A stretch of 63,733 nt of DNA, filler included, from Sphingomonadaceae bacterium (GTDB taxonomy: Bacteria > Chloroflexota > UBA6077), in the NCBI GenBank assembly GCA_050261575.1. It is 8 parts of 8 records of this genome, joined end to end, with 100 filler letters (N's around TTAATTAATTAA, not from the genome) between each part and the next. Parts side by side here need not be neighbours in the genome. Positions count along the whole stretch, not along the records: positions 51,178 to 56,673 come from JBLNDL010000068.1; 7 more parts are not named here. One strand, 5' to 3'. Made by a program: the position numbers and the translations under genes. This document shows, in pieces, positions 1 to 63,733 of this stretch. The notes beneath the pieces are model-generated. The model saw only the letters and a program-made list of their open reading frames with translations. It had not been told where the DNA came from and searched no databases. Positions within the stretch are counted from its first letter, which is position 1. Every line of letters starts with the position of its first letter.

Positions 1-52
1 CGTGGTTCCACGGCGGACAACCTCCTGGTCTTGCCGCCCACACCCCGCGACT

Positions 53-808
53 CTAGCGCTTCGTGGCCTCGACGAAGCGGGCGACGACGACCCGATAGTG
101 GGAGTAGCGCCGCGTGGACCAGTCGAACCGGCCTTCGCAGGTGTAGAGGGTGGCTCTGACGTCGCGCGTCGGCGCGACGAACTCGTGAATGGAGTTGGGC
201 GTGCGTTCGCTGGACTCGACCACCCAGGAGGTGCGGTATCCCGGGGTGTAGAGGTAGATCAGGTCGCCCGGCCGCAGCTCGTGGAGCCGAGCGAATACCT
301 TACCAGCGTCGATGGTCTGCAAGTGGCCGTTGAAGACGCTGTTGCCAGGTGCGCCTAGCTGTGCCGAGTCTTCGTGCCATCCCACATCCCACCCGGGCAC
401 CTCGTAAGTGCCGTCGCTGATCCCCACCTCTGTCACAGAGGCATCCAGGTCGATGCTGGGGATGAGCATTCTGACCGGCGGGCCGAAGTCGGGCACAGGT
501 GTGGGCGCCGCCGATGGCGTGTCGGGATCATCGATAGCGATCGGGGCCGCAGATGAGACCGTAGCCGCGGGTGCCTCAGGAGAAGGCGCCGCGCTCGCCC
601 CAGGGTCGCTCCCTCCCGGAGACTGGGTGGAGACGGGCGGGTCGTGGTCCGGCTCCAGCCTGGCGGGCACGAGTTCGAGCGCAGCGGCCGGCTTTCCGGC
701 GTCGTGCAACCACTGTCCGAGGTAGGTGCGTCCGGCTATCCCCAGCGCCCCGGCGAGCAAGAGCGTGCCGAGAAGCAGCAACGCCGAAGACGCCGTTCCT
801 CGGATCAC
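53..808 (-). CDS. Sortase, class F-like
   Basis: N-terminal TM segment, Pro/Ala linker, then RMLIPSIDLDASV, FNGHL (His), LYTC (Cys) and RVVV (Arg). Start moved to GTG 808, which follows a GGAGG RBS. Confidence 0.85.
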   Translation of the reverse strand: MIRGTASSALLLLGTLLLAGALGIAGRTYLGQWLHDAGKPAAALELVPARLEPDHDPPVSTQSPGGSDPGASAAPSPEAPAATVSSAAPIAIDDPDTPSAAPTPVPDFGPPVRMLIPSIDLDASVTEVGISDGTYEVPGWDVGWHEDSAQLGAPGNSVFNGHLQTIDAGKVFARLHELRPGDLIYLYTPGYRTSWVVESSERTPNSIHEFVAPTRDVRATLYTCEGRFDWSTRRYSHYRVVVARFVEATKR

Positions 809-942
809 CCTGCACCCTCCAAACGTTGGACCATCGGACCCTGTGATTCCCGTCCGTCTCCGTCGGCATCCGGGCGGCCCTCGGGCCGCCCGGCGACGAG
901 CTTTCGTCCTGGGGGGCGGAGGGAACGGAGCCGGCAACGAAG

Positions 943-1521
943 CTACCGGCGCAGGAACAGACCTCCGCCAAGAGCGAAGGCGCCCAGCGCGCCGAGGATC
1001 CCGGCCACGGCCAGAGCCGCCGGGCCGCCAGCTACGGCCGGAGCCGCAGCGGCCGGCGTGACCGCGGCGGGGGTAGGCGCCGCGGCGCCCAGGACGGTGG
1101 GAACGTCACCGCAGGCTATCCCCGCGCCGAAGTTCGCCCCAGACGTGACGTGCGTTTGCACGAGATGGTTCCCATCCATGAGCGACGCGAGCGAGGCGTT
1201 CACCGTGGCAGTGGCGGAGGCGTTACCGTTCGCGTCGGCCGTGAGTGTGGGCAGGTCGATCACTATGCTGCCCGGATTGGCACAGGTCCCCACGTGGAAG
1301 TGTGTCGCGTGGCTCGTGTTCGGCTGGAACCCGCTCACGTTCAGGGCAACCTGGGTTGTGCCGTCCATGCCCGTGAGCGTGGCCGTCCCGCTGACGCCCG
1401 AGCCGCCCACAGGATTGATGGCGACCGTGACCGTCTGCTGCTGGGCGATGGCCGTGGCCGCGAAGACGACGGACAGCGAGAGTGCCAAGAGGACTCCCAC
1501 TAGGTATCTCAGTCGCATCAT
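943..1521 (-). CDS. Secreted CHRD/Cu-Zn-SOD-like domain protein with C-terminal cell-wall sorting signal; probable sortase substrate
   Basis: Signal peptide (ATAIA|QQ), His motifs HATHFHVGTC and HLVQTH, Ala/Pro linker, PAVAGG, hydrophobic helix, LRR tail. Directly upstream of the sortase. Confidence 0.7.
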   Translation of the reverse strand: MMRLRYLVGVLLALSLSVVFAATAIAQQQTVTVAINPVGGSGVSGTATLTGMDGTTQVALNVSGFQPNTSHATHFHVGTCANPGSIVIDLPTLTADANGNASATATVNASLASLMDGNHLVQTHVTSGANFGAGIACGDVPTVLGAAAPTPAAVTPAAAAPAVAGGPAALAVAGILGALGAFALGGGLFLRR

Positions 1522-1699
1522 CACTGCTAGTTTCCCCCTCATTTCTATCCCTAAGTGGGACTTGCTGTACTCAGACCGCGTGTGCCCAACGTCGTATGGT
1601 GAGGCCCGTCTCGCGTGTGTTGTTCGGACGCTGGCTCCGTTTCACTCCGCTCTTCCAAAGGTCGGACGAGAAAAAGAACTCGTCGGCGGTCCGTGCGTG

Positions 1700-1714
1700 G
1701 CAGAAAGCGTGCCC
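1700..1714 (-). promoter_or_regulatory. Putative sigma-54 -24/-12 promoter
   Basis: GGGCACGCTTTCTGC (GG-N10-GC), ~180 nt upstream of the substrate-sortase pair. Confidence 0.4.
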
Positions 1715-2117
1715 GAGAAGAACCCAAGAGTGTGAACGGTATCTCTGCTCATGCGTCGGGGCACTCGGCCTCCCATTCCCGACCGGCACTCGGCCGGCTT
1801 TCTTCCCGCCGAGACTTCGAGGACATCGAGGTGCTTGCGGCGCAGGTCGATGCCGCCTGGTTGGCCCGTGGGGCGGGGAGAACAGATGAGCGGTGGCGGT
1901 GAATCCGGCGGCGATGAGATCCCTCTTGTGGAGACCCTGTCAGCCATGCTAGCATCCCACGGTGGAGAACGTTGGCCCATGGCGGGCCAGCAGCCCGACA
2001 GCAGTTCGCTGGGGACGACCCGATCGGCCGTTGGCCGGATACGTCGCTTATCCCCCACCGCCCGCCTCCGCGTAGTCGGGGCAGGCGGCCAGGCTCCTCT
2101 TCGCGGCCACCACCGGA

Positions 2118-2381
2118 GTGGTTATCAGTTGCCCGTTGGGTGGTTGGGCGCTTCTGCTCTACCTGGGGCTGGTTCCTACCGCGCTGGCCTATGGACTCTT
2201 CTTCTTGGAGATGCGTGGTGCAACAGCGACCGTGGCCAGCGTGGGGGCACTGGCGGAGCCGCTGACGTCGTCGGTGCTGGCAATGCTCGCGTTTGGAGAG
2301 CGGCTAGGCACCCCCGGCATCCAGGGCGCCACCCTGCTGATTGGAGCAATGCTGTTCCTGTGCAGGAACGATGGCGCCTAG
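2118..2381 (+). pseudogene. C-terminal fragment of an EamA/DMT transporter
   Basis: LLYLGLVPTALAYGLFF...ATVASVGALAEPLTSSVLAMLAFGERL is a typical EamA C-terminal repeat; no N-terminal half is visible. Confidence 0.7.
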
Positions 2382-2585
2382 GCCACATGAGCCTCGGAAT
2401 GCCGTGAGGCCCCCCCCTTTGCCTCACTGCAGGCCCCTCCCCTGTCCCGGAGGCGCGCTGGCCGGACGGCGTACTGGGCCAGGGGGTAAGGTACAGCTTG
2501 TGCTTGCAGCCTCTTGTATCGCTGCCAGCGTCCGGATGTGCGACCCGACCATCTGACGGTGCCCCCGATTTCGAGGAGATAGACT

Positions 2586-3983
2586 TTGGATAGTACGGCT
2601 AGGCTCGGACAGGAGAAGATCGGAAGTCTTCTCGTCACCTTCTCCATTCCCGCGATCGTCGGGATGATCGTGATGTCCCTCTACAACGTGATCGACCGGA
2701 TCTTCATCGGCAACAGCGCCGGCTTTCTCGGCATCGCTGCGATCACGGTCGGATTCCCCATCATGATCGTCCAGTTCGCCTTCATCGGCATGATCGGCAT
2801 GGGCGCCACCGCCCTGGTCTCCATCAGACTCGGCCAACAGAGACGGGAGGAGGCCGAGTCCATCATGGGCAACGCCCTGGTCCTCCTGGCGGGCCTGGCG
2901 CTGACCATGACGGCGCTGGGGCTGGTCTTCACGGATCCGCTGCTTCGGATCTTCGGAGCGAGCGATGAAGTGATGCCCCTGGCGAGGACCTACATTCGCA
3001 TCATCCTCGGGGCGAGCATTTTCCAGTCGCTCAGCTTCGGGATGAACAACTTCATCAGGGCGGAGGGCCACCCGAGGACCGCGATGGCGACGATGATCAT
3101 CGGAGCAGTCCTGAACGCCATTCTGGCCCCGATCTTCATCTTCGGCTTTGGCTGGGGCATGGCCGGCGCAGGTTTGGCCACCGCGCTCGCGCAGGCGGTG
3201 TCCGCGATCTGGGTGATGCTGCATTTTCTGTTGGGCAGGAGCACGCTGAAGATCCGCCGAAAGCAACTCAGGGTGGATCTCGCCGTAACGAGGAGGATGA
3301 TGGCCCTCGGAAGCGCCTTCTTCGCGATGCAGTTCTCTCAGAGCATCCTTAGCGCCATCATGAACACCAGCCTGGGCATCTACGGAGGGGACATCGCCAT
3401 CTCGGGCATGGGGATAGTCATCAGCTTGATGACGCTGATCATGATGCCGATAGTCGGGATCAATCAGGGTGCGCAGCCGATAATCGGGTACAACTACGGT
3501 GCCCAGAGGTACGACAGGGTGAAGGCGGCGCTGAAGTACGCGGCGATGGCCGCCACCGCCATCGCCACCGCTGGATTCGTGGTGATCAGGCTGTTTCCCA
3601 CCCAATTGATCACCATATTCAACAGTCAGGACGCCGAGCTGATCGCCTTCGGCAGCAACGCCCTGGTGGTGTTCTTGACGTTCTTGCCCCTGATCGGCTT
3701 CCAGATAGTCGGCTCGGGCTACTTCCAGGCGGTGGGACAGCCGAAGAAGTCGCTGATACTGAGCCTCTCCCGGCAGGTGCTGATCCTGATACCGGCGCTG
3801 CTCATCCTGCCGCGCTTCTTCCATTTGAGCGGAGTCCTCATGGCCGGGCCGGTCGCCGACCTGGCCGCCTCGTTGCTGACCGGGGCGTGGCTGCTCGCCG
3901 AGGTGAGGCAGCTCAATCGAAGGCATGCCGATCGCCGCGACGGCAGCTCGCTGGTCCGGTCCCGAGCGAGCGCCGACTCTTGA
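2586..3983 (+). CDS. MATE family efflux transporter (MepA-like)
   Basis: 465 aa with ~12 TMs; LGQEKIGSLL..FSIPAIVGM..SLYNVIDRIFIG and GAQPIIGYNYGA motifs; GAGGAG RBS. Confidence 0.92.
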   Translation: MDSTARLGQEKIGSLLVTFSIPAIVGMIVMSLYNVIDRIFIGNSAGFLGIAAITVGFPIMIVQFAFIGMIGMGATALVSIRLGQQRREEAESIMGNALVLLAGLALTMTALGLVFTDPLLRIFGASDEVMPLARTYIRIILGASIFQSLSFGMNNFIRAEGHPRTAMATMIIGAVLNAILAPIFIFGFGWGMAGAGLATALAQAVSAIWVMLHFLLGRSTLKIRRKQLRVDLAVTRRMMALGSAFFAMQFSQSILSAIMNTSLGIYGGDIAISGMGIVISLMTLIMMPIVGINQGAQPIIGYNYGAQRYDRVKAALKYAAMAATAIATAGFVVIRLFPTQLITIFNSQDAELIAFGSNALVVFLTFLPLIGFQIVGSGYFQAVGQPKKSLILSLSRQVLILIPALLILPRFFHLSGVLMAGPVADLAASLLTGAWLLAEVRQLNRRHADRRDGSSLVRSRASADS

Positions 3984-4049
3984 GCAAGCATCTCTGCTAT
4001 TGCTGTTCCCTTGCTCGTTTGATGCGGCGGCGCAGGCGGGACTCTTGGG

Positions 4050-4564
4050 TGACCCTGTGGCGCCGCCGCTCGCGGTTCAGGGTTCGGATCGTCCACCGTA
4101 AGCAGCCTCTGCATCACATTGCAGGCCACCTGGCTGTATCTGTTCTGCACGCGGTCGGACAACATAAAGTCCGGCGCCCGCTGCACCTTCTTGTGGTTGG
4201 CCAGCACGAAGGTGGATTCCATACGACGGCGGTAGCCCTCCAGGCCAGCCGCTGATGTGTCCTTGGCTTGGAGGGCCTCGATGCAGCTCTCTGCCGCGGC
4301 GATCCCCGAGCCGATAGCGTAGTTCACACCCTCCAACCACAGGCCGGCCGCCAGACAGAAGGCGGCAGCGTCGCCGGCCACCAGCATGCCGTCGGTGGCC
4401 AACCTGGACATCATCTTGTAGCCGCCCTCCGGAATCAGATGGGCGGAGTACTCCTTCAGCTTGCCTCCGGATATGAGGGGGGCAACGGTTGGGTGGGCCT
4501 TCATGGAGGCCGCCGATCCTGCCGGGCCAGCGCCGACAACCACTACATCGAAACGTTCAGGCAT
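4050..4564 (-). pseudogene. fixC: FixC-like flavoprotein with a large internal deletion
   Basis: The FAD motif FDVVVVGAGPAGSAA is joined directly to the C-terminal KAHP..PLISGGKLKEYSAHLIPEGG...LVAGDAA; the middle of the protein is missing. 3' boundary approximate. Confidence 0.75.
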
Positions 4565-5054
4565 GGGTAGCGACCTCTTGCTCAAGGCGAACGGCCAGCT
4601 CGGCGATGAGCGCTGGGGCGTCGGTCACGATCGACAGATCGGCCATGGCCATCATCGGGCATCCTGCATCCAGATTCACGGAGATGATGTGATCGGGGCG
4701 ACCCAGGCCGCTAACGTGCTGGCTCGCCCCCGAGATGCCTATGGCCACATAGAGGCGGGGATTGACACTCACGCCGGTGGCACCGATGAACCGCTTGGAG
4801 TCGGCCCAGCCGATATCGGTCGCCGCCCGAGTGGCTCCCGGCGAGGCGCCGAGCCTGTGTGCGACCTGCACCAACTGGGCAAATGACTCGGCACTGCCCA
4901 CGCCTCGCCCCCCTGCGATTGTGCGCGTCGCCTCCGATAGATCGATGGTGGCAGGATCGGGCGGGATCAGCTCGACTACCTCGGCATCGTGCGCCTCAGG
5001 CATCTGCAGAGACAGGATCTCGATCTTCACCTGCTCGCGGTTCGGTGTGGTGGA
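4557..5054 (-). pseudogene. Electron transfer flavoprotein alpha (FixB/EtfA) C-terminal fragment
   Basis: DLSEA..IAGGRGVG, IGATGVSVNPRLYVAIGISGASQH. The N-terminal domain is absent and the fragment is fused in frame to an OYE fragment. Confidence 0.8.
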
Positions 5055-5355
5055 TGGGACCTCCCGGAACAGCGGGTCCGCGACCGGAGACGGGCCCCAG
5101 ACCGGCAACCGGCTGTACATTCCGGAAGCCTGGCTGCCATTGTGGTTGATCTGGGCGAAGATGGGCACCCCGTAGCGGTGTACCGCGTCGGTGATGCGGC
5201 GATAGCCCGGAATGACGTCGCGACGGTACCCGTGGATCAGCTTCTCGTAGGGCCAGTCAGTGGGATGGACGGAGTGCTCTTCAGTGATGATCAGGCCACA
5301 GCCCCCGGCCGCGCGCGGCGTAGTAGGCTGCGTGCCGCTCGGACGGGCGCCCCTG
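5055..5355 (-). pseudogene. Fragment of a mycofactocin-system FadH/OYE family oxidoreductase
   Basis: Reads PSERHAAYYAAR, then a frameshift in a CG run, then AAGGCGLIITEEHSVHPTDWPYEKLIHGYRRDVIPGYRRITDAVHRYGVPIFAQINHNGSQASGMYSRLPVWGPSPVADPLFREVP. Confidence 0.75.
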
Positions 5356-5357
5356 TA

Positions 5358-6162
5358 CTCGGGTGATTGCGAGAAGGAGGTGAACGCCGAATCCGGGCTC
5401 TCCTATCTTCCTACCTGCAACCTCCTGATGAAGCGGGCCGTCCTCCAGGAGATCGGGGGATTCGACCCCTCGTTCCACCCGGTGGGGGAGGACGTGGACC
5501 TGGTGTGGAGGGTCCAGGATGCCGGCTATCGGGTGCTGTGTGATCCGCGGGGGAGGGTGAACCACCATCATCGGGAGTCGGTGGCGCCCTTCGTGGTGAG
5601 GCGGTGCGAATACGCCGCCTCCGAGGCGCAGTTGCTGAAGAAGCATCCCAACCGAAGGCGGGCGATGATGGTGCCGGCTCCGCACCTGGTCGCGCTCAGC
5701 CTCGTGGCGATGGGGGCGTTTGCCGGGTGGGTCGCTGCGTTGCTGATGGCGCTTGCCGTCGTTGCCGCGCAATCGGCCTCGATGTGGCGGCGGCTCGGAG
5801 ATGCCGGTAGTCTGGTGGGCGTGAGAGCCGTTGCACTGTCGCTCGCACGCAGCTATCTCGGCCTCGGGCAGTACGTCTTGTGGACTCTCGCGCAATACTA
5901 CCTGCTGCCGCTGGCGATCATCGTGTCTCCTCTGATAGTGCTAGGGGGGCTGCCCCTTCCGGTGCTTCTCGGTGCCGGTGTCCTCACGCTCGTGGCCACG
6001 GCACTCCTCAGCTTCCTGGGCAACCGGCCGGGGCTCGGGCTGCTGGACTTCGTCCCGGTTTACTGTCTGGACAAGCTCTCTTTCCAGGTGGGCGTCATAC
6101 GTGGTTGTCTGACGCAGCGCACGCTCAGGCCGCTCCTGCCGACGATGGTTTTCACCTGGTGA
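5358..6162 (+). pseudogene. mftF: 5'-truncated MftF-like GT2 glycosyltransferase
   Basis: SYLPTCNLL...GGFD..GEDVDLVWR...HHHR...YAASEAQLLKKHP plus C-terminal TMs. The N-terminal DxD region is missing and the 5' end abuts the OYE fragment. Confidence 0.65.
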
Positions 6163-6223
6163 GAGGCACTCACCCCGGGTAGCTGCCGGAACCGGCCGTC
6201 GGACATCGGTGGTGGGCACCCAA

Positions 6224-7513
6224 TCACGCGAGCGCGCGGCACAGCTTACCTATCCGCTTGGCGAGCGCAACGATGGTGAGGATGGGCGGGTTGCCGAGCG
6301 CCCGGGGGAGCAGGCTGGCGTCGGCAACGTAGACGTTAGCCGGAAGCCTGCTATCGTGGAGGGTGGCGGCCTCCTGCGCAGTCAGCGGCAGCGTGCCGCC
6401 GGGATGCCCGGCGTTGATCGTTCCCAGGTAGGTGGCCTCTCGCCTCACTCCGAGCCGGCCGAGGATCTCCCTGCACAGTTCGACCCCCTCGTTCAAGCGC
6501 TCGCGGTCGCGTTCGGTGAGGGTTTTCGCTACCTCGCCCTTTGGGCCCACCGACCCCACGCAGGAGTCCGCCAGCTTGATCATCAGCCCCAGCGTGTCCC
6601 GGGCGGGATGCCTCCAGGCCCGATCGAAGAAGAAGCTGAGGTAGTCGAAGTAGGGCGAAAGGATGTGGCTTTCCCTCTGCACGATGAACGGCATGGCGAT
6701 CTCCCTGCATTGGAGGTTCGCCTCCCATTGAGTGGCGACGCACAGCACCGGGTCAACGAAGAGGGTGGACTCGCACTCGACGCCCGAGCGCCCCAGGATG
6801 GCCGGGGTCGCCAGCCCGCCAGCAGCGAGCACGACCAGGTCGGCAGGGTAGAAGCGGCGGGACAGGCCGCACCGAGCCTCCACGCCGATCGCCTCGCCAT
6901 CCCTCACGACGATCCTTTCGACCCTGCACCCGGTGATCAACTCCGCTCCGGCGTCGAGCGCCGCCCTCAGGTAGCGGCGGCTGTCCCACTTGGCGCCGTA
7001 GGGGCAGCCCACCACGCAGCGGCCGCAGTTGGCGCAGCGGCCGGCGTCCACCATCTTCGGCGTCGGCCTCGGGTCCAGGCCCATCTCCTGGCAGATCTCG
7101 AACAGCCGTCGCGTCGTCTTCCGCCACCGGCTCTGATGCTCGGCGCCGATGGGGATCTCCCGGTGTATCTCGGCGAACTCCGCGTCCAGGTCGATCCCCA
7201 GCGCCTTCAGGTCCGCGTCCATCCGCAGGGCGTTCCCGGCGGAGAGGGTGGTCGTTCCGCCGAGCCCGACGCCGTTGACCAGCACCATTCCGTCGCGCAT
7301 CTTCCTGATCCGCATGGCCGGGAAGAGGAGCCCGATCTCCCGTTTGTCGAAGAGCAGCCCTGCGCTCCTGACCCTCTCGAGAAGCGGCATCCCGAGAGGG
7401 AACGGCCGGAACTCGCGACCGGCCTCCAGGACGGTCACCGCAAATGCGCCCTGAAGCTCCCTGGCTGCAGTGGCGCCACCTGCACCGCTACCCACCACTA
7501 TCGCCCGCTTCAC
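6224..7513 (-). CDS. GMC family FAD oxidoreductase with a ferredoxin-like Cys motif
   Basis: GSGAGG, GLGGTT, CANCGRCVVGCP, HPGGT, YVADASLLP..GNPPILTIVALA. Confidence 0.88.
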   Translation of the reverse strand: MKRAIVVGSGAGGATAARELQGAFAVTVLEAGREFRPFPLGMPLLERVRSAGLLFDKREIGLLFPAMRIRKMRDGMVLVNGVGLGGTTTLSAGNALRMDADLKALGIDLDAEFAEIHREIPIGAEHQSRWRKTTRRLFEICQEMGLDPRPTPKMVDAGRCANCGRCVVGCPYGAKWDSRRYLRAALDAGAELITGCRVERIVVRDGEAIGVEARCGLSRRFYPADLVVLAAGGLATPAILGRSGVECESTLFVDPVLCVATQWEANLQCREIAMPFIVQRESHILSPYFDYLSFFFDRAWRHPARDTLGLMIKLADSCVGSVGPKGEVAKTLTERDRERLNEGVELCREILGRLGVRREATYLGTINAGHPGGTLPLTAQEAATLHDSRLPANVYVADASLLPRALGNPPILTIVALAKRIGKLCRALA

Positions 7514-8052
7514 CCTGTGACCTCCTCGAAGCTGGCCCGGCAGATCTCCCGTCCCCCGGTGATCCGCTGGCGGAACGTCAGCCGCCCGCCGTTCGACAGG
7601 CCGGCCACGACCCCAGCATCGAGTGCCGAGACGATCTGGCAGACCTGGCCGGAGTAGAAGCGGCTGAAGAAGCAGTGCGCGACCTCGATCTCGCCCCCAG
7701 CCGGGCCGCGCAGTTCGATACGCAGGGCGCGGTAGAGGATCGGGATCGCCTCTGCGACCTCCTCGGCGTTCGAGAGTCGCAACCTCTTCCTGAGCTTACT
7801 TCCCAGCCGGTAGCCGTTCCGGTACAGCCGCTCCCGGAGCGCATCCGGATCGTTGCCGCGCCGGATCGCTGCCTCGACCTGCGAAGCGGTGAAGCGCGCG
7901 TACCGCTGCAACCGCTCGTCGAAGGAGAGCCCCGCGGCCGCCGGGGCCTCGGTGTCGAACGCTGAGGCGGTGCACTCGAACAGCTCCTGTAGCTGCCCCT
8001 TCTTGATCCACGTGGGGGTGTGCAGTTGCAGCAGCGCCAGCAGCGGGTTCAT
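7510..8052 (-). CDS. Hypothetical protein, possibly V4R / ATC-hydrolase-like fold
   Basis: 180 aa with 4-nt overlaps to both neighbours; HCFFSRFYSGQVC...DAG...RITGGREIC Cys pattern. Confidence 0.65.
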   Translation of the reverse strand: MNPLLALLQLHTPTWIKKGQLQELFECTASAFDTEAPAAAGLSFDERLQRYARFTASQVEAAIRRGNDPDALRERLYRNGYRLGSKLRKRLRLSNAEEVAEAIPILYRALRIELRGPAGGEIEVAHCFFSRFYSGQVCQIVSALDAGVVAGLSNGGRLTFRQRITGGREICRASFEEVTG

Positions 8053-10958
8053 CCCCTACCTGACGCCGGCCGGCCCGGCGAGCCGACACTCTGCCATCCC
8101 TTCCTCATCACGGTAGGGAGCAGCAGTCTGTCCTGGAGTTCGGCCGGATCGTCTCGCCCGGCCCGACCGAGATGCAGTACCGCGTCCGGCAGGGGGGCGC
8201 CGTACAGCGAGTCGACGACGCTTCGGAGACGGGAGGCGATAGCCGAGCGCCTCAGCTTGAGATTCGCCGTTAGATCGCCCCCTTCGATCGAGAGGTCGTC
8301 TCTCAACAGCACCCAGGACTTCACCTGTTCCGGGTGGGAGAGCTGGGCGTTCACCTCCCCCACGGCACGGTCGAGAGTCTCGGCCCCATGCCGGCCGGCG
8401 TGGCCGCTCTCGGTCTCCCTGGTCCAGAGCAGCGCGCCACAGTAGGGGCGACCCTCCCCCACCAGCATCGCCTCGGCTATGCCCGGTATCTCTCGGAGCA
8501 TCGCTTCGACCTTCGCCGGATGGATCTTCTTGCCGTAGGAGGTGGCGATGATCTCCTTCTTGCGACCGCGGAGGAGCAGACTGCCCTCCTCGGTCAACTG
8601 CCCCAAGTCGCCGGTGAGGAGCCAGCCATCGTGGAAGGGCTGCCGGACCCCCTCGTCGAAGTAGCCCGGGGTCACCTGAGGGCCCCGGAGCATCACCTCC
8701 CCATCTTCGGCAATGCGCACCTCGGTCTCTGGGAGCAGTTCGCCCACCGTCCCCAGCCGGTTGCGGCCCAGCCGATTGATCGTGACCAGGGGCGCTTCGG
8801 TGAGGCCGTAGGCGTTGTGCACCTCGACCCCGATCTCCCTGAGGTCCCGAAGCAGTTCCTCGCTCGTATGCCCGGACCCGACGATGAGCTGCGTGCAGCG
8901 GTCGAGGCCGGCGCGCCTCAGCAGCGTCCACCGGACCAGCGGCCTGAGCGCCCATTTCAGCGGGCCATTCGACCCCTCCAGGCAGTAGCGGCCCGGCCGG
9001 GTTCGATGCACAGCCTCGTGGAGCTTCTCGTAGAAGCGGGTGACGGAGAAGAGCACCGTGGGCCTGACCTTGGGCAGCGCCTGCTGGATGTCCCGGAACT
9101 CCTCGAGGAAGTAGATGTCGACCGGGGCGGGCATGTAGTAGGGCGAGTACATCGCCAGGATGCCCTCGACCACGTGGTTCAGCGGCAGGTAGGAAAGGTA
9201 GGTGGCCCTGCGGTTTCTGACCGCCCAGGGGAACAGCGAGCAGAGGGTCTCGCCCATCCACCGGAGCTGCGCCTGCGTGAAGGTGACCCCCTTGGGCGGG
9301 CCGGTGGTGCCGGAGGTGTACCGGATTGTGGCGAGGTCGGCGGGTGCCACCGCCGCGGGTGCGGGATGGTCGGTACCCTCCCCGAGCGCCAGGAACTCGT
9401 CCCACGGCAGGACCCTACGATGCAGGGAGGGAGGAAGCGGGCCGCGGCAGAAGGAGACGATCGGACGCTGGTAGTCGATCTCCGCCAGCCGCTCCAGCAG
9501 TCTGGGTGCGCCGACGAACAGGGCACGCGCCCCGCTGGCACGGAGGATCTCGCCGATCTCGGCCGGGGGGCTGGTGTAGTACAGGGGGACGCTGACCGCG
9601 TCCGCGAGGCCGATGGCGGCATCGAGAGCAAGGTAGCGCGTGCTGTTCAGCCCAACCACCGCGACCCGCTCGCCCGGGCCGACGCCCAGGGCACGCAGTG
9701 CGCCGGTGGCGCGCAGGATCTCCCGCCGCACCTCGGCAGCGGGTCGGGGCACGATCTCGCCCGCGATAACGTCGTGGTACGTCACCGGCCGGCTTGGGCT
9801 CGACAGCCTGAAGAGCAACTGCTCGTGAACCGTCCGGCCCGACCGATGCAGGAACCCGGCGTAGACCGCGTACTCCAGGATGGGTGGCAGCAACTCGCGC
9901 CAATTCAACTCGCAGGTGCCAAGCAGCCTGTCCAGGTTGTCGCGACGAAACTCCCGGTGCTCGGCGAAGTAGGGAGCCAGGGCGGCGAAAGCGCGGAGCG
10001 TGTCTCCTCTCTCTCCGGCGATCGCCCGAAGCATATGGCAGCACCACCTGATCGCACGCGGCCCCATGGGCAGCAGGAGGGGGCGCGGAAGGCGCACGCC
10101 GAGCTTCTCGGCGGCCCACTCGCGCACGAAGCTGATCAGCTCGCCGGCTGTCGGCAGTGACTCCGGCGGCATCGCCAGGTGGAAGGTGAGACCGGCGGCC
10201 CGTGGCTCGAAGGTGAGCCGCGCGACCGATTCGGCCACGTAGTCCACCGGGACGAGGTTGACGCGCATCGCCGGGTCCACCGGGAGGACCCGCAGCCGGC
10301 CGGTGAGGCAGAGACGGAGGGGGTAGTACAGCGTGTTGAAGGTCTTGACGGCGCCCGTGCGAGAGTCGCCGACGACCATGCCCGGCCGGAATACCGAGGC
10401 CGGCAGCTCTTCCTTGGCTGCCTGGACCAGCAGCTCGCCCTCGTACTTGCTCTGCTCGTAGTTGCTGGCGAAGCCGTGCTCGGCGGTAAGGGCGTCCTCC
10501 GGGACAGCCCCGGCGCGGTTGCCCGCCACATAGGCGGTGGAGAGGTGGGAGAAGCGCCTGAGACCGTGGTCCCGGTGGGCGGCACGCGCCAGTTCAAGCA
10601 GGTTCGCCGTCCCGAAAACGTTCGTCTTCCGGAGCGCATTCAGGGGCGCATCGAGGCGCAGGTCCGCCGCGGCGTGCACGATGTGGGTGACCTGCTGCAC
10701 AAGCTTCGCGTAGACGTCGTCCGGGAGGCCAAGCCGAACTCTGGAGATATCTCCCGGGAGAGGCTGGACCCTGCCCCCGATGGCGCTTGCCAGTTCCGGT
10801 TGGTCCCACCACTCCCGGATCAGCCGGTGCGATGCCGCCTCGCCGTCCTCCGCTCGGACGAGGGCGATGGCCGTGTGGTCGGTCTCGCCCAGGATCCACC
10901 GCGCCACCCGGGCGCCGATGAAGCCTGTGGCGCCCGTCAACAGCACCACGCCGCTCAT
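8049..10958 (-). CDS. Fusion of an N-terminal NAD_binding_4 (acyl-CoA/thioester reductase) domain and a C-terminal AMP-binding acyl-CoA synthetase domain
   Basis: LLTGATGFIG, STAYVAG, YEQSK; then YTSGTTGPPKG, AYGLTE, TGDLG, GRKKE. True start is ATG 10958 (ATGA overlap with the upstream gene). Confidence 0.88.
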   Translation of the reverse strand: MSGVVLLTGATGFIGARVARWILGETDHTAIALVRAEDGEAASHRLIREWWDQPELASAIGGRVQPLPGDISRVRLGLPDDVYAKLVQQVTHIVHAAADLRLDAPLNALRKTNVFGTANLLELARAAHRDHGLRRFSHLSTAYVAGNRAGAVPEDALTAEHGFASNYEQSKYEGELLVQAAKEELPASVFRPGMVVGDSRTGAVKTFNTLYYPLRLCLTGRLRVLPVDPAMRVNLVPVDYVAESVARLTFEPRAAGLTFHLAMPPESLPTAGELISFVREWAAEKLGVRLPRPLLLPMGPRAIRWCCHMLRAIAGERGDTLRAFAALAPYFAEHREFRRDNLDRLLGTCELNWRELLPPILEYAVYAGFLHRSGRTVHEQLLFRLSSPSRPVTYHDVIAGEIVPRPAAEVRREILRATGALRALGVGPGERVAVVGLNSTRYLALDAAIGLADAVSVPLYYTSPPAEIGEILRASGARALFVGAPRLLERLAEIDYQRPIVSFCRGPLPPSLHRRVLPWDEFLALGEGTDHPAPAAVAPADLATIRYTSGTTGPPKGVTFTQAQLRWMGETLCSLFPWAVRNRRATYLSYLPLNHVVEGILAMYSPYYMPAPVDIYFLEEFRDIQQALPKVRPTVLFSVTRFYEKLHEAVHRTRPGRYCLEGSNGPLKWALRPLVRWTLLRRAGLDRCTQLIVGSGHTSEELLRDLREIGVEVHNAYGLTEAPLVTINRLGRNRLGTVGELLPETEVRIAEDGEVMLRGPQVTPGYFDEGVRQPFHDGWLLTGDLGQLTEEGSLLLRGRKKEIIATSYGKKIHPAKVEAMLREIPGIAEAMLVGEGRPYCGALLWTRETESGHAGRHGAETLDRAVGEVNAQLSHPEQVKSWVLLRDDLSIEGGDLTANLKLRRSAIASRLRSVVDSLYGAPLPDAVLHLGRAGRDDPAELQDRLLLPTVMRKGWQSVGSPGRPASGRG

Positions 10959-12298
10959 GCCACCGCCTCGCTTTCTCGTGCCGTGGCCGGTGCCGGCCGT
11001 CTGATGGCGAGCGGCACTCTGGACGGCAGGTGGCTTGCGACGAAGGCTCGCAGCAGCTTGCGGTTGCGTTGGGCCCTGGCCAGGTGGTGCTCGTAGCCCC
11101 GGCGCAGCCTCTCTGCGACGATGCCCGGATCTGCAAGTAGCCTCTCCACCCGCTCCTCCAGGGCCTCGAACGCTGCTGGCGAGCGCGACTCGACGAAGAA
11201 GTCGTCGCGCAGGCCCAGATCGCGGTAGAGGGTGTCGAGCCTGCGGTCGTGGCCGATCGCCACCTGCGGCACCCGCGCGGCCAGCGAGAGCACCCCGGCG
11301 TGGAAGCGCGAGGTCACCAGCAGGTCGAGGCTCCGCAGGAGGGCGGTCATCTGGGAGGCGTCGTGCTTGCGGGACGAGAAGACCCGTGCGTGGTCGGCGT
11401 GCGCCATCCGACGTTGGATCTCGGTGGCGAGCGGCTCGTCCACCTGCTCCATGCAGATCAGGGCGACGGCCCTGCCGTGCCTCTCGACGATGTGCTCGGC
11501 AAGGGAGGCGTAGCCCGTGGCCAGCTCGATGCTGGCCCGGCGGCGCTCCGGCGAGCGCGAGAAGTAGAACGGCCAGCGGTAACAATCCTCCCTGCGTCCC
11601 CACGGTCTGGCAACGACCGGCCAAAGGTGGAAGTCTACCGCCGCGATCCCGACGATGCCCTCGGCGGCCAGGGGCCAATCGCGCAGGACCCAGCCCTCGT
11701 CCGTCTCGGAAGGGCTGAAGTTGAAGGCGTTGTCGGCGGTCGCCTCCAGGGGGGCGGACACCTGCCAGGATCGGAGTCGGTCGGCGGCTGCCTGGCTCCT
11801 CGCGACTATCAGCTTCGTCCGGCTCGCCACGAGGCGGACGAGACGGCGGTTGAAGGGGGAGAGGTCCCCGGCGTCCACCGCATAGGCCAGGCAGGGCTTG
11901 CCCAGGCTGTGGGCGCACCAGGTCGTCCAGAGGAAGGCCCAGAGGAGCGGCGAGCCCCAACTGTCCATGTAGGTGCTGCCTTCGACGAGGAGTACCAGGT
12001 CATGCTCGGCCACCAGCCTCCGAACGGTGGCGGGGAAGACTGTCGGGAGCTTGGCGATCCGGAGGCGCGGCCCCTCCTGGATATACCGGCGCAGGTTAGC
12101 CGGTTCGAGAGCGGGCACCGTGATCTGCGCGTCGGGCCCCACCACGGCGCGCACGTCCTGGATGTCGGACAGCAGAAGCGCCTCTGCCCCGGTGTTGTTG
12201 GCGCCGTTGTAGCCGACCAGAAGCACGTTCAGCGGGCTTGCGATCGCATCTCCCTCGCCCTTGGGGACTGTAGGATCGATAGAGGGCGACAGTGCCAT
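10955..12298 (-). CDS. Polysaccharide pyruvyl transferase family protein (CsaB/WcaK-like)
   Basis: GYNGANNTGAEALL, IVARS, ADNAF, LVTSRFHAGVLS motifs; AAGGGAG RBS. Confidence 0.8.
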   Translation of the reverse strand: MALSPSIDPTVPKGEGDAIASPLNVLLVGYNGANNTGAEALLLSDIQDVRAVVGPDAQITVPALEPANLRRYIQEGPRLRIAKLPTVFPATVRRLVAEHDLVLLVEGSTYMDSWGSPLLWAFLWTTWCAHSLGKPCLAYAVDAGDLSPFNRRLVRLVASRTKLIVARSQAAADRLRSWQVSAPLEATADNAFNFSPSETDEGWVLRDWPLAAEGIVGIAAVDFHLWPVVARPWGRREDCYRWPFYFSRSPERRRASIELATGYASLAEHIVERHGRAVALICMEQVDEPLATEIQRRMAHADHARVFSSRKHDASQMTALLRSLDLLVTSRFHAGVLSLAARVPQVAIGHDRRLDTLYRDLGLRDDFFVESRSPAAFEALEERVERLLADPGIVAERLRRGYEHHLARAQRNRKLLRAFVASHLPSRVPLAIRRPAPATARESEAVA

Positions 12299-12662
12299 CT
12301 GCCTGACTCCCTTCTAGTCTGTCTGAATGCCGTGTTTCCAGCAGCCATGGGATCCGATCGGCGCCATCATGCCCCATGCGTGCGGCGGGTGCATCGGAGG
12401 AATCGTTGGCTGCACCCTGAACAAAGGTATGAGCCTCTTGGGTGCGCAAGCGCGACATTTGTCACCGGCAGTTCGTCCGAAAAGCGTAGTCCGAATCAAC
12501 CTGCCGTAGGTAGCCTTCCCTGTCGGGTCTCACTACGATGATGGCCGAACCAAATACATGATGCTGGGTCATGCGGGTGCCGCGCACGGGGATGCGGCTG
12601 AGGGTGCATATCGGTCGTCGGGTTTTCCGCTTGTTCTGATTCGTTTGGTTGAGGAGGTAGGG

Positions 12663-13625
12663 ATGGGGATCACGAGCGACAGGATAGTGGTGATCACCGG
12701 GGCCAATTCCGGCATAGGCAGGGCGGCGGCACTCAGGTTTGCCAGGGAAGGGTACAGGGTCGTCATGGCCTGCCGCGATCTCGGGAGGAGCAGGATCGCA
12801 CAGAAGGAGTTGATCGAGCTGTCGGGAAACCCCGGCGTGGATCTGCTCGAGGTCGATCTATCTTCCTTCGAGTCGATCAGGCGGTTCTGCTCGGCGCTCG
12901 AGGCGAAGTATGAGAAGCTGGATATACTGATCCACAACGCCGGTTACTTCCGGCATGGCGAGAGACGCTACCAACTCAGCCCCGACGGTATCGAGCTATC
13001 GTTCGCCACCAATGCATTTGGGCCGTTCCTAATGACCCAACTGTTGGTGGATATGCTCAAGGGATCGGACGATGCGCGGGTCCTCAACGCTTGCACCACC
13101 AACATCAGACACTTCTTCGATCCGAAACGGAAGATAGACTTCGACAACCTGCGGGGGGAGTATGCGGTCGGCAGGCCCTACAACAGCTACAAGCTGTACG
13201 GCGACTCGAAGATGGCGTTGCTGATGCTGACTTTCAAGATGGCGGATCAGTTGAAGGGTGACGGCATCAAGGTCAACGCGGTTCAGATCCCGGCGATAAA
13301 GCTGTCGAAGGAGACTATGCGCAAGTTCAAGTCGGTGTGGAGGATCGCCGCGGCAGTCCAGAACATCTTCAGTGCGCCGCCGGAGACCATGGCGGACAGC
13401 TACTATCACATATGCACCTCTCGGGAATTCGGAGCTGTTACGGGGAGGCTCATCAACGACAGGCGGGGGATCATGCAGCCGTCGTACTACGCCGATGGGT
13501 TCATACAGGGAGTGAGGCAGCTTTCCGACAAGTGTGTCTACCCCCGATATGCCGACGATGCCGGCAATCTGGAGAGGGTGTGGAGACTGGCGGTTGAGTT
13601 GACCGGCGTCGGGGCGCGGGCTTGA
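12663..13625 (+). CDS. SDR family oxidoreductase (retinol dehydrogenase/WWOX-like)
   Basis: ITGANSGIG, HNAG, YGDSK; GAGGAGG RBS before ATG 12663. Confidence 0.88.
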   Translation: MGITSDRIVVITGANSGIGRAAALRFAREGYRVVMACRDLGRSRIAQKELIELSGNPGVDLLEVDLSSFESIRRFCSALEAKYEKLDILIHNAGYFRHGERRYQLSPDGIELSFATNAFGPFLMTQLLVDMLKGSDDARVLNACTTNIRHFFDPKRKIDFDNLRGEYAVGRPYNSYKLYGDSKMALLMLTFKMADQLKGDGIKVNAVQIPAIKLSKETMRKFKSVWRIAAAVQNIFSAPPETMADSYYHICTSREFGAVTGRLINDRRGIMQPSYYADGFIQGVRQLSDKCVYPRYADDAGNLERVWRLAVELTGVGARA

Positions 13626-13706
13626 GTGGCCGTTGGGGGCGTCGGCGGCTGCGTGGCAACCTCCTGCTACCTTCTCCAAGGCCCACGATCCACGGCGAGT
13701 CGGCGA

Positions 13707-14153
13707 TCAGGTCGTTAGCCGCCGCAGGGTCTGCTCGACCCGCCGCGCCCGCGTCTCCGGCCGTTTCGCCTCGATGATCCACTCTGCGTACTCCCTGCGA
13801 TGGGAGTAGGACAGCCGGTCGAAGGCTGCCTGAGCGGCGGGGTTTGCGGCCAGCGCGCGTCCGAGCTCCTCTGGCAGCTCCACGGTGCGCGGCTGATCGT
13901 CCAGGGTGATGCTTACCTCTACCGTCTCCCCCTGCTTGATGCCCGCTGCCTCCCGGACCTGGCGGCGCACCGGCAGGTAGAACTTGCCGCCGTAGGTGGC
14001 CACCGTCGTTCGATAGCTATACCCGTTGAGTGTGACCGCGACCGGCGGGCGTTTCCCCTTGCCCAGTGCCGTGACTACCTCTGTAGGGACGGTGATGAAC
14101 ACCGCGGCGTCGCCATCCGTCTCCAACGTGGCCTCGAAGCAGTGTGTCGGCAT
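13707..14153 (-). CDS. DUF1905 + YdeI/OmpD-associated (OmdA) domain protein
   Basis: PVAVTLNGYSYRTT...VELPEEL..AFDRLSYSHRREYAEWIIEAKRPETRARR. Confidence 0.85.
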   Translation of the reverse strand: MPTHCFEATLETDGDAAVFITVPTEVVTALGKGKRPPVAVTLNGYSYRTTVATYGGKFYLPVRRQVREAAGIKQGETVEVSITLDDQPRTVELPEELGRALAANPAAQAAFDRLSYSHRREYAEWIIEAKRPETRARRVEQTLRRLTT

Positions 14154-14613
14154 CAGGTGAACCTACCTGGCGTCTCTGTGATGGGTGCGCAAGGTGGGGG
14201 CTCGCCCTTCGTGCCCGAGTCGGGCGGCATCCAGCAGCCGACGGACGAGCCGCTCGGGGTGGGCCGGCCGAGGGGAGGCTGCTACTAGAGCCCTGCTGGA
14301 GTCTAGCACGTGGCGGCGCATGAGGCCACTTGGTATGGGTGTGCCCCCTCTGCAAATCGCCATCGCCGAGGAGATGCCGGGGGGATATCAGAGGCTTCCA
14401 GTCCTGTTGAATGTTGCCATCCTGATCCGCCATTCGGGGGATGGCACACGGAGTGCGGCGCGTGAGTGCCGAGCAGGGGCGAGGGGTAAGCAGTATTAGA
14501 TAGTGCTATGGCTGGCAGGACTTGGGAGAAGTGGTGCAGCTTGTGCTCGTCCTGGCGCGCGATTGATATGATGACTGTACAGCAATATGGCAGTCTCTGC
14601 TCTGCCGTGGCCG

Positions 14614-14713
14614 NNNNNNNNNNNNNNNNNNNNNNNNNNNNNNNNNNNNNNNNNNNNTTAATTAATTAANNNNNNNNNNNNNNNNNNNNNNNNNNNNNNN
14701 NNNNNNNNNNNNN
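14614..14713. other. Artificial contig linker
   Basis: N44-TTAATTAATTAA-N44, with stops in all six frames. Confidence 0.98.
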
Positions 14714-14775
14714 CGCTGCGCGCGGCCCTCTCCCTGGACCCGTTCCTGCGTCCCCGGCCGCGCGGAGGTTCGGGA

Positions 14776-15675
14776 ATGCTACGCCATCTCGGCTACGTCG
14801 GGCAGAACCTGTCGCTGGGGATCACCACCGGCAGGGGGGCGACATTGCGGAACGCCACCCCCGACCGGCTGCGCGCCCTGACCCTGGAGAACCTCACCGC
14901 CCTGGCGGAGATCCTCGCCTTCAACGCCAGGGAGCGGATCTACCTCTTCCGCATCTCCAGTCGAATCGTGCCCCTTGCCTCCCACCCCGTCAACCGCCTG
15001 GAGTGGTGGCGCGAGTTCTCCACCGAGCTGGCGGAGTTGGGACGCTTCGTTCGTGTCAATGGGATGAGGGTGAGCATGCACCCCGGACAGTTCACCCTGC
15101 TGAACTCGCCGGACCCACGAATCCGGGAGGCGTCGCTCCGGGACCTCGAGTGGCACGCCCGATTCCTCGACAGCCTCGGAACGGGTCCCGATCACAAGAT
15201 AGTCGTCCACGTGGGCGGCACCTACCGCGACAAGTCGGGCGCGGCTGATCGCTTCGTGGAGTGCTACCGCCGACTGCCGGAGCGGATCAGCCGCCGCCTC
15301 GTGCTGGAGAACGACGAGCGGAGCTACAGCGCCGAGGACGTGCTGGCCATCTCGGAGCGCACCGGGATTCCTGTGGTGTTCGACTGGCTCCACCACGCCG
15401 CGAACCCCGGCGCGGCGTGCCCTCTCCGCGACATCGTGGAGCGCTGCTTCGCCACCTGGCACGAGCGAGACGGCCTGCCCAAGGTCCACTTCTCCTCCCA
15501 GGCCCCGGGCAGGCGCCCGGGCGCCCACTCCGATTACGTGGATTGGGCGGAGTTCGTCGCCTTCTACGCGCGGGTGAAGGACCTGGACTTCGACTGCATG
15601 CTGGAGGCGAAAGCGAAGGATCTGGCCCTGCTGCGGCTGCGAGCACAGCTTGGCCGGATGCCGCTGGCGGCCTGA
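14776..15675 (+). CDS. uvsE: UV DNA damage endonuclease
   Basis: LFRISS..PLASHP, SMHPGQFTLLNSP, IVVHVGG, LEND, FDWLHH, KVHFSS, HSDY, MLEAKAKD. Confidence 0.93.
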   Translation: MLRHLGYVGQNLSLGITTGRGATLRNATPDRLRALTLENLTALAEILAFNARERIYLFRISSRIVPLASHPVNRLEWWREFSTELAELGRFVRVNGMRVSMHPGQFTLLNSPDPRIREASLRDLEWHARFLDSLGTGPDHKIVVHVGGTYRDKSGAADRFVECYRRLPERISRRLVLENDERSYSAEDVLAISERTGIPVVFDWLHHAANPGAACPLRDIVERCFATWHERDGLPKVHFSSQAPGRRPGAHSDYVDWAEFVAFYARVKDLDFDCMLEAKAKDLALLRLRAQLGRMPLAA

Positions 15676-15829
15676 CCCCCTGCCCGGCCGCACGCAGCCG
15701 CCGCGCCGACCGCGCACTTCCACCTCCCGCGGCTCGGCCACCGCCACGCGAAGAGGGGAGGGGGTCGTTACCCCCCTCCCCTCCGCGCGAATGGCTATCC
15801 GCCGGTTCCGGCTAGTGGGGTCCCGGCGC

Positions 15830-16444
15830 CTACGACTCCCCGACCATGCCCCTCGAGCCCACGTAAGCTCCTGCCAGGGCAGCTATGTAGCTGAGAACCA
15901 GGAAGACGAAGGTCCACACCGCAGTGGTTTGGGCCGTAGCCACTGCCTGACCCGGGGGGACGGTTGGCGGAGTGGGTCCGAAGGCGCTCACCAGCGTGCC
16001 CAACGCACCGGCTATCCCGAGTGACGCGAGCAGCACCGTGAGCACCACACCCAAGGCCCAGACCATGGACCCGATGATGAAGGCCGAGGGAACGGTCCCC
16101 CGATAGGAGGAGGTCCTCCCGGCCACGTAGCCGCCCACGAAGTAGGCGACAAGCAGGATTATGGCGGTCCATATCGCCGCCCCCGTGGTGATGCCGCCGG
16201 GCGCGGTCGGGTCGACCGCCGCCAACCCGATAGCCAGCCCCAAGGCAGCCAAGAGGATCAGGGTAGCGAAGCCCCCGATCACGCCGGCCCAAACCGGCCC
16301 CCAATGGATAAGATCACGCATTCCGAAAGCCCGGGGCTCAACGCCGAACGCCTCGCGCTCGCGCTCGCGCTCCACGGGCTCCAGATGCGCCTCCCGGCGC
16401 TCCGGCTCCTCGTGGCGCTCGTGCTCCCTCCTTCGAGCCTCCAT
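15830..16444 (-). CDS. Membrane protein with a charged N-terminus (IHWGPVWAG motif)
   Basis: AGGAGG RBS; four hydrophobic segments. Confidence 0.75.
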   Translation of the reverse strand: MEARRREHERHEEPERREAHLEPVEREREREAFGVEPRAFGMRDLIHWGPVWAGVIGGFATLILLAALGLAIGLAAVDPTAPGGITTGAAIWTAIILLVAYFVGGYVAGRTSSYRGTVPSAFIIGSMVWALGVVLTVLLASLGIAGALGTLVSAFGPTPPTVPPGQAVATAQTTAVWTFVFLVLSYIAALAGAYVGSRGMVGES

Positions 16445-16528
16445 CGTTGTCTACCTCCTGTCTCCACTCGTGCAGTCGACAGTGAGTCGGACGTGGCTGC
16501 GGCGCACCGCCGCAGGGCCTGGGAGATG

Positions 16529-16543
16529 GCATTCCCCGTGCCA
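16529..16543 (-). promoter_or_regulatory. Putative sigma-54 promoter
   Basis: TGGCACGGGGAATGC, ~85 nt upstream of ATG 16444. Confidence 0.55.
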
Positions 16544-16794
16544 GCAGCACGCCCAGAGGGGTGGGTGGTGCGTGGCCCCCGAGTCGGGAGGGATGCACCA
16601 AACGGTCCGCCCGGCAAGTCCGGTGCGACCGCCACCTTGGGTGCTCGAGCCGGGCACCTAACCCCACCCCAAGCCCGACATGCAGAGGGAGGCCACCGCG
16701 GCCGTGGAGGCCGGTCCTTGGAGGTGGCGGAAGCCGGGCCTGCAATTCGGTTGGCATCGACCCTTCCGGCCAACCTACCGAGGGGAAAGCGGGC

Positions 16795-16828
16795 ACAAAG
16801 AACGGGCTCAGGAGTGGATCCCAAGCCC
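16795..16828 (-). terminator. Intrinsic terminator of the tRNA gene
   Basis: GGGCTTGGGA-TCCAC-TCCTGAGCCC hairpin followed by GTTCTTTGT. Confidence 0.7.
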
Positions 16829-16835
16829 TTCTGTC

Positions 16836-16910
16836 TGGTGGACCTGGGCGGATTCGAACCGCCGACCTTCCGGATGCGAACCGGACGCTCTCCCACTGAG
16901 CCACAGGCCC
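16836..16910 (-). tRNA. tRNA-Ala (anticodon CGC)
   Basis: 75-nt cloverleaf GGGCCTG...CAGGTCCACCA with G3:U70 Ala identity pair, anticodon arm TCCGG-TTCGCAT-CCGGA, GGTTCGAAT T-loop and encoded CCA. Confidence 0.97.
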
Positions 16911-16930
16911 GTACGTCGCGCGCACTGCTT

Positions 16931-16960
16931 AGTATAACACGCGCCCCGCGCCCGACACAA
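16931..16960 (-). promoter_or_regulatory. Sigma-70-type promoter of tRNA-Ala
   Basis: TTGTGT-N18-TATACT with an extended TG. Confidence 0.6.
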
Positions 16961-17007
16961 TGTCCGAGCGCGGAGCGTCCTACCCGCGCGGTGGCCGGCC
17001 GCGGACC

Positions 17008-17589
17008 CTACCCCCTCGGCTTCAGCCAGCTCTCGGCCCAGGCGAGGCAGCAGCTAGTCGCCTCCCTGCCCCCACGCTCCATCGGCACTGGCCTCCCGGC
17101 GGCCACCCGCCCGCCCAGCGTCAACTGCGCGCGGCGCGCCGGAAAGAACACGCTGTACACGCTCAAGGTCCGACCCTGCACCCCCGCCGGATGGTTGAAC
17201 AGGAACGGCTCCATGAAATCGTACCAGGTCAGCACCACGTCCCCATCCTCCGAAACCACCCGCTCAGCAACGAAGGAGTGGATGCTCCCCTCCCGCTGGA
17301 AGGTGGCGTCCACCACAGGGAGGCTGGTGTCCGCGAAAGGCGCGTGCAGTTGCACCTCTATCTCCTCCTGCAGCCGACGCGCCAGGGCAATGTTGTCCGC
17401 GTAGACCACGACCCGATTCTCGGTCAACTCGCTCTGCAGAAACAGCACGTGGCCGGGACCCTCGGGGGAGAAGAGCACGCGCCAGTGACTTGCCCGAGTC
17501 GAGAAGCCGCCACCCTCTCGCTCGGCCAGCCGGATGAAGGAGTTCTCGCCCACGATACGGATTTCCTGCGGGTCTACGATGATGCTCAC
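17008..17589 (-). CDS. Hypothetical protein
   Basis: GAGGAGG RBS before GTG 17589; globular beta-rich composition (GENSFIRL, ASHWRVLFSP, LAWAESW). Confidence 0.7.
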   Translation of the reverse strand: MSIIVDPQEIRIVGENSFIRLAEREGGGFSTRASHWRVLFSPEGPGHVLFLQSELTENRVVVYADNIALARRLQEEIEVQLHAPFADTSLPVVDATFQREGSIHSFVAERVVSEDGDVVLTWYDFMEPFLFNHPAGVQGRTLSVYSVFFPARRAQLTLGGRVAAGRPVPMERGGREATSCCLAWAESWLKPRG

Positions 17590-17801
17590 GCTTCCCACCC
17601 TCCTCACGAGTTGCTGCAAGCGCCCAGCACCGGATTCCCTGCCCCGCTTCGTCGAAGGGCCGGATCGGACGTCTACGGCCGGCGGCTCCGATGGAGCCGT
17701 CGATCGATTATAGCCAGGACCAAACCCGTGCAACAACCTGCTTCCTGCACTTCCTCTAGCATCTCCGCCGACGCCTCGCCGCGACGGGATCGACGACTGA
17801 C

Positions 17802-17816
17802 TGGCACTCTTCTTGC
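17802..17816 (+). promoter_or_regulatory. Putative sigma-54 promoter
   Basis: TGGCACTCTTCTTGC matches TGGCAC-N5-TTGC exactly; upstream of the L,D-transpeptidase. Confidence 0.65.
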
Positions 17817-17940
17817 TCCCCTACCCCGACTTTCGCGAGCCTGTGTCGGAGGGACGCCGCGGCGGCGTCCCTCCCGTCGAGAGAGAGCACTCTCCCCGCC
17901 GGTCCCAGAGCAGGGCCGCGGGCCAAAGGAGGCAGTTGAG

Positions 17941-18675
17941 ATGCGAGTCACGCTGCGACGGGTACTGGGGGTGTGGCTGGCGGCCGTCGCCACCGCCCTC
18001 GCCGCTCTCACCGCAACGCCGCCCTGCCCTGCCGAGGCCGCGGCGCCCTGGAAGGGCTTCGTCAACGCCGGCATCGCCAGGGTCCGGAGCGCACCCAACG
18101 CCAGCGCCCCCATCGTGGAGGTTCTGCCACAGGGCACCACCATCACCGTCGCCGGGTGGGTCACCGGCCAGGAGGTCGACCCCACCAACGACACCTGGGC
18201 CGTGTTGGGCGACGGCCGCTTCGTGTACTCAGCCGTCATCCAGAAGAACGAGCCGGCCGGCCCGCCCCCAGTTCCCGGAGGCGTCCGGTACCGAGGCAGG
18301 TGGATCGACGTCAACGTCACGGAGCAGGTCCTGACGGCATACGAGGGAGCCACTCCGGTCCAAGTGATGGTCATTTCGTCCGGCAGGCCGGAGTACCCAA
18401 CCCCCATCGGCGAATTCACGATCCTGAAGCGGGTCTACAACGAGACCATGACCAGCGCCACGCTGCCCTGGGTTAGGGACAACTACGAGCTGAAGGATGT
18501 CCTCTTCACCCAGTACTTCACCGCGGAGGGTGCCGCCCTCCACCTGGCCTACTGGAAGACTAGGGAGAGTTTCGGCATCCCCACCAGCCACGGTTGCGTC
18601 GGCATGCCGTACGAGGAGGCGGAGTGGCTGTGGAACTGGGCGAGCGAGGGAACCCCGGTCTACATCCACGAATAA
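17941..18675 (+). CDS. L,D-transpeptidase (YkuD) with an N-terminal SH3-like domain
   Basis: Signal peptide, RVRSAPNASAPIV, WIDVNVTEQVL, PTPIGEF, ALH...SHGCVGM; GGAGG RBS. Confidence 0.92.
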   Translation: MRVTLRRVLGVWLAAVATALAALTATPPCPAEAAAPWKGFVNAGIARVRSAPNASAPIVEVLPQGTTITVAGWVTGQEVDPTNDTWAVLGDGRFVYSAVIQKNEPAGPPPVPGGVRYRGRWIDVNVTEQVLTAYEGATPVQVMVISSGRPEYPTPIGEFTILKRVYNETMTSATLPWVRDNYELKDVLFTQYFTAEGAALHLAYWKTRESFGIPTSHGCVGMPYEEAEWLWNWASEGTPVYIHE

Positions 18676-18867
18676 GGCGGTGATTCGTCACTCCAACAGG
18701 GGTGGACCCGGGTCGCGCGTGATGCCAATGGGCATCACCGGTATTCGGTAGGGGGCCGTGCCCGCGAGGCTGCGCCCGCTTGCCTTGCGTCCGTTCCTCG
18801 CCGCGCGCGCGCGCGCCCCCACCTCCGGACCCGGTAGCCCCCGGGCATAGCGGCCGATAGCGGCCAG

Positions 18868-19176
18868 CTACGGGTGCGGCAGGCGGGAGAGGTCGGGGTT
18901 CACCACCAGTTCGTTGCGAACGCTCCTCACCCCACGTGGAAGCCGGCTGCGCACTATCCGCTCCGCCTCAGCCTTCTGCTCCTCGCTCGCCACCTCGCCC
19001 CGCAAGTACACCACCCCCTCCTCGGCGTCCACGTCCACCCGAAGGCCGGTAGACGGGGCGGAGGAGAGAAGCGTGCCCTGCAACGCTGCCTCCGTCCGGA
19101 GATCGTCGAGGATCTCAGCGATAGTCCGTTCGTCTTCTTCGGTTACCCGGCGTGGCCTCCGCCGCTTCCGCTCCAT
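18868..19176 (-). CDS. BON domain protein
   Basis: VDVDAEEGVVYLRGEVASEEQKAEAERI...GVRSVRNELVV. Confidence 0.8.
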   Translation of the reverse strand: MERKRRRPRRVTEEDERTIAEILDDLRTEAALQGTLLSSAPSTGLRVDVDAEEGVVYLRGEVASEEQKAEAERIVRSRLPRGVRSVRNELVVNPDLSRLPHP

Positions 19177-19387
19177 CTAGCTCTCCCGCACGGTGGCGCC
19201 CCCCACGGGCGAAACCATCCCCGATCGTCGCGGCGCCCCCACCATCGCGGGGAGGGATGTTCGCCGCGCCCGTCTATCCCTCCCACACGCACAGACCGGA
19301 CCCGCCGGAGCGGGCGCTGGAGGCGGAACGGCCCCGGGTTACACTCGCCGTCACCCCGTCTCACCGCCGAATGAACCATCCTCAACG

Positions 19388-19402
19388 CGGCACGCGGCGT
19401 GC
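19388..19402 (+). promoter_or_regulatory. Putative sigma-54 promoter
   Basis: CGGCACGCGGCGTGC, ~40 nt upstream of the NRAMP-family ATG. Confidence 0.45.
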
Positions 19403-19443
19403 TCCCCCATGCCTCGATCGTCAACCAGGGCACCGAGGCATCG

Positions 19444-20775
19444 ATGGCGCTACCAGCGAGGGAGCCGGAGTCGAAGCCGCCGAAGCCGCGCCGCCGCCGG
19501 CCGACGAGGACGAGGATCGGCCGCGAGGGCAGGCGAACCTGCCAGCCGGGGGAGCCCTCGGTTCGGGTGCCCCTGGCGGAGATCCCCCGCCACCTGGGTC
19601 CGGGCCTCATCTCGGGGCTCTCTGCCCTGGACCCCACCACCGTGGCCACGCTGGCCATCGTCGGCTCCACCCTGGGCTACCAGCTACTCTGGCTCATCCT
19701 GCTACTGCTTCCCATGCTGGTGACGGTGCAGGTGATCAGCGCCAGGGTTGGGTTGGTGGCGGAGCACGAGCTGGCGACAGTGATCAGGGACAAGTTCGGG
19801 CGGCTTTGGGCTGCGATCGCCGCCTTGCTGGTGGTATCGGTCAACCTCCTCACCATCGCCGCCGACCTGGGGGGAGGGGCCGCAGCGCTGGGCATCCTCA
19901 CCGGACTGGACTGGCGCTGGTTCGTGCCCCCGCTGGCGTTGGCGCTGGGCACGCTGCTGCTGCTCGGCGGATACTATGGGGTACAGCGGGTGCTGCGCTA
20001 CGTTATGGTGGTGTTCGCCGCTTACGTCGTGGCCGCCTTCCTCGTCCAGCCAGATTGGGGCCAGGTCCTGCGCCACGCCTTCGTCCCGACCCTCTCCACC
20101 AGCCCGGACTACGTGGCCGGCGCCCTAGCCATTCTGGGCACCACCCTCACCAGCTACGTCTACTTCTGGGAGACGATCGAGATGCAGGAGGAGAGGCGAC
20201 CGCTGGCCTTCCTCTGGGTGGTGGAACTGGATGCCGCAATCGGCATGGTCGCCGCCGCGGTCGTCTCCGCCTTCGTCGTGATCACCACGGGGGCCACGCT
20301 TGGGATGCGCGGGGAGGCGGTGGGTTCGGCCGAGGACGCCGCCAAGGCGCTGGTCCCCCTCGCCGGCCCCCTCGCGGGCTACCTCTTCGCACTGGGGCTG
20401 CTCGCCTCGGCCGTCCTCGCCATTCCGGTGCTGTCCAGCACCACGGCCTACGTCCTGGCGGATACCGTCCAGTGGGGTCCCTCGGGCACACCCAGGGAGA
20501 GCGGCCGCCCGTTCCACCTGGTCCTGCTGGGCAGCCTGGCCATCGGGACCCTCGTAGCCCTCCTGGGCATCGAGCCGTTTCGACTGCTCTTCTTCGCCGG
20601 CATCGCTGGAGGCATCGGCACGCCGCTGCTGCTGGGATTGCTCGTGCTGGTGGCGCGGGATCCGGAGATCATGTGCGATCGGCGGATCGGCGCCGGTCTA
20701 GCCACCATGGCGTGGCTCACCACGGCCGTCGTAGGCTTCGCCAGCCTCCTCTACCTGGCGCAGCAGTTGATGTAG
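19444..20775 (+). CDS. NRAMP family divalent metal transporter-like protein
   Basis: LGPGLISGLSALDPTTVAT, LGTTLTSYVYFWE, ~11 TMs. Confidence 0.85.
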   Translation: MALPAREPESKPPKPRRRRPTRTRIGREGRRTCQPGEPSVRVPLAEIPRHLGPGLISGLSALDPTTVATLAIVGSTLGYQLLWLILLLLPMLVTVQVISARVGLVAEHELATVIRDKFGRLWAAIAALLVVSVNLLTIAADLGGGAAALGILTGLDWRWFVPPLALALGTLLLLGGYYGVQRVLRYVMVVFAAYVVAAFLVQPDWGQVLRHAFVPTLSTSPDYVAGALAILGTTLTSYVYFWETIEMQEERRPLAFLWVVELDAAIGMVAAAVVSAFVVITTGATLGMRGEAVGSAEDAAKALVPLAGPLAGYLFALGLLASAVLAIPVLSSTTAYVLADTVQWGPSGTPRESGRPFHLVLLGSLAIGTLVALLGIEPFRLLFFAGIAGGIGTPLLLGLLVLVARDPEIMCDRRIGAGLATMAWLTTAVVGFASLLYLAQQLM

Positions 20776-20974
20776 CCGCGCCCTGCAGAGAGCCTCCGAC
20801 GGCGCCCTCTTGTCCGCGATGCTCCACGTATACTACTATGAGTTAAGTTTTGAAGGATCGTTCTCCGGTCGAGCAGCCTGGACTGGCCGATCCGAGCCGC
20901 GCTCGGTCGGCGTTCCGCCCGGCCGATTCGTTCGAAGGGGCGAACGGCCGGCGCCCCACGGGAAGGAGCGCCAA

Positions 20975-21739
20975 ATGCAGGTCGACATCAACTGCGACAT
21001 GGGTGAGAGCTTCGGGGCATACACCATCGGCAGCGACGAGGAGATGATGCGCCACATCACCTCCGCGAACATCGCCTGCGGCTTCCACGCCGCCGACCCC
21101 ATGGTCATGGACCGAACCGTCCAGTTGGCCTTGCGGCATGGGGTCCAGTTGGGCAGCCACCCCGGCTATCCCGATCTGATGGGCTTCGGCCGCAGGGTAA
21201 TGGACGCCTCCCCAGCCGAGGTGGAGAACTACGTGCTGTACCAGTTGGGCGCGCTGTGGGCCTTCGCCAGATCCCACGGGGCGGAGGTGCGCCACGTCAA
21301 GGCCCACGGGGCACTGGGCAACGTGGCCTTCGTCAACCCCGAGATCGCCCGAGCCATCGCCAGGGGCGCCGCCCGCTTCAGCAAAGAGTTGATCCTGATA
21401 GCGCTGGCCAACACCCCCCTCGTGGAGGCCGGCCAGGAGTTCGGCCTCAGGGTAGCCGTGGAGGCGTACCCGGAGCGCGCCTACAACGCCGACGGCACCC
21501 TCCGCTCCCGCAAGCTGCCGGGCGCATCCATCCACGACCCGGCGGTCGCGGTCCAGCGAGCCCTCCAGATGGTCCGCGAGGGGACTGTGACGGCCTACAC
21601 CGGCGAGACCGTGCGGATGAAGGTGGACACCCTCTGCATCCACGGCGACAACCCCGTCGCGCCCCAGATTGCGGCGGCCATGGTCGAAGCGCTCAAGGGC
21701 GCCGGCATCCAGGTCCGGCCTATGGCGGAGTTCGTATGA
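20975..21739 (+). CDS. pxpA: 5-oxoprolinase subunit A (LamB/YcsF)
   Basis: DINCDMGESFG, SANIACGFHA, HPGYPDLMGFGRR, HVKAHGAL, TLCIHGD. Confidence 0.93.
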   Translation: MQVDINCDMGESFGAYTIGSDEEMMRHITSANIACGFHAADPMVMDRTVQLALRHGVQLGSHPGYPDLMGFGRRVMDASPAEVENYVLYQLGALWAFARSHGAEVRHVKAHGALGNVAFVNPEIARAIARGAARFSKELILIALANTPLVEAGQEFGLRVAVEAYPERAYNADGTLRSRKLPGASIHDPAVAVQRALQMVREGTVTAYTGETVRMKVDTLCIHGDNPVAPQIAAAMVEALKGAGIQVRPMAEFV

Positions 21740-22431
21740 GCGAAGGCGTCCCAAGGGTGGACCCCGCCGGGGACGCCGCGCTGCTGGTGACCCTCGGCAA
21801 CGAGATCAGCCTGGAGGTGAACTCCCGCGTGCGCGCCCTGGCGCGAGCCGTGGAGGCGGAGGGGGTGCCCGGTGTCCAGGAGATGGTTATCGGCTACGCC
21901 ACCCTGCTCCTGTTCTACGACCCCCTCCGCACCACCTTCGAGGAGACCCGTGACCGCGTGCTCCGTCTCGCGGATCGGGCAAGCGCGTCCGGCGAGCAAG
22001 AGGGGCGGCTGCGCGAGATCCCCACCGTGTTCGGCGGCGCCTACGGTCGCGACCTCCCCTCGGTTGCGCTCCTCCTCGGCATGTCCGAGGAGGAGGTGCT
22101 CCGCATCTTCACGGGGGCCACCTTCACCGTCTTCATGCTGGGTTTCGCGCCGGGCAACCCCTACCTGGGAGGGCTGCCCCCCAAGCTGGCGCTGCCGCGC
22201 CTGGAGAGCCCCAGGGAGCGGGTGCCCGCCGGCACCGTCGCCATCGCCAACCAGGCCACCATCTACGCGCTCACGAGCCCCGGCGGCTGGAGGTGGCTAG
22301 GCCGGACCCCGATCAAGCTGTTCGATCCCGCGGCCGATCCTCCCGTCTACCTCCAGGACGGCGATAGGGTCCGCTTCGTCCCCATCTCGGAGGAGGAGTA
22401 CCTCCGCATGGGCGGGGAGAGGGCAGAATGA
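21736..22431 (+). CDS. pxpB: 5-oxoprolinase subunit B (KipI/AHS1)
   Basis: GDAALLV, MLGFAPGNPYLG, PRERVPAGTVAIA, SPGGWRWLGRT; ATGA overlap with pxpA. Confidence 0.92.
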   Translation: MSEGVPRVDPAGDAALLVTLGNEISLEVNSRVRALARAVEAEGVPGVQEMVIGYATLLLFYDPLRTTFEETRDRVLRLADRASASGEQEGRLREIPTVFGGAYGRDLPSVALLLGMSEEEVLRIFTGATFTVFMLGFAPGNPYLGGLPPKLALPRLESPRERVPAGTVAIANQATIYALTSPGGWRWLGRTPIKLFDPAADPPVYLQDGDRVRFVPISEEEYLRMGGERAE

Positions 22432-23363
22432 GCGTCTTCCTCGAGGTCCTCGAGCCCGGTCTATTAACCACCGTTCAAGACCTCGGTCGCGTCGGTTACC
22501 AGCGGTGGGGCATCCCCACCGCCGGGGCGATGGATCCCTTCGCGCTGAAAGCAGCCAACGCCCTGGTGGGCAACCCGCCCGCCGCAGCCTGCCTGGAGAT
22601 CACCCTGCAAGGACCCAGGATCCGCTTCACCGAGGGGTGCGCCATCGCCGTCACTGGAGGAGACCTGGGGGCGCGGCTGGACGGATGGGAGTTGGAGCTC
22701 TGGCGCCGCCGCTTGGTGAGCCCCGGCAGCGTCCTCGACTTCACCGGCCGCCGCAGCGGCGCCAGAGCCTACCTGGCCGTCTCGGGCGGCATCGGCGTGG
22801 AGCCCTGGTTGGGCTCGCGATCCACCTACCTCATGGCATCCGTGGGAGGCCTGGAGGGAAGAGCCCTGCGGGCGGGCGACGTGCTGCCCGTCGGGCCCGC
22901 GACCCTCACCCTGGCCCGCCCCAGCATTCCGCCGGAGCGCCGCCCGCCCTACGGGGGTGAGCCCACCGTCCGAGTGGTGTTGGGTCCCCACTCCGATCGG
23001 TTCACGCAGGAGGGGATCGAGGCATTCCTCTCGGGTAGCTACCAGGTGACTCCCAGCTCCAACCGGATGGGCTACCGGCTGGAGGGTCCGAGGATAGCCC
23101 ACACGCGGGGCCCGGACCTCATCTCCTGCGGGATCCCCTTTGGGGGCATCCAGGTGCCGGGGAGCGGGCAGCCCATCATCCTGATGGCGGACCACCAGAC
23201 GGCGGGCGGCTACACCATGATCGCCACTGTGATCCAGGCGGACATCCCACTGGTGGCCCAGGTGCTACCCGGCGAGAAGCTGAGGTTCAAGGCCGTCGGC
23301 CTGGAGGAAGCGCGGCAGAGTCTCCGTCGCCTGGAGGAGGGGCTGCGCGCGGCAGTATCTTGA
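22428..23363 (+). CDS. pxpC: 5-oxoprolinase subunit C (KipA/AHS2)
   Basis: TTVQDLGR, GAMD, GARAYLAVSGG, SNRMGYRL, IQVPGSGQPIILMADHQTAGGY. Confidence 0.93.
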   Translation: MSVFLEVLEPGLLTTVQDLGRVGYQRWGIPTAGAMDPFALKAANALVGNPPAAACLEITLQGPRIRFTEGCAIAVTGGDLGARLDGWELELWRRRLVSPGSVLDFTGRRSGARAYLAVSGGIGVEPWLGSRSTYLMASVGGLEGRALRAGDVLPVGPATLTLARPSIPPERRPPYGGEPTVRVVLGPHSDRFTQEGIEAFLSGSYQVTPSSNRMGYRLEGPRIAHTRGPDLISCGIPFGGIQVPGSGQPIILMADHQTAGGYTMIATVIQADIPLVAQVLPGEKLRFKAVGLEEARQSLRRLEEGLRAAVS

Positions 23364-23379
23364 AGGGAGCGTTCACTCT

Positions 23380-24426
23380 ATGCCTCACCTCTTCGAGCCC
23401 CTGGCCCTTCGTGGTCTCACGCTGAAGAACCGCATAGCCCTGTCACCGATGTGCCAGTACTCGGCCGGCCCCGACGGGCTGCCCACGGACTGGCACTACC
23501 TCCACTACCCCACTCGGGCCGTCGGCGGCGTCGGGCTGATCCTCGTGGAAGCCACCGCCGTGGAGAGTCGGGGCCGCATCAGCACCGCCGATCTCGGCCT
23601 GTACGACGATCGCCAGGTGGAGCCGCTCGCCCGGCTGGTGCAGTTGTGCCACCAGCATGGGGCCAAGGTGGGCGTCCAGATAGCGCATGCCGGACGCAAG
23701 GCGTTCTCCAACGGCCCGGAGCAGAAGGGCTTCGGCCCGGAGCCGACCGTGGCACCGAGCGCTCTCCCCTTCGACGAGGGCTGGAGCACCCCCCACGCCC
23801 TGACACTGGAAGAGATCGACGAGATCGTGGACTCCTTCCGCCAGGCCGCCCGGCGGGCCCTCGGCGCGGGCTTCGACCTGATCGAAATCCACGGCGCCCA
23901 CGGCTACCTGATCAGCGAGTTCCTCTCCCCGCTCTCGAATCGCCGGGAGGACCGGTACGGTGGCTCCCTGGAGAACCGGATGCGTTTCCTCCATCGGGTG
24001 GTGGACGCCGTGAGAGAGGTGTGGCCGGAGAAGTCGCCCCTCTTCGTGCGGCTCTCGGTGTCCGATTGGACGCCAGGGGGCATGGACGTCGTCCAGTCGG
24101 TCGAGGTGGCCAGGACGATCCGGGAGCGGGGGGTGGACCTGGTCGATTGCAGCTCCGGAGGGGTGGTACCCACTCCGCCGCCGACCGGCCCGGGCTATCA
24201 GGTGCCCTTCGCCCACCGGATCAAGCGAGAGGCCGGAATCCCGACCGGTGCCGTTGGAATGATCACCGCCCCGGAGATGGCCGACGAGATCGTCCGCAAC
24301 CAGAGGGCGGACCTGGTGCTCCTGGGGCGGGAGCTGCTCCGAACCCCTTACTGGCCCCTGGAGGCAGCCCGCAAGCTCGGCGTGGACGTGGAGTGGCCCG
24401 TCCAGTACCGCAGGGCGAAGCGCTGA
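23380..24426 (+). CDS. namA: NADPH dehydrogenase (YqjM-type old yellow enzyme)
   Basis: SPMCQYS, QIAHAGRK, EIHGAHGYL, RELLRTPYWP, WPVQYRR. Confidence 0.9.
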   Translation: MPHLFEPLALRGLTLKNRIALSPMCQYSAGPDGLPTDWHYLHYPTRAVGGVGLILVEATAVESRGRISTADLGLYDDRQVEPLARLVQLCHQHGAKVGVQIAHAGRKAFSNGPEQKGFGPEPTVAPSALPFDEGWSTPHALTLEEIDEIVDSFRQAARRALGAGFDLIEIHGAHGYLISEFLSPLSNRREDRYGGSLENRMRFLHRVVDAVREVWPEKSPLFVRLSVSDWTPGGMDVVQSVEVARTIRERGVDLVDCSSGGVVPTPPPTGPGYQVPFAHRIKREAGIPTGAVGMITAPEMADEIVRNQRADLVLLGRELLRTPYWPLEAARKLGVDVEWPVQYRRAKR

Positions 24427-24664
24427 GGGCAACGATGCCGCTAGAGGCCGCAGTCGCCACACTGCGGCCTCTTGTGGTAGAATTACTGTAGGTAACAAGC
24501 TTTATCCCTGGCTATTCTGTTCGCGGCCCCGCTAGTGTCGCGTCGCAGATAGGGAATGGGCGCGGCAGGGAACGGACCGGACGAACCACCGGGGACCGCG
24601 CGGGCACTGTAGATGGTCCGCGCCGCTCATGGGTGTGTCCTGGGTCGCAATGGGGCGAACCACT

Positions 24665-24699
24665 GGGCCGGATCCTCAAGAGATCCGACCCTTTTTGTT
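24665..24699 (+). terminator. Intrinsic terminator-like hairpin in the fusA leader
   Basis: GGGCCGGATC-CTCAAGA-GATCCGACCC followed by TTTTTGTT, ~55 nt before the fusA start. Confidence 0.55.
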
Positions 24700-24752
24700 G
24701 CTCGACGACCGGGACCCCACAATCGACACGGAAGAGGAATTGGAAAAACCCA

Positions 24753-24906
24753 TTGACTGACAAGACTCTGCTACAGAAGACGCGCAACATCGGGATCATC
24801 GCGCACATCGACGCCGGAAAGACCACGACCACCGAGCGGATCCTCTACTACACCGGCCGGACCTACAAGATCGGCGAGGTGCACGAGGGCACCGCGGTGA
24901 TGGACT
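24753..24906 (+). CDS. fusA: Elongation factor G, 5' end (cut by contig end)
   Basis: [39 protein letters not shown]. Confidence 0.93.
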
Positions 24907-25006
24907 NNNNNNNNNNNNNNNNNNNNNNNNNNNNNNNNNNNNNNNNNNNNTTAATTAATTAANNNNNNNNNNNNNNNNNNNNNNNNNNNNNNNNNNNNNN
25001 NNNNNN
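24907..25006. other. Artificial contig linker
   Basis: N44-TTAATTAATTAA-N44. Confidence 0.98.
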
Positions 25007-25209
25007 CGGTAGAGCCTGTCGAGGCTGTTGTCGCTCATGGCTGTCTCCTTGACGATCGGAGGGGCGACCGGCCGGGCGCCCCCACCCGCCCGATGGGGCG
25101 GGGGGGGGGGGGCCCCCCCCCCCGCCGCGGGGGGGGCCGCCCGGCCGCCCCCCCCTCCGATCGTCAAGGAGACAGCCATGAGCGACAACAGCCTCGACAG
25201 GCTCTACCG
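25007..25209. repeat. Contig-end fold-back (~58-bp inverted duplication), probable artefact
   Basis: 25007-25064 is the reverse complement of ~25152-25209; the arms are separated by G/C homopolymer noise. Confidence 0.85.
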
Positions 25210-26548
25210 CTACGTCGACCAGGAATCCGAGCGGCTGATCCAGGATCTGTGCGACCTCCTGGCCGAGCCGAGCATCTCCGCCCAGAACGTTGGGATGGAG
25301 GAGTGCGCCCGCAAGCTCGCAGCCATGATGGGCAAGTCCGGCATCGCCACGGAGATCCTTCCCACGGAGGGCTACCCCGTGGTGTACGGCGAGGTCCACG
25401 CCGGAGACCATCTGCCCACACTGGCCATCTACGGCCACTACGACGTCCAGCCTCCGGAGCCGCTGGAGCTGTGGAACACCCCACCCTTCCAGCCCACCCG
25501 CATCGGGGATTACATCTACGCCAGGGCCGCTACCGACGACAAGGGCAACCTGGTGGCCACCTTCAAGGCGGTCGAGGCGCTGCTGCGCACCGGGGATCGG
25601 CTGCCAGTCAACGTCAAGTTCTTCTTCGAGGGGGAGGAGGAGATCGGCAGCCCCAGCCTGGAGGGCTTCCTCAGAGCCCACCGTGAGCGCTTCGCGGGGG
25701 CGGACGCCACCATCCTGTGCGATCGAGGCGTCCACGAGTCGGGCCGACCCCATCTCTTCCTGGGCAACAAGGGGATCATCAAGGCGGAGGTGACCCTCCA
25801 CGGCCCCAAGCGGGACGTCCACTCTAGCCAGGCCCCCATCATGCCCAGCCCCGTCTGGGATCTGGTGAACCTCCTCCATCAGGTCAAGCCCGATGGCAGG
25901 ACCGTGGCGATCCCGGGCTTCTACGACCGGGTCGTTCCCCCTACACCACTGGAGCGGGAACTGATCGAGAGCATCCCCTTCTCCGTAGAGGAGTACCTGC
26001 GGGATTACGGTCTGAGCCACCTGCTGGTGGAGGGCAACCCCGCCGACGTGCTGACCGAGCTACTGTTCAAGCCCACCTTCAACATCCAGGGGATCTTCGG
26101 CGGCTACACCGGCTCCGGCAGCAAGACGATCCTTCCCGCCAGCGCCACGGCCAAGATCGACATCCGGCTGGTCCACGCCATGACCGCCGAGGACACCATC
26201 TCGAAGGTGAGGAACTTCTTCGCGGAGCGAGGGTACGAGGCGAACCTCAAGATCACGGGAGAGACGCAGGAGTACAAGCTGTCCCCGGACAACCCGGTGG
26301 TGCAGACGGCCATGGAGGCGGCGAGACGTGCCTACGGCCTGGAGCCGGTGGTTTGGCCGCTACTGGAGGGTTCCGGCCCCATGGCTCTCTTTCCCGAGAT
26401 CCTGGGCACCCCCACCTTCATCATCGGCCTGGGTGCGCCCTTCTCCACGGCCAACACCCACGCCCCCAACGAGAACATCGGGATCCACCACTACCTCACC
26501 GGCATCAAGATGATCGCCACCCTGCTGGCGATGTACAGGGAGAGGTAG
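25178..26548 (+). CDS. M20/M25/M40 family metallopeptidase (dipeptidase/ArgE-DapE-like)
   Basis: YGHYDVQP, ARAATDDKG, EGEEEIGS, DVHS, HAPNEN; AAGGAG RBS. Confidence 0.92.
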   Translation: MSDNSLDRLYRYVDQESERLIQDLCDLLAEPSISAQNVGMEECARKLAAMMGKSGIATEILPTEGYPVVYGEVHAGDHLPTLAIYGHYDVQPPEPLELWNTPPFQPTRIGDYIYARAATDDKGNLVATFKAVEALLRTGDRLPVNVKFFFEGEEEIGSPSLEGFLRAHRERFAGADATILCDRGVHESGRPHLFLGNKGIIKAEVTLHGPKRDVHSSQAPIMPSPVWDLVNLLHQVKPDGRTVAIPGFYDRVVPPTPLERELIESIPFSVEEYLRDYGLSHLLVEGNPADVLTELLFKPTFNIQGIFGGYTGSGSKTILPASATAKIDIRLVHAMTAEDTISKVRNFFAERGYEANLKITGETQEYKLSPDNPVVQTAMEAARRAYGLEPVVWPLLEGSGPMALFPEILGTPTFIIGLGAPFSTANTHAPNENIGIHHYLTGIKMIATLLAMYRER

Positions 26549-26572
26549 AGCAGGGCGTACCTGCCGTCGACC

Positions 26573-26599
26573 GTAGGGGCGGGTCTGGGGCCCGCCCCC
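26573..26599. repeat. REP-like palindrome (GTAG-headed)
   Basis: GTAGGGGCGGG-TCTGGGG-CCCGCCCC just downstream of a stop codon. Confidence 0.45.
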
Positions 26600-26867
26600 A
26601 TCCCTTCCCCTGACCCTAGCCGAATCCGCTGCGGCTAGGCGCGCCTAACGCTTCTTTTAGCTAAGATCCTCCTCCGCTGTCAGCCTTTCGTCACCCGCCA
26701 TCTCCAGCATGAGATAGGCCGTACTCGAGTCGTCCGTACGGCCCCACAGGGGGGGACAGGCTCTGATCGCAGCCACCAGCCAGCTCACGAGGAGGGGCGG
26801 GCGGTGGGCTTCGGGAGCCATCTTCCCGCCCTGATCTCGAGGCTGTTGGCGTGGATCGGAGGTTGAC

Positions 26868-28112
26868 GTGACACCCCATATCCGAGCGACCATCCTGTTG
26901 GCCCTCGGCATCGTCGCTGTAACCCTGGTGTGGGAATCCGGCGTCGGTGGCGCGGGAACGGCGCTGGCAGACCAGGAGCCGACTGCCACATCCACCTCCA
27001 CCCCGATACCTAGAAGCCAGACGATAAGCAAGATCGGCAGCCCGGATGCGGTCCCGCGCGGAGGCCTTCTCGACTACACTGTGACCATCAGGCTGAGTAC
27101 TGCCGAGACCAACGTCGAGATCGAAGACATCATGACCAACGGCGTGGATCTCAAGCCTGGCACCACCCCGATACTGGATGGCGCTACGCCGGTCGCCATC
27201 ACCGGCGTCATCCGGCAGACCAACAGGATTACCTACAGGTTCAATCTGGGCGATCTCTCGGCGGGGACCCACACCCTCGCCTACCAGGGGGTGGTATCGG
27301 TCGATGCCCCCTGCCACCAGCGGGCCAAGAACGAGGTGCACCTGATCCTGCGGGACATCCCTGGCAGCGCCGCCCTGTTCACAGCCGAGAACGACATCGG
27401 CTGCCAGGCGACGCCGCAGTCGACCAGCACCTCCACCCCAACGGCCAGTCCGACCGCGACCGCCACCACGGAGCCGACCGCCACAGCCACCGCGACGGCA
27501 ACGGCCACACCCACGTCCCCCGAGACACCCACACCCACCAGTGAGCCAGGGTCCGCCAGCACCCCGACCAGCACCCCGACCCCGACTCACACGCCGACCG
27601 GTACCCCGGCCTCCACCGCCTCGCCGGCTACTACGGCCACGGAAACGTCGACCCCCACCCCTACACTGACGGCTAGCCCCACGGTGGCCGCGACCTCGAC
27701 CAGCTCGCCCCCATCGAACGGGGATAGCGGCGGCGACGGCCCGCGGGACTCGGGCGACTCCGGAGGCGGAGGCGACCCTGGCTCCGCGCCCGGTTCCGGC
27801 GGCCAGATCGCGGTCCTCGGCGAGGCTCCGGAGCACGCACCGACGACAGCCCCGATGGTCGAGACCGCGGCACCGACGCCAACCTCGTCGCCTGAGGGTT
27901 CGCCCCGGCTGGATGCACCGACGACCCTTTCCCTGGTGGCGCCCTCCGGCGAGGTGGACGACCCGGCTCCCGCCACCGCGGTCCAGCCCCCCATGCTACC
28001 TAACGCGGGGGACGCGCCCGGCTGGGGCCACGAGGGGTGGGCGATGATCGGGCTGCTGCTGTTGATCGGCGGCCTCCTGCTCCGTCTATCGGAAGTGAAT
28101 CCTCCCCTATGA
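26868..28112 (+). CDS. Surface protein: DUF11-like Ig domain, Thr/Pro-rich stalk, LPNAG sorting signal
   Basis: Signal peptide, TISKIGSPDAVPRGGLLDYTVTI, long PT/ST repeat, MLPNAG followed by a TM and Arg. Confidence 0.78.
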   Translation: MTPHIRATILLALGIVAVTLVWESGVGGAGTALADQEPTATSTSTPIPRSQTISKIGSPDAVPRGGLLDYTVTIRLSTAETNVEIEDIMTNGVDLKPGTTPILDGATPVAITGVIRQTNRITYRFNLGDLSAGTHTLAYQGVVSVDAPCHQRAKNEVHLILRDIPGSAALFTAENDIGCQATPQSTSTSTPTASPTATATTEPTATATATATATPTSPETPTPTSEPGSASTPTSTPTPTHTPTGTPASTASPATTATETSTPTPTLTASPTVAATSTSSPPSNGDSGGDGPRDSGDSGGGGDPGSAPGSGGQIAVLGEAPEHAPTTAPMVETAAPTPTSSPEGSPRLDAPTTLSLVAPSGEVDDPAPATAVQPPMLPNAGDAPGWGHEGWAMIGLLLLIGGLLLRLSEVNPPL

Positions 28113-28261
28113 GGTCCCCCATTTGGGTGGCCCGCCTCTGGCGCCTAGGCGCCGGAAGCGGGCCACCTCCCCCTCTCGGGGTGGCGCTCCGGGCCAATCG
28201 TGGCCGGGTGCACCACCCTTCCTTCCTTTTCTATGCAAGTGACGTATGGTAAAATAGATTC

Positions 28262-29230
28262 GTGAGCGAACCTGGCATGGCGAGAGACAATGAGCGCGGC
28301 ACAAGGGGCGTTGTCGACACCCTTTCCGCCGGATACGAAACCGTTAACAGGCATCCTTGGGTCATTGCCATTCCCGTCCTGGTCGACCTTTTCTTCTGGC
28401 TCGGACCCCACCTCTCCCTGGCGCCGCTAGTGCAGAGGACCGTCGGCCGCATCGCGGCTCCAATCGGCCTCTCTGCCGAGATGCTAGAGGCATACCAGGA
28501 GTACCGAGAGGGGTTGCTGCAAGCCGGGGAGAGTTTCAACCTGTTCTCTCTGCTGACGACCCACTTCCCAGGAATCCCTAGCCTGATGTCAGCCAGAGCG
28601 GGCCTCGGCCAGACAGCCACCATGGAAGACCCATGGATGGCTCTGTTGCTGTTTCTACTGCTGCCCATCGCCGGCATCTGGCTGGCCTCTGCCTACTACG
28701 TCGCCGTGGGACAACCGGTGCGCGGGGATCAGGAGAGCGTCGGGACCCTGTTGGGCCGGGTGTGGAGGACCTGGAGGCGCCTGCTGGGCTTCCTGCTCCT
28801 CGTGATCGGAGTGGCCCTGCTTCTCGGGGTGCCGCTGCTCGTCCTGGCCCTCGTGGCCGGAGCCGTGAGCGCCTCACTGCTGGGCTTTCTGGTGACCTTC
28901 CTGTGGATCACCGCCCTGTGGGCCCAGTTCTACCTGTTCTTCGTGGTCGACGCCATGGTGATCAGCGACGTGGGCCCGATCCAGGCGATGCGCCACAGCG
29001 TTGCCGTGGTGAGAGCCAACCTGGGCCCCACGTTGGGGCTGGTGGTGCTGGTTTGGACGATCATGCTCGGCATGCCCATAGTCTGGGACGCGATGGCCCA
29101 GAACCCCGTCGGAACCGTCGCGGGCATTCTCGGCAACGCCTACATCTCGACGGGACTGGCGGTGGCCAGCATGAGCTTCTATCGCGACCGCTTCTTGCGC
29201 CTGACACGGGAGTCCGGACGGACTCGGTAG
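28262..29230 (+). CDS. Multi-pass membrane protein of unknown function
   Basis: ~6 TMs; an extended -10 (TGGTAAAAT) 6 nt before the GTG suggests a leaderless start. Confidence 0.8.
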   Translation: MSEPGMARDNERGTRGVVDTLSAGYETVNRHPWVIAIPVLVDLFFWLGPHLSLAPLVQRTVGRIAAPIGLSAEMLEAYQEYREGLLQAGESFNLFSLLTTHFPGIPSLMSARAGLGQTATMEDPWMALLLFLLLPIAGIWLASAYYVAVGQPVRGDQESVGTLLGRVWRTWRRLLGFLLLVIGVALLLGVPLLVLALVAGAVSASLLGFLVTFLWITALWAQFYLFFVVDAMVISDVGPIQAMRHSVAVVRANLGPTLGLVVLVWTIMLGMPIVWDAMAQNPVGTVAGILGNAYISTGLAVASMSFYRDRFLRLTRESGRTR

Positions 29231-29242
29231 GCGCGGGAGAAT

Positions 29243-29307
29243 CCAGAGGGATGAACGCGAGCGAGCGCAGCGTTCACGAGCCCCTGGCGGGGTTTGAGGT
29301 GTCCCCA
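29243..29307. repeat. Intergenic palindromic repeat, copy 1
   Basis: CCAGAGGG...CCCCTGG-CGGGGTTTG shell around ACGCGAGCGAGCGCAGCGT (29255-29273), which recurs exactly at 57003-57021. Confidence 0.6.
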
Positions 29308-29372
29308 AAACACCTCTCGAGATAAACAGACCTGCCTGGCGGAGTGCCGGGCACTCGGCCAAGCTGAGGTAG

Positions 29373-31295
<1,923 letters not shown>

Positions 31296-31698
31296 GGGAT
31301 GCCTTGCAGGTACTGGCGGTGTAGGTTCCCAGAGTTATCTTGAGCTACCCAGTTTCTATGCCCGACTGGCCCAGTTAGACAGGAGTAAGTTCGAGGAGCC
31401 TCTCGGTGAAGTGATTCTCAGCGCCCTTCCAAAGCACAGCCGAGGAACAAGGTCTCCTCTCCTACCGCTCAATCCAACGAGCCGTTGAAACGCCGCCCAA
31501 AACCTATGGCAACCTTGTTGGCAAGTCCCTGCAGGGCTGCTCACCCCACAGTATGTTGTGCCAGGTGCAGCGGAGCAGATAGCCCAGGATCATGAATGCT
31601 CCCTGCAGGACCGGGACGGCAGGAGCGATAGCCCCTACCGTCCCATGGATTGCCTCCGCTCCAACAGGGTGGCGCCCCGCTGGCAGCCGCACTAGCGG

Positions 31699-31980
31699 CT
31701 AAGGATGGGGTGTCCCGTCTGGCATCACTGCGCCCGTGAGGTCAGCCCCCTCCAGGTTGGCGCCCGTGAGGTCAGCCCCCTCCAGGTTGGCACCCGTCAG
31801 GTTGGCCGCGCTCAAGTTGGCGCCGAACAGTTTGGCGTCACTCAGGTCGGCGCCGCTCAGGTTGGCCACGATCAACCTGGTCATCGTCAGGTCAGCCCCC
31901 TGGCACTTCGTCCCCGGTTTGATGATCTCGCAGCCGTTTACCGCCGTTCCGGGCAGCACGCTCGCTAACCTCGCCTGCAT
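31699..31980 (-). CDS. Pentapeptide-repeat protein, possibly truncated
   Basis: NGCEIIKPGTKCQGADL followed by A(D/N)LxG repeats and MPDG; a 30-bp tandem duplication lies at ~31730-31790; start uncertain. Confidence 0.6.
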   Translation of the reverse strand: MQARLASVLPGTAVNGCEIIKPGTKCQGADLTMTRLIVANLSGADLSDAKLFGANLSAANLTGANLEGADLTGANLEGADLTGAVMPDGTPHP

Positions 31981-32259
31981 CTCACTGCGCAACTCCGCGC
32001 CGCCGGAGGCTGCGGGGGCGGGCTCCAACCCCCGCTGGCAGGAGGTCATCGCCCGCGCGCGGACGGTCTCTCGCACCGGCCCCCACAGCAGCTCTCCGGC
32101 GCTGCCCGCTCCCCCGCCTGTGATTATCCCCGGCGGGTTGAAGGGGTGGGCCACGTCTATCATGCCCCCCCCCCCAGGGCAAAGCATGCTTCCTGGTGGA
32201 ATCCTACGTCAGGCAAGCCTCTTGCGCTATCACGTTCATCACCATCGGGGGAGGTTGAG

Positions 32260-33048
32260 ATGAGGATCGAGGCAAACGGGATCGAGATCGGCTACGACAT
32301 CGCGGGCGAGGGGCCGTGGCTCGTCCTCTCCCACGCCCTGGGGCTGAATCGCTCCATGTGGTTCCGCCAGCTACCGGACCTCGCCCGGCGTCGTCGCGTC
32401 CTCACCTGGGACGCCCGCGGCCACGGCGAGTCCTCCAAGCCCCCCGGCCCCTACTCCTTCGACCTGATGGCCCGGGACCTCGCCGGCCTGTTGGATGCCC
32501 TGGGCGTCGAGCGAACCGCGGTGCTGGGGCTTTCCATGGGGGGCAACATCGGCATCGCCTTCGCCGCGGCCCACCCTCAGCGCACCTCCGCCCTCATCCT
32601 CTGCGACACCACGGCCTGGTACGGCTCCGAAGCGGAGCAGGGCTGGAGGGACCGCATCGCTGCGGTCGAGAGGGCAGGCATCGAGCCCTTGATCCCCGTG
32701 CAGGCTGAGCGGTGGTTCACGGAGGGCTTCCGATCCTCCCATCCCGAGGTGGTCCAGCGGGTGCTCGACCTCCTCAGGGCGGCAGACCAGCAGGGCTACG
32801 TCGCAGTCCTGGAGGCGCTGGCGCGGCTCGACCAGCGCGACAGCCTAGCGGCGATCCGCTGCCCCACCTTGATCGTAGTCGGGCGCGAGGACGTCACCAC
32901 CCCGCCCGATATGGCGGAGCAGCTCCACCGGGCCATCCCTGGATCCCAACTGCTGGTGCTCGACCGCGCCCGGCACCTGGCCCCGATCGAGCAGGCCGAC
33001 GCCTTCAACCAGGCGGTGCTGCGCTTCCTCGATCAGGTGGGGGCGTAG
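32260..33048 (+). CDS. Alpha/beta hydrolase, 3-oxoadipate enol-lactonase-like
   Basis: DARGHGES, GLSMGG nucleophile elbow, D..TPP, ARHLAPIEQ; GGAGG RBS. Confidence 0.88.
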   Translation: MRIEANGIEIGYDIAGEGPWLVLSHALGLNRSMWFRQLPDLARRRRVLTWDARGHGESSKPPGPYSFDLMARDLAGLLDALGVERTAVLGLSMGGNIGIAFAAAHPQRTSALILCDTTAWYGSEAEQGWRDRIAAVERAGIEPLIPVQAERWFTEGFRSSHPEVVQRVLDLLRAADQQGYVAVLEALARLDQRDSLAAIRCPTLIVVGREDVTTPPDMAEQLHRAIPGSQLLVLDRARHLAPIEQADAFNQAVLRFLDQVGA

Positions 33049-33116
33049 AAGATGGCAGAGGGGGGAGGCCGGCAGCCTCCCCCTTCCAGTTGCGCATACC
33101 GCCGCTCCCCGCCCAG

Positions 33117-35813
33117 CTACCGGGTCCGCATCAGGGAGAGCCCGTCCACGTGGACGGCGGCCCTCAAGTACTCCAGCTTGACCTGGACCCTGAGGGCCGT
33201 GGCACCCTGCGGTACCGTCAGGCTCGTCTGGCCAGACACCCAGCCGGCGGTCGCGGAGGTCCGGGAGAGGGCCGTCGCGGTGGCGAGCGCACGCCCGCTG
33301 GAGTTCAGGGCCAGCATCTGCAGCCCAGCCCGGAACCAACCGGTCCTGGAAGGCACATTCATCTTGCCCGAGAAGTCATAGACCTCCCCTGGCTTGACCG
33401 GCAGATCCTGGTAGACGACGAAGCTCTCCCCTCTTGTGGAGTCGGCTAGCAGCGAGAAGGATCCCTCGGAGTGCTGCAACCCACTCCTGGAGACCACGGG
33501 CCCCCCGGGTGCGGTGATCTGCCAGCCGTCGGGATCGCCATCCCCGTTGCCGTCCTGCTCGAACCCGGCATTGGAGAGCAGATTGCCGACGGGGGAGGGC
33601 ACGGGAGTCGCTGTGGGGAGAGGAGTGGGAGTGGCAGGTGGCGCGGTGGGGGCAGCCGTCGGAGTCGAAGGCGCGCCTGTGGCGGAGCCGAACCTCAGCG
33701 ACAGGTCGTCCAGATAGGCCGTCCCGTTCAGCTTGGGGAAGTGAACCTTCAGCCGAACCGCGACCGTCCGATCGGGCATCATTGCCGAGCCTGCGATCTT
33801 CACCCAGGCCGACGTCGCCCTATCCACAGTGGCAAGAGTGGTAGAGGGTAGGTCCCCGTTGTACTGGTGACGAGGCACCAAGCTCACCACCATGCTCATA
33901 CCCCCGTTCACCTCGGGAAGGTTTATCCAGCCGGAGAAGTCGACCCGATCGCCGGCCGACGCCGGGACCTCCTGGTAGACGTAGGGTCCACTGGCGCTAC
34001 CTTGGAAGCGGATCGCCTGGGATCCGCTGTGGGTCTTCGACCCGTCGGCCGCGACGACCCCGCCGAACCAGGAGGGCAGGTACCAGTTGGCCATGCCGCT
34101 CTCGAAGCCGCCGTTCACCAGCCGCTCGCCGCCAGCCGGCAGGGTTGCGGTTGCCGTGGCCGTCGGCACGGGGGTCTTGGTCGGGGCAGGCGTGCTGGTC
34201 GGAGTGGGCGTGCTGGTTGGCACCGGTGTGGAGGTGAGAAGGGTCCCGCCGCCGGACCCCTCCGTGAGGAAGAGCGGCGAGGAGGTCAGGCTCACTGTCA
34301 CCCTGCCGCCGGAGGGGTTGAGGATGCGCGTAGCCTGGGTGAGCCCGAAGTCCCACTTCCGCTCCACAAGCGGGGACGTCGCCGGCAACTGCACGGTGGC
34401 AGTGGCGGACTCGCTGTTGCCGGAGGTCTCGGCCCAGAGGGCGTAGCTCTTGCGGCCGTCCGCTCCGAAGAAGACGAAGCCCCGCACCCCGGCCGGTAGC
34501 TCCAGTGATGCCGTGGCGGCCGCGTCGTAGCGCTGGCCACGCAGGAAGGCGCCGTACGTCTTGAAGGCTGCGGCCGACGGCTTCAGCCTCGCGCTGTCCA
34601 CAGACTGGCCTCGCAGGTCGTAGTAGAGCCCCATGTGGGCGTAGGCGCTGCCCGCGGAGCCATCGGCTTCCGTATCGGCAAGCTGGAACCAGTCGACCTG
34701 CGACACGCCTCCTGCCATGGCCAGGATCGGCAGCTTCAGCATGTAGTTGCGATGCAGATCCGATCCGCCGACCAAGCCCCCTGCCGGCTTCGAGGCGACG
34801 CCGCTCTCCGTGGCGAGCCAGATCTTCCTCGGGTAGGTCGAGCCGTCGTAGCCCCACCGCTCCAACTGAATCCGCATGGTGCTCTGCCTGGCCAGGAAGC
34901 TCGAGGCCATCGCGTCGGAATCGGTCCCGCGCAGCCACGTGTTTTTGGCCTGGTCGTAGGTGGCGTAGTGTGGGTAGTGGTGGTAGCTCACGGCGTCGAA
35001 CCAGGCGCCGCCCCGAGCTGGGTAGGCGGCGGTGACCGATCCGTCACTCGGGTTGTCGGTGTAACGCAGCACGGCGTCGAGGAAGCTCTCGTAACCGATG
35101 CCGCCGATCGCCACGAAGCAGTTGGGGTCTACAGACTTGGCCACCTCGTACGTGACGCGCAGCAGCCGGATGTAGGCGAAGATCGAGTCGCGCCAGTTGG
35201 GCAGGTCGGCTGCTTGCGGCGGCGAACTCCACCAGGCGCCCTGTGTCAGGCTCCAGTTGCCGGTGCGGTCCGGCTCGTTCCACACCTCCCAGATCTTCAC
35301 CTGCCCCTTATACCTGGATACGACCTGATGGACGTAGACCGCCCAGTAGTTGCTGGGGTTGACCACGCCGGGGCCGGACCAGATCGGCTGATAGAGGTTC
35401 CTGGGGGAGTACTGGTCGAGATTGCCGCCGTTAGGGGAATTGGAGTGAGCGGCGGTGGGGCCGATCAGCAGGCCCGTCATGTTGGTCAAACCGTTGGCCT
35501 GGTAGGCCGCCATGTCGCCGTTGGCGAATTCGATATCGTAACCCCACCGGTCGAAGTGGTACTCCGGCAGCTTGATCCGCACGGTGTCGGCACCGGCCCT
35601 GGCAGCGAGGGTGGAGAGATCCTTGTTGTTCCAGCCGGAGGGATTGCCGAAGTTGACACCGTAGCCGAAGCCGTCGGGCACGGGGGGAACCGAGGCGTTG
35701 GCACCGATGCGGCTCGCATCGGCAGCGACCTGCGCGCCCACTCCGCCGCCCGATACGGCGAACAGAAGCAGCACTGCGAGCAGGCCGAGGAAGACGAACG
35801 GGAGCTTACGCAT
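33117..35813 (-). CDS. Secreted clan GH-A glycoside hydrolase with two CBM4/9-like modules
   Basis: Signal peptide; EVWNEPD (acid/base), SYHHYP, IWLATESG (nucleophile); PT linkers; two modules starting LVNGGFE and LLSNAGFE; AAGGAGG RBS. Confidence 0.85.
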   Translation of the reverse strand: MRKLPFVFLGLLAVLLLFAVSGGGVGAQVAADASRIGANASVPPVPDGFGYGVNFGNPSGWNNKDLSTLAARAGADTVRIKLPEYHFDRWGYDIEFANGDMAAYQANGLTNMTGLLIGPTAAHSNSPNGGNLDQYSPRNLYQPIWSGPGVVNPSNYWAVYVHQVVSRYKGQVKIWEVWNEPDRTGNWSLTQGAWWSSPPQAADLPNWRDSIFAYIRLLRVTYEVAKSVDPNCFVAIGGIGYESFLDAVLRYTDNPSDGSVTAAYPARGGAWFDAVSYHHYPHYATYDQAKNTWLRGTDSDAMASSFLARQSTMRIQLERWGYDGSTYPRKIWLATESGVASKPAGGLVGGSDLHRNYMLKLPILAMAGGVSQVDWFQLADTEADGSAGSAYAHMGLYYDLRGQSVDSARLKPSAAAFKTYGAFLRGQRYDAAATASLELPAGVRGFVFFGADGRKSYALWAETSGNSESATATVQLPATSPLVERKWDFGLTQATRILNPSGGRVTVSLTSSPLFLTEGSGGGTLLTSTPVPTSTPTPTSTPAPTKTPVPTATATATLPAGGERLVNGGFESGMANWYLPSWFGGVVAADGSKTHSGSQAIRFQGSASGPYVYQEVPASAGDRVDFSGWINLPEVNGGMSMVVSLVPRHQYNGDLPSTTLATVDRATSAWVKIAGSAMMPDRTVAVRLKVHFPKLNGTAYLDDLSLRFGSATGAPSTPTAAPTAPPATPTPLPTATPVPSPVGNLLSNAGFEQDGNGDGDPDGWQITAPGGPVVSRSGLQHSEGSFSLLADSTRGESFVVYQDLPVKPGEVYDFSGKMNVPSRTGWFRAGLQMLALNSSGRALATATALSRTSATAGWVSGQTSLTVPQGATALRVQVKLEYLRAAVHVDGLSLMRTR

Positions 35814-36049
35814 GTCTCCTCCTTCGTATAGAGAGGCCGGGCGCAGATCGCGCGCTGCGGGCGCGGGAAACGACAAGGTCCAGTATGAGGCAGTATATTG
35901 TGGCACTTAGATGATGCAAATAGCCAAGATGTACCAGAGCAGGCGGACAGGCGCACGAGATCCGTGGCGACGGTTTGCGCCGGGGCGGTGCGGACGGGGG
36001 CTCCCTCACCCCGCAACGCGAGCGAGTGCAGGGCTGCGCCTCCCCCAGC

Positions 36050-36079
36050 TTGACATCCTCCAGAGGAGCGCCATAGGAT
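36050..36079 (+). promoter_or_regulatory. Sigma-70-type promoter for the RraA-family gene
   Basis: TTGACA-N18-TAGGAT. Confidence 0.5.
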
Positions 36080-36115
36080 GCCTCTAGGCTCCATCCATCA
36101 GTCGATCGGGTCTAA

Positions 36116-36181
36116 GCAGGTATCTCTAGATAGAGTACACGTTTCCCGCCAGAGAAGTTGACATGGTCTAGAGATACCTGC
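36116..36181. repeat. Perfect 15-bp inverted repeat with a 36-bp spacer
   Basis: GCAGGTATCTCTAGA (36116-36130) and TCTAGAGATACCTGC (36167-36181). Confidence 0.9.
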
Positions 36182-36218
36182 CTGGAACCGCAGAATCGTT
36201 GCAGTGAGGAGAAGGAAC

Positions 36219-36911
36219 GTGGATCTCGAGAAAGTCCTGAAGCTGGTCGAATTCGACACCCCCACCGTGGCCAACGGCCTCGAGTTGCTGGGGTACAGGG
36301 ATCCCACCGTCGGCTACACGGGTCCGGACGTGCGGGCACTCATGCCGGACATGGGCGCGAGGATCGGGGTGGCGGTCACGGCCCGCCTCGACACCACCAC
36401 CGCCGGCACCGACAAGCCGAAGAGCCTCTTCCACGACTGGCTGCGTCTGATCCAGGCTGCATCCCGCGGCCCCAACGGTGAGCGGATCCCGGTCTTCGCC
36501 GTCATGGAGTCGGTGGGTCCCAAACCCCGCTACACCGTGACCATCGGCGACCACATGGCCACGCTGATGAAGCTGGCCGGCGCCGTGGCCTTCATCACCA
36601 ACGGCAGCATCCGAGACCTGGAGGGGGTGCGGGGGGTGCCGCTCCCCTGCTGGGCCACCGGGCTCTCCCCGATGCACGGCCAACTGCGATGGCTTGACGT
36701 CAACAGCCCCGTGGTGATCGACGGCATGACCGTGAACCCGGGCGACTTCGTCCACGCCGACGTGAACGGTGCCCTGGTGATCCCGCCCGACGTGGCCGAC
36801 AAGCTGTACGACAAGGCCGTCGAGGTGCAGGAGATGGAGAGAATCAGGATGTCCAGGATACTGCAGCCCGGCCAAACGCTGGATAGCTACCTGGACTCCC
36901 TGAAGAAGTAG
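36219..36911 (+). CDS. RraA family / HMG-CHA aldolase-like protein
   Basis: FDTPTVANGLE, IGDHMA, TNGSIRD, VNPGDFVHADVNG. Confidence 0.88.
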   Translation: MDLEKVLKLVEFDTPTVANGLELLGYRDPTVGYTGPDVRALMPDMGARIGVAVTARLDTTTAGTDKPKSLFHDWLRLIQAASRGPNGERIPVFAVMESVGPKPRYTVTIGDHMATLMKLAGAVAFITNGSIRDLEGVRGVPLPCWATGLSPMHGQLRWLDVNSPVVIDGMTVNPGDFVHADVNGALVIPPDVADKLYDKAVEVQEMERIRMSRILQPGQTLDSYLDSLKK

Positions 36912-36985
36912 GACACCGTCGACGCGCCGGGCGCGGGGGGCGCCCGCGCCGCCCCCCCCGCAAAGCCCCCCCCCCCCAACCCGCG

Positions 36986-37085
36986 NNNNNNNNNNNNNNN
37001 NNNNNNNNNNNNNNNNNNNNNNNNNNNNNTTAATTAATTAANNNNNNNNNNNNNNNNNNNNNNNNNNNNNNNNNNNNNNNNNNNN
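36986..37085. other. Artificial contig linker
   Basis: N44-TTAATTAATTAA-N44. Confidence 0.98.
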
Positions 37086-37141
37086 CGCACCGCGGGGGTG
37101 GGGCGCGCGATGCCCCTCGATTCGTCACGGGGGGCGGTTCG

Positions 37142-38104
37142 ATGGCGGAAGTGAAGGACGTGCTGCAGTCGCTTCTCGAGAACGTTGAGAAGGTGATGGT
37201 AGGGAAACGGGCAGAGGTGGAGTCTGCGCTGATTGCCCTGATCTGTGAAGGGCACGTGCTCATCGAGGACGTGCCGGGCGTGGGGAAGACGGTGTTGGCC
37301 AAGGCGCTCGCTCGCAGCATCGGCTGCAGCTTCAAGCGGCTTCAGTTCACCCCCGACCTGCTACCCAGCGATGTAACCGGCGTCTCCGTCTTCAATCAGA
37401 AGACGGGCGAGTTCGAGTTCCGCCCGGGGCCGATCATCGCGCAGATAGTCCTCGCGGACGAGATCAACCGCGCTACCCCCAAGACTCAGGCCGCGCTGCT
37501 CGAGGCCATGGAGGAGCGGCAGGTCTCAGTGGACGGCGTCACCCACCGGATGCCCAGGCCCTTCCTGGTGATGGCCACCCAGAACCCCATCGAGTACGAG
37601 GGCACCTTCCCTCTCCCAGAGGCCCAGCTAGACCGCTTCCTGATGCGCATTCGCCTCGGATACCCCGGGCGGCAGCAGGAGGTGGAGATACTCGATCGGC
37701 AGCAGTACTCACATCCCCTCGAGCAGTTGGGCCAGGTGGTGACCTCCGAAGAGCTTCTGGCCGCGCAGGATCGGGTCAGGGACGTGTTCGTCGCGCCGCC
37801 CCTGCGGGGCTACATCGTGGACATCGTGTCGGCAACGCGAGAACACTCCGACGTCTACCTCGGGGGCAGCCCTCGGGCATCCCTCGCCCTCTTCAGGACC
37901 GCCCAGGCGCGCGCGCTGCTCGCGGGACGCGACTACGTGTTGCCGGACGACGTCAAGGCGCTGGCCGAGCCGGTGCTCGCCCACCGACTGATCATCAACC
38001 CCGCCTCCCGCATCAAGAACGTGGACGCATCCCTGGTGGTCCGCGAGATCCTGGACTCCCTGCCGGTTCCGGGCGGGCGGGTTTCCGTGGCGATCAAGCG
38101 GTGA
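37142..38104 (+). CDS. moxR: MoxR family AAA+ ATPase
   Basis: [49 protein letters not shown]. Confidence 0.95.
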
Positions 38105-39291
38105 AAGCGGTTCTCGTTTCCGCCCTTTCGGTGCTCGTCCTGGCCACCGCCCTCAGCACCGGCTGGGACCTCATGTACCGGGTGTTCTACACCCTGGTGA
38201 GCATTCTGCTGCTCTCTTTCCTGTGGACGTGGATCAACGTCCGGCGATTGCGGTGCGGCTACGAGATCCGGACCACCCGTGCCCACGTGGGCGGTCGCAT
38301 CGAAGAGAGGCTCACCCTGGAGAACACCAGTTGGGTTCCCAAGCTGTGGCTGGAGCTGCGAGACGGCTCTACCCTACCAGGCCGGCGGGACAGCCGTGTG
38401 GTTGCGCTGGGGGGGCATGCGAGGCGAGCGTTTCCCCTGGTAACCCCCTGCCGGGTCCGAGGGGAGTACCGCCTGGGGCCGATCCGTGTGGTCAGCGGGG
38501 ATCCGTTCGGTCTCTTCAAGATGCAGCGGCAACTCCCCATCGGCGGCACGGTGATCGTCTACCCTGCCGTGACCCCCTTGACCTCCTTCGGCCGGCTCCC
38601 CGGCGAGCTGCCCGGCGGCAGCACCCAGTCGCAGCGTACCCAGTTCACCACGCCCAACGCGGCCGGCGTGCGCGACTACCGCCCCGGCGACGCCCTCTGC
38701 CGGATTCACTGGTTGAGCTCGGCTCGACAGCGCCGCCTGATGGTCAAGGAGTTCGAGCTGGATCCCCTCTCAGAGGTGTGGCTGGTGCTCGACCTGGACC
38801 GGGAGGTTCAGGTGGGCACCGGCGAGGACTCGACCGAGGAGTGGGTGGTTTCCATAGGCGCGACCCTGGCCAACTTCTTTCTGGCTCAGCAGCGGGAGGT
38901 GGGCATCATCACCCAGGGGCGGGTCTTGGTGGCGGACAGGGGACACCGCCAGCTCCAGAAGGTGTTGGAGCTGCTCGCAGTGGTCCGATCCAACAGCAGC
39001 ACTCCCCTGGAAAGGCTGGTGATCTCGGAGGAGTTGCGGCTGAGTCGCGGGGCTACGGTGGTGGTTATCACCCCCTCCACCGACGAGCGATGGCTCGAGG
39101 CCTACCGGATGCTGGCGGTCAGAGGGGTATCGGTGTTGGCGGTCCTGCTGGAGGCTAGCACCTTCGGGGCGAAGCAGTCGTCTCTCCTGCTGGTCAGCTC
39201 CCTGGCGGCCTGCGGGGTCCCCACCTATCTGGTGAAGAGGGGTGACGACCTGACTCGGGCACTCGCTCAGCCGGCGGAGGTCAGAGCTTGA
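38101..39291 (+). CDS. DUF58 domain protein
   Basis: N-terminal TMs, [30 protein letters not shown]. Confidence 0.92.
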
Positions 39292-39380
39292 GGACTGAGG
39301 ACTCATCACACATTACTCGTGGTGCCGGGCTGTAACGAAATGGCGCGGTCTTCGTTCTTGCAGAAGGGGGAAGCTGGTAG

Positions 39381-41636
39381 ATGATGCGGCTGACCCGCGG
39401 ACCGCAGGAGGGTTGGTCCGCGTTGCTGCTGTTGCTGGCCGTGGTTCTGTGCCCTGCCATCTCCCTGGCAGAGGCTGGCTGGGTGGATGGCCTCGCGGTT
39501 ATCCCGTGGCTTGCCCTCGCCTCAGCCCTCTTGGGCTTCATCCTGGCCAAGCTGCCCGTCCGCGGGCCGGTGGCTCACCTCTTCGCCACCGAGATCGGCC
39601 TGATAGGGCTGGGCTTCTACTTCGCGGCGATGGGATCTGGGCGAGACTGGGAGGAGCGCTTCCTGTGGCTGGGTGGTCGCATCTGGGCGTGGCTGGAGGT
39701 GGTCTTTGGCGGGGGGATGGGCAACGACAACCTGCTCTTCACCCTGCTCATGGCCGTCCTCGTCTGGTTCTTGGGGTACGCCTCGGCCTGGTTCACCTTC
39801 CGTCGGCACGGCGTGTGGCCGCCGGTCGTTGCGTGCGCTTCGGTTCTTCTGCTGAATCTCTCTTACGGGGCGCCCAACCAGGTAACCAGCCTGATCGTCC
39901 AGTTGATGGCGTCGCTGCTCCTGCTGATACGGATCACCTTGTATCAGAAGGAGAGGGACTGGGCCAGGGCGGATTCCGAGTACCAAGGAGGGCTCGTCCG
40001 GAGTTCGCTGTGGGGTAGCACCCTCCTATCGGGGGCCCTGCTCGCCTTCGTCTGGGTGCTGCCCATCGGCAGCGTCAACGCCGCGGTCGCGGAGAACTGG
40101 TATCAGATCACTGGCCCCTGGCAGGGGCTGCAAGTGGAGTTCGACCGGCTCTTCGCCTCGATCGGCAGCTCGTCCGGCAAGGTGGAGGGTAACCGCTTCT
40201 CCAAGGCATTGGCGCTCAAGGGTGCCATCGAGCTCGGCACTGAGCCGGTGATGGTGGTATCCTCGCCCTTGCCCGAGTATTGGGCGGCTCAGAGCTACGA
40301 CGAGTACACCGGGCACGGATGGATCAGTTCAGCCGACCAATCGACGCGGCTGGACGCCAACGACCAGCGATTGGCGGCGACCAGCAGCTACTCGGGGCGG
40401 TTGGACGTGGAGCAGCGGTTCAAGCTGCTGGCCGGCAGGACGAGCACCGTCTTCGCAGCCACCTCGCCGGTGAAGCTCAGTCTCGCGGTGTACGCGGACC
40501 ACTTCGGCGACCTCGAGCAGGTGGGTGCCCTGCGCTCCACCATCCCGTTGCGATCGGGGCAGCAGTACGCCGTCATCTCGTCGGTCTCCGTGGCCACGGT
40601 GGAACGGCTCCGGTCCGCGGGCACCGAGTATCCCGAGTGGACGGGGCGCTACCTGGCACTGCCCAGGAACTCCCTCCGTCGGGTAGCCAGCCTGGCCCGT
40701 AGGATCACGAGCGGTACGTCCAATCCCTACGACGCCGCCGTCGCCCTGGAGGATTACCTGCGGGGCTTCCGGTACGAGATCAAGGTGGCCACGCCCCCGC
40801 CGGAGAGAGACGCAGTGGACTGGTTCCTCTTCACTGCTAAGGAGGGCTACTGCGACTACTTCGCCTCGGCCATGGCGGTCATGGCCAGGTCGATCGGTAT
40901 CCCGGCCAGGGTGGTGAGCGGCTACAACACCGGCACCCTGAACGAGCGCTCTAGCCTCTACGAGGTCAGGCAGGAGAACGCTCACTCGTGGCCGGAGTTG
41001 TTCTTCCCAAGATACGGTTGGGTGCGCTTCGAGCCCACGCCCTCCCAGCCGGTGCCCGAGCGATTCGAGCTGACGCTGGATCGGCCTGAGTCCGCTGACT
41101 TGACGATGGAGGACGGCAGCCCGTGGGATCTCGAAATCGCCCCGACTGACAGAGAGAAGCTGCTCTACAGCGACAGCTTCGATCTCGGCATCGAGACGGG
41201 GGCAGGCGACACTCGAAGCAGCGAGACCTCATCCGTCGAGGTTCCACGGCCGGTGATGCCGCTGGCTGTGGGGGGCGTCCTGTTGGGGGCCTGGGGCATC
41301 TGGCGGGTGCTCCTGTCGCGGCTTAGCCCCAGCGGGCGCGCCTACCTCCAGATGTACTGGGTCGCCGGCCTGCTGGGCTGGCGGCTGCGGCCCTCCTATA
41401 CGCCTGGCGAGTACGCCAGGGTGCTGGGCAGAGCCGCGGCGGCGTTGGAGCCGGAGGTAGAGGCCGTGGCCGACTCCTACGCGGAGGCGACCTACGGGAG
41501 GCCGGAACCCGCCACCGAGAAGAAGGCGGAGCGCTCCTGGCGGCGCATCCGGTGGAGGCTCCCGCTGGAGCTGCTGAAGCGAGCCGTGGGACGTCGGCTT
41601 CCGGCCTTCAGGCGCTGGCGCAGCGACGAGGGCTGA
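39381..41636 (+). CDS. Membrane transglutaminase-like protein (TgpA-type; DUF3488/TGase/DUF4129)
   Basis: Multiple TMs; GYCDYFASAMAVMARSIGIPARVVSGY, AHSWPE, GWVRFEPTP. Confidence 0.92.
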   Translation: MMRLTRGPQEGWSALLLLLAVVLCPAISLAEAGWVDGLAVIPWLALASALLGFILAKLPVRGPVAHLFATEIGLIGLGFYFAAMGSGRDWEERFLWLGGRIWAWLEVVFGGGMGNDNLLFTLLMAVLVWFLGYASAWFTFRRHGVWPPVVACASVLLLNLSYGAPNQVTSLIVQLMASLLLLIRITLYQKERDWARADSEYQGGLVRSSLWGSTLLSGALLAFVWVLPIGSVNAAVAENWYQITGPWQGLQVEFDRLFASIGSSSGKVEGNRFSKALALKGAIELGTEPVMVVSSPLPEYWAAQSYDEYTGHGWISSADQSTRLDANDQRLAATSSYSGRLDVEQRFKLLAGRTSTVFAATSPVKLSLAVYADHFGDLEQVGALRSTIPLRSGQQYAVISSVSVATVERLRSAGTEYPEWTGRYLALPRNSLRRVASLARRITSGTSNPYDAAVALEDYLRGFRYEIKVATPPPERDAVDWFLFTAKEGYCDYFASAMAVMARSIGIPARVVSGYNTGTLNERSSLYEVRQENAHSWPELFFPRYGWVRFEPTPSQPVPERFELTLDRPESADLTMEDGSPWDLEIAPTDREKLLYSDSFDLGIETGAGDTRSSETSSVEVPRPVMPLAVGGVLLGAWGIWRVLLSRLSPSGRAYLQMYWVAGLLGWRLRPSYTPGEYARVLGRAAAALEPEVEAVADSYAEATYGRPEPATEKKAERSWRRIRWRLPLELLKRAVGRRLPAFRRWRSDEG

Positions 41637-41754
41637 ACGGCGCAACCGGTGAACCATCTGTACCATAGGTCTTTCCTCTCGATTCCAGCCGGTACGAACT
41701 GAACTCGACTGACGGCTGCCAACTGACCGCTGGCAGCCTGTCCGGAGGTTCCCT

Positions 41755-42297
41755 ATGCTCGAAGGAGAGAAGATCATCAAACCGGACCGGAGGCGACCGG
41801 AGCGTCGCCGCGACAGACTGGCCGCTCTGGGTGGCGTGGTAGCTCAGAACAGTTGGGAGGAGCGCCGCGTTCACTGTTGGGATCTGGACCCCGATTGCAC
41901 CGAGGAGCGCCGCAAGCAGTGCGCCGCCTACTTCGTGCGCCGCAACTGCTGGGACCTCTGGGCTGCCGAGTACTTCCCTCCTGGACGGAAGCCCTGCTGC
42001 CACGGTGAGCTGGATTGCGTTCGGTGCCCCGTGACGACCGCCAAGTTCGGCGGGACGATCTCGGTTCATGTGGCGGTACCACGCAGGGAAAGCGGTCGAC
42101 GCGGCGGCCGCCTGGCGGATCGGCCGGCTGCCTACTGCCCGCACCTCTACAGCATCAAGGAGGACTCCGACAGGGAAGAGGGCAAGCTGGTCTTCCGATG
42201 CCAGTTGCGAACGGGGGTTCGGCTGCATAGTAGCTACGTCTCGGAAGTCTGTGGCACCAGCGAATACGGGGAGTGCGCTTTTCAGGTTGCCGAATGA
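41755..42297 (+). CDS. Cys-rich protein with two CW motifs
   Basis: GGAGG RBS; HCWD..DC..QCAAY..NCWD..PCC..DCVRCPV, then a second Cys cluster YCPHL..FRC..VC..EC. Confidence 0.7.
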   Translation: MLEGEKIIKPDRRRPERRRDRLAALGGVVAQNSWEERRVHCWDLDPDCTEERRKQCAAYFVRRNCWDLWAAEYFPPGRKPCCHGELDCVRCPVTTAKFGGTISVHVAVPRRESGRRGGRLADRPAAYCPHLYSIKEDSDREEGKLVFRCQLRTGVRLHSSYVSEVCGTSEYGECAFQVAE

Positions 42298-42484
42298 GCA
42301 GACATTTGAGGCTCTCGGCTATTGCATGGCGACCACGTTTCATGTATATTCCAGTTCGGTGGTAGCGTTCGACCCCGGCTGAGCTCTGCGTGGTTCGCAC
42401 TCCGACTGTGGTAGTCCGACGAGGAACGTCTGCAACAGCTCGTGCCTGTGTCCATCCTGCAATGGGGTGAAGGAGGTATCTGGG

Positions 42485-42793
42485 GTGAGCTTTGTGGACA
42501 AGACCCTTCGGTGTCGGGAGTGCGGAAGAGACTTCGTGTTCACTGCTGGCGAGCAGGAGTTCTACCAGCTAAAGGGGTTGCTCAACGAGCCTGCCCGCTG
42601 TCCGGAGTGCCGAGCGGTGCGCAAGGCGCAGCGAATGAGTGGCGATGGGACCGCCGGTGGGCCGCGCACCCGCGAAATGCACCCCGCCGTGTGCGCAGAG
42701 TGTGGCGCCCAGACGCTCGTCCCCTTCCTGCCTCGGGGCGACAAGCCCGTGTACTGCAGCACCTGCTTCGATCGAGTGCGAGCCGGCCGTTAG
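42485..42793 (+). CDS. Zinc-ribbon / CxxC-x17-CxxC domain protein
   Basis: DKTLRCRECGRDFVFTAGEQEFY..PARCPECR and CAECG..VPFLPRGDKPVYCSTCF; AAGGAGG RBS. Confidence 0.92.
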   Translation: MSFVDKTLRCRECGRDFVFTAGEQEFYQLKGLLNEPARCPECRAVRKAQRMSGDGTAGGPRTREMHPAVCAECGAQTLVPFLPRGDKPVYCSTCFDRVRAGR

Positions 42794-42800
42794 TGGCCGA

Positions 42801-42833
42801 GAAGGGGGGCGGGCTTGGCCCCGCCCCCCTTTC
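42801..42833 (+). terminator. Terminator hairpin between convergent genes
   Basis: GAAGGGGGGCGGG...CCCGCCCCCCTTTC. Confidence 0.6.
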
Positions 42834-42989
42834 GCTTGGCTCGCTATTCTCGGCGGGTCGATCTACGCCGTACCTGCGGCGGTCGTCTCCGCTCGACCCA
42901 TGCCCCCCATTTCGAGGAACGTCCCCGACCAGCGTGCGTTGCTCGGCAGCTACCTTGCCCCGAGAGAAGCTTACACCCCGAGGGTGCGG

Positions 42990-44225
42990 CTACAGCCCAA
43001 GCTCCGTCGTGAGGTGGCGCAGGAAGCCCTCGGTGTCCGCCACCAAGCCGATGGCCTGGAAGCTGCCTCTGTCCGCCAGCTTCGTGGCGACAGCCGGATT
43101 GATATCCACGCATACGGTGGTCACGTTGGCCGGCAGCAGGTTCCCCACGGCGATCGAGTGCAGCATGGTGGAGATCATCAGCACCAGGTCGACACCCCTC
43201 TGAATCACCTCTCGCATCTTCCTCTGGGCCTCTATCACGTCGGTGATCACGTCGGGCAGTGGGCCATCGTCTCGAATGGACCCCGCAAGCACGAACTCCA
43301 CCCCGTGCTTCACGCAACTGTACATGATCCCCTTGGTGAGTATCCCCTGCTCCACTGCCGCCCTTATGCTGCCGGCGCGTCGGATGCGGTTGATGGCTCG
43401 CAGGTGGTGCTGGTGGCCGCCCTCCATGGGGGTGCCCTCCGAGAGGGAGATGCCGAGCGAGGTCCCGAAGAACGCGGCCTCTATGTCGTGGGTGGCCAGG
43501 GCGTTGCCCGCGAACAGGTAGTCGATGTAGCCCGCTTCGATCAGCTTTGCCATCAGCGGGGCGGCTCCGGTGTGGGCGACTGCCGGACCGGACACCACCA
43601 GGGTCTTTCCTCCTTTGGCCTTGATGGCCCTCATCTGGGAGGCGATCTCCCGAATCAGGATGGCCTTGGGCTTCTCGCTGGAGACCGCGCTCCCCATGAA
43701 GGAGAAGACCTCCTTCTCCTCCCGGCTGCGCTCCAGCGGGATCACCCGGATCCCCTGGTGGCCCACAACCACTTGCTCGCCCTTCTTCACGTCTGAGATG
43801 GGACAGTTGCGGGCTGTGCCGGCCTCCCAGTCCACCACGATCCCCAGGTCCATCTCCGGATGAGCCACGGGCACCCATCCCCCGTTCAGCCGCACCAGGG
43901 TCTCCAGGTTGGTGGTGGAGTAGAAGCCCTCGGGGAAAACCCCGTCGGCGGGGGCGGGCTCGGTGTGCACCTGCTCGACCGCGTGCACGACAGCGCCGAG
44001 ACGGCGGGCCTGCCGCACCAGGAGGTCCAGCAGCTCCGGCGACCCCGCCCTGATCTCCAGTCGGGCGTAGCTCGTCTCCGTCTTTCGGCGTCCGACCCGA
44101 ATCTCTTGGACGTCGAAGTCGCCGCCCCGATCCATGACGGCGTCCATGATCTGAGGCAGGATCATCGAGTCGATGATGTGGCCTTCCAGCTCGATGACCT
44201 GAGTATAGAGCTGCTGTTGGTTCAT
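42990..44225 (-). CDS. TIGR00300 family protein (LOR/SDH-domain, AgrE/ArgZ-C-type ornithine cyclodeaminase-like)
   Basis: IELEGHIIDS, FYSTTN, FSFMGSAVSSEKP, GNALATHDIE, LAGSIRDDGPLP, CVDINP..KLADRGS. Confidence 0.88.
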   Translation of the reverse strand: MNQQQLYTQVIELEGHIIDSMILPQIMDAVMDRGGDFDVQEIRVGRRKTETSYARLEIRAGSPELLDLLVRQARRLGAVVHAVEQVHTEPAPADGVFPEGFYSTTNLETLVRLNGGWVPVAHPEMDLGIVVDWEAGTARNCPISDVKKGEQVVVGHQGIRVIPLERSREEKEVFSFMGSAVSSEKPKAILIREIASQMRAIKAKGGKTLVVSGPAVAHTGAAPLMAKLIEAGYIDYLFAGNALATHDIEAAFFGTSLGISLSEGTPMEGGHQHHLRAINRIRRAGSIRAAVEQGILTKGIMYSCVKHGVEFVLAGSIRDDGPLPDVITDVIEAQRKMREVIQRGVDLVLMISTMLHSIAVGNLLPANVTTVCVDINPAVATKLADRGSFQAIGLVADTEGFLRHLTTELGL

Positions 44226-44466
44226 GCTGCCTCCGTCTGTCCGTTTCGTTCTACACCCGGCACGAGCGGCGGGGTGCAAGAGGGCCGCTTGGATTATAGC
44301 ACCGAGACGGGTTCGGCGGCCGGATCGACTCGGGCTCACGGCCACCTAGACTCCTGAACCTCCTTCTTGCCATGCCTCCGCTGGATGGACTAATCTGTGT
44401 GTGCCACGGCCCGATCGCGGCCGGTTGGCGGCTAGCTTTCACGAATCGATATGGAAGAGGTGCGCC

Positions 44467-45480
44467 ATGAAGGCGATCGTCTGGCATGGGGCCTTCGACG
44501 TCCGTTTCGAGGACGTGCCGGTCCCCACGCCCCAGCAGGGCGAAGCCCTCCTTCGGGTCGGCTATGCCGGTGTTTGCGGATCGGACCTCACCATCTACGC
44601 CGGAAAGCACTGGAGATCGACCCCTCCGATGATCATGGGGCACGAGTTCGCGGGGGAGATCGTCGAGATCCGGGGCGAGGCGACCAGTCTGAAGGTGGGC
44701 GATCGGGTGGCGGTGGAGCCCCTGCTCGCCTGCGGCCACTGCCACGTGTGCAGGGAGGGCGCCTACCACGTTTGCCAGAGTCTTCGGTTGATCGGGGTGG
44801 ACGTGGACGGCGGGTTCGCCGAGTACGTCAAGGCCCCGCTGGAGCGGATCTACCCCTTGCCCGTCGGGACCCCCATGGAGAGGGCCGCCATGGTGGAGCC
44901 TGCCTCGGTCGCAGTCCACGACGTCCGCCGCTCTCGCCTCCAGTTGGGGGACCATGCGGTGGTGCTGGGCGGGGGCCCCATCGGCCTGCTGGTGGCCCAG
45001 GTAGCCAGGCTTGTCAGCTCCCGGCCGGTGGATCTGGTGGAGGTGAGCGACTGGCGTCTGGACTTGGCCCGCAAGATGGGGTTCGACCCGATCGACGCCA
45101 AGCGGGTGGACGTGACGGAGGAGGTGCTCCGCCGCACCGGAGGGAAAGGGGCGGACATCCTGTTCGATGCGGCAGGGGCCGCCGCCACCGCCGACAAGCT
45201 CGCGGCCCTCACGCGCATCCACGGACAGGTGGTGATAGTGGCGATGCCCAAGGAGCACCACCCTGTAGATCTCGCCGCTTTCGCCCTGCGGGAGATCGAC
45301 CTCACCGGCTGCCGGGTCTACAACTACCGCGACTACCGCACCGCCATCGATCTGATAGCCTCGGGGAAGATCGACGTCGAGTCGATGGTCTCCCACGTGA
45401 TGCCGCTGGAACGGGGCAAGGAGGCGTTGGATCTGGCCCGCAAGGGCGACGCCTCGATGAAGGTGCTGCTGAAACCGTGA
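44467..45480 (+). CDS. Zn-dependent MDR dehydrogenase (sorbitol/threonine DH-like), copy 1
   Basis: GVCGSD, GHEFAG, CGHCHVC..C, GGGPIG. Confidence 0.92.
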   Translation: MKAIVWHGAFDVRFEDVPVPTPQQGEALLRVGYAGVCGSDLTIYAGKHWRSTPPMIMGHEFAGEIVEIRGEATSLKVGDRVAVEPLLACGHCHVCREGAYHVCQSLRLIGVDVDGGFAEYVKAPLERIYPLPVGTPMERAAMVEPASVAVHDVRRSRLQLGDHAVVLGGGPIGLLVAQVARLVSSRPVDLVEVSDWRLDLARKMGFDPIDAKRVDVTEEVLRRTGGKGADILFDAAGAAATADKLAALTRIHGQVVIVAMPKEHHPVDLAAFALREIDLTGCRVYNYRDYRTAIDLIASGKIDVESMVSHVMPLERGKEALDLARKGDASMKVLLKP

Positions 45481-45481
45481 T

Positions 45482-45548
45482 CCCCTCTCCCTCTGGGAGA
45501 GACCCACAGGCTTATCCCTCTCCCTCAGGGAGAGGGTCAGGGTGAGGG
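45482..45548. repeat. BoxC-like palindromic intergenic repeat
   Basis: Two CCCTCTCCCTC..GGGAGAG hairpins ending GGGTCAGGGTGAGGG. Confidence 0.55.
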
Positions 45549-45585
45549 CTGGAGAGTCAGCCCCCCATGAACGGAGGTGACTGAC

Positions 45586-46335
45586 ATGACAGGACTGGCG
45601 GGACAGACGGCGATCGTGGCGGGTGCCAGCAGCGGAATGGGAAGGGCCACGGCCCTAGCCCTGGCCAAGGCCGGTTGTCGGGTGCTGGCCGCGGCTCGTC
45701 GGGAGGAAGTGTTGCGAGAGCTGGCCGCGGAGGCAGCCGGGGCGGGTGGCGAGATCGTGGTGCAGAGGGCGGACGCGTCCAACAAGGCGGACGTGGAGGC
45801 GATGGTTCGTAAGGCCGTCGATCTCTTCGGCCGGGTGGACACCTTGGTGAACACAGTGGGCACCAACACCCCCAACCGGGCGCTCGCCCACCTCACGGAC
45901 GAGGACTGGCACCACCTCATAGACACCAATCTCCACGGGGCTTACTACATCACTCGGGCGATCCTGCCCCAGATGCGGCAGCAGGGCGGCGGGCTGATCA
46001 TCCATGTCACCTCCGTATCCGGCGCCTGGCCGGACTGGTCGGGAATAGCCTACCAGGCGGCCAAGCGAGGGGTCATCGGCTTAGCCCACGCCACCATGCT
46101 GGAGGAGCGGCTGAACGGGATCCGGGTCAGCGTGATCCTCCCTGGGCTGTGCGACACCCCGTTGATGGGGAAGCGGCGAGTTCCCCCCACTCGGGAGGTG
46201 CTGGATAGGGCGCTCCAGCCGGAGGACATCGCGGCGGCCTGCCTCTTCCTGGCGAGTCTGCCGTCCCGCACCTACGTACCGGAGTTGACGATCATGCCCG
46301 GCGGGCTCCAGTGCCTGGGGCAGACGGCGTCATAG
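45586..46335 (+). CDS. SDR family oxidoreductase
   Basis: AGASSGMG, YQAAK; GGAGG RBS. Confidence 0.9.
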   Translation: MTGLAGQTAIVAGASSGMGRATALALAKAGCRVLAAARREEVLRELAAEAAGAGGEIVVQRADASNKADVEAMVRKAVDLFGRVDTLVNTVGTNTPNRALAHLTDEDWHHLIDTNLHGAYYITRAILPQMRQQGGGLIIHVTSVSGAWPDWSGIAYQAAKRGVIGLAHATMLEERLNGIRVSVILPGLCDTPLMGKRRVPPTREVLDRALQPEDIAAACLFLASLPSRTYVPELTIMPGGLQCLGQTAS

Positions 46336-46556
46336 CGAGTGCTGGGGAGAGAGGACTGAGTTCCCTGGTGTAGGGCGGGCGAGACGCTGCGCCCACTCGC
46401 CTCGCGTGTCCCTTGCCGTCGGGTTCTTCGACGAGGGGTCGGCACCGGTGTAGGCGGGGGACGGGCGTGACAGCGAGGCCGTGCCTGCTCGCTCGAGTCA
46501 CGTGCCCCGCGCCTGGGACTTCTCAGGACCCAGAACGACCGGGTGGAGGTAAGAGG

Positions 46557-47570
46557 ATGAAGGCGGTGGTGTACCACGGGGCTTACAACGTCCGAATGGA
46601 GGATCGGCCGCTTCCCTCCCTGGACGAGGGCGAGGTCTTGATCAAGGTTGCCTACACCGGCATATGCGGTTCGGATGTCTCCATCTACATGGGGAAGCAT
46701 CCCAGAGCGGTGCCGCCGGTCATCATCGGCCACGAGTTCTCGGGCGAGGTGGTCGATCTGATGGCCCCGGGCTCGGGCTTGAATGTCGGTGACAGGGTGG
46801 CGGTGGAGCCACTCTTCAACTGTGGTGTCTGCTACGCCTGCGAGGATGGGGCCTACAACTCCTGCGTCAACCTGAAGATGCCCGGCCACAACACCGACGG
46901 CTCCTTCGCCGAGTATGCCAAGGCTCCAGCCAATCGGGTTCACAAGCTCCCTGAAGGGCTGTCGATGGAGATTGGCGCCACCGTGGAGCCCACCTCGGTG
47001 GCGGTCCACGCGGTGCGGCGCTCGCGTCTGAAGCTGGGCGATCGGGCGGTGGTCCTCGGCGCCGGCCCCATTGGCCTGCTGGTGGCCCAGGCCGCACGAC
47101 TCACGACGGAATTGCCCATCACCCTGGTGGAAGTGAGCGATTGGCGGCTGGAGCTGGCTCGCAGGTTGGGTTTCGACGTAGTCGACGCCAAGCAGGAGGA
47201 CATCCGGCAGGCGATCCTGGATCGCACCGGCGGCCGCGGGGCCGCCGTGGTCTTCGACGCGGCGGGCGCGGCGCCCCTCACGGAGCAGGTATCCACCTTC
47301 GTGAAGGTGCGTGGACAGATTGTTATGGTGGCGATGCCGAAGGAGCCACGCCCGGTGGATCTGGGTATCTTCGCGTTCAAGCAGGCGGAAATGGTGGGCT
47401 GTCGGGCCTTCACCAGCGGGGATTGTCGCGCCGCCATCGCCATGATGGCGGAAAAGAAGATCGACGTGGCCCCCCTCATCACCCACACCATGCCCCTGGA
47501 GCAGTTCCACGAGGGGTTGGAGATCGCCAAGAAGGCCGAGTCTTCCATGAAGATCCTGTTGAAACCGTGA
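46557..47570 (+). CDS. Zn-dependent MDR dehydrogenase, copy 2 (paralog of 44467-45480)
   Basis: GICGSD, GHEFSG, CGVCYAC..C, GAGPIG; colinear with copy 1. Confidence 0.92.
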   Translation: MKAVVYHGAYNVRMEDRPLPSLDEGEVLIKVAYTGICGSDVSIYMGKHPRAVPPVIIGHEFSGEVVDLMAPGSGLNVGDRVAVEPLFNCGVCYACEDGAYNSCVNLKMPGHNTDGSFAEYAKAPANRVHKLPEGLSMEIGATVEPTSVAVHAVRRSRLKLGDRAVVLGAGPIGLLVAQAARLTTELPITLVEVSDWRLELARRLGFDVVDAKQEDIRQAILDRTGGRGAAVVFDAAGAAPLTEQVSTFVKVRGQIVMVAMPKEPRPVDLGIFAFKQAEMVGCRAFTSGDCRAAIAMMAEKKIDVAPLITHTMPLEQFHEGLEIAKKAESSMKILLKP

Positions 47571-47585
47571 GAGACGAGCCTCTCC

Positions 47586-47685
47586 NNNNNNNNNNNNNNN
47601 NNNNNNNNNNNNNNNNNNNNNNNNNNNNNTTAATTAATTAANNNNNNNNNNNNNNNNNNNNNNNNNNNNNNNNNNNNNNNNNNNN
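47586..47685. other. Artificial contig linker
   Basis: N44-TTAATTAATTAA-N44. Confidence 0.98.
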
Positions 47686-48813
47686 CATCACGCCGAAGGT
47701 CGCGATGAGCGAGGTGGGGATGGAGATCAGGACGATCAGGGTGCTGCGCCAGGTGTGCAGGAAGAGCAGCAGCACCGCCGCCACGATGATCACCGCGTCC
47801 CGCAGGTTGTTCTCCACGCTGTGCAGTGCCTCCCGGACGAACTGGGCGGTGTTCATCACCGTGACGATCTGGACGCCAGGTGGAAGCGTGGGCGCCAGGC
47901 CCTTCACCATCTTCTGGACCCCTTCGGCCACTGAGACGGCGTTGGCGGTCTTCTGTTTGTTGATCAGGATCGCGACGCCCTCCTGGCCGTTGACCCGGGC
48001 GATGGACTCCTGCCTCTTGTAGCCATCCACGACAGTGGCCACGTCCTTCAGACGGACGATGCCTCTCCCCGGCGTGGTGGCTATGGTCAGGTCGCCAAGC
48101 CTGTCCAACTGCTGCACTAGCCCGTACACACGCAGGTTGTACTCTGTGTTCCCCTCGTGGACGTACCCGCTTGGAGCGGAGAGGTTGGCCGCCGCGAGCG
48201 CGGTGGTGACCTGATCCAGTGAGAGCCCACGGGCCTCGAGCTGCTGCCGGTCGACGGCCACCCGGATCTCCCGTTCGTTGCCGCCCATCACCTGGACCGA
48301 GGACACCCCCTCGACGGACTCGAGCCTCGGTCGGATCAGGTTGTCCACCAGTTGGTACAGCCCCTCCGGGTTCCGGTCCCACTGCGCACCCATGACGAGG
48401 ATGGGGTAGTCGGCCGGATCCTCCTTCATGATGCTGGGATCCAGGATGTCTTCGGGCAGGCTGGGGCGGATCTGGTTTACCCGACGCTCCACGTCCTGGA
48501 TGGCGGCGTCCGGATCGGTGCCGTCCCTGAACTCCATCAGGATCAGGGAGTAGTTGTCTCCGGATGTGGACATAAGGTTCTTGAGGTTTGGAGCGCCCGC
48601 GACGGCGTTCTCTATTGGCTTGGTGACCCTCTCTTCGACCTCGCGAGGTCCCGCGCCGGGATAGGAGACGAAGACGGCTACGTAAGGGAACTTGACGTTG
48701 GGAAGGAGGTCGACACCCAGGGAACTATACGCGACCGCACCTCCAAGCATGATGGCCAGGACTGCCATCACGATCAACAGGGGGCGCCGAATGGAGAGCG
48801 ACGTTAACCACAT
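47686..48813 (-). CDS. RND efflux permease (AcrB/SwrC-like), 5' part
   Basis: SIRRP, YPGAGPREVEERVTKPIE, VRLKDVA, LFLHTWRSTLIVLISIPTS; cut by contig end. Confidence 0.92.
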
Positions 48814-49051
48814 GTGCAAACCTCTGAAGCTCGCGACTCAGGCTGTTAAGTTGGACGTGTCACAGATACAAGGTTTTTCATCCTGCAATAGTCGATTGTA
48901 GGGGAGGTGGGAGCGGGAGGCAAGGCGAGGGGGGTGAAGTGCCGGGTCCTACGGCGCCCCCGATGGTACCTCCGCGGAGGCACGGAGAACACGGAGTAGT
49001 GTGTCGTCTATCTCGGTGCGCTCCGTGTCTCGGTGGTACTGAGAACTGCTC

Positions 49052-49297
49052 TCAGGCTCGGGCCTTGCTGGCGAGCCACAGGACAAGGGCGGCTAGAGCG
49101 ACTTCCCATACTGCGATGTAGCGGAGTGCCCCTGGGGAGAGCTTCTCGTACTCGCCCACCATCTGATTGACTGGCTCGGGAAAGTACCGCTGCAGGCCTC
49201 CTCGCCACAACTGGAATCCCAGACGTGGCTCGATGGTGTCCTTTATCCCATCCAGCAGCATCAGCCCGCCCAATGCGAAGCCGATTGTCCTTGCCAT
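49052..49297 (-). CDS. Small membrane protein (81 aa)
   Basis: AAAGGAG RBS; two hydrophobic segments. Confidence 0.65.
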   Translation of the reverse strand: MARTIGFALGGLMLLDGIKDTIEPRLGFQLWRGGLQRYFPEPVNQMVGEYEKLSPGALRYIAVWEVALAALVLWLASKARA

Positions 49298-49333
49298 CGC
49301 GGTGCTCCTTTCCAATGTACTGACGTCACCGGC

Positions 49334-49348
49334 GCACAAACCGGGCCA
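49334..49348 (-). promoter_or_regulatory. Putative sigma-54 promoter
   Basis: TGGCCCGGTTTGTGC, ~37 nt upstream of ATG 49297. Confidence 0.45.
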
Positions 49349-49439
49349 CGTATCTGGCCTGGCAGTAGGAGGGAATGGGGTGCCGAAGGCAGCAGGTGAC
49401 GTGATTCGCCGTCGGAGGTGGGCGCTGCGAGCCGTGGGA

Positions 49440-50096
49440 CTATCGACCGGGGGAGAGGGCCTCGAAGAAGGTGAGGGCCGCGTGGTACTCATCCGGGGTG
49501 TTCAGGTCGAGCAGCACCTCCGGAGTGTCGAAAGGGACCTCCACCGCATCTGAGACGTGCCGGGCCACGACCGCGCGCAGGCCCTGACCCTCCTCCGAGA
49601 GGGCCCACAATTCGGGCAGGAGGGAAGCCGAGAGCACCGGTGGGTGGCCCCGTCTCCCCTGGTAAACTGGCAGGGTGATGAGCGGTCTCCTCTCCACGTG
49701 TGTTGAGATGAGCCGCTGCAGGGTGGCCGCGTGACGGGGTTGGTCCACCCCCAGCAGCAGGATCGCGTCGACTCTCTCACGCAGGCCCCTCAACCCGGCG
49801 TGGATGGAGGTGGTCTTGCCTCGCGTGTGGAGCGGGTTGGATACCAGTGTCACCTCGGAGAAATGGCGCAGGGGAACGGCGACCCGCCTGGCCTCCGCCC
49901 CCAGGACGGCCACGATGGGCCAGGCGCCCGCCAGGATCAACTGTTCGGCCTGGAATGCGACGAGTGTGCGACCCATCCAGGGCATAAGCTGCTTGAGTTG
50001 GCCCATCCGGCTGGATCCGCCGGCCGCGAGGAGTAGGGCAGCTACTCTCGAGCTTCTCATCTTCTGGCTTCCCGGCTCTTTTGCCACTCCATCCAC
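49440..50096 (-). CDS. MocA/YgfJ-like nucleotidyltransferase (molybdenum cofactor cytidylyltransferase family)
   Basis: LLAAGGSSRMGQLKQL, LGVDQP, GRRGHP, DLNTPDEY. Start is either GTG 50096 (6 nt after TATAAT) or ATG 50060. Confidence 0.85.
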   Translation of the reverse strand: MDGVAKEPGSQKMRSSRVAALLLAAGGSSRMGQLKQLMPWMGRTLVAFQAEQLILAGAWPIVAVLGAEARRVAVPLRHFSEVTLVSNPLHTRGKTTSIHAGLRGLRERVDAILLLGVDQPRHAATLQRLISTHVERRPLITLPVYQGRRGHPPVLSASLLPELWALSEEGQGLRAVVARHVSDAVEVPFDTPEVLLDLNTPDEYHAALTFFEALSPGR

Positions 50097-50236
50097 TCGC
50101 AAATTATAATGGACCCTGCAACGCAGCCCGCGCCATCCCCATTCCGGCTGAGTTGCGATACCTCGGGAAGGACTGTGTGAACCGGAGGGGTTCTCCGGAG
50201 TGTGATCAACGCGATAGAACCGAGGAGGGTTGAGAA

Positions 50237-51016
50237 ATGCGGTTCAACACGACCAAGCGGCTCCTGAAGGAGGGCAAGCCCGCGATCGGAACCTGGCTGA
50301 ACTTCCCTTGCGTCAACTCTGCCGAGGCGATGGCCCACGCTGGTTGGGATTGGGTCACCGTCGACATGGAGCACGGGCCCATCGATTTCGAGATGCTGAA
50401 CAACATGTTCATGGCTATCGGCACAACCGACGCCATGCCGCTGTGCCGCATCCCGGACAACGATCCCATCTACATCAAGCGCATCCTGGACGCTGGCGCC
50501 TGGGGCATCGTGGTCCCGATGGTGTGCTCGGCAGAGGAGGCGGCCAACGCGGTCAAGTACGCCAAATACCCTCCCGAGGGGATTCGGAGCGCGGGCGGCG
50601 GGCGCTGGCGCTTCTGGGCAGGCGCAGACTACCCCAAGCACGCCAACGACGAGATCCTGGTGGTCGTGCAGATCGAGCACATCGATGCCGTGAAGAGGGC
50701 CGAGGAGATCCTCTCGGTGCCGGGGGTGGACGCCTGCTTCATCGGCCCCAACGACCTGGCCTGGTCGATGGGGCTGGGCAAGGGGCTGGGCGAGAAGGAC
50801 CCCAGCCACGCGGAGGCCGTGGCCGAGGTGCTCCGAGCGGCCAAGAAGGTGGGTACGCCTGCTGGCATCCACTGCCGAAGCGTGGAGGAAGTCCCGATGA
50901 GGGTCGAGCAGGGCTTCCAGTTCCTGGCCTGCATGAATGACGTGAACTTCATGTTCAACTCCGCCTCGGCGGGGGTGAAGCAGATCCGCGAGCGGATAAG
51001 CCAGATCAAGAAGTAG
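50237..51016 (+). CDS. HpcH/HpaI family aldolase
   Basis: VDMEHG, KRILDAGA..VPMV, KYPPEGIRS, VQIEH, FIGPNDL. Confidence 0.92.
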   Translation: MRFNTTKRLLKEGKPAIGTWLNFPCVNSAEAMAHAGWDWVTVDMEHGPIDFEMLNNMFMAIGTTDAMPLCRIPDNDPIYIKRILDAGAWGIVVPMVCSAEEAANAVKYAKYPPEGIRSAGGGRWRFWAGADYPKHANDEILVVVQIEHIDAVKRAEEILSVPGVDACFIGPNDLAWSMGLGKGLGEKDPSHAEAVAEVLRAAKKVGTPAGIHCRSVEEVPMRVEQGFQFLACMNDVNFMFNSASAGVKQIRERISQIKK

Positions 51017-51077
51017 CAGCACGGGGCGGGGGACCGCTCCGACGGCTGTCGAGAAGCGCGCGCCCATCCCGCAAGAT

Positions 51078-51177
51078 NNNNNNNNNNNNNNNNNNNNNNN
51101 NNNNNNNNNNNNNNNNNNNNNTTAATTAATTAANNNNNNNNNNNNNNNNNNNNNNNNNNNNNNNNNNNNNNNNNNNN
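51078..51177. other. Artificial contig linker
   Basis: N44-TTAATTAATTAA-N44. Confidence 0.98.
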
Positions 51178-51414
51178 ACCTCCCGAGGCCCACAGTCTAC
51201 CCGGAAGATGGCCACTTGTCCTCTCCCGCCACCCAGGCCCATCCCTTCCCATTCACCCATCAGGTGATGCCCCAAGCGTCAATCCACGGATTGGGGTCCC
51301 TCCTGCAGGGCTTGCTCGAAGTCGCCCAGACCGTCATGGTGCCATTACCCAGACGTCCGGACAGGTGATATCATGGGAGGACGAGAACGCACATCCGCAG
51401 GGAAGGGAGCCCAC

Positions 51415-51687
51415 GTGAAGGGATTCATCTACGCCCTCATCGTCCTGTCGGTGCCACTGCTGGGACTGGCCTACTGGCTCTGGCGACCCAGATTGCAGGT
51501 CATGAGGAGCCGGATGCGGCTGGCAATGAAGGCGACGGCGGTCGTCTACCTGGCCATCATCGTCGCCCGAATGGCCACATCGGACGTCAGCCAGGAGCAA
51601 CTCCAGGTGATCGGCCTCTCCGCGGCCTTCTTCGTGGGGTTGTGGGTAGTGGCGTGGCTGGTGACCCGGTCGCTGGCCAAGCGATAG
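51415..51687 (+). CDS. Small three-TM membrane protein
   Basis: AAGGGAG RBS before the GTG; three hydrophobic helices. Confidence 0.65.
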   Translation: MKGFIYALIVLSVPLLGLAYWLWRPRLQVMRSRMRLAMKATAVVYLAIIVARMATSDVSQEQLQVIGLSAAFFVGLWVVAWLVTRSLAKR

Positions 51688-51755
51688 GCAAGCCGTCCAT
51701 AGACCATTTGGCTTTTCCGCACCGGCAAGCCTCGACCCCAGCCGGTGAAAGCTGC

Positions 51756-52298
51756 CTAGGCCCAGCCGAACCTCTCCAAAGCCGGCCGCGCACGCTCCTC
51801 CGCCCCCATCAACCGAAGCCGGTGGAGCAGGTACTCCCTATCGATGTGCGTCCCGGCCGCCAGAGCCGCGATATCCTCCAGGTCGTGCTTCCCTTGCTCC
51901 GGCCCCCGCTGCAGCACTGCCTTCAGGGCTATCACGTCCTCGGGGGCAAGCACCGGCACTTCCACCCCCTCGAAAGGGGTGAAGCGAAGGCGGTCTATCA
52001 TCTCGCCGTCCAGCTCGTAGCGGTAGCTCCGCCCGTCCATCCTGACGATCAGGCTCCCGACGACCTCCACCGGGTCCACCTCGACCTTGGACACCTCGCC
52101 CCAGTGCGACTGCCCCCTCTTTGGCGCCGCCCCGAGAAGCCGGCCAACGTCGGGCAGATCCTTGGGCATCACGAGCAAATCCAGGTCGGTGGGCGGGCGG
52201 TTGCCGACGTAGAGGTAGACGGCCGCGCCGGCCGCCACCGCCCACTGTATGCCCGCCCCGTCCAGCAACTCCTTGATCCGTGCCACTCCGAAAGTCAA
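51756..52298 (-). CDS. Pol-beta-superfamily nucleotidyltransferase-like protein
   Basis: WAVAAGAAV..R.PTDLDLLV, VPVLAPEDVIALK..R..KHDLEDI; GGAGGA RBS before TTG 52298. Confidence 0.72.
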   Translation of the reverse strand: MTFGVARIKELLDGAGIQWAVAAGAAVYLYVGNRPPTDLDLLVMPKDLPDVGRLLGAAPKRGQSHWGEVSKVEVDPVEVVGSLIVRMDGRSYRYELDGEMIDRLRFTPFEGVEVPVLAPEDVIALKAVLQRGPEQGKHDLEDIAALAAGTHIDREYLLHRLRLMGAEERARPALERFGWA

Positions 52299-52746
52299 CG
52301 CTCTCTGTCCTCCACCGATTTGGCGCACCCAACGCGACCTGCGCGTCCGCCCCTACCAGTATTGTCAGGGTCTTCAAGTGCGTCGATTCGAAAGTGCGAC
52401 GCTGCGGGACGGTCGTGGCCGGGAGGCTGTGCTCGCTCGCCTCGCGGGCACGACCGCGCCATGGCTGCGCCCCACCGCCCTATCCGTCGGGCGCGCCTGG
52501 CGGGGGATATCCCCTGCGCCATCGAATCGCGCGGTGTTCCGCCCCTGGCGCTTCGAAACTGTACAGCATCCGGGGCGTTTTCGGAATGGCACGGCGGCGG
52601 CCAGGACACCCTCGAATGTTGACACGCCCAGAACGCGCCCCTATCATCGGTTCCGGCCGGGAGGAGCGCTATCGCCGCACCTTCCGCCTCCTTCGAGCCC
52701 CGTCGGGGCCCTTCCGCTGAGTGCCGCTGCATGGAGGTATCGGGCA

Positions 52747-54390
52747 ATGAGCGCATCCTGGGTCTTGGGCACTGGTAGGCACACGGGTCGCCCAATGGTG
52801 ATGGGCACCAGAGGGATGGTATCCTCGGGACATCCCCTCGCGTCGCAGGTCGCGCTTCGGGTGCTGATGGAGGGCGGCAACGTGGTGGACGCTGCCGTGG
52901 CCGCCTCGGCCACCCTGGCCGTGGTTCGACCTCACATGACCGGCATCGGCGGGGACCTCTTCTGCCTGATCTACCTTGCCCGAGAGGGCCGTGTGGTGGC
53001 TATCAACTCCAGCGGCCCCGCGCCCGCGGCCGCCACCCTCGACTTCTTCCGAAGTCGAAGGCTGCAGCAGATCCCTATGCAGGGTCCCCTGGCGGTGGAG
53101 ACCCCCGGGTGCGTCGCCGGCTGGGATCTGGCGCTGAGGGAGTTCGGCACCATGCCGCTCGACCGCCTCCTGCAACCGGCGGTCGACTACGCCGAGGGCG
53201 GCTTCCCGGTCTCGCCCAACCTGGCCCAGGCCATCGTCGAAGGCGCCCAGCAGTTCACCTCTCTCCCCCACTGGATGGATACCTTCCTGCCCCGAGGGCG
53301 GCCTCCCCGCACGGGAGAGATACTGAAGCTGCCCAAGCTCGCCCGCACCCTCAGAATCCTCCAGGAGGGAGGTGCGGATGCCTTCTACCGCGGGGAGATC
53401 GCCGAAGCCCTTGCCGCCTTCGTGCAGCAGGCTGGTGGCCTCCTTTCCAGGGACGATCTGGCCGGGTGCAAGGCCGAGCTGCTGGAGCCGATCCATACCG
53501 ACTACCGAGGATACACCGTCTACGAGCAGCCCCCCGTGTCCCAGGGCCACCTGCTGCTGCAGGAGCTGAACATCGCCGAGGGCTTCGACCTGGCAACCCT
53601 GGGGCCGGAGTCTGCCGAAGCGGTCCACCTGATGGTGGAGGCCAAGAAGCTGGCCTTCGCGGACAGGCTGCGCTACCTTGGCGACCCCTCCTTCCTGAGG
53701 ATGCCCATGGACCAGCTACTCTCGAAGGAGTACGCCTCCCGCCGACGGAAGAAGGTGGACCCGAACCACGCCATCGTAGCGGCCGCGCCGGGCGCCCTGG
53801 CCGCCGCCGGCACCGACACCACCTACCACTGCGTCATCGACGCCGAGGGCAACGCCGTCTCCATGATCCAGAGCCTGTTCAGGAGCTTCGGCTCCGGCGT
53901 CGTGGCTGGCGACACCGGCATCACCTTGAACAACCGGCTGGCGGCCTTCTTCCTTGATCCAACCCACCCCAACGCCCTCGCCCCCGGCAAGCGAACCGCC
54001 CACACCCTCAACACCTATATGGTGTTCCGGGAAGGCCGGCCATTCCTGGTGGGAGGCACCCCCGGTGCCGACGACCAGGTGCAGGTGAACTTCCAGGTGA
54101 TCTGCAACCTGATCGACCACGGCATGAGCCTCCAAGAGGCCATCGAGGCCCCCAGGTGGTCCAGCACCCCCGGCACCATGCCCGACGAGAGGACGGCACC
54201 GTACGAGTTGCGGGTGGAGAGCCGGTTCCCCGCCCATGTCATCGAGGGGCTGAGACAGAGAGGTCACAACGTGATACCGGCTCCCCCCTGGAGCTTCGGC
54301 AGCGTGAAGGCAGCCCTGCTGGACCCGGAGAGCGGGGTGCTGTACGGAGGCTCCGATCCGCGGCGCGACGGCTACGCCGTCGGCTGGTAG
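52747..54390 (+). CDS. ggt: Gamma-glutamyltransferase
   Basis: GGNVVDAAVA, GIGGD, KKLAFADR..GDP, autocleavage site DT|TY, PGKRTAHTL, GTPG, DPRRDG. Confidence 0.93.
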   Translation: MSASWVLGTGRHTGRPMVMGTRGMVSSGHPLASQVALRVLMEGGNVVDAAVAASATLAVVRPHMTGIGGDLFCLIYLAREGRVVAINSSGPAPAAATLDFFRSRRLQQIPMQGPLAVETPGCVAGWDLALREFGTMPLDRLLQPAVDYAEGGFPVSPNLAQAIVEGAQQFTSLPHWMDTFLPRGRPPRTGEILKLPKLARTLRILQEGGADAFYRGEIAEALAAFVQQAGGLLSRDDLAGCKAELLEPIHTDYRGYTVYEQPPVSQGHLLLQELNIAEGFDLATLGPESAEAVHLMVEAKKLAFADRLRYLGDPSFLRMPMDQLLSKEYASRRRKKVDPNHAIVAAAPGALAAAGTDTTYHCVIDAEGNAVSMIQSLFRSFGSGVVAGDTGITLNNRLAAFFLDPTHPNALAPGKRTAHTLNTYMVFREGRPFLVGGTPGADDQVQVNFQVICNLIDHGMSLQEAIEAPRWSSTPGTMPDERTAPYELRVESRFPAHVIEGLRQRGHNVIPAPPWSFGSVKAALLDPESGVLYGGSDPRRDGYAVGW

Positions 54391-54405
54391 GTCGGCGAAG
54401 AAGGC

Positions 54406-54438
54406 AAAGAAAAGGGCCCCGACGATCGTCGGGGCCCT
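54406..54438 (-). terminator. Intrinsic terminator oriented for a minus-strand transcript
   Basis: AGGGCCCCGACG-AT-CGTCGGGGCCCT followed by TTTCTTT on the minus strand; no U-tract on the plus strand. Confidence 0.8.
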
Positions 54439-54697
54439 CGTCATTCCATCGAGACTCAGTCCGCACCCGTAACGGTCTCACACGACCTGTCCTAGCCAGC
54501 CCTTCGGCGCCATGCGCCGTCTGTGGCCCGGTCTCAAGAAGTCGGGATGCGGCCGAGCTCCAACTTGCCCTGCGCACCCTGCCTGCGCAGGGCGTCACCT
54601 GTCAATCTGCCAGACTCCGAAGCGGATTCTCGCGCACACCGTTCGATACCTCCTGTTCGGTGGTCTCCGGTGTTTGCCAATCCCTAGCGCTAGGACA
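54406..54697 (-). ncRNA. Putative ~290-nt structured RNA, family unassigned (6S/Ms1-like possible)
   Basis: Bounded by a consensus promoter and a terminator; no long ORF begins inside it; 5' TGTCCTAGC is complementary to GCTAGGACA ~200 nt downstream; several internal hairpins. Confidence 0.6.
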
Positions 54698-54702
54698 CCG
54701 CC

Positions 54703-54732
54703 AGTATACGCACGCCTTACGCGATTTGTCAA
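54703..54732 (-). promoter_or_regulatory. Strong sigma-70-type promoter
   Basis: TTGACA-N18-TATACT. Confidence 0.75.
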
Positions 54733-54827
54733 TACCTAGACCGGGTTTTATCTGCGCTCTCATTCCATCTGCGCGCGGCTCGTTCTCCACGGCCGCGACA
54801 CGATCCATCGGCCCCGCCCACATCCCC

Positions 54828-54842
54828 TGGCATGCAAACTGC
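54828..54842 (+). promoter_or_regulatory. Putative sigma-54 promoter
   Basis: TGGCATGCAAACTGC, ~80 nt upstream of 54923. Confidence 0.5.
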
Positions 54843-54922
54843 ATTATGTCACCTCGCGAGCCGGCAGGTGTTCGCTGCCCCCTCGGGCTACCGGCTTTGG
54901 TACTGGCAAAGGACGGCAAGAA

Positions 54923-55141
54923 TTGGCTCAAGATAGCTCTGCACTGTCCACCCTGAGGCGGAAACGCCGAAAGCACCCGAGCCTCCTCCGCACCCCGTCG
55001 GGGGTCGAGGAGATCGTCCCGGGCCTGAGCAGTTGGACCGCCGAAGACCTGCTGGAAGCTGGCGCCTGGGACGAGGAGCTGGCACAGCTCACCGACCAGA
55101 CGGGCGACGAGGAGTACCTGGAGCCTGATCCCGACGAGTAG
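54923..55141 (+). CDS. Small protein with a basic N-terminus and acidic C-terminus
   Basis: AAGGA RBS, TTG start, GC3-biased codons; RRKRRKH patch and DEEYLEPDPDE tail. Confidence 0.55.
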   Translation: MAQDSSALSTLRRKRRKHPSLLRTPSGVEEIVPGLSSWTAEDLLEAGAWDEELAQLTDQTGDEEYLEPDPDE

Positions 55142-55191
55142 GAGAAGGCAGGTCCTTCCGACCTCGCCTCCGGCCATGCTAAAATGGCCGC

Positions 55192-55620
55192 GTGATAACC
55201 TACTCTCGGCAACAAATGGAGAAGAGCCTCATCGCCGACCAGGCGCTCTGGCGTCGAGTCCCGGCGTCCGCCGCCGCCGTCCTGTGGCCCCTGGAAGTCC
55301 TCCTCCTCGGTTGGTCCACCGGCTGGTGGGTGGGATTGTTGACAGTGGCCCTGCTCGGCTCCGCCTCCGCGGTCGTGCCGCCCCGCCTCAAGATCGGCAT
55401 CTACTGGATCGACCTGCTGGAGATGGTGGTGCGGCTGCCGCTGGACTTGCTCTGGTTGCTGCTCGTGGGCCACCTGTGGCTGCGAGAGCCCCTCTTCCCC
55501 CTCCTCGGACAGCCCTTGGCAGGGGCCATCGCCATCACACTCCTGCTGTGGCTGCTCACGAGGCTGGTGGCCGTGGGAATCCGCTTGGCCTGCAGCCGGC
55601 TGACGAGGGGCAACCGATGA
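55192..55620 (+). CDS. Membrane protein of unknown function
   Basis: Hydrophobic 142 aa; extended -10 TGCTAAAAT 6 nt before the GTG; ATGA overlap with the HAD gene. Confidence 0.65.
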   Translation: MITYSRQQMEKSLIADQALWRRVPASAAAVLWPLEVLLLGWSTGWWVGLLTVALLGSASAVVPPRLKIGIYWIDLLEMVVRLPLDLLWLLLVGHLWLREPLFPLLGQPLAGAIAITLLLWLLTRLVAVGIRLACSRLTRGNR

Positions 55621-56318
55621 CACGTCGCCACGAGGCGGTCTTCTTCGACGCACAGGGGACCCTCCTCCAGGCCCACCCCTCGGTGGTCGACCTCTACTGG
55701 AACGCCTGCCGTCTCTGCAACCACGACGTGGACCCCGCGGCGATCGGCGCCGCCCTCAAGGAGCTGTGGAGCGAGCAGAAGCGCGACGCCGAGGGGCAAG
55801 CGGTGTGCGATACCTCCGACGAGGTCACCAGGCAGTGGTGGGACAACTTCAACACCCGCCTCTTCCATCGATTGGGGATGCGGAGGGGACGGCAGCTTTT
55901 CGTCTCGGCGTTGTGGGACATCTTCGGCCGCCCGGAGAACTGGCGGACCTTTCCGGAGGTGGACGAGGTGCTGGCCGAGCTGCAGCGGCGCGGCTACCGT
56001 CTCGGGGTGGTGTCGAACTGGGATTCCCGACTGCTGCCCATCTGCGACCACCTGAGGATAACCGACCGGGTGGAGTTCGTGATCGCCTCCGCCTCGGTCG
56101 GGGTGGAGAAACCCGACCCGCGCATCTTCCAGATTGCGCTCTCCAGGGCCAGAGTCTCTCCGGACCGGGCGATCCACGTCGGGGACGACTTCGAGGCCGA
56201 CTTCGTGGGGGCACGGAGAGCGGGCATCGAGGCGGTGCTCCTCGATCGGGACGGTAGCCATCCTCCAGAGCGGGGTGGCATCGCTTCCTTGCGAGAACTG
56301 CTAGACATGCTGCAGTAA
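55617..56318 (+). CDS. HAD-IA family hydrolase (REG-2-like)
   Basis: FFDAQGTL, VVSNWD, EKPDPRIF, HVGDDFEADFVGA. Confidence 0.9.
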   Translation: MTRRHEAVFFDAQGTLLQAHPSVVDLYWNACRLCNHDVDPAAIGAALKELWSEQKRDAEGQAVCDTSDEVTRQWWDNFNTRLFHRLGMRRGRQLFVSALWDIFGRPENWRTFPEVDEVLAELQRRGYRLGVVSNWDSRLLPICDHLRITDRVEFVIASASVGVEKPDPRIFQIALSRARVSPDRAIHVGDDFEADFVGARRAGIEAVLLDRDGSHPPERGGIASLRELLDMLQ

Positions 56319-56673
56319 TCTGCTCGGGGTGGCTGTCTCCCCCATCCTGGGACTCTACCTGGCCCAGGGGACCTTCCAGGGCTGCGCCATCGCCCTCGGC
56401 CTCTCCATCGCCTTCGGCGCCTTCCCGGCAGGGCTGACACTGGATGACGGTGCGCGACGCCCGCGCCACGAGCCTTTCGATCCCGATCGTCCCAGAGTAC
56501 ACAACGAAAGGGCATGGCTTTGGCATAATCTCGATCGTCCCGCTCACCTCGACTCTCACGGTATCGCCTCGGGGTTGGCTGTGGGTAGAAGGAGGGAACA
56601 GCTTCCTTATGCGGACCCGATTCTGGATGGGAAGCGTGAGCCTAGCGCATCGGTGAAGGGTAGATGAACGGGT

Positions 56674-56773
56674 NNNNNNNNNNNNNNNNNNNNNNNNNNN
56701 NNNNNNNNNNNNNNNNNTTAATTAATTAANNNNNNNNNNNNNNNNNNNNNNNNNNNNNNNNNNNNNNNNNNNN
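56674..56773. other. Artificial contig linker
   Basis: N44-TTAATTAATTAA-N44. Confidence 0.98.
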
Positions 56774-56909
56774 TCGCCCCGCACTTGCCGAACTGGCCTT
56801 TCATCACCATGGCGACCGTGGCGCCGCGCTGGCGCGCCTCCAGGGCCGCTCTGGCCGCCGCGCCGCCTCCTCCGATCACCAGCACGTCCGCATCTATCAC
56901 CTTCACCAT
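56774..56909 (-). CDS. FAD-binding protein (SdhA/FrdA/NadB/AprA family), 5' end only
   Basis: DADVLVIGGGGAAARAALEA...KGQFGKCGA; cut by contig end. Confidence 0.75.
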
Positions 56910-56958
56910 ACGGCTCAACTCCAATCATCGAAGTGCGGATCTTTGGTCCCCTGGGGAA

Positions 56959-57031
56959 GTCCAGGAGAGGCGTCAGCCCCTTCTGGTGGGGTCTGCGGCG
57001 TGACGCGAGCGAGCGCAGCGTCGCGCCCCAG
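56959..57031. repeat. Intergenic palindromic repeat, copy 2
   Basis: CCAGGAGAGG..CCCCTTCTGG-TGGGGTCTG shell plus ACGCGAGCGAGCGCAGCGT (57003-57021). Confidence 0.6.
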
Positions 57032-57058
57032 AATCGTCAAAGACTTCTTGATACCTTC

Positions 57059-58255
57059 CTAGATGGCCCCAGCGGCCCGCATCCCCTGGATCTCCTCCGC
57101 CGAGTAGCCCAGCCCCGCCAGGATCTCCTCGGTGTGCTCGCCCACCCCGGGGGGAACGCGGCGCAATTCGGGTTCTCCGGCGCTGTACTTCACCGGGTGC
57201 CTCAGAAGACGCACCTGCCCCGCCTGGGGGTGGTCCACCTCCAGAACGGGCTCCAGGAAGCGCACCGTCGGGTCCGCCATAGCCTGCTCGTAGTCGTTCA
57301 CTCGAGCGCACCAGATACCGTGAGATTGCAGCAGCCGGATGGCCTCCTGGGTGGTCAAGCGCCTCAAGAGGGGATCCAACGCCTTCCGGATCTCGTTCTT
57401 CTTCTCCACCGCCAACTTGGGGTCTTCGTAGGGCGCCAACTCTGGAGGGTCACCCAGGGCCTGCCGAATGGCCTTGATGGGCGAGAGGGAAAGGACGATG
57501 TAGCCGTCCCCGGTCTCATAGACCCCGTAGGGGGCGGGGTGATAGGACGAGGCGAGCGGCTCGCGAGGGCGCTCGATGGTCGACCCGTTGAGGAAGTACA
57601 CCAGCGGTTCCATCTGAAGGTCGAGGGCGCCTCGCACCATGGCAATCTCGACCTTCTGCCCCTCGCCGGTCCGCTCCCGGTGGAGCAGGGCGGCGAGGAT
57701 CCCCATGGCCAGCAACGCCGCGCTGTGCTGGTCCACGATAGCGGCCCCCGGTGCCACCGGAAGCTCTCCCGCCCGGCCGGTGATGGCGATCAGCCCCGAG
57801 AGGGCCTGGATCAGCAGATCCTGGCCGGGCAGGTCTCGGAAGGGGCTGTCCTCACCGTAGCCCGAAGCCGAGGCGTAGATGATCCTGGGGTTGAGCTTCT
57901 TTACCTCGTCGTAGCCCAGCCCCATCCTCTCCATGACGCCCGGCCGGAAGTTCTGCACCAGCACGTCGGCCTCGGTGATCAACCGACGGGCGGCGTCCTG
58001 GCCCTTTGGATGCTTCAGGTTCAGCGTGAGGCTGCGGGCGTTGCGGTGGGAGGAGAGGAAGAAGACGCTGACGCCGTTGACGAAGGCGTTCGGCCCCGAC
58101 CAGCCTCGCTCCCAGGCGCCGGCGCCTGGCGGCTCGATCTTGATGACATCCGCGCCCAGGTCGGCCAGGTACTGCACGGCGGCCGGCCCCAGCAGAAACT
58201 GCGTAAAGCTCAGGATCTTGACGCCAGAGAGGATCGCAAGCGAAGAGTTGGCCAT
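57059..58255 (-). CDS. Family III CoA-transferase (CaiB/BaiF)
   Basis: GPAAVQYLADLGADVIKIEPP, HRNARS, NFRPG, ASGYG..PGQDLLIQA, PPGVGEHT. Confidence 0.92.
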   Translation of the reverse strand: MANSSLAILSGVKILSFTQFLLGPAAVQYLADLGADVIKIEPPGAGAWERGWSGPNAFVNGVSVFFLSSHRNARSLTLNLKHPKGQDAARRLITEADVLVQNFRPGVMERMGLGYDEVKKLNPRIIYASASGYGEDSPFRDLPGQDLLIQALSGLIAITGRAGELPVAPGAAIVDQHSAALLAMGILAALLHRERTGEGQKVEIAMVRGALDLQMEPLVYFLNGSTIERPREPLASSYHPAPYGVYETGDGYIVLSLSPIKAIRQALGDPPELAPYEDPKLAVEKKNEIRKALDPLLRRLTTQEAIRLLQSHGIWCARVNDYEQAMADPTVRFLEPVLEVDHPQAGQVRLLRHPVKYSAGEPELRRVPPGVGEHTEEILAGLGYSAEEIQGMRAAGAI

Positions 58256-58342
58256 GCACAAAACCTCCACGCCTTTATTGGCAGGGGTGGTGGCGATTGC
58301 GCCGGCAGCGCCAGCACCCACCCAGCGATAGCACCGTCAACG

Positions 58343-59365
58343 CTACCCGGAGCCGGGGGCTAGACGTGCTCCGCAGGATTCCCTTATCTCGAGATGGGTT
58401 TCGGATACCACGAGCCTCGGTGGCCGGTCTTTCTTCCGTGTGAGCCGGTCGATCAGAAGCCTGCAGGCCATCCTCCCCATCTCGTAGGTGCGGACAGACA
58501 CCGTGGTGAGCCTGGGGTTCAGCAGCTCCCCGAAGCGGATGCCGTCGAAACCAACCACGGCCACGTCCTTGGGGACTGAAAGCCCCTGGGACTGGACGGC
58601 GCTGATGGCGCCCATGGCGAGGATGTCGTTGGCCGCGAAGACCGCAGTGGGCGGGTAAGAGCGCCGCAGAAGGTTGCGCATGACGGCGTAGCCCTCCTGG
58701 AACTGGAAGCTTCCCTTCGTCACCACCAGCTTCTCGTCGATCGGGATCCCGGCTTCCGAATGGGCACGGCGGTACCCCTCCAGCCGCTCCTGGCCGGTCC
58801 GCAGAAAGAGGTTGCCGGCGATCATGGCTATTCGTCGGTGCCCCAACTGGATGAGGTGGCGCGTCGCCTCGTAGGCCCCCCCGGTGTTGTCGACGGCAAC
58901 GGTGTCCACCTCGACGCCGTCGAGGCGCCGACTCGCCAGCACCAGGGGGATCTTGCGGTCGAGGAGCCCCTGCAGATGCTCTCCCGAGTGTCCCGCGGAG
59001 ACCAGGATTATGCCGTCCACGTGTCTGTACTCGAGCAGCTCCAGGTAGCTCGTCTCCTTGCCCACCTTATTGTCGGTGTTGCAGAGGACCACACTGCGGC
59101 CCACTCGCTGGGCCTCGTCCTCGACTCCCCTGACGAGCCCCGAGTAGTAGGGGTTCAGGATGTCGGGGATGACCACCCCGATGGTCTTCGTCTCTTTGAG
59201 GACGAGGCTGCGGGCGAGGAAGTTCGGCCTGTAGTCGAGCCGCTGGACCGCCTCTTCGATCCTCCTGCGAGTCTCATCCTTCACGGTGATATGCCCACTG
59301 AGGACTCTGGAGACCGTGGCCGGGGAAACGCCGGCAAGGGCGGCGATGTCCTTGATGGTAGGCAA
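58343..59365 (-). CDS. LacI family transcriptional regulator
   Basis: TIKDIAALAGVSPATVSRVL HTH, YRPN..ARSL, VPKDVAVVGFD, LTTV, IRESC. Confidence 0.95.
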   Translation of the reverse strand: MPTIKDIAALAGVSPATVSRVLSGHITVKDETRRRIEEAVQRLDYRPNFLARSLVLKETKTIGVVIPDILNPYYSGLVRGVEDEAQRVGRSVVLCNTDNKVGKETSYLELLEYRHVDGIILVSAGHSGEHLQGLLDRKIPLVLASRRLDGVEVDTVAVDNTGGAYEATRHLIQLGHRRIAMIAGNLFLRTGQERLEGYRRAHSEAGIPIDEKLVVTKGSFQFQEGYAVMRNLLRRSYPPTAVFAANDILAMGAISAVQSQGLSVPKDVAVVGFDGIRFGELLNPRLTTVSVRTYEMGRMACRLLIDRLTRKKDRPPRLVVSETHLEIRESCGARLAPGSG

Positions 59366-59396
59366 CGGGATACCTCTTGCGGGGCGAAAGTGGTTT

Positions 59397-59450
59397 ACTA
59401 AAACGGTTTACTGGATGCCGGCATTATACCTACCGGGGCCACCACGTCAA
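59397..59450 (-). promoter_or_regulatory. Promoter with a downstream LacI-type operator (probable autoregulation)
   Basis: TTGACG-N16-TATAAT (59450-59423) followed by the quasi-palindrome AGTAAACCGTTTTAGT (59412-59397). Confidence 0.6.
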
Positions 59451-59723
59451 GCCCCAATTCGCTGGAAGATGCCCGTCGGTCAATGGGGCACGGTTGCGCG
59501 AGGAGCCCAGCCGGCGAAGGTTAGAGGTATCACTCGCCGGTGCACGCCCCGCAAGCACGTCAACACCCTGCTCAGGAGGCGGTCGGCGGGGAAGGAATGG
59601 AGAGGTGGTAAACCTGGAGAAGCCCCGGCTAATGAGAGGCTATCGTCGGATCTTAGCAGCCCTGCCGCAGTGACTCTCCTCGATGCTTCGAGGGCTCATA
59701 GACAGCTCGGTTCAGAGATGAGA

Positions 59724-59755
59724 TCCGAGTGGCCGTTAGGTAACGGCCACTCGGA
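59724..59755. repeat. Perfect 15-bp inverted repeat
   Basis: TCCGAGTGGCCGTTA-GG-TAACGGCCACTCGGA. Confidence 0.85.
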
Positions 59756-59849
59756 CAGGTGATCCAACTCCACACCTTGGCTCAAGGACGCTGCCAGTAG
59801 CTCGCCGCCTGCTGCCAGGCAAGGTGCGACGAGCCTGGCAGTGGAGGTC

Positions 59850-60607
59850 CTAGTAGAGGTCTTTGACCGCGAACTCCAACCCCAACTCCACCAGCTTCTG
59901 CTTCGTGGGATTCCCGGTCTCCAGATCCCACCCCCGGTAGCTGTAGTAGTCATCCTTCAACCGCTCCAGGGTCTCCCGTGGGATGTAGCTCCCCTTCATA
60001 GGGCCCTCCGGCACCGGCTCCTCCATGAAGCGGATCGGCAGTTGGTCGTCCTTGCGGGAGAAGCCCTCCCTGGCGGAGAAGCAGCGGATCATGTTCCACT
60101 GCCGTTCGGCTATCTGCCGCGCCTGCTGGAAGTCGAGCTTCCAGCCGGTGACGGCGTTCAGCGCCTCGATCACGTTGTCGCTGATCCTCAGCGGCCCCCA
60201 GATCGGCTCGCCCAGGTGGCACAGGAGGGCCGAATCGGTGAGGATCAGCCAGTGGTTGACCTCCGCCGCCAGGGCACCCTTGCCTTCGATCGCCTTTCGA
60301 TCCACAAGCCCGCTCTTCTCGGCGGTCGGCCGAATGTCGTGGTGGCTGCCACCCCTCGGCCCCGTGGCGTAGCCCACGGCCGCCGCAGGGAACGGCCGGC
60401 AGGTGTGGCCGGGCCACTCCAGCCCCTTGTTGTGGACCGCGAAGCGCTCGCTGCCCTTGCCCACCATCTTGGAGGCGTCCCTCGTCCCCTTGGCCAGGAG
60501 GGCGCCCAGCCCCTCCCGCTTGCCGATCTTCTCCGTCATCTCCAGCATCGCATCGGCGTTACCGAAGCGCAGGTCGATGCCGTCGGTGTCGGCCTTGGTG
60601 AAGATCC
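59850..60607 (-). CDS. Aldehyde ferredoxin oxidoreductase (W/Mo), 3' part
   Basis: HNKGLEWPGH, YATGPRGGSH, DSALLC, DDQLPIRF, YYSYRGWD..GNPTKQKLVELGL. Confidence 0.9.
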
Positions 60608-60707
60608 NNNNNNNNNNNNNNNNNNNNNNNNNNNNNNNNNNNNNNNNNNNNTTAATTAATTAANNNNNNNNNNNNNNNNNNNNNNNNNNNNNNNNNNNNN
60701 NNNNNNN
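60608..60707. other. Artificial contig linker
   Basis: N44-TTAATTAATTAA-N44. Confidence 0.98.
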
Positions 60708-60830
60708 CTCCGTTCGGAGCGTACGGAAGGGGCATGCTCAGGCGATCGGGCCACAGTCCGGAAGGCTGGCGCGCTTCCTGCTCGGGGAAGGGGGCTCTGA
60801 TACCCAACCCATGCCTGGAGGAGGCGGAGG

Positions 60831-61349
60831 ATGACTCAGATCGAGGCGAGAAAGCTGGAGATGGAGAAGGTGGTTCCGGACTTCATCCTTCCCTCGGTTG
60901 CCGGGAAGCAGGTCAGTCCTCGGGACTTCAAGCAGAAGTCCAACCTGGTGATCGTCTACCTCGACCTGCAGAAGTGTGGGAAGTGCGTCGACTTCCTGCG
61001 GGAACTGGCCGACAACTACCACGTTTACCGAGAGTTGGAGACGGAGATCCTGGCAGTCTCCCCGCAGCCGGTCTCGGATCTGCAGGGGAGGGCGGGGATC
61101 ATGGGGATCCCCTTCCCCCTGCTGTCCGACGAGCAGGGACAGGTGGGGCGCGCCTACCTGGGGGCGCAGGCGATCCCGAACGCGATGGGGGGGGTGTTCG
61201 TGACGGACCGCTTCGGGGCACTGCGAGCCATGATGATCGCCCAGACCGAAAACGACCTGCCCAACCAGCAGTCCATCCTGGACTGGCTGAGCCTGATCGA
61301 GATGGAATGTCCGGAATGCGGCCCCGGCGCCCCCAGCTTCCAACAGTAG
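60831..61349 (+). CDS. Redoxin / AhpC-TSA family protein
   Basis: PDFILPS, CGKC, FPLLSD, FVTDRFG, and a C-terminal ECPEC. Confidence 0.8.
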   Translation: MTQIEARKLEMEKVVPDFILPSVAGKQVSPRDFKQKSNLVIVYLDLQKCGKCVDFLRELADNYHVYRELETEILAVSPQPVSDLQGRAGIMGIPFPLLSDEQGQVGRAYLGAQAIPNAMGGVFVTDRFGALRAMMIAQTENDLPNQQSILDWLSLIEMECPECGPGAPSFQQ

Positions 61350-61361
61350 AGCTATCAGCCG

Positions 61362-62054
61362 TCAGCGGCCAGCCGTCAGCAGACCCGATAGCTGATAGCT
61401 GAGGGCTGATGGCTGTTGGATCTGGCGGAGGGAGTCGAGGCCGGAGACGAGGAAGTATCCTCCCAGGAGCAGCAGGAAGGCGCCGCAGGCTCCGAGGATC
61501 GCCTTGTAGATCCTGGGGGTGAGCAACCTGCGCCCCGCGGCCACCGCCGACCCCACGGCGCTGTTCCAGCCCAGATCGACCAGGAAGTGCACCAGGAAGA
61601 AGGCGGCGATCATCAAGGCTCCGTGGTAGTAAGCGCGGCGGAGGAGGTCGGTGCCGATGGTGGCCCACCAGAGGACCCAGTAGGGATTGGCGACGCTCGC
61701 GAGCATACCCGCGACCACCGGCCCGGCGCCACCCACGGTGGCGGGGCTGGCCGAGGAGAGAGAGGCAGGCGCGGGGGCGCGGATCATGCCTACCCCCATG
61801 TACAGGAGCAGCAGCCCGCCAAGGAACCCGATGGTGCCTGCGACCAGGGGAAGCTGCAAGACCTGGCTCAAACCCATGGCCAGCGCCACCACAAGCGATC
61901 CCTCGACGAGGCCGTGGCCGAGCGACACCAGAGGACCGGCCAAGTGGCCGCGGTTCACGGCGTGGGCGATGGTGAGGGTCATGACGGGGCCTGGCATCAG
62001 GGCGCCCGAGAGACTCACCAGGAAGGTAGAGGCGAGCAGGGCCACGATTTCCAC
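61362..62054 (-). CDS. LysE family translocator
   Basis: LSGALMPGP, GHGLVE, ANPYWVLWWATIG; GTG lies 7 nt after TAGAAT. Confidence 0.88.
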   Translation of the reverse strand: MEIVALLASTFLVSLSGALMPGPVMTLTIAHAVNRGHLAGPLVSLGHGLVEGSLVVALAMGLSQVLQLPLVAGTIGFLGGLLLLYMGVGMIRAPAPASLSSASPATVGGAGPVVAGMLASVANPYWVLWWATIGTDLLRRAYYHGALMIAAFFLVHFLVDLGWNSAVGSAVAAGRRLLTPRIYKAILGACGAFLLLLGGYFLVSGLDSLRQIQQPSALSYQLSGLLTAGR

Positions 62055-62147
62055 GGGCAATATTCTACCCCGCCTCACTGTCGCGGTGTCAAGACAGTGA
62101 GCATCGAGCCCTGCTCCACTCCATGGGGGGCTCAGCCCATGCGCGGC

Positions 62148-62318
62148 CTAGCGGTTCTCCTCAACGACCTGGCCGCACTTCTTGCAGAAGACCTCCATCG
62201 CCTGCTTCTCCGGGTTGTACTTCATTCCCCGCTGCAGGACCGGATGGTTACAGACCTTCTGCCCCTCGACCTTGTCTTTCTCCTGTCCGCCGATGGTGAT
62301 GCCGAGGATCTTGACCAC
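62148..62318 (-). CDS. 56-aa putative zinc-binding microprotein (absent from the ORF track)
   Basis: GGAGGAGG RBS; MVKILGITIGGQEKDKVEGQKVCNHPVLQRGMKYNPEKQAMEVFCKKCGQVVEENR; CxH..CxxC; strong GC3 bias. Confidence 0.75.
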   Translation of the reverse strand: MVKILGITIGGQEKDKVEGQKVCNHPVLQRGMKYNPEKQAMEVFCKKCGQVVEENR

Positions 62319-62727
62319 GTCCACACCTCCTCCGTCACCCCGCTTTTCTGGGGTATCCTGCTGCCGCCGTGGCAGTCAAGCCAGCGCAGTGGCGGACCGA
62401 GAAGGTGAGGGGCGCCGTCCCCCCCAAACCCTATAGGAGACTGGCTGCTCGGCAGTCTCTTGGTTGCCACGTTGGGTAACGGGTACGGGCACCCCGATCG
62501 CTCCCACCGTTCGTCAGCCCAACACTGCGCCGACGATTATGGAACAACGTCATTGTTGCACCATTCGGACTGGCAGTCAACGTTTCGGAGCGGGAAGAGG
62601 CCGACAGACAGGAGTAGACCTTGAACGGCGGATATCCTTTGTGCTAGATTTCCTCCCACCCGAGGCGATTTCCCTGGCGAAGTGTTTTCGCTCCGCCACC
62701 ACTGGCTCGACAAGACAGGAGGAGATG

Positions 62728-63660
62728 ATGGCCCAGGAACCCTTTGCCTACTTCAACGGCGATTTTGTCCCGATCAGCGAGGCCAAGGTCAGCATCATGA
62801 CCCATGCCCTCAACTACGGCACAGGGTGCTTCGAGGGCATCCGGGGCAATTGGAACGCCGAAAGGGGGCAGCTATACATCTTCCGGCTGCGCGAGCACTA
62901 CGAGCGGCTGGAGCGGAGCGGCAGGATCCTGAAGATGAAGCTTCCGCACGACGTCGACGAGTTGTGCCGGATTACCGTCGAGCTGGTGAAGCGGAATGGC
63001 TATCGGGAGGACATATACATCCGGCCCATCCTTTACAAAGGGCAGGCAGTGGTGGGTGTGCGGTTGCACGAGGTGGAAGACGCTTTCTCCATGTTCACGG
63101 TGCCTTTCGGCAACTACCTGGATTCGGGCAACGGGATCCGCTGCGGCACCGTCGGGTGGCGGCGGGTGGACGACGCGGCGATCCCGGCCAGGGCGAAGGT
63201 GACCGGCATCTACATCAACAGCGCGCTCGCCAAGACCGAGGCCATCGAGAACGGCCACGACGAAGCGATAATGTTGACCAATTCCGGCTTCGTATCCGAG
63301 GGCTCCGGCGAGAACATATTCCTGGTGATGGATGGCGCACTCGTGACCCCTGCCCCGTCGGAGAGCATCCTGGTGGGGATCACCCGCTCCTCGGTGATCC
63401 AGCTTGCTCGGGAGGAGTTGGGCATTCGGACGATCGAGCGGCAGGTGGCGAAGACGGAGCTGTACACCGCCCAGGAGGTGTTCATGACCGGCACGGCCGC
63501 GCATATCACGCCGGTCCTGGAGGTCGATCGCCGGAAGGTGGGCAATGGCACCATCGGGCCGATCACCAAGAAGCTGATGGATCTCTACTTCGACGTCATC
63601 ACCGGCCGGAACAGGAAGTACATGGAGTGGTGCACTCCCGTGTACCCCGAGGCCAAGTAG
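62728..63660 (+). CDS. ilvE: Branched-chain amino acid aminotransferase
   Basis: HALNYGTGCFEGIR, YIRP, AKVTGIY, SEGSGENIF, ILVGITR, FMTGTAA. Confidence 0.94.
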   Translation: MAQEPFAYFNGDFVPISEAKVSIMTHALNYGTGCFEGIRGNWNAERGQLYIFRLREHYERLERSGRILKMKLPHDVDELCRITVELVKRNGYREDIYIRPILYKGQAVVGVRLHEVEDAFSMFTVPFGNYLDSGNGIRCGTVGWRRVDDAAIPARAKVTGIYINSALAKTEAIENGHDEAIMLTNSGFVSEGSGENIFLVMDGALVTPAPSESILVGITRSSVIQLAREELGIRTIERQVAKTELYTAQEVFMTGTAAHITPVLEVDRRKVGNGTIGPITKKLMDLYFDVITGRNRKYMEWCTPVYPEAK

Positions 63661-63696
63661 ACGTATCCCGCCTCCGGTCCCCTATCCTTGGACAGA

Positions 63697-63732
63697 CGTG
63701 AGACGCTGCGCCAACTGGCGCCGCGTCTCACG
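63697..63732. repeat. REP-like palindrome
   Basis: CGTGAGACGC-TGCGCCA-AC-TGGCGCC-GCGTCTCACG; GAGACGCTGCGCC also occurs at 46381. Confidence 0.55.
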
Positions 63733-63733
63733 G

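Follow-up and report, generated by a model that had tools for sequence, protein, structure and literature searches.

In arrest peptides such as TnaC, ErmBL and SecM, a short frame has an N-terminal part that varies and a conserved C-terminal block containing Trp and Asp, and an RNA hairpin directly follows the site at which the ribosome stalls or stops. Known examples sit upstream of the gene they control. 6S RNA folds into a rod with a large central bubble and paired 5′ and 3′ ends, and tmRNA carries a tRNA-like domain and a tag frame that has neither a Shine–Dalgarno site nor a start codon. To our knowledge, almost nothing is known of RNA regulators in the Chloroflexota, a phylum abundant in soils, sediments and sludge. 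A further group, the dual-function sRNAs, includes RNAs with very short ORFs, exemplified by Spot 42 with its 15-residue SpfP and rnTrpL with its 14-residue peTrpL (PMC12612679).

The locus described here lies on the minus strand of a window of 63,733 nucleotides from a Chloroflexota genome, the window being the whole stretch of DNA that was analysed. It is very likely a new structured RNA that bears a small open reading frame and is not 6S-like. Its parts are the following, in order of transcription and with positions counted along the window.

54727..54732, minus strand: −35 hexamer TTGACA; GGTATTGACA is invariant across the four closest homologues
54703..54708, minus strand: −10 hexamer TATACT, separated from the −35 hexamer by an 18-nt spacer
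54408..54696, minus strand: predicted whole transcript, about 290 nt, both ends placed from the promoter and terminator
54683..54694, minus strand: 5′-terminal hairpin CCTAGC/GCTAGG of the consensus fold, alignment columns 18-22 with 27-31, in which an A-U pair becomes G-U in relatives
54636..54673, minus strand: 5′-UTR helix ACACCG/CGGTGT, in the consensus fold of the window's clade, where alignment columns 41-45 with 74-78 and 51-56 with 62-67 are paired
54595..54639, minus strand: mini-ORF with GTG start, 14 codons and TGA stop; predicted peptide (M)CARIRFGVWQIDR
54567..54593, minus strand: hairpin H1, GCCCTGCGCA / TGCGCAGGGC, its stem invariant in the window's clade
54451..54560, minus strand: 3′ multi-helix domain of the consensus fold, 110-130 nt across the family
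54406..54439, minus strand: intrinsic terminator with a 12-bp stem (9 GC pairs) and a T-run

Transcription unit, expression and neighbourhood

The unit opens with the promoter TTGACA-18-TATACT (54732..54703, minus strand), which agrees at 11 of 12 positions and is the sole promoter-like site within 53800-55400 (shuffle mean 0.1). Judged from its position, transcription would start near 54696. At the opposite end, the GC stem and T-run at 54439..54412 of the minus strand form the terminator, and the stem covaries among homologues. Both elements had been proposed in a sequence-only reading of the locus, and both hold. The 295-nt interval between promoter and terminator has a predicted fold of −139.7 kcal/mol (z = −4.12), a value equalled by none of 200 shuffles. 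Across the family, a strict scan placed a terminator in 50 of 92 units, with its end 160-232 nt past the first base of the peptide motif described below (median 190). Units of the large clade, such as L164:233-542 (minus strand), are AT-richer, with a purine-rich terminator 5′ arm, GGAGGG, and a 3′ arm CCCUCC; the 3′ end of the RNA therefore resembles an anti-Shine–Dalgarno sequence. This feature is absent from the window's clade, and for that reason a pairing of CCCUCC with the Shine–Dalgarno site was dropped as a candidate.

Expression of the unit can be traced in soil. Between 12% and 19% of the sampled words of window positions 54000-55100 are present in eight soil metatranscriptome runs from two studies. 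Contigs were aligned to the window for four of the eight runs (two studies), and every one of the four yielded one contig, lying entirely inside the predicted unit with 0-1 mismatches. These assembled contigs, which are strandless and approximate at their ends, span 54461-54688, 54437-54680, 54435-54687 and 54431-54687 (lengths 228, 244, 254 and 257 nt), and depths over the RNA unit are 11, 19, 117 and 235. In the four runs, no bin over the gamma-glutamyltranspeptidase (GGT) gene or on the upstream side has any depth, which in contig data is a weak hint only. Three further contigs of 184-250 nt, with depths of 92, 180 and 3, match only 54585-54620, that is, the end of the frame and H1, with 3 mismatches, and we take them for homologues contributed by other organisms of these samples. 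Together, these data support a discrete, abundant, stand-alone transcript. The abundance and independence that had been predicted for this RNA are thereby borne out by RNA contigs of 228-257 nt, confined to 54431-54688 and reaching 235×.

The GGT gene runs on the plus strand and ends at 54390, below the terminator, and is thus convergent with the RNA unit. Seven of the 19 genome units, the window's among them, have a convergent gene downstream: GGT in the window and in two related genomes (G061 and G239), and an integrase, LytR, a LiaF-like protein and an ADP-ribosylglycohydrolase in the other four. A same-strand, Pfam-supported gene follows in six of the 19, namely Pyr_redox_2 in three related genomes, and FAD_binding_2, CdAMP_rec and a nucleotidyltransferase in one each. 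Pfam searches of the flanking ORFs revealed no neighbour common to the genome units. Since the neighbours differ and seven of the 19 are convergent, the unit stands alone. A search with the GGT protein for syntenic relatives returned identities of at most 48% and no close relatives.

Several observations on the surroundings may be recorded alongside. The window as a whole has 65.5% G+C and 616 N (masked bases), contains many long, spurious, overlapping ORFs as a high-GC sequence, and holds a tRNA at 16839-16910 on the minus strand. The open frame of GGT extends about 180 codons upstream (52249-52794, plus strand) of its likely start, MVMGTRG at 52795. A 72-codon ORF at 54923-55141 (plus strand), divergent from the RNA promoter, would encode a protein whose N-terminal stretch is basic and whose C-terminal half is very acidic. 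Beside one metagenome RNA unit, on the opposite strand, lies a Moco/tungsten riboswitch (RF01055, 78.5 bits, L139:631-749, plus strand), probably an unrelated neighbour.

These neighbourhoods bear directly on whether the unit could regulate a gene past its terminator, either as a leader-peptide attenuator or as a leader that senses an antibiotic or metabolite. Promoter, mini-ORF and terminator do follow one another as in classical leaders of this kind, and the six units followed by a same-strand gene, among them the three with Pyr_redox_2, would suit this role. A regulated same-strand gene is nonetheless not a consistent feature, as the next gene is convergent in seven units and the downstream families otherwise differ. 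Moreover, no residue is repeated in the peptide and hence no regulatory codon, about 150 nt of folded RNA separate the frame from the terminator, no antiterminator pairing that competes with the terminator was found in the consensus folds of either clade, and the RNA contigs end inside the unit. We regard control of a downstream gene as improbable.

The 14-codon frame and its distribution

Homologues were collected from relatives by two routes. BLAST of the unit against 400 Chloroflexota genomes gave matches in nine genomes. Full-length matches fall within one order (38 genomes), at 77% identity in G419, 72% in G239 and 70% in G061; other genomes of this order have short matches to query positions 111-161, centred on the frame. 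In the four-way alignment, the −35 region, the −10 hexamer, the body, the frame, H1 and the covarying terminator all align. Later searches employed a degenerate pattern for G-V-W-Q-V/I-D-x, which matched 20 of the 400 sampled Chloroflexota genomes (reversed-pattern control, 0). Inspection left true units in 16 of the 400, five of the 21 matches lying in long ORFs. A slightly looser pattern matched 15 genomes of the closest order, with true units in 14 of 38, a count that includes the unpublished genome G416, on which no conclusion rests; one of the 16 matches was false and lay inside a long ORF. In metagenome contigs, the pattern plus a stop matched at least 120 stretches, and of 80 loci fetched, 73 were true units and seven were false matches within long ORFs. 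The pattern had no match in 251 genomes of Actinomycetota, chosen as the phylum to which an Acidimicrobiales MAG belongs, or in five single genomes from other phyla, and BLAST of the unit against five MAGs of named phyla gave chance matches only (E 0.03 or worse). Each unit-bearing genome has one true copy. The RNA family is spread through several lineages of the Chloroflexota.

The sequence-only reading had described the interval as free of any protein gene, which proved wrong. A Shine–Dalgarno sequence GGAGG at 54653-54649 lies 9 nt upstream of a 14-codon frame that begins with GTG at 54639 and ends with TGA at 54597-54595, and this mini-ORF is the best-conserved part of the RNA unit. The window's peptide terminates in FGVWQIDR, and those of relatives include MVCARILFGVWQIDR and MRYRVLLGVWQVDR. 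The consensus consists of a basic, variable N-terminus followed by [L/I/V]-[F/L/Y/W]-G-V-W-Q-[V/I]-D-[R/S/G], such that conservation at the peptide level spans 8-9 of 14 residues, and the last codon is constrained only to RGN.

Since the search pattern itself prescribed positions 1 and 2 in the codons of the motif, codon invariance is partly circular; the BLAST-found set, the start-codon frame test and the variation at free third positions are free of this bias. All nine homologues first found by BLAST have a start codon and a Shine–Dalgarno site, and this set displays synonymous third-position changes and uses TGA, TAA and TAG as stops. In the 83 distinct units with a Shine–Dalgarno site, the first start codon 3-11 nt past that site is in frame with the motif in 77, missing in six and out of frame in none. 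Changes in length upstream therefore keep the frame, and indels elsewhere in the unit, as seen in the four-way alignment, are not multiples of three. The 77 in-frame starts comprise 62 ATG and 15 GTG/TTG, and the resulting peptides are 10-20 residues long, 63 of them exactly 14. At the third position of the first Val codon, C, A, G and T occur 22, 24, 15 and 23 times among 84 distinct units. Comparative evidence is strong that the frame is translated and under peptide-level selection. Thus, of the "abundant ncRNA" originally proposed, the abundance stands (contigs to 235×) and the non-coding character does not.

Of the 84 distinct units, 72 have a stop as the codon after the motif; TGG takes its place in 11 and GAA in one, and in these 12 putative, unconserved tails would extend the peptide. 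The metagenome copies L130, L155, L160, L174, L176 and L191 have TGG in place of the stop and 16-19 further unconserved codons, and the putative tails of TGG copies run through the hairpin into the 3′ domain. At the other end of the frame, the first codons of the large clade, AUG AGG CUU CA, are fixed at wobble positions too, and RNAalifold pairs them with the Shine–Dalgarno site, which suggests a constraint at the RNA level on these codons.

A short, conserved peptide in which Trp and Asp are invariant might alternatively be a RiPP-like precursor of a modified peptide or cofactor, with its maturase encoded elsewhere. Usual RiPP precursors are, however, longer than fourteen residues. No modifying enzyme is linked to the unit in the neighbourhoods inspected, and no split into leader and core is recognisable in the peptide, so that such an origin seems quite unlikely.

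RNA structure and known RNA classes

Consensus folds were compared between the window's clade (four sequences) and a large clade (42 sequences, alignment A2). In the former, the ACACCG/CGGTGT helix encloses a hairpin of the form CCACC-loop-GGAGG, in which the Shine–Dalgarno site (54649-54653) is paired, and the GTG start codon sits within the 3′ arm of the helix. H1 begins 1 nt past the stop codon in the window and 1-2 nt past it across the family; in the large clade, three of its seven pairs change on both sides while 99.7% of cells remain paired. Beyond H1, the 3′ domain is framed by a long closing helix (54544-54560 with 54451-54468) that contains compensatory pairs and surrounds two hairpins, a long one at 54490-54541 and a short one at 54474-54487. 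The resulting three-way-junction layout is common to the window's clade (n = 4) and the large clade (n = 42).

For the large clade, RNAalifold predicts 45 pairs, 28 of which show compensatory change. Twenty-seven pairs were scored in this clade, comprising H1, a 12-pair long-range helix and the two enclosed hairpins. In the 42 sequences, 95.5% of cells at these pairs are paired, as against at most 49.9% for slid structures. Sixteen of the 27 pairs are changed on both sides, as compared to a shuffle mean of 9.0; none of 500 shuffles reaches 16, and slid structures reach at most 12. The conserved, covarying RNA that had been anticipated is thus found, with compensatory pairs in both clades. In a third clade (MTR...GVWQVD), no clear 3′-domain fold emerged, two of the eight rows diverging after 100 nt, and the shared topology is established for two clades, the window's and the large one.

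Individual stems put forward from the window alone fared unevenly. ACACCG/CGGTGT, GCCCTGCGCA/TGCGCAGGGC and GGCGC/GCGCC all recur in the consensus fold of the four homologues. AAGTTGG/CCGACTT and GAGAC/GTCTC are both missing from it; GAGTCTC pairs instead with GGAGCTC inside the long closing helix. The window does contain the long-range pair TGTCCTAGC/GCTAGGACA, which would join the 5′ and 3′ ends, but the consensus fold lacks it and G061 offers no complement; as a conserved element it was rejected. Inspection also ruled against an attenuator-like 1:2/2:3 switch in which the W-Q-V codons (GGCAGG) would pair with the 5′ arm of H1: where the H1 arm varies, the frame does not follow. No alternative pairing that a stalled ribosome could switch was found.

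None of the RNA classes compared accounts for this structure. Across the whole window, Rfam 15 gave no 6S match and no family at gathering score in the RNA unit. Relaxing the threshold to E up to 10 on 54300-54900 again gave no 6S; the matches obtained there, including ctRNA_p42d and BjrC68, cover only the terminator hairpin and are noise. Twenty homologous loci had no Rfam family or 6S match in the RNA unit, and a permissive Rfam scan of five homologous loci returned nothing inside it. The lack of tmRNA and other hallmarks noted in the sequence-only reading is upheld: ARAGORN detected no tmRNA on 54200-54900 and Rfam had no tmRNA match either, and the unit's frame has a Shine–Dalgarno site and a start codon, contrary to a tmRNA tag frame.

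The original assignment was to a non-coding, RNA-polymerase-binding RNA of the 6S/Ms1 kind, in which the frame would be incidental. Such an RNA would be expected to look like this unit: abundant, about 290 nt long, and bounded by a strong promoter and a terminator of its own. The 6S slot is, in addition, not visibly filled elsewhere, the 6S model finding nothing in five related genomes (0/5); this silence is uninformative because the same search found 6S in only 5 of 14 control genomes, missing nine. Nor can a 6S gene elsewhere be cited against the assignment, none having been found in the five relatives. Against the assignment, neither 6S nor any other Rfam family matches even at E up to 10. 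The consensus fold, a hairpin plus a three-way junction, is branched and not a rod with a central bubble, and the closing pair on which a 6S-like rod was to be built is unconserved. Finally, the 5′ third of the RNA is a reading frame that appears to be under peptide-level selection, and a frame whose start codon is in phase in 77 of 83 units and out of phase in none cannot be incidental. The 6S/Ms1-like assignment is therefore not supported, and we give it very little credence.

Proposed mode of action and comparison with known systems

The locus is best explained as an RNA gene of about 290 nt that stands alone, is present once per genome and is highly expressed. A Shine–Dalgarno site and start codon would open in it a frame of usually 14 codons, followed by H1, the junction domain and the terminator. 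The nascent peptide may act in cis on its own ribosome, which would arrest or be slow to release at the frame's end and so be held on H1. There it would unwind H1 on its 5′ side and protect the RNA's 5′ portion, and its occupancy could stabilise the RNA, gate the folding of the 3′ domain, or both. The 3′ domain might then bind an RNA or a protein in trans. This last role is conjecture on our part. The explanation as a whole, a small-ORF-bearing RNA with a cis-acting peptide and a trans-acting 3′ domain, has in our estimate a probability of about 0.5.

The step that invokes a cis-acting peptide is tentative when taken by itself. It is suggested by the placement of the conserved block at the C-terminal end, behind an N-terminal part of variable length, and by the tolerance of stop-codon loss in 12 of 84 distinct units. 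It is suggested further by the freedom of the last residue, whose codon is held only to RGN, and by the strong hairpin that abuts the stop, in the path of a terminating ribosome. The unit shares with TnaC, ErmBL and SecM the C-terminal Trp/Asp block, the variable N-terminus and the abutting hairpin. Its W-x-x-D may resemble the W-x-x-x-D of TnaC, and its V-D plus a basic residue the V-D-K stall site of ErmBL.

The main rival is an ordinary micro-protein gene, from which a 14-residue peptide is released to act on a target in trans, as SpfP binds CRP, while the 3′ domain merely stabilises the message. Conservation of 8-9 of 14 residues at the peptide level and the high abundance of the RNA are both in keeping with such a gene, and trans-acting peptides of 14-15 residues are known in SpfP and peTrpL (PMC12612679). 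A terminator hairpin would, however, suffice for stability, yet a covarying junction of 110-130 nt is maintained, as is a sequence-conserved hairpin at the stop. The unconserved tails predicted for 12 of 84 distinct units do not sit easily with a released peptide, and the paired Shine–Dalgarno site of the window's clade would be odd if peptide output were the sole job. A released micro-peptide is a real contender, though we would bet against it.

If instead the cis-acting peptide of the preferred explanation is real, the GVWQVD nascent chain would hold a ribosome on the hairpin, and an arrest peptide would control the RNA itself and not a downstream gene, which would be a new kind of regulator. 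The RNA could then read the translation state, or a small molecule in the exit tunnel, and relay it via the 3′ junction domain. A class of riboregulators so defined, that is, very abundant stand-alone RNAs in which a ribosome arrested on the RNA's own 14-codon frame determines activity or stability, is an idea we advance with considerable reserve. Independently of this, a micro-peptide set against a conserved hairpin offers a clean, testable system for coupling between peptide, ribosome and RNA. The unit is apparently highly expressed in soil yet invisible to gene callers, at 14 codons, and to Rfam; its annotation would clear a recurrent "unknown abundant transcript" from environmental data.

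The family appears undescribed: nothing in Rfam 15 matches the unit, and a search of the main texts of the literature found no description of this RNA. We place it among the small-ORF-bearing (dual-function) RNAs, as a new family with a new architecture. Like 6S RNA (RF00013) and Ms1, it is an abundant small RNA of 200-300 nt that runs from promoter to terminator; unlike them, it has a branched fold and a predicted translated frame, and the 6S covariance model does not match it. Like the trpL, hisL and pheL attenuators, it presents promoter, mini-ORF, hairpins and terminator in that order; unlike them, it has no repeated regulatory codons, conserves a whole peptide motif, yielded no antiterminator, and is often followed by a convergent gene. 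From TnaC, ErmBL and SecM it differs in lacking a consistent downstream gene, and stalling here is putative. Its nearest counterparts are Spot 42/SpfP and rnTrpL/peTrpL, with which it shares a small transcript of 100-300 nt, stand-alone or released, made of a 14- to 15-codon frame and structured RNA (PMC12612679), as well as, in keeping with dual-function sRNAs, a stand-alone unit with its own promoter and terminator. It bears no sequence or structural similarity to either. rnTrpL arises from an operon leader (same source), whereas the window's unit has no operon. Unlike Spot 42 and rnTrpL, the unit has in its peptide its best-conserved part and in its RNA portion a large junction domain, and its frame ends directly at a conserved hairpin.
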